Origin: Patescibacteria group bacterium
Lineage (GTDB): Bacteria; Patescibacteriota; Minisyncoccia; Phycocordibacterales; Phycocordibacteraceae
Assembly: GCA_040384705.1 (NCBI GenBank)
Contig: JAZKIU010000001.1
Span: 295,675 to 338,025, forward strand
DNA length: 42,351 nucleotides
Direction: 5' to 3'
Position numbers and translations under genes: made by a program. Below, piece by piece: positions 1 to 42,351 of this stretch. The stretch's first letter is position 1. Every line of letters starts with the position of its first letter. The notes beneath the pieces were generated by a model that was not told the origin of the DNA, made no database searches, and saw only the letters and a program-made list of their open reading frames with translations.

Positions 1-116
1 GTGCTAGCTGAAATCAGAACGCCACTCGCATGTCCCGTCAGAGCGGCCACAGGCGGTATCAAGTTACTGTCGATAGTGTATCAAGTCTGACTTAAAAAGT
101 ATGTATAGTACTGAAG

Positions 117-404
117 ATGCACCCTGAAAATCCACAGAAAGTCACCGAGGTGTTTGAGCGTCTCAAGAGAGAGACGGGGGATGACTGGGAAAAGATTAAG
201 GGAACGTTCTCCTTCGCACCGCACACGGTCTATAGAGAAACGGTTCGATATACGCCGATAAGCGACGTTAATCCACAGCCGTTCTATCAGTATAAAAAGT
301 CACTAAAAGAAGAGTCCGAGCGCGAATACCCAATCGCGGTGAAACTCTTCCGAAACACTAGGACGGAGGAAATACGTACGATATTAGCGTCTTCGCTCGT
401 ATAA
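117..404 (+). CDS. hypothetical protein (95 aa), lower-GC segment
   Basis: ORF with a -10-like TATAGT (105-110) 6 nt before ATG; no recognisable family. Confidence 0.5.
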   Translation: MHPENPQKVTEVFERLKRETGDDWEKIKGTFSFAPHTVYRETVRYTPISDVNPQPFYQYKKSLKEESEREYPIAVKLFRNTRTEEIRTILASSLV

Positions 405-509
405 ATGGCATATTCAGTTTTCAAAGCTTAATTTACTTTCACTTCCCGTATCATTTTCTACTGAAGATGGTGCAGGATTCGGACCGTTAGAGATTGGTAT
501 AATCCAGTA

Positions 510-872
510 ATGGCGCGAAGAACCAGCAGGAAGAAGCAGGCAGGGCAGTACGCGCTCGCGGTAGTGCTCGCGCTCTCTATCCTGTGGTTCAGTTGGCTCG
601 TGTTCGGTATCGCTCGCAAGGAGGAGATAGCTCGCAAGGCAGTCGCTGAGACCAAGGCGGAGCTCGCAGCGCTCAAGGACCGCGAGGCGGTGCTCTCGGC
701 TAACATGGCCGAGCTTTCGACCGATAGGGGCCAGGAGGCAACGCTGCGCCAGACGTATGGCGTTGCGAAGCCCGGCGAAGAGGTTATCATCGTCGTACCT
801 CCGGAAGAGGAGGTGGAGAAGGTGGAGCTGCCTTGGTATAAGAAGTTCCTCGGCTGGTTCGGTATTTGGTAG
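510..872 (+). CDS. septum formation initiator family protein (FtsB/DivIC-like)
   Basis: Basic N-tail, one TM helix, coiled coil, then 'LRQTYGVAKPGEEVIIVV', typical of the DivIC/FtsB C-terminal motif. Confidence 0.8.
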   Translation: MARRTSRKKQAGQYALAVVLALSILWFSWLVFGIARKEEIARKAVAETKAELAALKDREAVLSANMAELSTDRGQEATLRQTYGVAKPGEEVIIVVPPEEEVEKVELPWYKKFLGWFGIW

Positions 873-876
873 ACAC

Positions 877-947
877 GCGGGTATCGTTCAGTGGTAGGAC
901 GCGACCTTCCCAAGGTTGAGATCGGAGTTCGATTCTCCGTACCCGCA
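877..947 (+). tRNA. tRNA-Gly(CCC)
   Basis: GCGGGTA/TACCCGC acceptor stem, anticodon loop TT-CCC-AA, T-loop TTCGATT; CCA not encoded. Confidence 0.95.
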
Positions 948-999
948 CATTGTCCCCAGGCATGAAATGATATAATGCCCCCACAAGTAAGAAACAATC

Positions 1000-1257
1000 A
1001 TGGATAAGCAAGTCACTATTTATACGACCCCAACCTGCCACTTCTGCCAGATGAGCAAGGAGTTCTTCAAGGAGAACAATGTTCCGTACACGGAGCACAA
1101 CGTCGCTGCTGATATGGAGAAGCGCCAGGAGATGATAGATAAGAGCGGCCAGATGGGCGTGCCGGTCATCTATGTGGGCGACGAGATGATCATCGGCTTC
1201 GACAAGAAGCGCCTCATGGAGACGCTCGGTCTCGGAGAGTCAGCACCTGCTGCTTAA
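1000..1257 (+). CDS. glutaredoxin-like protein (NrdH/YruB family)
   Basis: YTTPTCHFC CxxC motif, SGQMGVPVI, IIGFD. Confidence 0.9.
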   Translation: MDKQVTIYTTPTCHFCQMSKEFFKENNVPYTEHNVAADMEKRQEMIDKSGQMGVPVIYVGDEMIIGFDKKRLMETLGLGESAPAA

Positions 1258-1265
1258 CCCCTTTT

Positions 1266-1303
1266 CACAAAACCCCGCGGCTCAACTGCCGCGGGGTTTT
1301 GTG
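1266..1303. terminator. intrinsic terminator
   Basis: cacaaaaccccgcggc / gccgcggggttttgtg inverted repeat. Confidence 0.8.
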
Positions 1304-1318
1304 CTAGTCTCCAAATAC

Positions 1319-1390
1319 GCCCTCGTAGTTCAATGGATAGAACGTCTCACTCCTAACGAGATAATGTAGGTTCGATTCCTGCCGAGGGCA
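1319..1390 (+). tRNA. tRNA-Arg(CCT)
   Basis: GCCCTCG/CGAGGGC acceptor stem, loop CT-CCT-AA, GGTTCGATTCC; A31-C39 mismatch. Confidence 0.93.
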
Positions 1391-1409
1391 CAGATGCTAG
1401 AATATCCCC

Positions 1410-1709
1410 ATGAATGAAGACGGAGAACTGAAGAAGCTGCTCGAAGAGAACCTCGCAGTAGCGAAGGAGAACAACCAGCTCCTGAAGCTTATCCGGCGCG
1501 ACGCGGTGATAAGCCTCGCGGTGAAAATAGTCCTCTACCTCCTTCTCCTCGGCGTCCCGCTTTTCTTCCTCTCCACCTATCTCGGCCCCCTCCTTGCAGG
1601 CGTCCAGAACGGCACCAGTACCGCCCCAACGAGCCTTTTCGGCATTCCCTCGCCTGACGAAGCCAAGAAGCTCATGGACGAATATAAGGCGATATACGAG
1701 GGTTCCTAA
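1410..1709 (+). CDS. hypothetical membrane protein (short coiled coil + TM)
   Basis: Clean ORF with TGCTAGAAT 6 nt upstream; amphipathic N-terminus then hydrophobic helix. Confidence 0.75.
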   Translation: MNEDGELKKLLEENLAVAKENNQLLKLIRRDAVISLAVKIVLYLLLLGVPLFFLSTYLGPLLAGVQNGTSTAPTSLFGIPSPDEAKKLMDEYKAIYEGS

Positions 1710-1749
1710 GGGTGAAAAGGCCCTAGCGATGTGTTAGGATGGCCTCACT

Positions 1750-1822
1750 GCTTGGATAGCTCAGTTGGTAGAGCACGCCCCTGAAGAGGGCGGGGTCGGC
1801 GGTTCGAGCCCGCCTCCAAGCA
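1750..1822 (+). tRNA. tRNA-Phe(GAA)
   Basis: GCTTGGA/TCCAAGC stem, loop CT-GAA-GA (G37), GGTTCGAGCC. Confidence 0.95.
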
Positions 1823-1855
1823 CATTTTGTTCCAGTGACGGAGTATCATAGGAGT

Positions 1856-2935
1856 ATGCGTAGGCTCCTCGCGTGGGCGCAGAAGAATGAACGCCATCTT
1901 GGCGGTATCGTCTTCGTGGCCGGTTTCGTCACCGATCTCCTCACCTTCACGCTCCTCGACGTTGCGTTCGTGAACTTGTTCTTCATCGCGTACCTGACCC
2001 TCGCTGCGGTCTGTACGTTCGGGAGCCACATCCTGTTCGCGAGAAGGAGAGAGGGACAATCCCCTTGGGAACAAGGGCTCGCCGTCCTGTTCACGCTCGG
2101 CGGGCAGTACGCCATCGGCGGTATTCTTTCAGGCTGCCTCATTTTCTATACCAAGAGCGCGGTGCTTTCCGTATCCTGGCCGTTCATCATCTTGCTTGCG
2201 CTCGTGTTCATAGGGAATGAGTATTTCCGTAAGTATCGGGAGCATCTCATATTCCAGACCGTACTCTTCTTCTTCGCGCTCTACGCGTACGCCATCTTCG
2301 CACTCCCTATCTACCTGCACGTCATCGGGCCGTGGACCTTCGTCGGCAGCACGCTCGCTGCGGTAGCGCTATTCGCAGGATTCCTCTATCTCCTCTGGAG
2401 GACCGGTGCTGCACGCCTCTCCGAGAGCATTCGTCCGGTAATACTGTCCGCGGTGGGTATCGTGCTCGTGGTATCAGGCGCGTACGCCACCGGTGTCGTG
2501 CCTCCCATCCCGCTCACGCTAAAAGAAGGAGGTATATATCACGGCCTCACGAGAAGCGGCATGAACTATGTCCTCAAGGCCGAAGAAGTGCCGCCTTGGT
2601 GGGATATTCGCCCTGCCACCGTGCATCTCACGGCTGGCAGTACCGCATACGCCTACGGAGCCGTATTCGCTCCTATACGCTTCTCGACCTCGGTCGTGCA
2701 TCACTGGGAACGGTATGACACTAAGGCGAAGAAATGGGTGGACGAAGGGCACATATCCTTCCCGATATCAGGCGGTCGCGCGGAAGGGTATCGAGGATAC
2801 TCCCTGAAGGAGAACCTAAGTCCAGGGAAGTGGCGCGTATCGGTGGAGACGCTCCAGGGCCAGACCATAGGGCGCATACCGTTCACGGTGGAGCGAGTCA
2901 CTCAACTGCCGTCGCTCCACGAAGAGATACGATAA
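1856..2935 (+). CDS. DUF2914-like domain membrane protein
   Basis: Multiple N-terminal TM helices; C-terminal 'AVFAP...HHW...GGRAEGYRGYS.K..L.PGKWRVSVET' typical of DUF2914; start placed at ATG 1856. Confidence 0.8.
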   Translation: MRRLLAWAQKNERHLGGIVFVAGFVTDLLTFTLLDVAFVNLFFIAYLTLAAVCTFGSHILFARRREGQSPWEQGLAVLFTLGGQYAIGGILSGCLIFYTKSAVLSVSWPFIILLALVFIGNEYFRKYREHLIFQTVLFFFALYAYAIFALPIYLHVIGPWTFVGSTLAAVALFAGFLYLLWRTGAARLSESIRPVILSAVGIVLVVSGAYATGVVPPIPLTLKEGGIYHGLTRSGMNYVLKAEEVPPWWDIRPATVHLTAGSTAYAYGAVFAPIRFSTSVVHHWERYDTKAKKWVDEGHISFPISGGRAEGYRGYSLKENLSPGKWRVSVETLQGQTIGRIPFTVERVTQLPSLHEEIR

Positions 2936-2969
2936 AGAACAAAACCGCTCAAGGCGGTTTTGTTCTTTA
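2933..2969. terminator. bidirectional intrinsic terminator
   Basis: taaagaacaaaaccgc / gcggttttgttcttta between convergent genes. Confidence 0.85.
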
Positions 2970-2972
2970 CGC

Positions 2973-3470
2973 TTACGTCGTCTTAACTTTCAGCTTAGTC
3001 TGCCGCGTCTTATCCAGCTTCGGAAGGATGATGGTGAGAAGGCCATCCTTGGCGCCTGCGGATGCCATATCGACATCAATCTCCTGCGGAAGGAGGATGG
3101 TGCGGGAGAACGAGCCCCAGAAGAGCTCACGGGTGAAGTAGTCGGAGTCGGCGAGCTGGTCGCGCTCGTCGCGGGATCCTTCGACGACGACCATGTCACG
3201 GCTTATGGAAACGTTGAGGTCGTCCGGACGCACGCCCGCGACGAACGTGCGGATGACTATCTCGTTCAGTGTGTGATACACATCGACAGGGAGCTGACCC
3301 TCGCTCTCTTCCTCTACGATAGGCTGCGGCATGGGTGCAGGAGCTTGCTGGCGCGCGGACGAGGGCTGCATGGAACGCGCTGGAGCGCGCACCGGAACAT
3401 CGTCGTCGTAATCGTAGTCGTCGAGCGGTACGGTGCCCGCGAGTCGATCGAAGATGGAGCGTTTTTTCAT
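2973..3470 (-). CDS. Hsp20/alpha-crystallin small heat shock protein
   Basis: LPVDVY...AGV...ELFWGSFSRTILLP...AKDGLLTIILPK. Confidence 0.92.
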   Translation of the reverse strand: MKKRSIFDRLAGTVPLDDYDYDDDVPVRAPARSMQPSSARQQAPAPMPQPIVEEESEGQLPVDVYHTLNEIVIRTFVAGVRPDDLNVSISRDMVVVEGSRDERDQLADSDYFTRELFWGSFSRTILLPQEIDVDMASAGAKDGLLTIILPKLDKTRQTKLKVKTT

Positions 3471-3474
3471 ACGA

Positions 3475-4233
3475 TTAGCAGGTGTTCGTTGGTAAGCGTT
3501 TGTAGCGTGAGTAACGGAGTATCTCGAAGAGCCCGAGTCCGACCACGGCGCCGAGCCACACCAGCAAGAAAGCGAGCAGGGTGTGCGAAGCGGTCTCTCT
3601 GATTATAAGGAAATTGAAAATGGCATGCAATGCGATGGCAAGGATAAGTCCGAGCGCGACCGCAAGCGGGCGCACATGACGGCGCTTCCTGTACGCGAGC
3701 GCCATCGCGAACCCGACCGTTGCCGACGCTATGACATGCAGCAGGGTGGCGCCGATGAAGCGGAGGTTGTTCGCGAGCACGGTCTGCATCACATCGCCGT
3801 TGGCGAGTGGCGCCACGAGGAAGAGCGCATTCTCGAGCGCCGCGAATCCGAGCGCGACGCAGATCATGTAGATGATGAGATCGATGGGCTCATCGACCTG
3901 CTTGCGCCAGAGGATGAGGAGCGCCGCGAGCACGAACTTCACCGTCTCCTCGATGGTCGCCCACGCGATGATGACCGGCAGCTCGATGGAGGTACTGAGC
4001 GCGAAGCGATCGAATAGGGGCCCGATGGACGAGAGCGTTGGGAGCACCGCGCGCGCGAAATGCTCGAGCGGAAGCACGATGGGGACCGCAAGCATGCCGG
4101 CGAACATCGCGAAGATGATGAGCGGACGCGGCTCGGGGCAGCGTGCATCCTCCTTAAGCAGGAAATGGAGCCACACCAGCGCGGGAAGTATCCCGCCGAG
4201 GAACGCGTAGAGCGCTATCTCAAGTGTTGGCAT
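3475..4233 (-). CDS. prsW: PrsW family intramembrane metalloprotease
   Basis: IEETVK, GFAALEN, LLH and LHAIFN motifs; multi-TM. Confidence 0.9.
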   Translation of the reverse strand: MPTLEIALYAFLGGILPALVWLHFLLKEDARCPEPRPLIIFAMFAGMLAVPIVLPLEHFARAVLPTLSSIGPLFDRFALSTSIELPVIIAWATIEETVKFVLAALLILWRKQVDEPIDLIIYMICVALGFAALENALFLVAPLANGDVMQTVLANNLRFIGATLLHVIASATVGFAMALAYRKRRHVRPLAVALGLILAIALHAIFNFLIIRETASHTLLAFLLVWLGAVVGLGLFEILRYSRYKRLPTNTC

Positions 4234-6355
4234 GCGATGAAGTCTTAGAAGGCCAGGGCGTAGTCATGAGGTACCCTGTGCTCTCAGGTATATTCTGCCA
4301 TATCTCCTCCGTTACGAACGGCATCATCGGGTGAAGGAGCGGAAGGAGGGTAGTAAGGAGTGAACGCAGGGTAGCTTTCCTCGCGGCCGCGACCTCAACA
4401 TCCTCCGCGAAGATGAGCGGCTTCGATTCCTCGAGTATCTCGTCGGCGAGGCGGTGCCATGCGTAATGGTAGAGCTTCTCGGCAGCGAGGTGCACACGAT
4501 AGTTCTCGAGGTCGAGCGTGACATCGTCCGCGAGCACTGCGAGCTCCGCAATGAGCGCCTCGTCCGCTTCGGTACGAGTAGCAGCTAGGTCCGCATCCTG
4601 CGTGTTCTCGAGGATGAAGCGTGCGATGTTCCAGAGCTTGTTAGCGAAATGCTTGTATCCCTTGACCTTGTCCTCGCGCAGCGCAAGATCGGTGCCAGGC
4701 GTATTGCCCACCACGAGCGCCATGCGCAGTGCGTCGGTGCCGTACTTATCCGTAAGGGTGAGCGGATTGATGACATTCCCCTTCGACTTGCTCATCTTCT
4801 TGCCGTTCGCATCGTTCACGAGCCCGTGGAGATAGACGGTGGGGAACGGCACCTGGTCGGTGAGATAGAGTCCGAAGATTATCATGCGGGCGACCCAGAA
4901 GAATATGATGTCGCGCCCTGTCTCCATGACGGCGGTAGGGTAGTAGGTAGGGAAGTCGTCACCATCTGGGTATCCGGTCGTGAGGAGCGGCCACTGGCCC
5001 GAGGAGAACCAGGTGTCGAAGGTGTCAGTGTCTTGCTCCCATCCCTCGCCCGGGCTTTCAAGCGATGCGACCGATTCCCCATCCTTGAACCAAGCAGGTA
5101 TAGGGATGCCCCAGACTATCTGGCGGCTGATGTTCCAGTCGAGCGTGTTCTCCATCCAATGACGGAATATCTTCTCTTCGTGCTCGGGGAAGAAACGCAC
5201 GTCGCCCTTATTCACGGCGGTTACCGCCATGTTCGCGAGCGGCGCCATAGAAACGAACCACTGATCCTTCACCTGCGGTTCTATCATCGACTGGCACTTG
5301 TAGCATTTCTTCACGACGTTCTTATAGGAATCATCTACCGAGACAAGAAGGCCCTTCTCCTTGAGCTTCTCGACTATCTTCCCGCGCGCCTCCGCTATCT
5401 TCATGCCCTCGAACTCGCCCGCGATGGGAAGGAGCTTGCCGCGCCAATCGATAATTTGCTCCATGTCGAGGCCATGTCGCTTCGCTATCTCGAAGTCTAT
5501 CTGCGAGTGCCAGGGCGTAATGGTCATGGCGCCGGTGCCGAACTCCATCTCGACCGCGTTATCCTTGATGACCGTTGCAGTTATCGGGCCGTTTATCCAC
5601 TCGAGCTCGAGCGTCTGCCCGTGCTTGTACTCGGCATAGCGAGTATCGTCTGGATGCATCACCACGTACTTATCACCGAACTTGGTCTCCGGACGCACTG
5701 TGCCTATATCGAAAGGACCGTATTTAAAGGTATAGAACGGGCTTGTCTCCTCCACGGAGTCGGTCTCGATATCAGAAAGGGAGGTCTGATGCTTCGGGCA
5801 CCAGTTCACGGTGCGTGCACCGCGGTATACGAGGCCGTCCTCGAACATCTTCACGAATGTCTTCTGCACCTTCGTAACGAGCTCGGGGTCGAGCGTGAAC
5901 TTCTCGCGCGACCAGTCGCATGAGGCACCAAGAGAGCGCACCTGGTTCTGCATCGTCGCCTTGTTCGCGAGCGTGAAGGCGAGTATCTCCGCATACAGCT
6001 CCTTCGGCTCCATGCCGAAGCGGGAGCGCCCCTCCTTCTCGAGCTTCTTCTCGTACACCACCTGGGTCTCGAAGCCTGCGTGGTCGGCGCCCGGTATCCA
6101 GAGCGCGCGATATCCCTGCATGCGCTTCATGCGGGTGAATATATCCTGGAGCGTGACGCCGAGCGCGTGGCCGGCATGGAGGTCACCGTTGGCGTTCGGG
6201 GGCGGCATGACGACGGTATACGGCTTGCCCTCCATCTGCGCGAGGAGCTCTGCTGGCAGGTTGTCCGGGTTGAAATACCCGCTCTCCTCCCACATCGCGT
6301 AGATGCCGGGCTCGGTAGCGGACGAATCGTATGGCTTGAGGAATTTCTCGTGCAT
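4220..6355 (-). CDS. valS: valine--tRNA ligase (short form lacking C-terminal coiled coil)
   Basis: PPPNANGDLHAGH (HIGH), DHAGFETQ, WNISRQIVWG, DTWFSS, KMSKS. Confidence 0.97.
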   Translation of the reverse strand: MHEKFLKPYDSSATEPGIYAMWEESGYFNPDNLPAELLAQMEGKPYTVVMPPPNANGDLHAGHALGVTLQDIFTRMKRMQGYRALWIPGADHAGFETQVVYEKKLEKEGRSRFGMEPKELYAEILAFTLANKATMQNQVRSLGASCDWSREKFTLDPELVTKVQKTFVKMFEDGLVYRGARTVNWCPKHQTSLSDIETDSVEETSPFYTFKYGPFDIGTVRPETKFGDKYVVMHPDDTRYAEYKHGQTLELEWINGPITATVIKDNAVEMEFGTGAMTITPWHSQIDFEIAKRHGLDMEQIIDWRGKLLPIAGEFEGMKIAEARGKIVEKLKEKGLLVSVDDSYKNVVKKCYKCQSMIEPQVKDQWFVSMAPLANMAVTAVNKGDVRFFPEHEEKIFRHWMENTLDWNISRQIVWGIPIPAWFKDGESVASLESPGEGWEQDTDTFDTWFSSGQWPLLTTGYPDGDDFPTYYPTAVMETGRDIIFFWVARMIIFGLYLTDQVPFPTVYLHGLVNDANGKKMSKSKGNVINPLTLTDKYGTDALRMALVVGNTPGTDLALREDKVKGYKHFANKLWNIARFILENTQDADLAATRTEADEALIAELAVLADDVTLDLENYRVHLAAEKLYHYAWHRLADEILEESKPLIFAEDVEVAAARKATLRSLLTTLLPLLHPMMPFVTEEIWQNIPESTGYLMTTPWPSKTSSHANT

Positions 6356-6406
6356 TATTACCCGACTATAGCAGAAACGTGGCGTAATTTCTCGCCCGGG
6401 CGCCCC

Positions 6407-7585
6407 TTAGGCCAAAGAAAGATTGCCGTTGGCCTCGAGCGTTCCTATATCAGCGCGTGACCCGCTCTGGTACCTGAAATACCCCGCCATGCCTATCATG
6501 ATGGCGTTATCGGTCGTGAGCTCCCTCGGAGGGATGCGGAGCATGACCTCGGGATGCTCCGCGAACACCCGTTCCTCAAACACTCGCTTTATGTGGACAT
6601 TCCCAGATACACCTCCTCCTATTACGAGCGTCCTCGCGGCAGTCTCCACGAGCGCACGCGATGTCTTGCTCCAGAGCACGTCCGCGACCGCATCCTCGAA
6701 CTCGCGCGCCATGGCCTGCTTCTGCTCGTCCGTTATGCCTTCTATCTTCTTGAGCTGATACATGACCGCGGTCTTGAGTCCGGAGAACGAGAAGTCGCAC
6801 GTATCGTCGTTCATCATCGGGCGCGGGAAGGGAAGCGAATGCTTCACTCCGTCATTCGTACGCGCTTCTTCTGCGAGCTTCGATATCTGAGGGCCGCCAG
6901 GGTACGGGAGGTCGAGCATACGTGCAACCTTATCGAATGCCTCTCCCACCGCGTCATCGCGCGTATCGCCGACTATCTCGTACGTGAACCATTTCTTCAT
7001 AGCGACAAGCTGCGTGTGACCTCCTGATATAAGGAGACCGACGACGGGAAGGGAAACGTTATCTATGGAAAGCGCCTCGCCGTCGCTTCGTGCGAGCGCG
7101 GAAAGGAGGTGGCCCTCCATGTGATTCACACCCACGAGCGGCTTGTCCCATGCGAGTGCGAGCGCCTTCGCGAAGTTCACCCCTACCCAAAGCGCGGGAG
7201 CGAGCCCTGGCCCGTGCGTCACCGCTATCGCATCTATGCCCGGCACCTCGCATTCATCGAGGAAGGCGAGAAGCGCTTCGCCGAGCCCCGGCTCGTGCTC
7301 GAGGAGAACGGCGAGCCGCTCCCGTAGCTCGTCCGGAATCGCTTGCTTGTCCTCATGCAGGAGCTCGGCCTCTTCGAGCGCTGACGAGAGTATTGGAACG
7401 AGATTCTTCGCATGCTCGCGCTTGGCAAGCATGGGGAACACCCCGCCGTATTCCTTATGTATATCTATCTGCGACAGGAGCGTATTCCCGAGCACCGTGA
7501 AGCGCGCGCCCGTCTCGTCACCTTCGCACTCGAGTATCGCTATCGCGGTCTCGTCGCAGCTAGTCTCAATCGCGAGGAGCTTCAT
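6407..7585 (-). CDS. tsaD: tRNA N6-threonylcarbamoyltransferase TsaD
   Basis: LAIETSCDET, GPGL, NHMEGH, SGGHT, DDAVGEAFDK, FSFSGLKTA, DNAIMIG; start set at MKLLAIE. Confidence 0.96.
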   Translation of the reverse strand: MKLLAIETSCDETAIAILECEGDETGARFTVLGNTLLSQIDIHKEYGGVFPMLAKREHAKNLVPILSSALEEAELLHEDKQAIPDELRERLAVLLEHEPGLGEALLAFLDECEVPGIDAIAVTHGPGLAPALWVGVNFAKALALAWDKPLVGVNHMEGHLLSALARSDGEALSIDNVSLPVVGLLISGGHTQLVAMKKWFTYEIVGDTRDDAVGEAFDKVARMLDLPYPGGPQISKLAEEARTNDGVKHSLPFPRPMMNDDTCDFSFSGLKTAVMYQLKKIEGITDEQKQAMAREFEDAVADVLWSKTSRALVETAARTLVIGGGVSGNVHIKRVFEERVFAEHPEVMLRIPPRELTTDNAIMIGMAGYFRYQSGSRADIGTLEANGNLSLA

Positions 7586-8426
7586 CTTTAGGTACTTTGG
7601 TCCACGGAACAGGGGTGCCGGCAGGGATAGCGAAGCCTGCGGACGAGGTGTGGCCGTTACCACCGTACTTCTCCGCGATAGCCGCGACGTCTATGGAGCC
7701 GTCACCGCGTATGGATACGCCGTACCCCTTGGGATGTGCGGATACTACGAGCGCGAAAGGTCCGTGCTTCTTCGCAAGCAGGTTGCCCACGAGGGACTTC
7801 AGCGGCTTGAGTGGGTGCGCGGTAGCGAAATACACCTGGTGACCCTCGAACTCCACGAGATCGGCCTTCTCAACCGCGAGATTTGCGAGATGCTCGAAGT
7901 ATTCGGCATATATATTCGCGCGTACGAGCACATGCGTACGGGTGGAAACATCCTCGAGCTCCGCGACGATGGCGTTCCAGCTCTCGAAGGTATAGGGCTG
8001 GATGGTGAGGTAGCACAAGACAGCGCGCGTCTCCGCGAGCGCGAAGCGGAAAAGGTCGTCGTCCTCGACGTACTGCAGGAGGAGCGGGGTAAGGGTTTCC
8101 GGGTGGAAATACTCCCACGCGATAGTCGCTCCTGAGTGATCGTTGGTATACCGGTATTCAGGCATCGATTCGACCACTTCGCGCACGCCCTCGTGGTGAT
8201 CGAGCACGGTCACGCTTGCGGCTGATGCTACGAACGCATCCATGATGTCCTTCGGGTACGTGAAGTCTATGAAATAAAGGTGCGCGCCCGCGAAGTCAGT
8301 AGCGGGAGGTGCATCACGGTGCAGGGGAATGTATTCAGCCGTGTCGCCGAACTTCTTCCAGGCGGCATACGCTCCGCCGAACCCGTCGGGGCAGCTGCCG
8401 TGATACAGGACTATCGTGCGTTCCAT
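7566..8426 (-). CDS. DHH/DHHA1 family phosphoesterase
   Basis: YHGSCPDG, DF, LDHH, SGA, DxD, S-x-R and GGNGH motifs. Confidence 0.9.
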   Translation of the reverse strand: MERTIVLYHGSCPDGFGGAYAAWKKFGDTAEYIPLHRDAPPATDFAGAHLYFIDFTYPKDIMDAFVASAASVTVLDHHEGVREVVESMPEYRYTNDHSGATIAWEYFHPETLTPLLLQYVEDDDLFRFALAETRAVLCYLTIQPYTFESWNAIVAELEDVSTRTHVLVRANIYAEYFEHLANLAVEKADLVEFEGHQVYFATAHPLKPLKSLVGNLLAKKHGPFALVVSAHPKGYGVSIRGDGSIDVAAIAEKYGGNGHTSSAGFAIPAGTPVPWTKVPKDEAPRD

Positions 8427-8473
8427 ATATAGGTTTATAGCGTATTTAGAAGGAGAACGCGAAGCCGCCGTTA

Positions 8474-8608
8474 CTAACGGCGGCCGGGCGCATTCCTAGA
8501 TCTGAATTCGTGGATGACCCGTATGCCGATGACGACTACGAACATTCCTACAAAGGTCCCCGCGACAGCCATGTGATCATTCATGAAGCTATCGATCATC
8601 TTTCCCAT
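8474..8608 (-). CDS. small single-TM protein (44 aa), not in ORF track
   Basis: MGKMIDSFMNDHMAVAGTFVGMFVVVIGIRVIHEFRSRNAPGRR*; GGGAG RBS upstream; hairpin 8464-8484 overlaps the stop. Confidence 0.6.
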   Translation of the reverse strand: MGKMIDSFMNDHMAVAGTFVGMFVVVIGIRVIHEFRSRNAPGRR

Positions 8609-8702
8609 AGTGATGCGCTCCCTGATTCTGTGGCGACGAATGCGCCATCTCCATGCATAAGCGTATCACCAGCAGAACCAGCTATCTCGACTTATCCAAG
8701 TG

Positions 8703-8776
8703 TGCGCGGTGAGGAATTCGAATCCCCGGCCTACCCCACGTCAAGGGGTCGCTCTAACCAGCTGAGCTAACCGCGC
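8703..8776 (-). tRNA. tRNA-Val(GAC)
   Basis: GCGCGGT/ACCGCGC stem, loop TT-GAC-GT, TTCGAAT. Confidence 0.95.
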
Positions 8777-8829
8777 ATGGCGAACGTTCGCAGAATACCG
8801 TGTTTGGGTTGAGGATTCAACCAGCATCG

Positions 8830-9309
8830 CTACATCACCGGGAACCACCCTGTCGCCTTCTTCGTGGTGAGCACGGCAGGCGTAATAGGCTCGCCGCGCC
8901 CGGTCTCGCACACCTTCTTGAGGCTCAGGAGCGACTGCTCCCACAGATACCCGCTGACCCGATAGAACTCGTTCGTCTCGGTCCATCCCGCGTGCTCGAG
9001 CTCGACGGTCGTGCCGCGTCCTTCGCCCTCGCAAAGGCGGAACACTATCTTCGTCTTCAAGGCTGACTTGGAAGCAGGGAAGGTGGAGTCCTTCAATACC
9101 CAGGCGATGTATGCATTCTTGCGTACGACGCTCACTTGCATGACCGTCGTGCGCTCAGGCCCGAAGCCGAGCGTGAGCGTGCCTCCCTTCGCAGGATCGC
9201 CCTGCGCGTCACGCGTGAGCCAGCTACGAAGCCCGCCGAGGGTGGACATGATCTCATACACCTCCCACAGAGGTGCCTGGATATCGGCCTTGGCGCGGAT
9301 AGCTTCCAT
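8830..9309 (-). CDS. SRPBCC/AHSA1-like domain protein
   Basis: I.AP...VY....T..GL.SW ... T.IVFRL ... TTVELEHAGW ... W...L.SLK...ETG.G. Confidence 0.85.
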   Translation of the reverse strand: MEAIRAKADIQAPLWEVYEIMSTLGGLRSWLTRDAQGDPAKGGTLTLGFGPERTTVMQVSVVRKNAYIAWVLKDSTFPASKSALKTKIVFRLCEGEGRGTTVELEHAGWTETNEFYRVSGYLWEQSLLSLKKVCETGRGEPITPAVLTTKKATGWFPVM

Positions 9310-9331
9310 AGTCGTTGAGTGCCGGAACCAA

Positions 9332-9353
9332 AAGCGCCCCCGAGGGGGCGCTT
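9332..9353 (-). terminator. intrinsic terminator after cold-shock gene
   Basis: aagcgccccc-ga-gggggcgctt, U-run on minus strand. Confidence 0.75.
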
Positions 9354-9357
9354 GAGG

Positions 9358-9561
9358 TTAGGAGACGCGGCTGACGTTCGCTGCGTAAAGTCCTTTCGGG
9401 CCTTCCGCGAGTTCGAACGATAGCTTGTCGCCTTCGCGGAGCTCGTCGAACGATACGTTCTTGAGCTCATTGGAGTGGAAAAAGAGATCCTTTTCCGCTC
9501 CTTCGCGCTTGATGAAGCCGAAGCCCTTGTCGGTAAGACCGGCAATGACTCCTTCTTCCAT
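9358..9561 (-). CDS. cspA: cold shock protein (CSD)
   Basis: KGFGFI (RNP1), DLFFH (RNP2), EGPKG..A.NV; start at MEEG with AAGGA RBS. Confidence 0.93.
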   Translation of the reverse strand: MEEGVIAGLTDKGFGFIKREGAEKDLFFHSNELKNVSFDELREGDKLSFELAEGPKGLYAANVSRVS

Positions 9562-9703
9562 AGTTCCTTCTGGCATAGCGATGTAAGAGAGTGCACGCGA
9601 GTAAGTCATCAAAGACAGGTGGCTGGATTCGAAAGTCGATCCTTGCTACTACTCAGCGCTGCGTTGACCTAGGTAGACTACTATGCAGGAAATATTTTGT
9701 CAA
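9562..9703 (-). promoter_or_regulatory. sigma70 promoter and long 5' UTR of cold-shock gene
   Basis: TTGACA-N17-TAGTCT followed by a roughly 105-nt leader with base-pairing potential. Confidence 0.65.
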
Positions 9704-9706
9704 GTG

Positions 9707-11026
9707 TTATGCGGCCGCTTCCGGTTCCTTCTCCTTCGTTCGGTAGCGTTCCGAAAGCATACGGTACGCCCTCGAGTTGAATGCGAGGACCGTGACGATG
9801 AGCCCGATGATGCCGGTGACGGTGAATACGAGCGCGATGCCGCGGTCAGGTCCCGTACCGAACCAGTCGCCGATGAGGGCTGCGCCCGCGCCCACCGTCA
9901 TGAACGGGATGAATACGAACTGGGCGAGGGGACCCATCATGAACGCGGTGAGCGGGGACGCTGCCTGCTCGACGCTCTGGGCGAACCCGAAGACGCGGCC
10001 CTGGCGCTCCGGCGGCACGACTTTCTGTATGATCGTATGCTCGGACGCCTCGATATACGGGCTGATGCACATGAAGAGGAACATTCCTATGATGAGCAGC
10101 ACGACGGAGGCCTGGATGGTAAAGAGCGCGCAGACGCCCCACAGGAAGATGTTCGCGAGGAGCATGGTGCGGAGCGGGTTCTTGCCGAGTCCCCACTTGG
10201 CGATGGCCGCGCCGCCGGCCATGAAGGAGAAGCTGAGCACGCCAAGTATGATGCCCCACGTCTCGACCGAGACGAGTGAGAGCCCGTACGCATCCATGAG
10301 CGCCATAAATGCGCCGCCCAGGAAGTTATTGAAGGTCGTGAAGAATATGAGCGCCATGATTCCCGGGATGCCGGTGAGGAGCGCAATGGTCCCACGGATA
10401 TCGATGCGCTTAGGCTCCTCCTCTTTCCCGGGAACAGCTTCAGCCTTAGGAACGGGCACGAACACAAGATGAGTGATGGTGAACACTGTCACGGCGAGCG
10501 AGAACAAGAGCACTCCGTACATGTCCGCGTATCCCACCAGGAAGGCGCTGATGACCGACACGACACCGAACGAGATACCGCTCACCATGCCGGCGAGCCC
10601 ATTCGCCTTATCGCGCTTGTCCTCCGGTATGAGCGCGGTGACGAGCGTGGGGAGCACGATGGTCCGGATATTACCCGCGATGACTCCAATAAGGAGAAGC
10701 ACGATGAGGACCCAGAGGAGCGGATTCGTGACGTCGCTGAATGAGCCGCTTGGCGAGAGCAGGTAGAGGGCAAGGGATGCTGCGTAGAGTGCCAGGGAGA
10801 CTCCGCTGGAAAGAAACATAACTGCTTTCTTTCCATGATGGTCGACAAGACTACCGAACCAGAAGCCTGATAGCAGGGTGAGCGTGAGATAGATACCGGA
10901 TATCATGCCGGTCGCGAACACCGACTGCGTCTCGAGATAGACGAAGAAGGTAACGCCGAACCAGACGGTGAAGTTCGCTATGGCGGCGAAGGCCGTGTTC
11001 ACGAGCAGGTGATAGAAAGTGGGCAT
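9707..11026 (-). CDS. MFS transporter (DHA3-like)
   Basis: About 12 TM helices; GSLVDHHGKK motif A; QKVVPPERQGRVFG. Confidence 0.9.
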   Translation of the reverse strand: MPTFYHLLVNTAFAAIANFTVWFGVTFFVYLETQSVFATGMISGIYLTLTLLSGFWFGSLVDHHGKKAVMFLSSGVSLALYAASLALYLLSPSGSFSDVTNPLLWVLIVLLLIGVIAGNIRTIVLPTLVTALIPEDKRDKANGLAGMVSGISFGVVSVISAFLVGYADMYGVLLFSLAVTVFTITHLVFVPVPKAEAVPGKEEEPKRIDIRGTIALLTGIPGIMALIFFTTFNNFLGGAFMALMDAYGLSLVSVETWGIILGVLSFSFMAGGAAIAKWGLGKNPLRTMLLANIFLWGVCALFTIQASVVLLIIGMFLFMCISPYIEASEHTIIQKVVPPERQGRVFGFAQSVEQAASPLTAFMMGPLAQFVFIPFMTVGAGAALIGDWFGTGPDRGIALVFTVTGIIGLIVTVLAFNSRAYRMLSERYRTKEKEPEAAA

Positions 11027-11203
11027 GCGGAAATAAGTGTTTAGGGGATCAGTCGTACTAATCTAGCAGTTCTGGGTGATATTGGAATGAATACAGCCCC
11101 GCTACCCGTGCAGAGGCTATCGAGCGAATTATAGTTTAGCTATCATTATGGCCTCCATCGTTTGATAGACTTGTGGAGGATTATTAATAAAACTACGAAC
11201 TCT

Positions 11204-11614
11204 ATGACACTCCCTCACTACTCTGGTGCGTATGAGGCATGGGCACCGGTTATCGCACGCCTCGCGTTCGCGGCCACCTTCCTTATCAGCGCGTTCTTCA
11301 AGATTCCGGGTACGGAAACCTTCACGATGCAGGTCGGTATGGCCGGCGCAGCGGGCCTGCCGTTCCCGCTGGTTATGGTAACCCTGGCTTTCATCCTCGA
11401 GGTCTGCGCAGGTATCGCGCTTGTTATTGGGTGGCGCACGCGGACAGCGGGCTTCCTGCTCGCATTGTTCACGCTCCTCATCGCGTTCGTCTTCTACCGC
11501 AACCTCGCGGACCAGGCGCAGTTCGCGGGGTTCATGAGCTGCATGGCGCTCGTAGCGGGTCTCGTATACGTATCGGTATATGGCGCCAAGCACGCGGCAG
11601 TGCGCAAGGACTAA
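11204..11614 (+). CDS. DoxX family membrane protein
   Basis: ARL..A..F..SA..KI ... EV.AGIAL..GW.TR.A..LLA.F; start at MTLPHY. Confidence 0.88.
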   Translation: MTLPHYSGAYEAWAPVIARLAFAATFLISAFFKIPGTETFTMQVGMAGAAGLPFPLVMVTLAFILEVCAGIALVIGWRTRTAGFLLALFTLLIAFVFYRNLADQAQFAGFMSCMALVAGLVYVSVYGAKHAAVRKD

Positions 11615-11628
11615 GGATAGAAGCATGT

Positions 11629-11666
11629 AAAAGAAAAACCGCACTCATGAGTGCGGTTTTTCTTTT
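11629..11666. terminator. bidirectional terminator (perfect 38-bp palindrome)
   Basis: aaaagaaaaaccgcactca|tgagtgcggtttttctttt between convergent genes. Confidence 0.85.
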
Positions 11667-11682
11667 GCGTGGCGTTCAGAGT

Positions 11683-11850
11683 TTAGTCGGACTTCCGTTT
11701 CTTGCTCCTAACCACGCCTACGACGCCGATGACGGCCAGCACGAGCCCGAGGAATTGCGCTCCTGGACTATCATCCATACCTCCGTATACGACCATGAAT
11801 GCCCCGAATGAGATTGCGAGAAGGGAGCAAAGTATTCTGACTATGTTCAT
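11683..11850 (-). CDS. small 2-TM membrane protein (55 aa)
   Basis: Two hydrophobic helices around 'YGGMDDSPGAQFLG', basic tail; ATGA overlap with upstream ORF. Confidence 0.75.
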   Translation of the reverse strand: MNIVRILCSLLAISFGAFMVVYGGMDDSPGAQFLGLVLAVIGVVGVVRSKKRKSD

Positions 11851-12053
11851 AGGGATTGAGGGCTCGACATGAGCCACGGAGGTTGGACGATTAATCTATA
11901 TACGATCTCGCCAGCCCCGTAGATAGGAGGTGGACAATCTTCTTTCGGATCTTGGCATCCAAAATGAATGGCGGTGGCAATGTATTGGAGACTGTAGAAG
12001 CAGGCGAGTACGGTTACTACTATCCCAATGACTTTTAAGGAGTTATTCGGCAT
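11847..12053 (-). CDS. small membrane/secreted protein (68 aa)
   Basis: N-terminal TM, CQDPKEDC, AGGA RBS; lower GC. Confidence 0.55.
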   Translation of the reverse strand: MPNNSLKVIGIVVTVLACFYSLQYIATAIHFGCQDPKEDCPPPIYGAGEIVYRLIVQPPWLMSSPQSL

Positions 12054-12176
12054 GTATGTCCTACAACCCCCGGAGCTTGGAGCAGGTAGCAGCGTGCCCC
12101 TGACTTAATATAGATGAGTCCAATGATGGGCTGGGATTTGGGAGACTCCTAAACCGGCAAGTCATATAAATACATA

Positions 12177-12202
12177 GGCCTCGAGCTATGTTGCTCGAGG
12201 CC
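12177..12202 (-). terminator. hairpin/terminator after nucleotidyltransferase
   Basis: ggcctcgagc / gctcgaggcc. Confidence 0.6.
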
Positions 12203-12227
12203 ATTTACTGGTGCGACTTGTAGGTGA

Positions 12228-12731
12228 CTAGGCGATTCTAACTGCGTCGCGAGCGATGTTTTTCATGAATCGCGGGTCCCGGTTCGGGAGCCGGTGTTGC
12301 AGCTCCGTGAGGCGCTGACGCCAGTCGGGCGGGAACACGAAGATGTCGATCGATTGACGCCCGATAAGCTCAGTCGCATCGTGAAGCGCGAGCATGAACT
12401 CGTCAAGGTTGCTGAGAACGAGCATGGCTGCCTGCAAACGGACCTTCTTGAGAAGGTAGGTCTCGTAGGTTTGATCGAGTCGACTCGACAACTTCAGGCG
12501 GGTGAGGTCAATCGCTGCGATGAAGTTCTCTGCGCAGGAAGGCTCGGCCACGATGATGATATCAAGATCATTGCCCTGTCCATCACGCGCGATACTCCCA
12601 AACAGGAGTACCTCGCGAATATTTGAATTACACCTGAGGCATCCTGCCGCCTCTTCGGCCATGGCTCGCGTGACACGAGCGGTCTGTGCGATTTGAGTCT
12701 GCAATTTCTTACCCCTAGCTAGAAAGACCAC
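12228..12731 (-). CDS. minimal nucleotidyltransferase (Pol-beta superfamily, MNT-like)
   Basis: VLLFGSIARDG..NDLDIII signature plus third Asp in IDIF; exact start uncertain. Confidence 0.8.
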   Translation of the reverse strand: MVFLARGKKLQTQIAQTARVTRAMAEEAAGCLRCNSNIREVLLFGSIARDGQGNDLDIIIVAEPSCAENFIAAIDLTRLKLSSRLDQTYETYLLKKVRLQAAMLVLSNLDEFMLALHDATELIGRQSIDIFVFPPDWRQRLTELQHRLPNRDPRFMKNIARDAVRIA

Positions 12732-12775
12732 TTAGAGAATATATAAACAATGATTGTACTAAAAGTCAATATCTG

Positions 12776-12847
12776 TGACTCCACGGGGAATCGAACCCCG
12801 ATTTCAGCCGTGAAAGGGCCGCGTCCTAACCGTTAGACGATGGAGCC
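12776..12847 (-). tRNA. tRNA-Glu(TTC)
   Basis: GGCTCCA/TGGAGTC stem, loop CT-TTC-AC, GGTTCGATTCC. Confidence 0.95.
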
Positions 12848-12922
12848 TTCTGTTGAAGGCGGAACTTTTAAATCCTACATTTCCAGAGCCAAAAATGCTA
12901 GGATACGGAACGTCAGCATCCT

Positions 12923-13010
12923 GGAGGGGTGCGTGAGTGGTTGAAACGACCGGTTTCGAAAACCGGCATGCCGAAAGGTATCGGGAGTTCGAATCTCCCC
13001 CCCTCCGCCA
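12923..13010 (+). tRNA. tRNA-Ser(CGA)
   Basis: GGAGGGG/CCCCTCC stem, loop TT-CGA-AA, long variable arm, G73, encoded CCA. Confidence 0.95.
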
Positions 13011-13025
13011 CGCTATACTATCGGT

Positions 13026-13181
13026 ATGGAAAAAATCAAAATAGAGCACCACAGCATTTCAGGAGGGGCGTGGATAGTGGGCTGGTTGTTCACCATCGGG
13101 TATCTCGGCCTCGCATTCTGGCCCGGCGTGCTCGCCCTCGTTCTCTGGCCGTACTATCTCGGCGTGTTCTTCGCGGCGTAG
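13026..13181 (+). CDS. small membrane protein (51 aa), not in ORF track
   Basis: MEKIKIEHHSISGGAWIVGWLFTIGYLGLAFWPGVLALVLWPYYLGVFFAA*; TATACT 6 nt before ATG; 7 nt gap to next gene. Confidence 0.8.
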   Translation: MEKIKIEHHSISGGAWIVGWLFTIGYLGLAFWPGVLALVLWPYYLGVFFAA

Positions 13182-13188
13182 AGGCATC

Positions 13189-14376
13189 ATGAAGCCGGTG
13201 GAGTGCATCGAGTGCGGGTCAGGAGCCGTCTATCATCGCATCACCTATCTCAGTATCCTGATGGACGAGTTCACCTCGGGGCTTATTCCTATACCCAAAG
13301 GCTCTAACTTCATCACGCGCGGCGTGCAGCGTATCGAGCGAGCCCTTACCCCGCATCTGCTAGAGCTTCTCATCTCAATCGGGGCTGCGAAGCGTGTCAC
13401 GGAGCCCGATGATGGTACCCAGCTCCTCGCGCTCATGCTGTGGCAGGAGGCACGTGAGCGAGGGATAGAGATGGAGGAGTTCAGGCTCTTCGACCTGCCT
13501 CGCAACATATTCCTCGCCCGGCTTCCGGACGGGAGGAAGATCGTCTTCGAAGGCATACCGCTCCCTGCGTCCGAGCTCGAACGCGTGCACTGGATGGATG
13601 ATAAGGCGGAGCTGAAGAAGCGCTTCAGAAAGCTTGGGCTCCCTGTCGCGAAGGGAGGTGACGCACGTACGCTTCGAGAAGCTCGGAAGATATTCCGCTC
13701 CATAACCCCTCCTGCGATAGCGAAACCGCATTCGGGCTCCGGCTCCAGGCACACCACGCTCCACGTAACGAATGAGGAGGAACTCGCGAATGCATTCAAT
13801 ATCGCGCATGAAGTCTCCCCTCGCGTCGTCATCGAGGAAGAGCTCGTGGGTTCCGTATATCGCGCAACGGTCGTGGACGGGAAGTTCGCGGCCGCGCTCA
13901 GGCGTGACCAGCCGTACGTTATCGGCGACGGCGCACGGACCATCACGGAACTCGTCGGGGAAGCGAACACGCATCCGGCACGTGGTGGACCGTATTTTCA
14001 TAAGATACAGCTCGATGAGGCGGCAGAGGCGGAGCTCAAGTGGCAGGGCCTATCGCTCGATTCCGTGCCCGAGAAGGGAAGGAAAGTGCTGCTCCATCAG
14101 AAGATAAACTGGAGCGTGGGAGGGACGACCGCCGATGTAACGGACGGGGTGCATCCATACAACGTCGCGCTCTTCGAGGAGGTGGCACGGGTGCTCAAGG
14201 CCCCTATCGTCGGACTGGACTTCATCATCGAGAATATCTCCCGCCCCTGGAACGAGCAGGAGCGCTGCGGCATCCTCGAGTGCAATTCCATGCCGTTCTT
14301 CGATAACCATCATCTGCCGTTCGAGGGCGAGCCCCGGAACGTGGCGGCCCTTATCTGGGACATGAACGGGGCATAG
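13189..14376 (+). CDS. ATP-grasp ligase, cyanophycin synthetase/GshAB-like (no Mur domain)
   Basis: DDK..LK..F..LGLPV..G, KP.SGS, IEEEL.G..YR.TVVDG, VIGDG..TI.EL, N.S.GG...DVTD.VHP, GLDFI, LECNS.P. Confidence 0.85.
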   Translation: MKPVECIECGSGAVYHRITYLSILMDEFTSGLIPIPKGSNFITRGVQRIERALTPHLLELLISIGAAKRVTEPDDGTQLLALMLWQEARERGIEMEEFRLFDLPRNIFLARLPDGRKIVFEGIPLPASELERVHWMDDKAELKKRFRKLGLPVAKGGDARTLREARKIFRSITPPAIAKPHSGSGSRHTTLHVTNEEELANAFNIAHEVSPRVVIEEELVGSVYRATVVDGKFAAALRRDQPYVIGDGARTITELVGEANTHPARGGPYFHKIQLDEAAEAELKWQGLSLDSVPEKGRKVLLHQKINWSVGGTTADVTDGVHPYNVALFEEVARVLKAPIVGLDFIIENISRPWNEQERCGILECNSMPFFDNHHLPFEGEPRNVAALIWDMNGA

Positions 14377-14502
14377 GCCGCTTCATTGCTTTTTTAGCTC
14401 TACCTTTGGTACACTTGAGCTAAGGTCGAATTGCCAGCCAATTAAGCATTGGATGGCCTATATTTTTCCCTTCTGGGGAAATAGGGCCATTCTTCACAAA
14501 AC

Positions 14503-14625
14503 ATGGATGAGAAAGAAGTAGTTGCAGGTGCCGAGGGCGAGGTCGTAGAGACCCCCGAGGAGACCGAAGAGGTTGCTGCTCCTGCAGAGGAGGTAGCACC
14601 GGCTGGCGAGGAAGAGGCTGTATAA
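14503..14625 (+). CDS. highly acidic microprotein (40 aa), not in ORF track
   Basis: MDEKEVVAGAEGEVVETPEETEEVAAPAEEVAPAGEEEAV*; upstream TGGTACACT, leader hairpin, downstream terminator. Confidence 0.65.
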   Translation: MDEKEVVAGAEGEVVETPEETEEVAAPAEEVAPAGEEEAV

Positions 14626-14637
14626 GCTCTCCGCCAC

Positions 14638-14673
14638 AAAGAAAAACCGCTCCAAAAGAGCGGCTTTTTCTTT
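14638..14673. terminator. bidirectional terminator
   Basis: aaagaaaaaccgctc / gagcggctttttcttt. Confidence 0.8.
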
Positions 14674-14687
14674 TATCAAACGGAGCG

Positions 14688-15614
14688 CTAGGTATTCCGC
14701 ATCACCCACTGGTATATATCCTCGAGCGCTTTCACTGCGTCCCCAGCAGCGATGTTGTTCTGGTGATAGAGCTCATCGGTCGCGTCGCCCGCGGCCCAAA
14801 TGCCCTCAACGCTCGTCGTCTGGTTGCGTTGGTTCGTGACCACGCGGCCCACTTCATCGAGCTCGACCACGCCCTTGGCATAGTCGGTATTAGGGATGAC
14901 CCCTATCTCCGCGAACACGCCGGTGACTGGAAGCTCGGTTATCTCACCAGTCTTTATATTCTTCACGACGAGCCCGGACACGAACTTCTCGCCCTTCACC
15001 TCAACCGGCTCGGTATCCATGAGCACGCTCATGTTCGAATGCGCCAGCACCTTCTCGACGGTGATCGCGTCCGCCTTGAACGAATCGCGGCGGTGAATGA
15101 GCGTGACCGATTTGCAGTACGCGAGGAGCTGGGCTGCGGTCTCGAAGCCGGCGTTCCCGCCACCCACCACTGCGACGTCCTGTCCGGCGAATAGCGGGCC
15201 ATCGCAAGAAGCGCAGTACGTGACGCCCTTGTTCTCGAATGTATCGGCTCCTGGGATGTGGAGCTTCTTGCGGCCAGCGCCAGAAGCGATGAGTACGGTG
15301 CGTCCCGTGAAGGACTTCCCATCGCGGGTAGAGACAGTGAATCCTCCCTCAGACTTCTCGAGCTTCTCCACGCGATCGCCCTCGATGACTTCAACGATAT
15401 CGCCCTTGTATGCGTCCAGATGCTCCCGGAACGACTTCGCCATGTCGGGCCCCGCTATCTTCACCGTTCCTATCCAGTTCTCGACGCCTTCTGAGACCGT
15501 GGACTGGCCACCTATCTCTTCTGCGATGAGAACCGACTTCAAGCGCTTTCGTGCGGCATATACCCCTGCGGCGATACCAGCTGGCCCACCTCCGATGATT
15601 ATCAAATCGTGCAT
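14688..15614 (-). CDS. trxB: thioredoxin reductase (TrxB/AhpF C-terminal-like)
   Basis: IIGGGPAG, GVTYCASCDG, VVGGGNAG, TSVEGIWAAGD. Confidence 0.92.
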   Translation of the reverse strand: MHDLIIIGGGPAGIAAGVYAARKRLKSVLIAEEIGGQSTVSEGVENWIGTVKIAGPDMAKSFREHLDAYKGDIVEVIEGDRVEKLEKSEGGFTVSTRDGKSFTGRTVLIASGAGRKKLHIPGADTFENKGVTYCASCDGPLFAGQDVAVVGGGNAGFETAAQLLAYCKSVTLIHRRDSFKADAITVEKVLAHSNMSVLMDTEPVEVKGEKFVSGLVVKNIKTGEITELPVTGVFAEIGVIPNTDYAKGVVELDEVGRVVTNQRNQTTSVEGIWAAGDATDELYHQNNIAAGDAVKALEDIYQWVMRNT

Positions 15615-15632
15615 AGTGGAGGCAGTATAGCA

Positions 15633-15659
15633 AAATCCCCGGCGCCTGGCCGGGGATTT
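15633..15659 (-). terminator. terminator after ftsZ
   Basis: aaatccccggc / gccggggattt. Confidence 0.75.
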
Positions 15660-15676
15660 CTGCTAGCTACATAGAC

Positions 15677-16945
15677 CTATTTCTTGTGGCGACGGAGGAA
15701 GCTTGGAATAGCTCCCCAAGCCTCGTCCTCTTCTTCCTCGGCCTTGGGCGGAGTAAGCGGCTTCGCCTCTTCGCGCTTCTGCGGCTGGGCGGTGACGACC
15801 GGTTCCCGTCGCTCCTCGCGGACGGACTCGTCCTCGATGGTGACCACCGGAACTGCTACCTCCTCGGCTGCAGGCTGCGGGCGCTTCATGATGTCATTGA
15901 AGATGCTCCCACGAGCCTCCTGCTGCTCTTCTGCGGGCATGGCGAAGAGGGAACGCTCGATACCGCCTTGGGTGCCTTCGCCTTCGCCCTCGGGGAAGCC
16001 GGTGGCGATGACAATGATGCGGATCTGGCCCTTCTTGAGCTTCTCGTCGCGCATGATACCGAAGATGACCTTCGCGTTCTTATCGACCGAATCCGAGACG
16101 ACCTTCGCGGCCTCCTGGACCTCGAGGATACCGAGGTCGTCGGAACCTGCGACTACGAAGAGCACGCCCTTGGCGCCCGTGATGGAGACATCGAGGAGCG
16201 GGGAATTGACGGCCTGCGCGGCAGCGTCCTGCGCACGGCGATCCCCATCCGCGATACCGATGCCCATAAGTGCGGGACCTGCACCCTCCATGATGGCCTT
16301 AATGTCGTTGAAGTCTGTGTTGATCTCTCCTGGCGTAGTGATGATATCCGAGACACCTTCGACCGCTTGGCGGAGTATCTCATCGGCGAGCGCGAACGCG
16401 CTTGAGGCGGTGGTCTGCGCTTCGACGATGGAGAGGAGCTTGTCGTTCGGGATGACGATGAACGCATCGACTTCCTTCTTGAGCTCGGCGAGACCGCGGT
16501 CGGCGATTTCTTTGCGCTGAAGACCCTCGAATGTGAATGGCTTGGTGACAACGGCAACGGTGAGTGCGCCGAGCTCCTTCGCTATCTTAGCGACGGTAGG
16601 GGCAGCACCGGTTCCGGTGCCTCCGCCCATGCCGCAGGTGATGAACACCATGTCGGAACCCTGGAGCGCCTCCTGTATCTCCTGGCGGGTCTCCTCGGCA
16701 GCGCGGCGTCCGAGGTCGGGGTTCATGCCGGCGCCGAGTCCCTTGGTGAGGTTCTTGCCGATATGGATTTTCTTCTTCGCTAGAGAACGGTGAAGGTCCT
16801 GGGCGTCCGTGTTAACGGCGATGAACTCAACGCCCTTCACCTTGGAGTTGATCATGTGGTTCACGGCGTTGCAGCCGGAACCTCCGGTTCCTACGACGCG
16901 GATGCGGGCGAACGTCTCTATCTCTGGGTCTACGCGCTTTGACAT
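15677..16945 (-). CDS. ftsZ: cell division protein FtsZ
   Basis: GGGTGTG tubulin signature, NTDAQ, GLGAG, C-terminal IPSFLRR. Confidence 0.98.
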   Translation of the reverse strand: MSKRVDPEIETFARIRVVGTGGSGCNAVNHMINSKVKGVEFIAVNTDAQDLHRSLAKKKIHIGKNLTKGLGAGMNPDLGRRAAEETRQEIQEALQGSDMVFITCGMGGGTGTGAAPTVAKIAKELGALTVAVVTKPFTFEGLQRKEIADRGLAELKKEVDAFIVIPNDKLLSIVEAQTTASSAFALADEILRQAVEGVSDIITTPGEINTDFNDIKAIMEGAGPALMGIGIADGDRRAQDAAAQAVNSPLLDVSITGAKGVLFVVAGSDDLGILEVQEAAKVVSDSVDKNAKVIFGIMRDEKLKKGQIRIIVIATGFPEGEGEGTQGGIERSLFAMPAEEQQEARGSIFNDIMKRPQPAAEEVAVPVVTIEDESVREERREPVVTAQPQKREEAKPLTPPKAEEEEDEAWGAIPSFLRRHKK

Positions 16946-17179
16946 AAGGGGGATCTAGGGGCCGGTAATAACTGGGGCAATAATACCAGCTGCGACCGGC
17001 TTGCAAATAGTGACTTTTTTTTCAGGCGTGCTGTGCTTGTGTCGTGGAATTTGCGTTTTATTCTGTTTCTGTCGTAGAAAACTCTTCATTTACATCATAT
17101 ATGGACGTACTAGCCATAAAAGAAGAGGCGACGCCGGAGCGCCGCCTTAGAGGTCGATGGATCTTGTTCGTGGTTGTGC

Positions 17180-17617
17180 CTAGCGGGCGCGCTTGATCGA
17201 GGAGTCGTCCTCGGACGGTTCGTTCAGCGAGCGGGTCAGGGTCAGGACCGCCATGCGGTGCTGGGGCAGAAGGCCGGCGAAGGCCTCGAGCAGTTGCACG
17301 GCGCCGGGGATGGCCAGCTTCGCGTTCAGGCTCTCGTCGCCGTTCGGAGCGCCGTTCTCTCCGACCAGTTCGCCCACCGAGGTGTCGAGCTTCTGAGCGA
17401 TTTTCACCAACATGGAGGCGGAGACGCGATTGGCGCCGCGCTCGTACTTCTGGACTTGCTGGAACGAGACGCCCAGATGATCCGCGAGGGTGCTCTGGCT
17501 GATGCCGAGCCACTTCCGGCGAACGCGGATGCTGTGGCCGACGGCCACATCGATGGGGTCGGGGGTATTGTCGTTCTCGTGGCTGGTAGCAACCACGCGG
17601 CTAGGTTGAGACATCAT
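17180..17617 (-). CDS. XRE-family helix-turn-helix transcriptional regulator, alphaproteobacterial type
   Basis: PDPIDVAVGHSIRVRRKWLGISQSTLADHLGVSFQQVQKYERGANRVSASML; own promoter TTGCTT-N16-TATAAT; start placed at MMSQP. Confidence 0.9.
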   Translation of the reverse strand: MMSQPSRVVATSHENDNTPDPIDVAVGHSIRVRRKWLGISQSTLADHLGVSFQQVQKYERGANRVSASMLVKIAQKLDTSVGELVGENGAPNGDESLNAKLAIPGAVQLLEAFAGLLPQHRMAVLTLTRSLNEPSEDDSSIKRAR

Positions 17618-17727
17618 TTCTACGCCCTTGCATTCTGAATGGAAGATAGGCAGAGGAATCGAACACGAACCTCTAGCGAGGATTATACACACTAATATAG
17701 AAAAAGCAAGAGGTACTAGCTCCCGTG

Positions 17728-18894
17728 CTACGGAAGAAACTGACGGAAGAATCCCTGCAGTCCGTTGAAGATGTCCTTTGCGCTCCGTTTCTTGGGGCTG
17801 GTCTCCGTGTCCCCGGTGAGCCCCCAGAGCGCAAGGCCGTACGCGACCGCCCAGGTGGCGTCACGGACCTTCACATCGGTCGTGAGGCGCATGTCAGCGA
17901 TGCGCGAAGGGAGATTGAGCGTACCCTTGGCGATATCGGTGATGAGGCCCTGGCCCGCGCCTCCTCCCGAGATGATGACGCCCGCCGGGAGCGTGCGGCC
18001 GCGACCGAGCTGCTTCAGATGCTTATCGATCAAATCGAAGATCATGCGGAAGCGAGAGGTGATTATCTCCTCCACCTTGCGGCGCGGGTACATGCTGCCC
18101 GAAAGCCGGCCGAGCTTGAGGCGCTCCGCGTCCTCGAGCGATACCTTGAACCCGAGCGCGAGGTCGTCGGTGATATGCGACGACCCTAGTGGGAACACCT
18201 TCACGGAAACAGGAAGCCCTTCGTCATACACGACTATGGAAACGGTCTCAGAACCGATGTTCGCGAGTACGCAGCCCTTCATCTTCTGGTCCTTGGTGAG
18301 GGTGACGTACGAACCAGCAAGAGGGGACGCCATGCGGTCGATGACCTCGATATCTGCGGATTCGGTCACGCTCTCAAGGAGGTCCGCATGCTGCGAGAGG
18401 CATGTTATGAAAAGATAGTCGGCTTCGAGACGCGTGCCCTTCATGCCTACCGGTTCGCCGAGCGACTTGGAACCATCTACCCGGAACTCAAGCGGTATCT
18501 CATGGAGGACGGTGCGGTTAAGGAAGTTAGGGGAGGCAGCCTGGCGCGCGGTCTCTCGCGTCTTCTCGATATCGAGCTCGGTTATCTCCTGGTCGGCGCG
18601 TGAGATAACCGTCTCGCCCTGAGCGCGCACCTCGTCGAGGCTAATCCCGCCAATGGCGAGGAACCCGCGCTTCACCGGCACCCCCGCTACCTGCTCTGCC
18701 TGCTCGCGTGCGGCCCGTATGCTCGCTGCCGCGTCCTCCGGGTCCACTACGTACCCGTGGCGCAGCCCACGGGTCTCTGCGAGGCCGGTACCGATGATGC
18801 GGAGGATGGGGCCCTCGGGCGTACGCACCTCCTCGACCACCACCACTTTCGTGTGGTGGGTGCCGATATCAATGCCGGTGGCGATGCGTCGCAT
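17728..18894 (-). CDS. ftsA: cell division protein FtsA
   Basis: GIDIGT, GLRHG.VVD, NIGSET, G...ITDDLA, AERLK, GVIISGGGA; near ftsZ. Confidence 0.93.
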   Translation of the reverse strand: MRRIATGIDIGTHHTKVVVVEEVRTPEGPILRIIGTGLAETRGLRHGYVVDPEDAAASIRAAREQAEQVAGVPVKRGFLAIGGISLDEVRAQGETVISRADQEITELDIEKTRETARQAASPNFLNRTVLHEIPLEFRVDGSKSLGEPVGMKGTRLEADYLFITCLSQHADLLESVTESADIEVIDRMASPLAGSYVTLTKDQKMKGCVLANIGSETVSIVVYDEGLPVSVKVFPLGSSHITDDLALGFKVSLEDAERLKLGRLSGSMYPRRKVEEIITSRFRMIFDLIDKHLKQLGRGRTLPAGVIISGGGAGQGLITDIAKGTLNLPSRIADMRLTTDVKVRDATWAVAYGLALWGLTGDTETSPKKRSAKDIFNGLQGFFRQFLP

Positions 18895-19285
18895 GAGTAG
18901 AAGAGGGAATATCGATGAGACGAGCGAGAAGCGCTCGTTCCTGATGTTCCATTGTAGTGCCGTGACGCTTTCCGGCCAAATGGAAGCAGCCGTGGATAAA
19001 AAGATATCCGACGAAAACCGTGTAGCTCATATCGAACGAAGGTGCCTGCCGCTTCGCTTCGTTCAAGCAGATGATTATCTCCCCCGACTTCGGGCCCGAC
19101 TGGTAGGAGAGTACGTTCGGGACATAGTCCTTGCTGCGAAGCACCTCGTTCAGGTGCTTCGCTCTCGCCTCGCCTGCGAATACGAGCGAGATATCCCAGC
19201 CGGGAAGGGCGAGGGACGCCGCCTTAGCGTACGGAAAGCGGGGTACCGGGCTCCGGGTGAAGTTGCGGGTATCGAGGGTGCTCAT
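18869..19285 (-). CDS. ybeY: rRNA maturation RNase YbeY
   Basis: LN...R.KD..PNVLSY, GEIIIC, HGCFHLAGKRH (H-x3-H-x5-H), M...E. Confidence 0.88.
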   Translation of the reverse strand: MSTLDTRNFTRSPVPRFPYAKAASLALPGWDISLVFAGEARAKHLNEVLRSKDYVPNVLSYQSGPKSGEIIICLNEAKRQAPSFDMSYTVFVGYLFIHGCFHLAGKRHGTTMEHQERALLARLIDIPSSTHATHRHRH

Positions 19286-19311
19286 GGGGAAAGTATAGCG
19301 TTCTAATGCGA

Positions 19312-19332
19312 AAGCCCCGCGAGGCGGGGCTT
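19312..19332 (-). terminator. terminator after rpsU
   Basis: aagccccgc-gag-gcggggctt. Confidence 0.7.
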
Positions 19333-19336
19333 GTTG

Positions 19337-19594
19337 CTATCGCTTGCGGGTCTTGCGAGCAGCCGGGTCGATCTTGCCGAGCTTCACCTGCTCATTGTAT
19401 TCCGCAATCACCTTGCCGCGAACCATGGCGCGAGCGTGGTCCACGTTCTTGGACTTGGTGCGGGCGTAGTAGCGGCGCTTGCGGAGCGCGCGTACGAGAC
19501 CGAGGCCCTGGCCACGGCGGGAGAAGCGGCGGATAAGGGAGGCGGAACTCTCGTTCTTGCCGCGCTTAACCTCTACGCGTACTGCGTTAGTCAT
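19337..19594 (-). CDS. rpsU: 30S ribosomal protein bS21 (CPR-type)
   Basis: VEVKR.KNES..SLIRRFSRR....G.V...RKRRYY.R..S; very basic. Confidence 0.8.
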   Translation of the reverse strand: MTNAVRVEVKRGKNESSASLIRRFSRRGQGLGLVRALRKRRYYARTKSKNVDHARAMVRGKVIAEYNEQVKLGKIDPAARKTRKR

Positions 19595-19691
19595 ACAGCG
19601 GAGATTACCATATCGGGGCATTTACTGTCTAGCGGGTATGGAAAACGCCCGCGAGTTCAAAGACTCGCGGGCGCTGTGACGGCTGATGGGC

Positions 19692-19928
19692 TCAGCGGAG
19701 CCGGCCGAGGCCGAGCAGGATGAAGAGGGTGCCCACCGTCGTCCCGACGCCCCCGATGATGGCGACCCAGGTCCGCATCTGCGATGAGATGAGTCGCGGA
19801 TCGTCGGAAAGGGGAAGGGGAATTCCCGCCAGCCACACGACGAGCATGAGGCTCGGGATGATTAGGATCATGCCGATGGAAAGAGCGAGGTGGTTGGCGT
19901 TGCGAACGCCGGGGTGACCAAAGGCCAT
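19692..19928 (-). CDS. small 2-TM membrane protein (78 aa), stand-alone cassette
   Basis: TTGACA-N16-TATATT promoter, TGGAGATTCT RBS, two hydrophobic helices. Confidence 0.7.
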   Translation of the reverse strand: MAFGHPGVRNANHLALSIGMILIIPSLMLVVWLAGIPLPLSDDPRLISSQMRTWVAIIGGVGTTVGTLFILLGLGRLR

Positions 19929-20002
19929 TGAGAATCTCCAATTGATGCTGGAGGCAATATACTCTTTTTGTATAAAATGTCAAGCGCCCAGCGTGCGGGC
20001 GC

Positions 20003-21154
20003 TTAGGCAACCAGCTTAAGACGCTCTATCAAAAGATCGAGCGGTATGAACGTCTCGGTATGGGTGGAGCGCTCACGGAGTATCACGGAGCGCTCGAGCG
20101 CCTCCTTGCGGCCCATGATGAGGACGTACTGCGGGTTAGCTGTATCGACGAGACGCATCTGCTCGGTCAGGGACGCGATGCCGATGGACTGGGTCATCGG
20201 GATGCGCGCACGGCGGAGATCGTCCGCAATCTTCATGCTCTCGCGCTTGGCCTCGTCCCCGATATGCACGAACACGAAGCGCGGTGCAGCCTTCTGCTTG
20301 ATAGGAGCGATAGGTTCCTTGCCTTCGACATTGATGCGGACCACGGCCCCGACTGACGGAAGATGCGCCTTGAAGAAGGGACGCGCGAATTCGTTGTACC
20401 GCGAGCCCCACGCCTGTATGCCCTCGGCGCCCGTTATCTCGAAGCAGGTGTCGCTCCATGCGCTCCCGCGCGAGAGAAGGCTCGGTGCGAGGTCATAGGG
20501 GGTGTCGGTCGATTCGAGGTACTCGAGCACGCCCTCGAAATGCTTACGGCTGTTCTCGGAAAGATGATCGGTAGGCGAAGGGAGCTCCTCGGAGTCAGAG
20601 GACACCGCGAGAAGCTCGGCCGCCTGGAACACATCGCCCTGACGCGCCGAAGAGACGCAATCCACCGGCAGGGTCGCGCTCTGCTTACGGAAGAACGAAG
20701 TGAGCTCCCGCGCGAAGCGTCCACGCGTCTCGCGGTCGCCCATGGAATTCAGGCGGAGGCGGATGTCGCCATGCGTGAGATCGCTCACGAGCGAGCGTAC
20801 CGCACGGATGAGTACCGCGTCCGCTATCGCATGCTCGACGCCGAGCACATGGAACTGCACGACTATCTGCTTGGGGGAAGGTCGTCCGCTCGCGGCATTC
20901 GTGTGCCAGAGGAAAAGCGGCTGGAGCGGCGAAGGGACCACCCCGCTATCGCGCACCTGCTTCAGGAGCGTCGCCACCTCGCGCGCGGTAGGGTCGAGCG
21001 CATCGAGCGCTATCGAGTCAGGGAAGGGGGCTTTGGCGGCCACTCCTCGCTTCGCCTGCGCGAGCGAGGAGAAGGGAACGAATCCATAGTAAGTACCGAT
21101 GGCGTGTACACGCTTGAGGACATCATCCGGTCGGTGCGCTACGTGGGTGCTCAT
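20003..21154 (-). CDS. HisRS-like protein, degenerate catalytic domain plus anticodon-binding domain
   Basis: YYGF N-terminus, LRLNSMGD, HF..V.EYL, L.RG...., GSRYN, C-terminal HGTP-like domain (QMR......YVLIMG.KE...VILR); class II motif 2 is eroded. Confidence 0.75.
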   Translation of the reverse strand: MSTHVAHRPDDVLKRVHAIGTYYGFVPFSSLAQAKRGVAAKAPFPDSIALDALDPTAREVATLLKQVRDSGVVPSPLQPLFLWHTNAASGRPSPKQIVVQFHVLGVEHAIADAVLIRAVRSLVSDLTHGDIRLRLNSMGDRETRGRFARELTSFFRKQSATLPVDCVSSARQGDVFQAAELLAVSSDSEELPSPTDHLSENSRKHFEGVLEYLESTDTPYDLAPSLLSRGSAWSDTCFEITGAEGIQAWGSRYNEFARPFFKAHLPSVGAVVRINVEGKEPIAPIKQKAAPRFVFVHIGDEAKRESMKIADDLRRARIPMTQSIGIASLTEQMRLVDTANPQYVLIMGRKEALERSVILRERSTHTETFIPLDLLIERLKLVA

Positions 21155-21702
21155 TGCGGTTCGTTCACGGCCCCCGGAAGTACCCCGGTCTTAGCGGGCG
21201 GCAGAAGCCTGAGGAAGGCGCGGCCCATGATGTCTTCCTTAGGGAGCGCTCCCCAGACCCTCGAGTCCGAGCTCCTCGGACGGTTGTCGCCCATCACGAA
21301 GAACTCGCCGTCCCCGAGCGTGGAATCGATGGTGTATGTGGCGTCTTCAGCGACGACATACGACTCGTCGAGCGTGATACTGGTCCCGTCGGTCTTGGTA
21401 ATGCTCGTCTTGCCCTCATTGATATGCACGGTCTCGCCCGGAAGCCCGATGATGCGCTTGATGTAGAAGATCTTAGGGTCGTTCGGGTAGCGGAACACGA
21501 TGACATCGCCACGCTTAGGGTCATTGAAACGGTAGGAGAGCTGGTCGACGATGAGATAGTCGGCGCTTTCGAAGGTGGGATGCATGCTTTCGCCCTCGAC
21601 GACGAATGGCTGCGCGACGAAGAGTCGTATGGGAACAACGATGACAATAGCGAGAGCGATGAATGTGAGTATCTCTTTCATCGCGGTCCCGAGGAACTTC
21701 AT
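21151..21702 (-). CDS. lepB: signal peptidase I
   Basis: GESMHPT (Ser), RGDVIVF, YIKRIIGLPGE (Lys), FVMGDNR..SSDSR. Confidence 0.96.
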   Translation of the reverse strand: MKFLGTAMKEILTFIALAIVIVVPIRLFVAQPFVVEGESMHPTFESADYLIVDQLSYRFNDPKRGDVIVFRYPNDPKIFYIKRIIGLPGETVHINEGKTSITKTDGTSITLDESYVVAEDATYTIDSTLGDGEFFVMGDNRPRSSDSRVWGALPKEDIMGRAFLRLLPPAKTGVLPGAVNEPQ

Positions 21703-21786
21703 GTGCAGGTATTGTATTCCTACTTACCCGCGCGTCAACTAATGCGCATTCCCTGACCGAAAGCGGAGCGCATCTCGTTCTTTGCT

Positions 21787-22557
21787 ATGATGACCCGGAT
21801 GCAGAAAGAAGAATTCGTTATCAAGAACCGCGGAGGGAAACGGATGCCCGCGACGCTGCGCAAGCGTGAGGGTGAAGCGAAGGGCACATTCGTACTGCTG
21901 CATGGCCTCGGTGGCTGGAAGGATCAATCGGTCATAGCTTCCGTAGCGAATGCAGCCTGCGCAATTGGATACCGAACGATTACGTTCGACGCCGCTGATG
22001 GAGCGGTTGCGCCTGATGCGGATTTCTTCGAACAGACGACGAGTGGGTACCTAGAGGATGTGGAAGATGTCATGCGATACCTCCATGAATCAAAGCTGAT
22101 TACGGAATCGGTTATCCTTGCGGGTCACAGTATGGGCGGGTTGGTTGCCCTTGCGTATGCGCGTACGCACCCCGAGCTCGCGAAGCTCGTACTTCTCGCT
22201 CCGGCAGTATCGTGGAAAGTGATGTGGTGGGCGCAAGTCCCGTACTTTCTCCTGTGGCTTATCGTCGGGTACCGGAGATGGTATGGCCCGTATGGCTCGC
22301 GCCCGCGGCTAGGGCGAAGATGGGTCTTCGACTTCTTCCGATTCGATGGATATCGTTCCGCACACTCCATATCGGTTCCAGTTCTCATCGTATCTGCAGG
22401 CAAAGACCACACCGTCGCGCGACCATGGGAGCATCGCTCGTTCGCCCGCGCATTCAATAACGCGACGCATCGAGTGGTCCCCGGCGCGGCCCATGCCTTC
22501 CCGAAGCACACCGAAGAAGCGGCTGGTATAGTTACCTCATGGCTTACGTCATCATAG
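21787..22557 (+). CDS. alpha/beta fold hydrolase
   Basis: LLHGLGG, GHSMGG nucleophile elbow, D (GKDHTV), H (GAAHAF). Confidence 0.9.
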   Translation: MMTRMQKEEFVIKNRGGKRMPATLRKREGEAKGTFVLLHGLGGWKDQSVIASVANAACAIGYRTITFDAADGAVAPDADFFEQTTSGYLEDVEDVMRYLHESKLITESVILAGHSMGGLVALAYARTHPELAKLVLLAPAVSWKVMWWAQVPYFLLWLIVGYRRWYGPYGSRPRLGRRWVFDFFRFDGYRSAHSISVPVLIVSAGKDHTVARPWEHRSFARAFNNATHRVVPGAAHAFPKHTEEAAGIVTSWLTSS

Positions 22558-23138
22558 GGCTCGGGAACAGGGGCGCGGAATACGCGAAGACCCGGCACAA
22601 CGCCGGGCGCATGGTGGCGGAACTCCTGGCGAGCAAGGAAGGGTTCGAGTGGAAACTGAACAAAGCGGCGCAGGCGATAGTCGCCCACGGCGCGCTCGAC
22701 GACCAGAAGGTCATCGTCGCGCTTCCCGAGACGATGATGAACCTTTCGGGGAAGTCGGCAGCGGCCCTCGTGAAGAGTAAGGCGGCCGCGAAGAAGCTTT
22801 TAGTAATACGTGACGAACTCGACCTTCCGCTCGGCACGATAAAGATGACGATGCCGGGTCGAGGCTCGGGCGGGCACAAGGGCATCGAGAGCATCATGCG
22901 AGCGCTCAAGACGAAGGATTTCGTACAGATGAAGATAGGCATCTCGCCCGCGACCCCCAAGGGAAAGCTGCGGAAGCCTGAGGCCGGAGAGAAGGTCATC
23001 TCGCACGTCATCGGGAAGTTCTCGCCCAAGGAGGAGCTGCTTCTCAAGAAAACACTCGCGCGCGCAGCTGAAGCGGCGCGGCTATTCGTGACCGAAGGAA
23101 CGGGAACGGCGATGCTCCTCGCCAATACGTCTTCATAA
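22539..23138 (+). CDS. pth: peptidyl-tRNA hydrolase
   Basis: IIGLGN.G.EY..TRHNAG, P.T.MNLSG, DELDLP.G, SGGHKG. Confidence 0.95.
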   Translation: MAYVIIGLGNRGAEYAKTRHNAGRMVAELLASKEGFEWKLNKAAQAIVAHGALDDQKVIVALPETMMNLSGKSAAALVKSKAAAKKLLVIRDELDLPLGTIKMTMPGRGSGGHKGIESIMRALKTKDFVQMKIGISPATPKGKLRKPEAGEKVISHVIGKFSPKEELLLKKTLARAAEAARLFVTEGTGTAMLLANTSS

Positions 23139-23233
23139 TTATTTCATCTTTCCGTGTTGCTATGACGCAGTGATTAGGGCATAGTTCGGCCAGAGAGACT
23201 GTTATCTTCACCCTGTCGGAAAGGACAATCGAG

Positions 23234-24019
23234 ATGACCATGGAGGAATTGATGGCCCTGCTCTTAGAGCACGGCATCGTCCCTCATGAGTTATCGTGGG
23301 GGACCGGTACGGCACGAACACCCGAAAAGCTTCTGCAAGAGGTGAATAAGGGCGAATGCCAACTCGTTTCCATTGAAGTGAACGGGCAGCGCTGCCTTCT
23401 GCGCAGGACTCATATCGCCCTCGTCGACGTCTATATAGATCTTAGGAACGGCCAGCGTCTCGCGCTTGTTGAGACGGCGCATGTCCGCAACCTAGACTCC
23501 TTCGCTTCTCCTAAGTCGTTCGTTAATCGATTGCTCGATACGACGCTCACCGAGAAGGGCGAGAATGGCGAGGACGCGCTCATGACGGCAATCCGCGCGC
23601 TCTTCGAGGAATTGCGATTCGCGGGCTTCGACCCCTCGCTCGATAGCCTCGAGCAATTCATGCGAGACCATCCACATGTGTTCACCGAGGAGGACCGCGC
23701 GCAGCTTCGCCCAATAAGTATCGGCGAGATGTTCGAGGCTCCGGTCGGTGAGGAGATGCTGCCGAAGGTAGACGCAGAGAGCCTTCTTGCGCAGTACTGC
23801 TCGCTTACGGGCTCGCCACCTTGGCGTCCTCAGCAGTTCAAGTACACGCGCAGCTATCCCTCGCCTTCGTACCCAGGGACACTGACCGAGTCGAAATCCC
23901 ACTGGCTCGTCTATCTGATGATAAATCGTCATCAATTCGCGATCGGGTACTACGATCGGGACGGCAATAAGCTTACGACTTACGACTGGCGGGATACATC
24001 CCGCGTCAGTCGCAGATAA
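23234..24019 (+). CDS. hypothetical protein, degenerate Nudix-like fold
   Basis: WG.G.A.T...L..E...GEC.L; EK...GED...A.RAL.EEL (Nudix box-like); SPSYPG; own promoter (TTGCTA-N17-CATAGT) and AAGGA RBS. Confidence 0.65.
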   Translation: MTMEELMALLLEHGIVPHELSWGTGTARTPEKLLQEVNKGECQLVSIEVNGQRCLLRRTHIALVDVYIDLRNGQRLALVETAHVRNLDSFASPKSFVNRLLDTTLTEKGENGEDALMTAIRALFEELRFAGFDPSLDSLEQFMRDHPHVFTEEDRAQLRPISIGEMFEAPVGEEMLPKVDAESLLAQYCSLTGSPPWRPQQFKYTRSYPSPSYPGTLTESKSHWLVYLMINRHQFAIGYYDRDGNKLTTYDWRDTSRVSRR

Positions 24020-24055
24020 CCCCGGCCGGCAACGGTCGGGGAACTTTTTATAACA

Positions 24056-24087
24056 AACAAGCCCGGAGCGAATGCTCCGGGCTTGTT
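24056..24087. terminator. bidirectional terminator
   Basis: aacaagcccggagc / gctccgggcttgtt. Confidence 0.85.
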
Positions 24088-24102
24088 CTCATCTGGCACC
24101 TA

Positions 24103-25236
24103 CTACTTCTTCGCCTTAGCGTCCGCGTACGACAACGTCATGCGCTGATCCTTAGGCTCGAAGAGCGTGATGGAGAACGGGTAGGTCTTCCCGAGCTCGA
24201 GCGCATCACGGAGAGCTGCAGGGGACTCGAACTCCGAGATGTGCACCAAGCCCGCAACGCCCTCCTCGATGGAGGCGAGCGCACCGTGCTTGTTGTACTT
24301 GATGACGACTCCCTGGACGTCCATACCCTTCTTATACTTCTCGGACGCGACCTTCCATGGGTTCTCACGAAGCGCCTTCACAGAGAGCGATACCTTGCCA
24401 TCCTTCACCTCGATGACCTTCACCTGGGTGCGGTCGCCTACGGAGAAGAGGGCGCGAGGGTCCTCAACGAGGCCCCAATCGAGCTCAGAAATGTGCACGA
24501 GGCCTTCAAGGCCCGGTTCGAGCTTCACGAACACGCCGAAGTCGACGGCGCCGGTGACCTCTCCCTCGAGCACGTCACCTACCTGGTACTTATCGATGAG
24601 CGAAGCCTTCTCCTGCTCCTCGTCGCCTGCGCGCTCGGAGAAGATGAGCTTGCCCTCCTTAGCGTCCGCGGTGATGATGCGGACCGAAAGCGGGATGCCC
24701 TGGAGCTTGAGAAGCTCGGAGAATATCTTGTCCTTATCGCCCTCGGGCACGCGTGGGTAGTGCTCCTTCGCGAGCTGGGATGCAGGAAGGAATCCCTGGA
24801 TGCCCTGCCACGAGAGGATGAGACCGCCCTTGTTCGCTTCCTCCACCGTGAGGGTGTAGATGGTCTGCGCGGCAATAGCCTGCTCGGCTTCGCCCCAGAT
24901 AGCGGCTTGGCGAGCTTCCTTGAGCGAGAGCTCGATGTATCCATCGAGTCCGGATGGGTCTACGACCTTCGCGGTGATGGTGTCGCCCGGGTTCGCCTTA
25001 CGGAGAACGTCAGCGGCGTTGAGGTACTCGCGGCCGTAAATAATACCGGTACCGAACGGTGGGAGGTCGACATAGAGACGACCGCGCACGAGCTCGATGA
25101 TGGTACCCTCGACCAAATCCCCCGAACGAGGCGGGGTCGCAATTGCGTCTATCTTATCTGCCATCGGGTGGCCGGGGTCGACCGTAAAGGTCACCACCGT
25201 AGCCGGGCGAGCGGCAGGATTCTTTTCTTCTGACAT
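24103..25236 (-). CDS. rpsA: 30S ribosomal protein S1 (4 S1 domains)
   Basis: ANKGGL, GFLPASQL, DFGVFV...EGLVHISEL, GLVHISE. Confidence 0.9.
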   Translation of the reverse strand: MSEEKNPAARPATVVTFTVDPGHPMADKIDAIATPPRSGDLVEGTIIELVRGRLYVDLPPFGTGIIYGREYLNAADVLRKANPGDTITAKVVDPSGLDGYIELSLKEARQAAIWGEAEQAIAAQTIYTLTVEEANKGGLILSWQGIQGFLPASQLAKEHYPRVPEGDKDKIFSELLKLQGIPLSVRIITADAKEGKLIFSERAGDEEQEKASLIDKYQVGDVLEGEVTGAVDFGVFVKLEPGLEGLVHISELDWGLVEDPRALFSVGDRTQVKVIEVKDGKVSLSVKALRENPWKVASEKYKKGMDVQGVVIKYNKHGALASIEEGVAGLVHISEFESPAALRDALELGKTYPFSITLFEPKDQRMTLSYADAKAKK

Positions 25237-25363
25237 GTGGAATTAAAGCGCGGTTTCTGCGGTGGGTACTGGTGCCTTACGGCCTCCAGGGATAGCCCTC
25301 TCGCTACGTATATCCGCACGCTTCGAACAGGGGGACTATACCAGGGAACGTATATAAGTGAAA

Positions 25364-25389
25364 CCCCCGCCAGCATATGCTGGCGGGGG
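25364..25389 (-). terminator. terminator (perfect palindrome)
   Basis: cccccgccagcat|atgctggcggggg followed by UUUC on minus strand. Confidence 0.75.
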
Positions 25390-25441
25390 CTGTTGATTCC
25401 GGGGCCGACACCCAGCTGGGTGAAGTCGGCGCCGCCGGCGA

Positions 25442-25597
25442 TCAGGTGGTCGTGGCGTTCGTACAATGGCCGCGGTCGCCCAGGTGCGGGTCGCCGGCGC
25501 CGATCAGGTCGTCGAGGCCGAGGCGGCCGTCGCGGGTGCTGACACTCCAGAAGTTACGGCCGAACTGGGCCGGGGGACTGGTCTGGTGGCGGGACAT
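25442..25597 (-). CDS. small hypothetical protein (51 aa), possibly frameshifted near 25466
   Basis: MSRHQTSPPAQFGRNFWSVSTRDGRLGLDDLIGAGDPHLGDRGHCTNATTT*; TGGAGACT RBS; TTGACA-N17-TAGTTT promoter; strong GC3 bias. Confidence 0.55.
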   Translation of the reverse strand: MSRHQTSPPAQFGRNFWSVSTRDGRLGLDDLIGAGDPHLGDRGHCTNATTT

Positions 25598-25750
25598 GGG
25601 AGTCTCCATTGAAGGTTCCAACAGCTGAGGATGGTCTTCTTCCGGCCGAGGCCTCGAGCATCGTCAGGTCAGGGCGTTTGCCGATGACCCGGAAAAACTA
25701 TCACACCCCCATAGACTTGTCAAGTACCCTGTGGATGTGTCGAAATATAG

Positions 25751-25783
25751 AAAAACGCCTTCGCCCTGGTTGGGGCGAAGGCG
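25751..25783 (-). terminator. terminator after 40-aa membrane microprotein
   Basis: cgccttcgccc / gggcgaaggcg plus U-run on minus strand. Confidence 0.75.
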
Positions 25784-25837
25784 CGATTTTCGATGCGGCT
25801 CCAGGGGTAGCGGACGCCGCACCGGGGATGTCGGCGG

Positions 25838-25960
25838 CTATTCCTCCTTGCTCTTGGCGGAGGCGATGCCGATGACGGCGGCGCCGGCCAGGACCAGGAG
25901 GCCAAGCCCGATGCCGAAACGGGTGATGAGGGGCTTGTTTTCCTTGATGAACTTGTCCAC
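25838..25960 (-). CDS. single-TM microprotein (40 aa, GTG start)
   Basis: MDKFIKENKPLITRFGIGLGLLVLAGAAVIGIASAKSKEE*; TGGAGATTCT RBS; TTGACA-N16-TATACT promoter with extended -10. Confidence 0.7.
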   Translation of the reverse strand: MDKFIKENKPLITRFGIGLGLLVLAGAAVIGIASAKSKEE

Positions 25961-26222
25961 CAGAATCTCCAGTTTGGTTTTTTGTGCAGCTGCCGATAGG
26001 GAGAACGAGAAAAGAGAGGTTGCCCTCTCTGGTCCGCCTTTCCGCACCGGTCAGTATGAGGAGTATAACATCCGTAAGTAGGGTGTCAAATACAAAAACC
26101 CACGGTTGTGCCGTGGGCGGAAAGAACATCGAGATAGGAAGGGAAGGTGGGGACGCGCTCGACCACGTCCCCACCCCCTCGAGCACCGATCAGGGGCGTT
26201 GAACCGATCGGCGACTCAAGCC

Positions 26223-26432
26223 CTAACGCATCGTCGGAGCGAAGCTGCGACTGGCGTGGCCGTCGATGATGTGGCCTTGCTCACTCGCTCGGCCATCGTC
26301 GCTGCCACCGCCATTCCCGCTGCCGCCCGCGCCAACGCGCGGCTGCGGCGGGTCGTTATCCTGCTGCGTCAGGCGCCTGCGTTCTTGGGGTGCCTGTCGA
26401 AGCGATTCAGTACTGAAGCTTCCGTCCCTCAT
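26223..26432 (-). CDS. putative disordered Gly-rich microprotein (69 aa)
   Basis: ATG with GGGA upstream and a downstream hairpin (about 26147-26174); no family signal. Confidence 0.35.
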   Translation of the reverse strand: MRDGSFSTESLRQAPQERRRLTQQDNDPPQPRVGAGGSGNGGGSDDGRASEQGHIIDGHASRSFAPTMR

Positions 26433-26516
26433 GCGTATATCCCACTTCCAAACAATGAAATCGCCGCGGGTGCGACGATACGGCAATACTACCAAAAAAG
26501 GCATGGGCTGTACACG

Positions 26517-26700
26517 AAACCGCGCCATATGGCGCGGTGCTATAGAAGGGGAATCGACCCTGCTGCTCCATAAAGCTCAAGAGAGCCCGGGAAAATGGTG
26601 AGGGCAGGGCCGACCCGTGACGCAGACTGGATGCATTCATCCAATCCCTACTCATGTCCGGGCTTGCGTCCAGACCCCCTCACTCTACGCCTAGCTCAGC
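26517..26700 (-). ncRNA. candidate structured ncRNA with pseudoknot and terminator
   Basis: Four helices found by eye; G-U wobble favours minus strand; ends in hairpin accgcgccatatggcgcggttt. Confidence 0.5.
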
Positions 26701-26796
26701 ATTTGTTAAGAGGGCCGAGGAAGCGGGGTGGATAGCGGTATTGAGTGGTCCCTCGCTCACGCAAACCCTGCTTTCATGCTATAATCATGCCTATAT

Positions 26797-27441
26797 ATGG
26801 TCATCACCCATCACGGCGGCCAGTGCTTCAAAGTCACCTTCGGTGACTTGACCCTTGTCTTCGACCCTATCTCCAAGGGTGGTACGCTCCCGGCTGTCCG
26901 CTTCGGCTCCGACGTGGCGCTCTCGTCGCGCAACCACCCGAACATGAACGGGTTCGACGAGGTCTCCTTCAATGGGAAGGAGCCGTTCGCGATAACGGGC
27001 CCCGGGGAATACGAGCATTCGGGCGTGACGGTGCAGGGCTTCCTCACCAAGAGCCAGTACGGCCTCCCGAAGGGGCAGCTCGATGCGGTGAACACCGTCT
27101 ATGCGGTCTCGCTCGAAGGCATGACCATCGTGCACCTCGGTGCGCTCTCGGACGCAGTGCTCTCGCATGAGGCGAGAGAAGCCATCGATGAGATAGACAT
27201 TCTGTTCGTCCCAGTCGGAGGCGACGGCGTGCTCTCTCCTGCAGAAGCTTTCAAGCTTGCGGTATCGCTTGAGCCCCGCATCATCATCCCGATGCACTGG
27301 AGCGGCATGGGCGAGGAGAAGGCGCTCGATACATTCCTCAAGGAGGAGGGAAGCAAGGACGTGCAGAAAGTGGACAAGCTCACCCTTAAGAAGAAGGACG
27401 CCGCGGAGAAGGACGGCGCTATTGTCGTAATCACCCCCTAG
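26797..27441 (+). CDS. MBL-fold metallo-hydrolase (UlaG/Lactamase_B_3-like)
   Basis: ITHHG..CF, FDP, I.GPGEYE..G, HLG.L, IDILFVPVGG, IIPMHW; metal motif partly degenerate (SRNHPNMN). Confidence 0.85.
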   Translation: MVITHHGGQCFKVTFGDLTLVFDPISKGGTLPAVRFGSDVALSSRNHPNMNGFDEVSFNGKEPFAITGPGEYEHSGVTVQGFLTKSQYGLPKGQLDAVNTVYAVSLEGMTIVHLGALSDAVLSHEAREAIDEIDILFVPVGGDGVLSPAEAFKLAVSLEPRIIIPMHWSGMGEEKALDTFLKEEGSKDVQKVDKLTLKKKDAAEKDGAIVVITP

Positions 27442-27456
27442 TCGCATACTTTAGAT

Positions 27457-27822
27457 ATGGCACCCCTCTCCCATCACCTCGAGCGCGTACGGGCGAAGCC
27501 CCACCACGAGCAGCGCAAGATAGCGTTCGCGACCGCGCTCGGCGTGACCGGCCTCGTCACGCTCGGCTGGCTCGGCGCGCTCGCAAGCTCCCCGGTGCTC
27601 GCGCTCAATCCGCGCTCCAACCAGAGCGAAGAGCTCAACATGCAGGACGCGCTCACTGACACCCGCTCGAATTTCTCCGAGCTCGCGGGCGCAGCCGCTG
27701 CCGCCATCGGCGCGACCACCTCGCCTGCGCGCATCACCGTCGTCGATACGAAGACGACCTCGACGCTCGACGCTCCGAAGCAGAACCACAACGACACGCA
27801 CGAGACCGTCCTTACGTTTTAA
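27457..27822 (+). CDS. hypothetical single-TM protein
   Basis: LERVRAKP.HE..KIAF then TM; 3 nt before gyrA. Confidence 0.75.
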   Translation: MAPLSHHLERVRAKPHHEQRKIAFATALGVTGLVTLGWLGALASSPVLALNPRSNQSEELNMQDALTDTRSNFSELAGAAAAAIGATTSPARITVVDTKTTSTLDAPKQNHNDTHETVLTF

Positions 27823-27825
27823 TAC

Positions 27826-30291
27826 ATGGCCAAGAAGCAAGAACCAGTTCCAGAGGCGGTGCCGCGCATTAACATTATCGATCAGTCGATAACGAGCGAG
27901 ATGCGCCAGTCGTACATCGACTACGCGATGACCGTCATCACGAGCCGCGCGCTCCCTGACGTGCGCGACGGCCTTAAGCCGGTGCACCGCCGCATCCTCT
28001 ACGCGATGCGCATGACGGGCCTCACGCCGCAGGCAAAGTTCCGCAAGTCGGCGACGGTGGTCGGAGAGGTGCTCGGTTCGTACCACCCGCATGGCGACAT
28101 GTCGGTGTACGACGCGATGGTGAAGCTCGCGCAGGAGTTCTCGACCCGCTACCCGCTCGTGCTCGGGCAGGGAAACTTCGGATCCATCGATGGTGACCCG
28201 GCTGCTGCATACAGGTACACCGAAGCGAAGATGTCGCGCATCGCCGACGAGATGCTCCGTGACCTTGAGAAGGAGACCGTGGAGTGGATTCCGAACTTCG
28301 ACGGCTCAAAGACCGAGCCAACGGTGCTCCCGGCCGCTGCTCCGAATCTCCTGCTTAACGGCGCGCTCGGCATCGCGGTGGGTATGGCGACGAACATCCC
28401 GCCGCATAACCTGAGGGAGGTCGTGGACGCGACGACGCATTTGATAGACAACCCGGACGCGACGACCGATGACCTCCTTGAATTCGTGAAGGGTCCGGAC
28501 TTCCCGCTCGGCGCAATCGCGTTCAACCAGACCGACATCAAGCACGCGTACACGAACGGCCGTGGTGGCGTGGTCGTGCGCGGCGAGGCGGAGATAATAG
28601 AGGAGAAGAAGGGAACGAACATCGTCATCACCTCCATCCCGTACCGCGTGAACAAGGCGGACCTCATCACGCGCATCGCCGACCTCGTGCGCGACAAGAA
28701 GCTCGAGGGCGTGAAGGATCTGCGCGACGAGTCCGCAGCTGACATTCGCGTCGTGGTGGAGCTCAAAGGCACCGCGCACCCTCAGGCCGTCCTCAACAAC
28801 CTCTACAAGCACACCGAGCTCGAGAGTACCTTCCACTACAACATGCTCGCGCTCGTCGACGGCGTACCGCAGACGCTCTCGCTCAAGGGCATGCTCGAGT
28901 CGTTCATCCTTCACCGCAAGGAAGTGGTGAAGCGCCGTACCGAATACGAGCTCAAGAAAGCGCAGGAGCGCGAGCATATTCTCTTGGGCCTCTCGAAGGC
29001 GCTCGACCACATCGATGAGGTCATCGCCATCATCAAGAAGTCGAAGGACGTCCCGACCGCGTCCGAGGCGCTCCAGAAGAAGTTCGCCTTCTCCCCTATA
29101 CAGACTGCCGCTATTCTTTCCATGCGCCTCCAGACGCTCGCGGGCCTCGAGCGCAAGAAGATAGAGGACGAGCTCGCAGAAATTCAGGACCTCATCAAGC
29201 GACTCCAGAAGATACTCTCGTCGGCGAAAAACATCTTGACTGTGGTACGCGCGGAGCTCGTCGATGTGCGCGATAAGTACGGGGACGACCGCCGTACGAA
29301 GATAGTGAAGGGCGGCGTGAAGAATATCTCGGTGGAAGACCTCGTGCCGGATGAGGAGTCCGTTCTCGTGCTCACCGCTGGCGGGTACGTGAAGCGCACG
29401 AACCCTGACGAGTACAAGCAGCAGAAGCGCGGCGGCGTGGGCGTCGTGGATATTTCTACCAAGGAGGAGGACGTCGTCACGCACTTCCTCAAGGCTTCGG
29501 CGCACTCCGAACTCCTCTTCTTCACCGACTTCGGCAAGGCGTACCAGCTGAAGATGTACGAGCTTCCGGAAGGGAAGCGCGCGACGAAGGGCAAGTCCAT
29601 CATGAACTTCCTCCAGCTCTCGGGCGAGGAGAAGGTGACGAGCGTACTCGCGGTGCCCAAGGGCGCCGCGCGCGACGCGCTCTCGGTGTTCTTCGTGACC
29701 TCGGCCGGCGTCGTGAAGAAGGTGGAGGCCAAGAACTTCGCGGACGTGCGCCGGTCCGGAATCATCGCTATCAATCTCCAGAAGGGCGATAAGCTCGTCT
29801 CGGCATCGCTCGCAGGCGAAGGTGACAGTATTTCCATAGTTACAGCCAAGGGACAGAGCATACGCTTCGACGAGGCGGACACGCGCGCCATGGGCCGCAC
29901 CGCAGGCGGCGTGCGCGGCATGAGCGTAAAGGCGGACGACCGCGTGGTATCGGCCGAAGTCGTCTCGGCAGGCGCTAAGGGCGCCACGCTCCTCGTCATC
30001 ATGGACAAGGGATACGGCAAGAAGACCTCGCTCAACGAATACAAGATACAAGGACGCGGCGGCTCGGGAATCAAGACCGCGGAAGTGACCGCGAAGACCG
30101 GTGAGATAATCGGTGCGAAGGTGCTCATAGGGGAAGCGGACTCCGAGGAGGAGATAGTCGTCATCTCGAAGAAGGGCCAGGTCATACGCGTGACGTCGGC
30201 CGAGATACCGTCGCTCTCTCGCGCGACCCAGGGCGTACGCATCATGAAGATGCGGGAGGGGGATTCGATCGCTTCGATGGTTGCGCTGTAG
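27826..30291 (+). CDS. gyrA: DNA gyrase subunit A
   Basis: [29 protein letters not shown] catalytic Tyr, GyrA-box QKRGGVG. Confidence 0.98.
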
Positions 30292-30308
30292 TACCTCCTG
30301 ATGTTGAT

Positions 30309-30337
30309 GCACGGGCCGCGTACTGCGCGGCCCGTGC
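30309..30337 (+). terminator. terminator after gyrA
   Basis: gcacgggccgcg / cgcggcccgtgc + tattttt. Confidence 0.8.
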
Positions 30338-30350
30338 TATTTTTATAGTA

Positions 30351-30881
30351 ATGAATTTCTCTGAGCCCAAGAGCAACGTCCTTCAGATAGGTCTTAAGGA
30401 GGGGATGAAAGTAGGTGATCTCGGCGCGGGCTCCGGCCACTATGCGGTCGCTGCCGCATCGGTCGTGGGCGAGACCGGACATGTGTACGCCGTCGATATC
30501 CAGGAGGACATCCTGAAACGCGTCCGTGATCTCGCGCACGAGCGCGGGCTCAAGAATCTTTCGACCGTATGGGGGAACTTCGAGAAACTGGGCGGCACTA
30601 CGCTCCGCGACCACACGCTCGATGCCGTCATCCTCTCGAACACGTTATTCCAGCTCGAGCACCGCGAAGGCGCGCTCGAGGAGATACGTCGAATCCTCAA
30701 GCCGGGAGGAAGGCTCCTCGTCATCGATTGGGCGGGCGCGTACGGCGGCATGGGACCGGCTCCGCACCAGGTGGTGCCCGAGCACGCTGCCGAGGAACTG
30801 TTCATAGGAGGCGGGTTCCATAAGACGAAAGCGTTCCGTGCTGGTCCGCATCATTATTCGATACTCTTCACTGCGCCCTAA
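30351..30881 (+). CDS. class I SAM-dependent methyltransferase
   Basis: VGDLGAGSG, VYAVDIQ, LKPGGRLLVIDW. Confidence 0.92.
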   Translation: MNFSEPKSNVLQIGLKEGMKVGDLGAGSGHYAVAAASVVGETGHVYAVDIQEDILKRVRDLAHERGLKNLSTVWGNFEKLGGTTLRDHTLDAVILSNTLFQLEHREGALEEIRRILKPGGRLLVIDWAGAYGGMGPAPHQVVPEHAAEELFIGGGFHKTKAFRAGPHHYSILFTAP

Positions 30882-30882
30882 T

Positions 30883-32190
30883 ATGGCTAACATGCGACCC
30901 TTCCAAATAGTGATACTCGCCGTCTTCGGGCTTGCGGCAATCCTCGGCCTCGCGCTCTTCGCGAGCTTCCAGGGATTCGGACGCAATGCGAGCGAAGTGG
31001 GCGCGGTGACGATATGGGGATTGCTTCCTGAAAGCGCGTTCGATCCTGCGCTCACCGAGCTCAAGCAGGTGCATAAGGAATACGGGAAGGTGACGTATAC
31101 CGCGTTCGAAGCCGCTACGTTCGATACCCAGCTCGCTAACGCGCTCGCGTCAGGGACCGGTCCCGATCTCATCCTCATCAACCAGGAGCATCTGCTCACG
31201 GAGCGTAGCCGGCTTTCCGTCATTCCGTACTCCTCCATCACCGAACGCGCGTTCCGCGACAGCTATCTGCCTATATTCGATACCTACCTCTCCACGGAAG
31301 GCACCTACGGCATCCCGCTCCTCGTCGACCCGCTCGTCCTTTATTACAACCCGACCGCGCTTTCGGCAGCCGGCGTAGTGCAGCCGCCCTCCACGTGGGA
31401 AGCGGTCACTGGTCTCACGCCCACCCTTACGCGCATCACGAACGCGCAGGCGATATCACGGAGCGCCATAGCGCTCGGGACGTATGAGAACGTAGCGCAC
31501 GCACGCGCCATCCTCTCGCTCCTCTTCTTCCAGGCAGGGCAGCCCATCATAGAGAAGACGCAGCTCGGCCTACGCTCTACGCTCGGCGAGTCCGGTGGCG
31601 ATACGTTCGGTTCCTCGGCCGCCGAGTCCGCCCTCAACTTCTATACGGAGTTCGCGAATCCGACGAAAACCATATACACCTGGAACCGCTCCCTTCCCGA
31701 TTCCCGCCAAGCCTTCACTCGAGGCGATTCCGTCTTCTATCTCGGATACGCTTCCGAGCGTGCGGGCATTGCGGCCGCGAACCCGAACCTGCCCTTCGAT
31801 ATGGCGATGGTGCCGCAGCCGGCGACCGCAAGCGCGAAGACCACCTACGGCAAGGCGTATGCGTTCGCGCTCCCGAAGGCGTCGAAGAACGCGAGCGGCG
31901 CGTACGAGGTCGCCTTCGCTATGACCGCGAAGGACATCCTGCCTGCGCTGGCACGTGGAGCGGGCATGGCGCCTGGTGTCCGCAGTTTCCTCACGCCCTC
32001 GACCGAGGACCTATACGAGCCCGTCTACTACCCGCAGGCGCTCGTGGCACGCGCCTGGCTGTCCCCAGCGCCCGCAAGCCTCGACGCGGTCTTTGCCGCT
32101 ATGATTGGGAATGTGACCAGCGGCCGTATGAACGTGAAGCAGGCGCTGGATAGCGCTGACCAAGCGCTTAATGCCGCGCTCTCGCAATAA
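30883..32190 (+). CDS. membrane-anchored extracellular solute-binding protein (sugar-type, family 1)
   Basis: N-terminal TM; VTIWG, ALASG.GPDL, YGIPL.VDPL.LYYN, PP.TWE, AF..G. Confidence 0.85.
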   Translation: MANMRPFQIVILAVFGLAAILGLALFASFQGFGRNASEVGAVTIWGLLPESAFDPALTELKQVHKEYGKVTYTAFEAATFDTQLANALASGTGPDLILINQEHLLTERSRLSVIPYSSITERAFRDSYLPIFDTYLSTEGTYGIPLLVDPLVLYYNPTALSAAGVVQPPSTWEAVTGLTPTLTRITNAQAISRSAIALGTYENVAHARAILSLLFFQAGQPIIEKTQLGLRSTLGESGGDTFGSSAAESALNFYTEFANPTKTIYTWNRSLPDSRQAFTRGDSVFYLGYASERAGIAAANPNLPFDMAMVPQPATASAKTTYGKAYAFALPKASKNASGAYEVAFAMTAKDILPALARGAGMAPGVRSFLTPSTEDLYEPVYYPQALVARAWLSPAPASLDAVFAAMIGNVTSGRMNVKQALDSADQALNAALSQ

Positions 32191-32193
32191 ATC

Positions 32194-32655
32194 ATGCCAC
32201 GATTCATCTCCTTCCTCTTCGTTCTCGCGGTAGTCAGCGTCCCGTTGTTCGCGGTCGCGCAATCGTGCCCTGCCGGCCAGATTTATACGAACGGCGCATG
32301 CAAGGCGGTTACGGGAACAGGCAATCCGACCGCGCCCTCTCCTGGGGGAACAGGCAATCCGACCGCTCCCGGTCCAGAACGTCCCGATAATGGCGGCCTC
32401 GTTAATCCGCTTAAGGGCATTGATTCGCTTCCGCAGCTCCTGACCGCCATTCTTAATGCGATAGTGCAGATAGGGACCATCATCCTCACGCTGGCGCTCG
32501 TATACGTCGGCTTCCTCTTCGTGGTCGCGCAGGGAAGCGAGGAGAAGATACGGGATGCTAAGGGTGCGCTCCTCTGGACCCTCATCGGAGGCCTCATCCT
32601 GCTCGGTGCGTCCGCCATAGGGGCGGTCGTTGCGGCGACCGTCGGTAAACTATAG
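32194..32655 (+). CDS. VirB2/TrbC-like pilin with Cys and Pro/Gly-rich N-terminal extension
   Basis: Signal peptide; LVNPL...; VYVGFLFVVAQG.EEKI..AK..L.WT.IG; tandem GTGNPTAP x2. Confidence 0.8.
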   Translation: MPRFISFLFVLAVVSVPLFAVAQSCPAGQIYTNGACKAVTGTGNPTAPSPGGTGNPTAPGPERPDNGGLVNPLKGIDSLPQLLTAILNAIVQIGTIILTLALVYVGFLFVVAQGSEEKIRDAKGALLWTLIGGLILLGASAIGAVVAATVGKL

Positions 32656-32657
32656 AT

Positions 32658-32903
32658 ATGAGCTTTAAGGAACTGGTGGAGGGTGTCGTGGTTCCTTTCT
32701 TCGATAAGGGCGTCATTCCGCTCCTGTACGCGCTTGCCTTCCTGTTCTTCCTCGTTGGCATCGTGCGCTATTTCTTCATCAGCGGGAGCGAGGAGGCCCG
32801 GGAAAGCGGGAAGCAGCTCATGGTCTGGGGCATCATAGGCCTCGTCGTCATATTCTCCATATGGAGCATCGTGAGCCTGCTGCTTGAGAGCGCCTTCGGA
32901 TAG
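32658..32903 (+). CDS. VirB2/TrbC-like pilin
   Basis: P.L.ALAF..F..G...YF...G.EE....GK.LMVWGIIGL.V..S.W. Confidence 0.8.
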   Translation: MSFKELVEGVVVPFFDKGVIPLLYALAFLFFLVGIVRYFFISGSEEARESGKQLMVWGIIGLVVIFSIWSIVSLLLESAFG

Positions 32904-32950
32904 CGTGCATAACCGCTTGTGAGCGCGCTCGAGCTTGGTAGTCTGTACCT

Positions 32951-33439
32951 ATGAAACTAAAACGTCTTTCCGGTATATTCGCTGCCGTCCTCCTTGCCTT
33001 CGTTCTTCCGCTCTCGTTCGTGCACGCGGCCGTGGGTGACGATATCAAGAACAACCCTGTCGTCGAGATGATGCAGATGCTACTCGATCTCATCGACTAC
33101 ATACTCGTTCCGCTCATCTTCGCGCTCGCCTTCATCGCGTTCCTATGGGGAGTCTTTACGTACTTTATCGCTGGAGCTGCGGACGAAGAGAAGCGGGATA
33201 CGGGCAAGAAGTTCGTCACGTACGGCCTCATCGGCTTCTTCGTGATGGTGTCGGTATGGGGCATCGTGAATCTTCTCGTGAATTCGTTCTTCGGCGGGGT
33301 AGAGAGCCGTCCTGACCTCCCAACGTTCGATCAATCCGCGCGCGAAAGTAAGGATTCTGGAACGAGCACTCCATGCCCGACCGGCGAGACCTGCATTGAG
33401 GGCACCAATATACCTTCCAATCTCAACGGTCTTTACTAG
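32951..33439 (+). CDS. VirB2/TrbC-like pilin with C-terminal Cys-containing tail
   Basis: Signal peptide ending VHA; VPLIFALAFI.F.WG..YFIAG..DEEK...GK....YGLIGFFVMVSVWG. Confidence 0.8.
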   Translation: MKLKRLSGIFAAVLLAFVLPLSFVHAAVGDDIKNNPVVEMMQMLLDLIDYILVPLIFALAFIAFLWGVFTYFIAGAADEEKRDTGKKFVTYGLIGFFVMVSVWGIVNLLVNSFFGGVESRPDLPTFDQSARESKDSGTSTPCPTGETCIEGTNIPSNLNGLY

Positions 33440-33524
33440 CTGCTGTTTTCCACACGACCCCAAAGCCTCTATTGACGCTATGCCAGGGGGCTCTATGCTA
33501 TAGGGGTATCTCTAATCACCATCT

Positions 33525-33884
33525 ATGAAGAAATTCGGTTACATCGCAGCAGCCTTCTTGGCGCCATCATTTGCGTTCGCGCAGATAAACGCGACGAGTG
33601 CGCAGACCCTCGCGGTCGGCATCATCCAGTTCATAAACAGCATCGTTGTTCCTCTTATCTTCGCGCTCGCCTTCATCGTATTCATCTGGGGCGTGTTCAT
33701 CTACTTCATCGCGGGCGGCCACGATGAAGAGAAGAAGGAGTCAGGCAAGAGCCTTATGCTCTACGGCCTCATCGGCTTCTTCGTGATGGTGTCCGTCTGG
33801 GGCCTCGTGAATATCCTCACGGGTACCTTCAACCTCAACAAGAACGTGCCTCCGTATCCCGACGCTCCGCAGGTCAACACCTAA
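33525..33884 (+). CDS. VirB2/TrbC-like pilin (close paralog of 32951-33439)
   Basis: Signal peptide ending AFA-Q; same core motif; shared DNA such as tacggcctcatcggcttcttcgtgatggtgtc. Confidence 0.82.
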   Translation: MKKFGYIAAAFLAPSFAFAQINATSAQTLAVGIIQFINSIVVPLIFALAFIVFIWGVFIYFIAGGHDEEKKESGKSLMLYGLIGFFVMVSVWGLVNILTGTFNLNKNVPPYPDAPQVNT

Positions 33885-33903
33885 GCGGCATACTTCTCCA
33901 CCC

Positions 33904-33933
33904 GCAAGAACCGCCCGAAGGGGCGGTTCTTGC
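33904..33933 (+). terminator. hairpin/terminator within pilin array
   Basis: gcaagaaccgccc-gaag-gggcggttcttgc. Confidence 0.7.
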
Positions 33934-33946
33934 TATCATTGAGCGT

Positions 33947-34204
33947 ATGAAAACCTACGACGAGTTCATCAAGAGCGTCCAGACCGAGATACTCATGCCT
34001 ATCATCACGTTGCTCGCCATCATCGCGTTCGCGGTGTTCGTGTGGGGGGTGGTGCAGATGATTGCGGCGGCGGGCGATGAGGAGAAGCGCACGACCGGCC
34101 AGCGCCATATCGTATGGGGCATTGTCGGCCTCTTCATCCTCTTTGGCGCGAGCAGCATCGTCGCGCTGCTTTCAAGCACGATCTCTTCCACGCTCCCTAA
34201 TTAA
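33947..34204 (+). CDS. VirB2/TrbC-like pilin
   Basis: P.I.LL..IA..VFVWG....I.AAGDEEKRT.G..HIVWGIVGLFI. Confidence 0.8.
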   Translation: MKTYDEFIKSVQTEILMPIITLLAIIAFAVFVWGVVQMIAAAGDEEKRTTGQRHIVWGIVGLFILFGASSIVALLSSTISSTLPN

Positions 34205-34208
34205 GAAA

Positions 34209-34233
34209 ACAGCCCCGCGGAGCGCGGGGCTGT
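34209..34233. terminator. terminator between convergent units
   Basis: acagccccgcg / cgcggggctgt. Confidence 0.7.
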
Positions 34234-34257
34234 AGGTAACTCAGGAACTGAAAGATC

Positions 34258-35202
34258 TTATTCTTCGACGAACTCGCCGGCCAGGGCCAGCTCCTCGTCG
34301 TTCTCGGCCGGAGCAGGTGCCGCAACGGGAACGATGATGCCTTCGACTTTGTCGTTGGCGATATCGGTGTACCCGAGCGGGAGTTCGGCGCCAGTCTTCG
34401 ACTGAACGCCGACCGCATCCTGCATCACGCATCGCCCGGTCTCCCAGGCGAACGTCTCGGTGCCTATCCTGCACCACTTCCGATACCGCTCGAGAGCGGG
34501 ATCGATGGGGTCGCAGTTCGGGCTCACGCCCGGATCGCAGATGTGGGTGTTGTGCCCCTCAGCCGCAAGAATCCAGGTGATGCCCGTAGGCGGAGCGACG
34601 AAGGATACCCACATCTTCTCGCCGGTCGGGGGTCGCGTCTGCTTCACGGAAGCAGTGCGTCCCGATCCGTGCTTCGAGGACATATTGTCCATCGCGGTGC
34701 CGAAGATGCCGATCACCAGCAAGAAGATGCCGATGAAGTAGACGACGCTGCGGAATGGCTTCCCGCTCTTGCCCACCACATGTGTGATGACGAAGAGCAG
34801 GAAGTATGCCGCGACGCACCATAGCCATGCATTGCGCACGGCCGAGGCGATGGTCCCGGGAGAGGGGGATTTCACCCCGAACCCGAGACCAGCCGCAAGC
34901 AGTCCGAGCGCGATAACGCCGAGGACGCCTACGACTGCCCACTTCGCACCGCCCGACATGTTGAAGTCCATGTCGAACGCGCCTTCCTTATGGCCATGGC
35001 CATCGGAGGCGGCATGGACGGCCGGTTGATGGATCGTTGCCGAACCATGATCCGTCCTTCCATGCGCGTGCCCTGGACGCAGACGCTCAAACAATTGGTT
35101 ACGCGCTGCAGGCTTCATGCGTGAGACCAGCAGAGCGGCCGCGAGTACGAGGCACGCGACGATCTTGAGAATCGTGCCCCAGTCGATGGGTCCGATCATC
35201 AT
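34258..35202 (-). CDS. hypothetical multi-TM protein with His-rich linker and Cys-containing C-terminal domain
   Basis: About 4 TM helices; ATGA overlap with SPFH gene and GGAGG RBS; high GC3. Confidence 0.7.
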   Translation of the reverse strand: MMIGPIDWGTILKIVACLVLAAALLVSRMKPAARNQLFERLRPGHAHGRTDHGSATIHQPAVHAASDGHGHKEGAFDMDFNMSGGAKWAVVGVLGVIALGLLAAGLGFGVKSPSPGTIASAVRNAWLWCVAAYFLLFVITHVVGKSGKPFRSVVYFIGIFLLVIGIFGTAMDNMSSKHGSGRTASVKQTRPPTGEKMWVSFVAPPTGITWILAAEGHNTHICDPGVSPNCDPIDPALERYRKWCRIGTETFAWETGRCVMQDAVGVQSKTGAELPLGYTDIANDKVEGIIVPVAAPAPAENDEELALAGEFVEE

Positions 35203-36308
35203 GCTTCCTCCTTCGTTTCTTTGGATGTACCGCTTCGAAGAATTGTCTTGCCGAGACCAATCGCCTGCACGGCTGCTTCGAGATCGACACCAAGCACGAG
35301 GTCGCCCTCGCCCACGGTGACTTTCGCGATCTGACCGCTATAGTATTGGGAGCCGGAGATGTCGAGTGCGTCAGCCGCCTCCTTCATTCCGAGTCCTTCC
35401 TTCACGTGCTCGACACGCTTCGCTTCCGCGAGACGCTCTCGGCCCTCGGCTTCGCCGGTGGCGCGCAGTACCTCGACCTTGCTATGGGCTTGCGCCTTGA
35501 TAACATCGGCCACTCCGTGCGCGTGCTCGGCTGCGAGTCGGGCAAGCGCATCGTTGACATCTTTCGGGATGTCCGGCGCTTGCAGTTCGCAGGTCTCAAT
35601 TTCGATACCCCAGCGGTTTACTGCCTCTTGGAGTTCGGCCTTGATCTCTTCGTTGACTGCGGCGAAGTTCTCGAGAAGGTCAGCGGTAGTGCGACGACTG
35701 ACTTTCTCCACGATCTGCGTCTCGCCCGTGTCGCGCAATTGCTTCACGACTCGAGCGCGCATCTCTTCCCAGGTGCTTCCCGGAATGCGTTCCCACATCT
35801 CGAAGAAGTGAGACTTTCTGATTCGCCACACGATGCTCAGCGTCACCTCTAGGGTGAGTCGCTTGCTGAGTGGGTCGTCAGTGAAGTCCCCGGAGGGCCC
35901 AGCCTTCGTCGTCACCCGAATCGGGTGGACTTGGCCTGGCAAGAGGCCTTGGTCATCCGGTTTCTTCGAGATGAGTTCCGGTTCTCCAGGAATTTGATCC
36001 TGCTGGCTCGACGTAGGCAGCTTGTTCAGCTCGGCCATGATTCGAGGGACCAGATAGAAACCGGGTCCCACTTCCATCGCTCGCTGTTGGAACACCCATA
36101 TCCCCCCGATCTCGTTCTCCTGCACGACATAGATGGAACTTGCCACATATGCCCCGAGAAGAAGGAGCGGTGCGGATTGGTCAAGCGACCAGTCCTTCGT
36201 GAAGAAGGGTCCCCAAACAAGCGGTATCGGAGAGGCCGTAGCGAGAAGCGTCAGGCCATATTTCCAGAGCTTCGCCGTTTCCGGCGGAGACTCGTGATGA
36301 TCCACCAT
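35199..36308 (-). CDS. SPFH (Band 7/HflC-like) domain protein
   Basis: N-terminal TM; VVQENEIG...F......GPG; L.E.V.RWGIEI...ELQ..DIP.DV.DAL; AEA-rich coiled coil. Confidence 0.82.
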   Translation of the reverse strand: MVDHHESPPETAKLWKYGLTLLATASPIPLVWGPFFTKDWSLDQSAPLLLLGAYVASSIYVVQENEIGGIWVFQQRAMEVGPGFYLVPRIMAELNKLPTSSQQDQIPGEPELISKKPDDQGLLPGQVHPIRVTTKAGPSGDFTDDPLSKRLTLEVTLSIVWRIRKSHFFEMWERIPGSTWEEMRARVVKQLRDTGETQIVEKVSRRTTADLLENFAAVNEEIKAELQEAVNRWGIEIETCELQAPDIPKDVNDALARLAAEHAHGVADVIKAQAHSKVEVLRATGEAEGRERLAEAKRVEHVKEGLGMKEAADALDISGSQYYSGQIAKVTVGEGDLVLGVDLEAAVQAIGLGKTILRSGTSKETKEEA

Positions 36309-36425
36309 GATAGGCGTCCTCTTTCTGTGTTTATTCCGACCTTGTCAAAGGCCATTCCGTATATATGATAGCACAACAAAGCGCTATTTGTCAAGTATAA
36401 AACCAGCTATATCCTAGCTTCTTTG

Positions 36426-36507
36426 TGCCCAGGAGAGGACTTGAACCTCCACCCCCGAAGGGACCTGCTCCTAAGGCAAGCGTGTATACCAATTTCACCA
36501 CCTGGGC
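36426..36507 (-). tRNA. tRNA-Leu(TAG)
   Basis: GCCCAGG/CCTGGGC stem, anticodon TAG, variable arm, GGTTCAAGTCC. Confidence 0.95.
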
Positions 36508-36567
36508 AGGTGTATCTCCATCCTAGCAGAAAGCGAAAGACCTCGTAATCGAGGCCTCGCTTCCTTG

Positions 36568-36640
36568 TGCACCCGCCTGGGCTCGAACCAGGGACCATCT
36601 CCTTAAGAGGGAGTTGCTCTACCAACTGAGCTACGGGTGC
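36568..36640 (-). tRNA. tRNA-Lys(CTT)
   Basis: GCACCCG/CGGGTGC stem, loop CT-CTT-AA, GGTTCGAGCC. Confidence 0.95.
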
Positions 36641-36703
36641 ATGTCTGAACCGCCTCGCAGCGGTTAATTCGCAGTATAGCGGAAAGTTCCGTATCCGCCA
36701 CCC

Positions 36704-37846
36704 TTATTCCACGACCCGCCGCAGGTGCTGGGGGATATGGACGAGGAGCTCGTACGGGATGGTGCCGCAGAGCGTTGCCAGATTCTGGATGGAGTTCGGG
36801 TGCGACGGGTCACGCGAGAGAACGGTCACCACATCGGTACGGGTTACGTCCGGGATATCGGTCACATCGAGCGAGCTCATGTTCATTGAGATGCGTCCGG
36901 CAACGGGAACATTTGTGTCGCTAACGCGCATAGCACCCTTGCCTGAAAGCCTGCGGTCATACCCTTCAAAGTATCCGACAGGCACAGTTGCGATGCGGGA
37001 GGGACGCAGGGCGGTGAAGGTGGTGTTATATCCCACATGATCGCCCTCAGGAATATTTCGGATGGAGGTGATGAATGAACGGAGCTCAAGCACCGGCTTC
37101 ACCTCGGTCTTGCCATGGTGCGAGGTGTCGAACCCGTAAAGGCCGATGCCGACACGCGCCACGTTCGTGCGCGTTACTTCACCGAAGCGTACACCCTTGG
37201 TAGCTGCGATGTGACGGTACTCGATAGTGGGTATCGAGCGCTCGACTTCCGCGACTGCATCATTCCAGGTTTCTATCTGGGCAGTCGAGAACGCATCGTC
37301 CGCTCCGTCAGCATCTGCTAGGTGCGAACCGATACCTATGAGATTGATGTTCTCGTTCTTCTTTATGAGCTCGATAGCGAGCGGGAGGTCAGTGGGCAAG
37401 ATGCCTTGGCGGTGCATTCCTGTATCTATCTTCAGGTGGAAGCGTGCGGGACGGGTAAGCAATTCCGAGATATCCCGCAGCTGCTCTATGTCGGTTATCG
37501 CAAAGTCGATATCGCGAAGCCTCGAGCGCTCGGGATCGAGCGGACGCACATATCCCATGACGACGATATGCGATCTCACCCCGGCTCCGCGCAACCGCGT
37601 CGCCTCGTACAGGGAGTCCACCATGAAGAACGCGATATCCTCCTTATCCAACAGGCGAGCGATGAGCCCTAGGTCGTGGCCATAAGCGTTGGACTTGAGT
37701 ACGGGGGCGATACGTACGTTCTGATACTGTTCCTGGTATGTATGGAGATTGTGGAGGAGGTTAGCTTTGGATATGCCCACTTCCACGAGCGGACGATGCG
37801 GCGAAAGCCGTTTCTTAATTCTTCGTAAGGTATCTATGAATTCCAT
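36704..37846 (-). CDS. alr: alanine racemase
   Basis: VLKSNAYGH (PLP Lys), HLKIDTGMHR.G, VGY, P.GY.EG, GRISM, TIPYE; start at MEFIDT. Confidence 0.95.
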   Translation of the reverse strand: MEFIDTLRRIKKRLSPHRPLVEVGISKANLLHNLHTYQEQYQNVRIAPVLKSNAYGHDLGLIARLLDKEDIAFFMVDSLYEATRLRGAGVRSHIVVMGYVRPLDPERSRLRDIDFAITDIEQLRDISELLTRPARFHLKIDTGMHRQGILPTDLPLAIELIKKNENINLIGIGSHLADADGADDAFSTAQIETWNDAVAEVERSIPTIEYRHIAATKGVRFGEVTRTNVARVGIGLYGFDTSHHGKTEVKPVLELRSFITSIRNIPEGDHVGYNTTFTALRPSRIATVPVGYFEGYDRRLSGKGAMRVSDTNVPVAGRISMNMSSLDVTDIPDVTRTDVVTVLSRDPSHPNSIQNLATLCGTIPYELLVHIPQHLRRVVE

Positions 37847-37935
37847 GGTGCCGGGGGTGGGATTCGAACCCACATGGGCAGTGATGCCCACAACGTTTTA
37901 AGCGTCGCGTGTCTGACCAATTTCACCACCCCGGC
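37846..37935 (-). tRNA. tRNA-Leu(TAA)
   Basis: GCCGGGG/CCCCGGC stem, loop CT-TAA-AA, long variable arm, ACCA end overlapping the alr ATG. Confidence 0.95.
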
Positions 37936-37962
37936 CTAGCCTTATTTTTAGCACGAATGATT

Positions 37963-38037
37963 TGGAGGCCCAGACGGAAATCGCATCCGTGCATAGCGGG
38001 TTTGCAATCCGCCGTGTTTCTACTTCACCACTGGGCC
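37963..38037 (-). tRNA. tRNA-Cys(GCA), non-canonical elbow
   Basis: GGCCCAG/CTGGGCC stem, anticodon GCA, U73, CCA; T-loop TGCGATT. Confidence 0.88.
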
Positions 38038-38071
38038 GTACGGCGATAATAGCGCGCGGAAGGCGCAAGCG

Positions 38072-38398
38072 CTATAAGTCCTTCGAGATATCATCGAGGT
38101 GCTGGCGCGCTTTCTCTCCTGCGTCTATCTCAAACCTAATGTAGGGAAGTCGCGCGAGGCGCGTCGTCTTCTTGAGCTCGTTGCGGAAGAGGTCTTTGTG
38201 GCGCATGAGGAAGTTGATGGCATGGTCATCCTGGCCCTCGGGGAATACGGATACATAAATAACGACGGTCTTGGCGTCCTTGGAGTACATTGCGCGCGTA
38301 GGGGTGATGAGGGTGTTCCTCCCAGCCTCGCGGGAGATATAGCGCCCCGCACTCTCCATGAGTATTGAAAGCGCACGCTGGTCGCGGTCGGTAGACAT
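38072..38398 (-). CDS. rbfA: ribosome-binding factor A
   Basis: LIT.T....S.D.K...IYVSVFP ... R.P.IRF..D; directly downstream of infB. Confidence 0.88.
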   Translation of the reverse strand: MSTDRDQRALSILMESAGRYISREAGRNTLITPTRAMYSKDAKTVVIYVSVFPEGQDDHAINFLMRHKDLFRNELKKTTRLARLPYIRFEIDAGEKARQHLDDISKDL

Positions 38399-38399
38399 A

Positions 38400-39878
38400 C
38401 TAGCTTTCGGTTACCTTGAAGGCGAATAGGGTGTCGCCGGGAGCTGCCTCGTATTTGCTTTCGAGCTGGAGTCCGAACTCTCCCTCGACGTGTATCTCCT
38501 TCACGTCCATGCGCGCGACCTGGAGGTTCACGAGCTTAGCGGTGCCGATAGGGAGGCCGCGGCGGTCTATCTTCACGCTCACCCCGAGCGGAAGCGTACC
38601 CGAGACCCACTTAGCGCCGAGTACCTGCTTGTTGCCTGCGGTGTTGAATGCCTTGAGGACCTTCGCCTCGCCGATTATCTCCTCCACCGAGATACGCGGT
38701 GCCTTCTCCTTCACGAGCTCCTCGATGCGCTCCTTGAGGTCGTAGATGATGGAGAAGGTGTCGATAGCGACCGCGCTCCGTTCCGCGAGGTCGCGGGCGG
38801 AGGAGTCGGTCCCAACATTGAACGCGACGATATGCGCTCCTCCGGCCATGGCGGTCTTCACGTCTCCCTCGGACACTGCGCCGATGCCTTCGGAAACGAT
38901 GCGGATGATGACGCGCTCATGCGAGACTTTCGCGAGCTCGTGCTTGATGGCTTCGATGGAACCCGAGACATCGGCCTTCACGATGAGCGGGAAAAGGGCG
39001 GTGCCATCCGGCATCGCTTCGTCACGGACCTTCGCTGGGCCCGCTTCGATCATAGCCACGAGCTTCTCCGCCTCCTTCTTGTTCGCGACCACGGTGAACT
39101 GCGTTCCTGCAGCAGGGAGCGCCGACCAGCCTGATATACGCACGGGCTGCGCTGCTTTGGCCGAATCAATGCGTTTGCCGGTGAAGTTCTCGATGAAGCG
39201 CACGGGAGCAAATGCTGGCCCTGCAATCACTACTGAACCGGTCGCAAGCATGCCTTCCTTGAGGATGAGTGTCGCGGTCTGGCCTTGCTTAGGATCCTGG
39301 GACGATTCAAGAACGAAGCCGGAGGCGGATGCTTCGGAATCGTAGGTGAGTTCCGCGAGGTCCGCGGTGAGGAGCACGAGGTCGAGGAGCTCAGGAATAC
39401 CCTCGCCTGACTTGGAGGACACCGCTGCGTACGGGACCGAGCCGCCGAAGCCTTCGAGATATATGCCGTGCTCGGTGACGGACGCCTTCGCGCGCTCGAT
39501 ATCAGCACCGTTCTTATCCATCTTGGTGAACGCGACGATGTACGGAACACCGGCCTCGGTGATTGCTTCGAACGCCTCGATGGTCTGGGGCTTCACGGCC
39601 TCGTCCGCCGCTACGACGAGGATAGCGATGTCGGCGGTGGCGGCGCCGCGCGAGCGGATAGCACGGAACGCTTCGTGGCCTGGGGTATCGAGGAAGGTGA
39701 TGGTACGAGTTTGACCCTCGTATTCATGCTCGGCCTCGTACGCGGAGACGTGCTGGGTGATGCCACCCGCTTCGCCAGCCACGACGTTCGCCTTCCGGAT
39801 GTAATCCAGAAGCGATGACTTGCCGTGATCGATGTGCCCCATCACGGCCACGATGGGTGGTCGTTGCGTTCGCGCCAT
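38400..39878 (-). CDS. infB: translation initiation factor IF-2 (short, no N-terminal domain)
   Basis: RPPIVAVMGHIDHGKSSLLD, EAGGITQH, FLDTPGHEAF, KADVSGS.EAI; start at MARTQ. Confidence 0.96.
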   Translation of the reverse strand: MARTQRPPIVAVMGHIDHGKSSLLDYIRKANVVAGEAGGITQHVSAYEAEHEYEGQTRTITFLDTPGHEAFRAIRSRGAATADIAILVVAADEAVKPQTIEAFEAITEAGVPYIVAFTKMDKNGADIERAKASVTEHGIYLEGFGGSVPYAAVSSKSGEGIPELLDLVLLTADLAELTYDSEASASGFVLESSQDPKQGQTATLILKEGMLATGSVVIAGPAFAPVRFIENFTGKRIDSAKAAQPVRISGWSALPAAGTQFTVVANKKEAEKLVAMIEAGPAKVRDEAMPDGTALFPLIVKADVSGSIEAIKHELAKVSHERVIIRIVSEGIGAVSEGDVKTAMAGGAHIVAFNVGTDSSARDLAERSAVAIDTFSIIYDLKERIEELVKEKAPRISVEEIIGEAKVLKAFNTAGNKQVLGAKWVSGTLPLGVSVKIDRRGLPIGTAKLVNLQVARMDVKEIHVEGEFGLQLESKYEAAPGDTLFAFKVTES

Positions 39879-39972
39879 AATATGACGATTACAGCATAAA
39901 AAGCGCTTATTTACAATGATTGTTCGGTTAAGAGTGTTTGCACCGCTTCTCACGTTGGCCTAGTGTGAGCGT

Positions 39973-41133
39973 ATGGCCTTCAGTAAGAAGCGCACCTATC
40001 TCGACTGGGCAGCTGCGGCGCCTACTTCCGCCCTTGCGCATAGGGCGTTCGAGAACGCTACGCAGCTGGCAGGCAATCCCTCTTCTCCTCACGCGGAGGG
40101 TCGTGCCGCGAAGGGGGCGCTCGAAGATGCGCGGCTGCGCATAGCGCGTCTCGCCGGCACGAAGCAGGACGCCGTCATATTCACCTCCGGCGCGACGGAA
40201 GCGAACGCGCTCGGTATCAGAGGGTATGTAGGCGCGCTTGTGGAAAAGGGAAAGAACATCCACGTGCTCTATATGCCGAGCGCGCACGCCTCGGTCCTTG
40301 GCGCGATAGGTGCGCTCCGCGTCGAGACCGAAGCGCTATCCCTCAAGGACGGTGCGATAGACCTATCGCGGCTCAAGGAGCAGGTACGGCCCGAGACCAT
40401 GCTCGTCATAGTCGATGTCGTATGCGGCGAGACAGGAGCGCTCTATAAGGTGCGGGATGTCAGGCGGGCGCTCGATACGGCAAGAAAGAATGGTCCCCGC
40501 ATCATGCTCTTCGCGGATGCGAGCCAGGCACCGCGGACGGAATCATTCGAGCCCGCGCATCTTGGGGCCGACATGCTCTCGCTCGATGCACAGAAGGTGG
40601 GGGGCGTGCGCGGCATAGGGGCGCTCATCGCTCCAAGGTATGTCGCGCTCAACCCGCTCCTTCAGGGTGGTGGCCAGGAGCGAGGGCTGCGGCCGGGGAC
40701 CGAATCGCCCGCGCTCGCTACCGCCTTCGCGGCTGCGCTTGAGGAATGCGCGCAGAACAGAAGCTCCTTCGCTGAAAAGGCAGCTCGCAAGCGGCAGTCG
40801 CTCCTCGAAGCTATTGCTACTATCCCAGGACTCGAAGTGAACGGAGGGAAGGAGAACGTTCCGAATATCCTCAACGTCTCGCTTCACGGGCGCGACACGG
40901 ATTATCTCGCCGCGCTTCTGGACGAAGCCGGGTTCGCGGTCTCCACCAAGAGCGCATGCGAGACGGACGAGAAGGGCTCGCGGGCGGTGCTCGCCATGAC
41001 CGGGGACGAGGCGCGCGCGACGTCGACGCTCCGTATCTCCTGGGGCCCGACGACGACTCAGAATGACCTCACACGCTTCGCGGATGCGCTCCTGTCCTCC
41101 GTTCGATTTATGGATGGGAACACGATACAATAA
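39973..41133 (+). CDS. iscS: cysteine desulfurase (IscS/NifS family)
   Basis: YLDWAA, GNPSS.H, FTSGATEAN, DASQ, QK.GG..G.G, GGGQE.GLRPGTE, STKSAC. Confidence 0.9.
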   Translation: MAFSKKRTYLDWAAAAPTSALAHRAFENATQLAGNPSSPHAEGRAAKGALEDARLRIARLAGTKQDAVIFTSGATEANALGIRGYVGALVEKGKNIHVLYMPSAHASVLGAIGALRVETEALSLKDGAIDLSRLKEQVRPETMLVIVDVVCGETGALYKVRDVRRALDTARKNGPRIMLFADASQAPRTESFEPAHLGADMLSLDAQKVGGVRGIGALIAPRYVALNPLLQGGGQERGLRPGTESPALATAFAAALEECAQNRSSFAEKAARKRQSLLEAIATIPGLEVNGGKENVPNILNVSLHGRDTDYLAALLDEAGFAVSTKSACETDEKGSRAVLAMTGDEARATSTLRISWGPTTTQNDLTRFADALLSSVRFMDGNTIQ

Positions 41134-41148
41134 CGGTATAAAGAGCCT

Positions 41149-41898
41149 ATGAATATCGAAGACCTCAACAAGACCCAGCTCATCCTCCTCACGCTCCTCG
41201 TGAACTTCGTCACCTCCATCGCGACGGGTGTCCTTACCGTATCCCTCCTCGATGAGACCTCGCCGACCGTCACGCAGACGGTGAACCGTATCGTCGAGCG
41301 CACGGTGGACTCGGTCGCTACCTCCCCGGTCGTCATCCCGAGCATTCTGCCCCCGAAGGAGGTGCCGGCAGCCCCAACGGACGAGGAGCTCCGCACGAAG
41401 GCGATAAGCGCGAACACGGCGCGCACGGTCGCTATATACAAGAACATGAGCGGCAAGATGTTCATCACTACGGGAACCTATCTCTCTAAGTCGAAAGCCG
41501 TCGTGACGGTTGCCACGAGCGGTCTTTCGAACGATGTCGCTATCATGTTCCCGAACGGTACGCTCGTCGAAGCGTCGAAGAGCAAGACGGGAAGCGGGCT
41601 CGTCATCTACGGATTCGCGGACGATGCCGTTCTTCCTGAAGCGCCTGCGTCCGGGCTCGTCGCGACCGCTGACATTAAGCCGGGCCAGACCGCGATCGGC
41701 CTTATGAGCGATAAGAGCGCGGTGACCGGTATGGTCACCAAGGTCGATGCTGCGGGGGTATCAACCAATGTTGCCGGTATACCGGCCGGAAGCTCATTGG
41801 TGAACCTGGCCGGTAACGTTATCGGGCTCTCGAGCGGTACTACCACCTTCATACCCGCCGAGCTCATCGATGCCCTGCTTTCCACGCCCGCTTCGTAA
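41149..41898 (+). CDS. membrane-anchored protein with degenerate trypsin/HtrA-like domain
   Basis: IEDLNKTQLILL.LLV.FVTSIATG TM; C-terminal GSSLVNLAGNVIGL...FIP resembles the region following the trypsin GxSGGP motif. Confidence 0.7.
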   Translation: MNIEDLNKTQLILLTLLVNFVTSIATGVLTVSLLDETSPTVTQTVNRIVERTVDSVATSPVVIPSILPPKEVPAAPTDEELRTKAISANTARTVAIYKNMSGKMFITTGTYLSKSKAVVTVATSGLSNDVAIMFPNGTLVEASKSKTGSGLVIYGFADDAVLPEAPASGLVATADIKPGQTAIGLMSDKSAVTGMVTKVDAAGVSTNVAGIPAGSSLVNLAGNVIGLSSGTTTFIPAELIDALLSTPAS

Positions 41899-41930
41899 TT
41901 CCTTCATAGCGGTATCGTCATCATATCCAT

Positions 41931-42351
41931 ATGCCTCCCTTCAAGAACTTCACCACCAAAGCCAAGGAAGCGATAAAGAAAGCGCATGAGCTCGCCATAG
42001 AGCGGGGGCAGAACCATGTCAGCCCGTTGCACCTCCTTACGGCCCTCATCCATCAGGAGGAGAGCCTCGTCTTCTCCGTGCTCGATAGGCTCGACGTGGA
42101 TACGCTTCTTCTTGCGGATACGCTCCTCGAGGCGCTTGAGATGCCGGAGACCTCTTCCACGCTCTCGCCTTCGTATAACCTGTACCTGACTCCTGACCTC
42201 GCGCAGGCGATAGAGGCGGCAGGAAAGGTCGCTGCCAAGATGAACGATTCGTTCATCGGGACCGAGCACCTCTTCGTCGCCGTGCTCGAGCATCCCGGAC
42301 AAGCTGCCGACACGCTCGGACGCTTCCGCATCGATGCGGAGACCGTCATCG
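41931..42351 (+). CDS. Clp ATPase (ClpB/ClpC) N-terminal repeat domain, truncated by window edge
   Basis: MPPFKNFTTKAKEAIKKAHELAIERGQNHVSPLHLL.AL ... FIGTEHLF. Confidence 0.9.
   Translation, partial: MPPFKNFTTKAKEAIKKAHELAIERGQNHVSPLHLLTALIHQEESLVFSVLDRLDVDTLLLADTLLEALEMPETSSTLSPSYNLYLTPDLAQAIEAAGKVAAKMNDSFIGTEHLFVAVLEHPGQAADTLGRFRIDAETVI

Follow-up and report, generated by a model that had tools for sequence, protein, structure and literature searches.

The window, i.e. the whole 42,351-nt stretch of Patescibacteria DNA that we analyzed, carries the division genes ftsA and ftsZ on its reverse strand, and the interval 16946-17727 (782 bp) corresponds exactly to the spacer between them. Within this spacer lies a gene for a 145-residue XRE-type regulator, P0001, so that the pair is split by an extra gene, as an earlier note on this DNA had described (Table 1). 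The gene starts with ATGATG and is the sole credible ORF of the spacer; the other frames of at least 60 aa in the ORF list overlap it. Pfam identified ftsA, ftsZ, ybeY and a thioredoxin-reductase-like gene in the flanks. At gathering thresholds Rfam gave no match in this spacer or in the spacers of seven relatives. The genome of a sister species (G212) has the identical ftsA-XRE-ftsZ order as the window genome (G000), and the two differ little in the flanking proteins, with amino-acid identities of 98.7% for ftsA (90.5% in DNA over 718 aligned bases) and 99.3% for ftsZ.

Table 1. Features of the ftsA-XRE-ftsZ locus, in window coordinates.
Feature	Position	Strand	Basis or detail
ftsA, 388 aa, upstream flank	17728..18894	-	Pfam FtsA 3.8e-22 and SHS2_FTSA
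Weak terminator-like hairpin just past the ftsA stop codon	17707..17725	-	6 pairs, then CTTTTTCTAT
TATAAT -10 box of the putative XRE promoter, AT-rich, native-looking	17682..17687	-	Sequence reading
tRNA-T-arm-like inverted repeat in the XRE leader, AGAGG..TTCGATT..CCTCT	17651..17676	-	Sequence comparison
XRE/HTH_3 regulator gene, PraR/CdxA/RtrA family, 145 aa (P0001)	17180..17617 (including stop codon)	-	ORF, Pfam, tree
Hyper-divergent 5' part of the XRE gene, codons 1-35	17513..17617	-	62.9% DNA identity to G212
Intrinsic terminator of the XRE gene	17116..17147	-	9-pair stem, loop of 4, then CTTCTTTTAT
Native ftsZ promoter block, ACAGCACG..GTCACTATTTGCA..16 nt..TGGTATTAT	16946..17040	-	Scan and relatives
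ftsZ, 422 aa, downstream flank	15677..16945	-	Pfam Tubulin 1.2e-50 and FtsZ_C

We consider it likely that the XRE gene is an independent transcription unit. As read from the sequence, an AT-rich promoter of native type with a perfect TATAAT would lead into a conserved leader, followed by the coding sequence and an intrinsic terminator. The promoter previously ascribed to the gene holds in part: the TATAAT is perfect and is also kept in G212, but the consensus scan called no two-hexamer promoter at this position, because the -35 is weak. The upstream region is unlike the GC-rich one of the Phenylobacterium-like homolog at L006, the closest of the homologous loci. The downstream hairpin proposed earlier was recovered as a stem at 17147-17126 (reverse strand) with seven G-C pairs, which is present in the minimum-free-energy fold and is retained in G212 with compensating changes. 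Of the weaker hairpin that follows ftsA, G212 lacks 11 nt. The T-arm-like leader repeat is identical in the two genomes, bears a weak likeness to the 3' half of tRNA-Gly and occurs, at up to three mismatches, in no genome of the 222 in the genus other than G000 and G212; it was rejected as a repeat family. Membership of the gene in the cassette array bounded by TAGGTTCGATACCTAGTCTGCCAGC was also rejected. This repeat bounds tRNA-Gln-mimic cassettes at six places on contig C1, with one opposite-strand variant, and is absent from the spacer; the leader piece differs from it in sequence.

Beyond the terminator, ftsZ has its own promoter, TTTGCA-16-TATTAT with TG before the -10, and the separate extended -10 noted before lies at 16980-16988 (reverse strand). 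The promoter block is identical in G000 and G212 (95/95 positions). Its architecture is common to relatives without the XRE gene, and the 100 nt before ftsZ contain TTTGC[AG] in 28 and TGGTAT in 25 of 30 loci of the genus.

A check of both junctions by spanning sequence had been called for. Contigs from run X1 bridge the two XRE junctions at depths of 575-655, contigs from X2 and X3, runs of other studies, bridge ftsZ-XRE and ftsZ-XRE-ftsA, and six contigs show a member of the sister cluster. It is therefore hardly credible that the locus reflects a chimeric assembly or binning error, or alternatively an old CPR gene lost elsewhere. Run X1 does show extra depth over 17365-17546, from similar HTH segments of other organisms that could in principle seed a chimera. 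However, contig depth is equal across both junctions, the arrangement recurs in the genome of an independent species as well as in the runs of two other studies, and the gene sits on a 640 kb contig. An old, vertically inherited gene is contradicted by the tree and by the AU test, which reject a single CPR clade (p 4.5e-17).

P0001 matches HTH_3 (PF01381, E 1.2e-13, residues 30-84), and the pattern PDPIDVAVG..IR.RRK.LG.SQ..LA..LGVSFQQVQKYERGANRVSASML...LAIPGAVQLL.AF quoted in the earlier note is found in its translation. Its profile matches the 434 and P22 c2 repressors in the PDB. The AF2 monomer (mean pLDDT 87.2) places the HTH helices at residues 21-85 and three C-terminal helices at 95-132, the latter with pLDDT of about 89-95. 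Foldseek returned HTH proteins only, e.g. C.BclI, ClgR and SinR, with no structural match for the C-terminal helices. In a 40-sequence alignment of the family, P0001 carries all 18 invariant and all 16 nearly invariant columns, among them F52, Q53, Q54, Q56, K57, Y58, E59, N63, R64 and R121. It also carries the subfamily signature P-[DN]-P-[IV]-D..G.R[IV]R.RR...G.SQ..L....G..FQQ[VI]QKYE.G.NR...S.L plus a conserved arginine in the C-terminal helix, a signature that is our own reading of this alignment and not a published definition. Together with its placement among alphaproteobacterial members in the trees, these sequence features support the earlier subfamily assignment and put P0001 in the PraR/CdxA/RtrA-RtrB/TgrL branch of XRE regulators, which is alphaproteobacterial. 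Two other identities were rejected. A prophage repressor of the CI/RstR type reached 54.8 bits with RstR against a cut-off of 80, and the flanks show no prophage context; as for a type II antitoxin of the HipB, HigA or MqsA-like XRE kind, all 15 NCBIfam matches fell far under their cut-offs.

In composition the gene departs from its surroundings. CTG accounts for 9 and CTC for 4 of its 15 leucine codons, as compared with 14% and 56% genome-wide, and the neighbors are CTC-rich (ftsA 3 CTG and 25 CTC, ftsZ 0 and 20). All six isoleucine codons are ATC and none is ATA, which makes up 29% in the genome, and GCC encodes 8 of 14 alanines (genome 23%). The GC3 of 0.862, against 0.704 +/- 0.082 for the genome, places the gene in the top 0.6% of 512 long ORFs, a level reached by 2.3% of size-matched 145-codon windows. 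Read from an upstream GTG, the extended frame (170 aa, CTG 10/17) shares the top CTG fraction with one other ORF when those with at least eight leucine codons are ranked (710 ORFs called). Counts and GC3 thus agree with the CTG/ATC/GCC-rich usage previously set against CTC/ATA-rich neighbors. The general log-RSCU score is no outlier, with 54% of genes lower or equal, so the signal resides in GC3 and in specific codons rather than in overall codon usage. Pfam gave no match for three further ORFs in the genome that are GC3/CTG outliers.

Homology searches and trees point to where the gene came from. Among 2302 homologs of P0001 the CPR sister protein is best (87%), followed by proteins of 77-80% identity, and the named proteins among the best non-CPR matches are all from Phenylobacterium (P0012, P0026, P0033, P0042 and P0058). 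With P0012 it shares 70 of 71 residues over positions 18-88. The best 80 species-genome loci are proteobacterial or unnamed, save one labelled Synechococcus; L006 has 59-70% GC in 500-nt windows and LysR, M13-peptidase and SpoU neighbors. In the tree, from which phage family members found by tblastn were left out, the window protein and that of G212 join at 100/99*, inside starred sets of 10 (95/82*) and 16 rows (96/86*), in which some rows bear the name Phenylobacterium and most bear none. A quick 172-row tree agrees with the nesting among Caulobacteraceae. As the phylogenetic check proposed in the earlier note anticipated for a transferred gene, P0001 lies outside any vertically inherited CPR clade. 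The gene is also rare: a close copy exists in 1 of 221 other genomes of the genus, G212, at the same place, and none of 24 genomes from other families of the order has a match at E <= 1e-5. Our results thus favor the transfer suggested before, with a Phenylobacterium-like donor, and we conclude that the gene was very probably acquired horizontally from Caulobacteraceae. At the DNA level the nearest Phenylobacterium-like loci agree with the gene in only 73% of positions and the true donor lies outside the sampling, so the donor genus is deduced from protein trees and from names given by the sources.

The gene in the ftsA-ftsZ slot is a lineage-specific acquisition and not a clade-wide gene. It would have arrived in the common ancestor of G000 and G212, after the split from the next relative (G157), and would have landed in the spacer upstream of the native ftsZ promoter, leaving that promoter intact. 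A plasmid or phage vector was considered and rejected. Family members are common on both (765 alphaproteobacterial plasmid records hold them) and none is close, the best identity band, 60-80%, comprising eight plasmid records and one phage record. Likewise rejected as a mobile-element boundary was an 11-nt imperfect direct repeat (17104-17114/17710-17720) around a 606-bp unit, which is absent in G212 and does not stand out from four further repeats of chance size within these 801 nt.

Comparison of the two carriers suggests that the gene is still in use. The HTH core codons of G000 and G212 differ by eight synonymous changes and one non-synonymous change; when the core is compared with Phenylobacterium-like DNA, the corresponding counts are 29 and 5. 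Between the carriers, DNA identity is 92.1% over codons 36-145, close to the flanks at 90.5-91.3%. Codons 1-35, by comparison, accumulated 15 synonymous and 13 non-synonymous differences (Fisher p 1.7e-6 vs the core). Because of the pattern in the core, the gene looks functional, and on this sequence evidence we hold that conclusion with good confidence. The C-terminal region and tails of P0001 have diverged from the donor clade, which implies that its partners may differ. A neutral passenger, i.e. environmental DNA that was inserted in a tolerant spacer, has no use and is heading to decay, would be in keeping with the presence of the gene in only 2 of 222 genomes, its location in an insertion hotspot, the lack of an identified regulatory target and the high divergence of the N-terminal tail and leader between the carriers. 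We nevertheless regard it as very unlikely, because the frame has stayed intact in two species with ~9-10% DNA divergence, the core differences are mostly synonymous, and conservation extends to the -10 box, the leader element and the terminator.

Taken as a whole, the explanation we prefer, and which we think fairly likely, is an acquired and still functional Caulobacteraceae-type transcription factor in a unit of its own. By analogy with the family, P0001 would bind DNA as a homo-oligomer through its 434/P22-repressor-like helix-turn-helix, would oligomerize through the C-terminal helices, and would chiefly repress transcription, probably that from its own promoter as well; that it is a dimeric autoregulated repressor has, in our estimate, about an even chance. 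Its DNA-reading domain is one residue off the Phenylobacterium orthologs and under purifying selection in the CPR lineage, and it should consequently recognize operators of the donor type. The search for such operators yielded none: in front of family members from Alphaproteobacteria TTGCAA has 7 copies in 16.4 kb (6/83 ORFs), an enrichment of only ~3.5-fold, and it is absent upstream of the XRE gene itself.

The earlier note had raised the possibility that the gene is kept to regulate ftsZ. According to this hypothesis P0001 controls cell division by binding the ftsZ promoter downstream of its own gene. The gene does lie directly upstream of ftsZ, and TTGCAA, the core motif of PraR in the excerpted text of PMC4149787, overlaps the ftsZ -35 (17001-17006) in both XRE carriers and is rare in the genome, with 41 copies in 640 kb. 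However, the same TTGCAA is present in three genomes without the XRE gene, and the ftsZ promoter is genus-wide, so that nothing co-varies with the XRE; TTGCAA counts and inverted repeats likewise yielded no element that separates carriers from non-carriers. Moreover, a terminator separates the two units. Among 29 loci with both genes, the ftsA-ftsZ spacer measures 91-143 bp in 17, is 248-1315 bp long with other cargo in 10, and holds the XRE in 2. The genus has made repeated use of the spacer as a permissive insertion site, and the fact that 10 of the 27 relatives without an XRE there hold varied cargo speaks against a dedicated link with ftsZ. Our results do not favor control of ftsZ, which we judge improbable.

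The regulator in the window belongs to a wider pattern. Twelve acquired-type XREs of the genus fall in at least seven places among the Caulobacteraceae XREs of the tree (AU p 4.5e-17), and they are up to 80-89% identical to proteins named as Caulobacter, Phenylobacterium or Caulobacteraceae. They have gone into a small number of reusable sites, one between ftsA and ftsZ and one upstream of rpsL, the latter filled by an XRE in six genomes of the genus and without one in G000. The genus also has its own old, syntenic member of the family, which in G000 lies at C1:531136-531450. In addition, Phenylobacterium-like PEPxxWA-CTERM proteins are encoded in these genomes, four of them in G000; exosortase was not found in the genomes with such proteins. 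One islet in G157 holds XRE and PEP-CTERM genes together. As a general co-transferred unit the combination was rejected, a PEP-CTERM tail lying within ~4 kb in only 1 of 80 alphaproteobacterial loci.

An alphaproteobacterial host of the CPR cell is a reasonable inference from these data, strengthened by the repeated captures and the PEPxxWA-CTERM genes, and shared habitat with DNA uptake would give the same pattern. A further step was the earlier suggestion of a host-manipulating mimic: a CPR epibiont of Caulobacteraceae would deliver the captured XRE to act on host operators or XRE partners, as phiCbK does with TgrL, with adhesion or GTA-lysis genes as examples of targets. The DNA-reading domain, retained despite many synonymous changes, fits such a role, as do the Phenylobacterium-like surface proteins in the same genome. 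The independent captures of Caulobacteraceae XREs parallel those by alphaproteobacterial phages (excerpted text of PMC10688885), and type IV secretion parts are reported in Patescibacteria (PMC12102498). Against this, no secretion, translocation or export signal was seen in P0001, its diverged C-terminal (oligomerization) region argues against pairing with host XREs, and with a native-type promoter it resembles an ordinary cytoplasmic regulator. XRE genes are, furthermore, very mobile in general, as the plasmid records illustrate, and the old syntenic family member makes a purely internal role plausible. We therefore regard a host mimic as unlikely. We are similarly doubtful about the broadest reading, namely that the genus lives on Caulobacteraceae (Phenylobacterium or Caulobacter) and repeatedly steals host XREs, along with PEPxxWA-CTERM surface proteins of host type, in order to disturb host programs, for example adhesion and GTA-mediated lysis, or to blend into them; the copy between ftsA and ftsZ would then be one host-directed or host-sensing factor. 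If it were true, the hosts of uncultured CPR bacteria could be read from the genes that these bacteria have captured.

Very few hosts of CPR bacteria from the environment have been established, and Phenylobacterium/Caulobacter is a concrete and testable candidate. Repeated XRE capture points to the kind of bacteria the genus lives with, and the captured proteins form a small set that could reveal how epibionts sense or handle their partners. Transfer between phyla into CPR genomes is already documented, and the XRE alone is an ordinary small regulator; the value lies in the pattern of one CPR genus capturing one alphaproteobacterial XRE subfamily at least seven times from Caulobacteraceae. The excerpted text of a 2025 mSystems paper (PMC12455944) describes a lysR gene transferred from Omnitrophota into Patescibacteria. 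Like our case, it concerns a single transcription-factor gene from another phylum in a streamlined CPR genome, and the transfer was taken as a hint of association with the donor. The difference is that the same XRE family was captured at least seven times from one bacterial family; XRE, Caulobacter and Alphaproteobacteria are each absent from the text of that paper.

Two known systems from the family itself bear on P0001. First, PraR of Rhizobium leguminosarum and Azorhizobium caulinodans represses its own gene and binds promoters with TTGCAA in common, and an anti-repressor relieves it, as given in the excerpt of PMC4149787. It is of the CdxA ortholog line, belongs to the same family as P0001 and is the source of the working model we have borrowed. 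PraR/CdxA-type proteins carry ..YFFEG.. after the HTH and occupy the other half of the tree, whereas P0001 belongs to the ..ELVGE.. branch, which within the sampled sequences is almost only Caulobacteraceae. Secondly, the members from Caulobacter and phiCbK assemble with themselves as well as with one another and act as repressors of hfiA and gafYZ, according to the excerpt of McLaughlin, Fiebig and Crosson (2023, PMC10688885), in agreement with the adhesion control and heterotypic interaction cited in the earlier note. The phage's own copy mentioned there was also found: it is annotated as a Cro/CI regulator and is 40.5% identical to P0001 over residues 15-131 (tblastn, phiCbK-type phage). 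RtrA, RtrB, CdxA and CdxB of C. crescentus and TgrL of phiCbK, as described in that excerpt, resemble P0001 in sequence motif and tree position, in size, and in an HTH followed by a short helical C-terminal part without a recognized domain. P0001 differs from all of them in residing in a CPR genome and in having as its nearest relatives a Phenylobacterium clade at ~80% identity rather than any named C. crescentus paralog. With TgrL it shares a more particular feature, in that both are copies of a Caulobacteraceae regulator carried by a non-alphaproteobacterial genome.

The 145-aa XRE regulator between ftsA and ftsZ is encoded on a contig of 640 kb in a 98% complete genome (697,541 bp in two contigs), and three lines of evidence show that the ftsA-XRE-ftsZ arrangement is real. 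First, a second species-level genome, that of the sister species G212, has the same gene order, with protein identities to the window's own genome, G000, of 98.7% (FtsA), 99.3% (FtsZ) and 87.8% (XRE). Secondly, 6 contigs on record carry a member of the 90% cluster to which the G212 XRE belongs. Thirdly, contigs of sequencing run X1 (depth 575-655) match 16038-16862, 16833-17462 and 17433-18298, with overlaps that span both junctions, although this run may be the source sample and hence not independent. Single contigs in runs of two other studies (X2 and X3) lead from ftsZ into XRE (763 nt) and through ftsZ-XRE-ftsA (1990 nt), and they carry the G212-type allele. Both junctions, flagged in the earlier note as a possible assembly chimera, are thus bridged. 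As a separate observation, depth in X1 climbs from ~575 to as much as 1685 over 17365-17546, where loose ends rich in GC occur. Closely similar HTH-coding segments are carried by other, abundant organisms of that sample, and the rise is compatible with co-occurring Caulobacteraceae but no proof of them.

The interval singled out in the earlier note, 16946..17727, is the entire ftsA-ftsZ spacer, and Pfam confirms both flanking genes. On the minus strand the order is ftsA, weak hairpin, TATAAT, inverted repeat, XRE, terminator, ftsZ promoter and ftsZ. The downstream hairpin seen previously is an intrinsic terminator, and the separate extended -10 proposed for ftsZ is present as TG plus TATTAT in a promoter called by the consensus scan. 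The claim that XRE has its own promoter stands in part: a perfect, conserved TATAAT is found, but because the scan called the ftsZ promoter only, the case for it consists of the -10 box and its conservation. The 26-mer in the XRE leader contains a duplicated TTCG, is identical in both carriers (G000 and G212) and was not found in the other 220 genomes of the genus. It was also considered as the tRNA-Gln-mimic cassette repeat of G000 and rejected, being a different sequence.

Features of the ftsA-ftsZ region in the window, and related genes elsewhere (C1, contig of the window)
Feature	Position	Strand	Remark
ftsA	17728-18894	minus	Pfam
Weak hairpin with T-run	17725-17707	minus	directly after ftsA stop
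Perfect TATAAT	17687-17682	minus	
tRNA-T-arm-like inverted repeat, 26 nt	17676-17651	minus	in XRE leader
XRE gene, 145 aa, start ATGATG	17180-17617	minus	sole credible gene in spacer
Strong intrinsic terminator of XRE	17147-17126 plus CTTCTTTTAT	minus	after coding sequence
ftsZ promoter, TTTGCA-16 nt-TATTAT	17007-16980	minus	TG before -10
ftsZ	15677-16945	minus	Pfam
PEPxxWA-CTERM-tailed protein	C1:340611-341279		G000, outside window
PEPxxWA-CTERM-tailed protein	C1:341481-342176		G000, outside window
PEPxxWA-CTERM-tailed protein (L232/L238)	C1:524242-524967		G000, outside window
PEPxxWA-CTERM-tailed protein	C1:525147-525761		G000, outside window
Distant XRE paralog (L002)	C1:531136-531450		G000
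Counterpart of distant paralog	L244 2894-3262		G157
Counterpart of distant paralog	L247		G148

A search for the origin of XRE returned 2302 homologs. After that of the sister species, the best are 77-80% identical over ~90% of the length, and wherever one of them has a name it is Phenylobacterium sp. Over residues 18-88, XRE matches the Phenylobacterium-named protein P0012 at 70 of 71 positions, one differing. Among contigs of one genome per species, the best locus (78% identity; GC 59-70% in 500-nt windows; neighbours LysR, M13 peptidase and SpoU) is followed by Caulobacteraceae, Caulobacter and Phenylobacterium loci at 53-59%, and the remainder of the best 80 loci are Alphaproteobacteria, Proteobacteria or without a name, with one labelled Synechococcus. 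Some match at E <= 1e-8 occurs in 40/222 genomes of the genus, a close match in G212 alone, and none of the 24 same-order genomes of other families matched at 1e-5. In an IQ-TREE phylogeny of 65 rows (12 of 39 Patescibacteria (CPR) rows, namely those among Caulobacteraceae, and 53 of 133 other rows, omitting a 17-row CPR-only clade and long-branch rows), the window and G212 sequences are joined at 100/99 within starred groups (10 and 16 rows) that hold Phenylobacterium-named proteins. A quick 172-row tree gives the same placement, so that the nesting proposed earlier as the mark of horizontal transfer is recovered in two trees. Composition agrees with an outside origin: GC is 0.653 and GC3 0.862 (genome GC3, 0.704 +/- 0.082), and the codon bias described from sequence alone is there, with CTG for 9/15 leucines vs 14% genome-wide, ATC 6/6 and GCC 8/14; the overall codon-likelihood score is not unusual. 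Since DNA identity to the Phenylobacterium-like loci is just 73% overall, either sampling has missed the actual donor or the transfer was not very recent.

Between G000 and G212, XRE codons 36-145 (92.1% DNA identity) have diverged like the flanking ftsA (90.5%, aligned part) and ftsZ (91.3%), and for this reason the sequences fit a single acquisition ahead of the split between the two; the ftsZ promoter block is identical at 95/95 positions. In G157, which by FtsZ comes next in relatedness (91% protein identity), the spacer is occupied by another insert, of 1315 bp, so that acquisition most simply followed the split from G157. In the HTH core, synonymous codon differences far outnumber non-synonymous ones, both between the carriers (8 vs 1) and against two Phenylobacterium-like DNAs (25-29 vs 5), which shows purifying selection on the DNA-binding part. 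Codons 1-35 are 62.9% identical between the carriers, 15 codons differing synonymously and 13 non-synonymously (Fisher p 1.7e-6 vs the core), and the ~60 nt before the start are likewise far more diverged; identity over 17513-17680 (first 35 codons plus leader) is 63-72%, vs 90-100% in the surroundings. The divergence includes synonymous changes in the conserved stretch PDPIDVAVGH.IRVRRK, and our guess is that this tract stems from a second recombination with another allele. Another variable spot is the stretch separating ftsZ from the next gene, where G212 has ~540 nt that are missing in G000.

We surveyed the spacer in 30 loci of the genus, those closest in FtsZ; both genes are included in 29. 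It measures 91-143 bp in 17/29, contains XRE in two, and is 248-1315 bp long with other content in ten (L121 in G157, L144 in G126, L124/L125 in G166/G111, L122, L123, L128, L129, L130 and L139). The cargo includes a 341-aa ORF on the opposite strand (G157), a 128-aa ORF within an AT-rich insert of 41% GC (G126), which looks PemK/MazF-like, a common conserved noncoding stretch of ~250 nt without a match in Rfam (G166 and G111), and small ORFs. The ftsZ-adjacent block is the same promoter throughout (TTTGC[AG] in 28/30 loci, TGGTAT in 25/30). Varied cargo beside a constant promoter block shows that the spacer is a tolerated landing site, an insertion hotspot, and XRE inserted upstream of the ftsZ promoter and left it untouched.

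The 14 other XRE ORFs extracted from the genus are all GC-richer than their flanks, by 5 to 18 points. The XRE of G084 is 88.6% identical to that of Caulobacter sp. SLTY and 54% to the best CPR XRE. Those of G191 and G200 share one Caulobacteraceae MAG as best outside match (83.6% and 80.5%) and have each other as best CPR match (73.5% and 75.2%); G020 matches the same MAG at 65% and its best CPR XRE at 62%. The 12 CPR rows of the 65-row tree need 7 label changes, 7 being forced by starred branches, and form one group in 0/200 bootstrap trees; the AU test rejects a single clade (p 4.5e-17), with the group set by genome of origin and the test run after the tree was seen. Six genus XREs (L096, L098, L090, L091, L093 and L087, in G191, G200, G203, G237, G231 and G217) occupy one shared slot whose flanks, an M50-type protease gene on one side and divergent rpsL-rpsG on the other, are conserved, and at least three Caulobacteraceae XRE clades have supplied its alleles; in G000 no XRE is found at rpsL, and rpsL and the M50 gene are 7.5 kb apart. 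The separate 17-row CPR-only clade holds a distant paralog of G000 (38% identical, 104 aa). In G000, G157 and G148 alike this gene has SET-domain and VanY-like genes as neighbours, and it looks like an old, vertically inherited family member.

A second Phenylobacterium signal comes from a PEP-CTERM-tailed protein of 241 aa, one of the GC3/CTG outliers of G000. None of its full-length relatives (49-58% identity) carries an organism name; relatives with names are nearly all Phenylobacterium PEPxxWA-CTERM proteins, a few being labelled Pseudomonadota. G000 encodes four proteins with such a tail, and a search with PF09721 found no exosortase in it. PEPxxWA-CTERM matches occur in 13/222 genus genomes, 8 of which by our own count also have an XRE match, an overlap that is no statistic because related genomes are not independent. 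An islet in G157 (L244 7797-10025, C10) consists of an acquired XRE and then two PEPxxWA-CTERM genes on the same strand, at GC 0.63-0.66 vs 0.53. XRE and the four PEP-CTERM genes of G000 are preceded by similar -10 regions, either GTGTGTTAnnGT or GTGTGTATAAT in form; it seems that acquired genes receive promoters of the extended -10 type native to the organism.

In conclusion, the safest account of XRE is that of a repressor which was captured and domesticated and sits at a permissive site; ftsZ regulation or host mimicry are possible roles. TTGCAA, reported as the core motif of the rhizobial relative PraR (PMC4149787), lies over the ftsZ -35 in both carriers and in 3 non-carriers, and is a lead only. 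What deserves following up is the way this genus habitually acquires regulators and surface-protein genes of Caulobacteraceae, a habit that supplies a candidate partner for these uncultured CPR bacteria. The main texts of the literature searched held no description of Caulobacteraceae gene collecting by Patescibacteria, and a term search within PMC12455944 likewise returned nothing. The translated protein bears the motif first read from the DNA and has a Cro/C1-type HTH (PF01381, E 1.2e-13); all NCBIfam matches (RstR, HipB, HigA, DicA and others) fell far under their cut-offs. AlphaFold2 (40-sequence alignment, mean pLDDT 87.2) predicts a five-helix HTH at 21-85, a linker of lower confidence and three helices at 95-132, with low confidence for the N-terminal 20 residues. 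Foldseek and a PDB profile search matched the HTH alone, to C.BclI, C.AhdI, ClgR, SinR, DdrO and the P22/434 repressors, and members of the family, according to PMC10688885, are without a recognisable C-terminal domain and make both homomers and heteromers.
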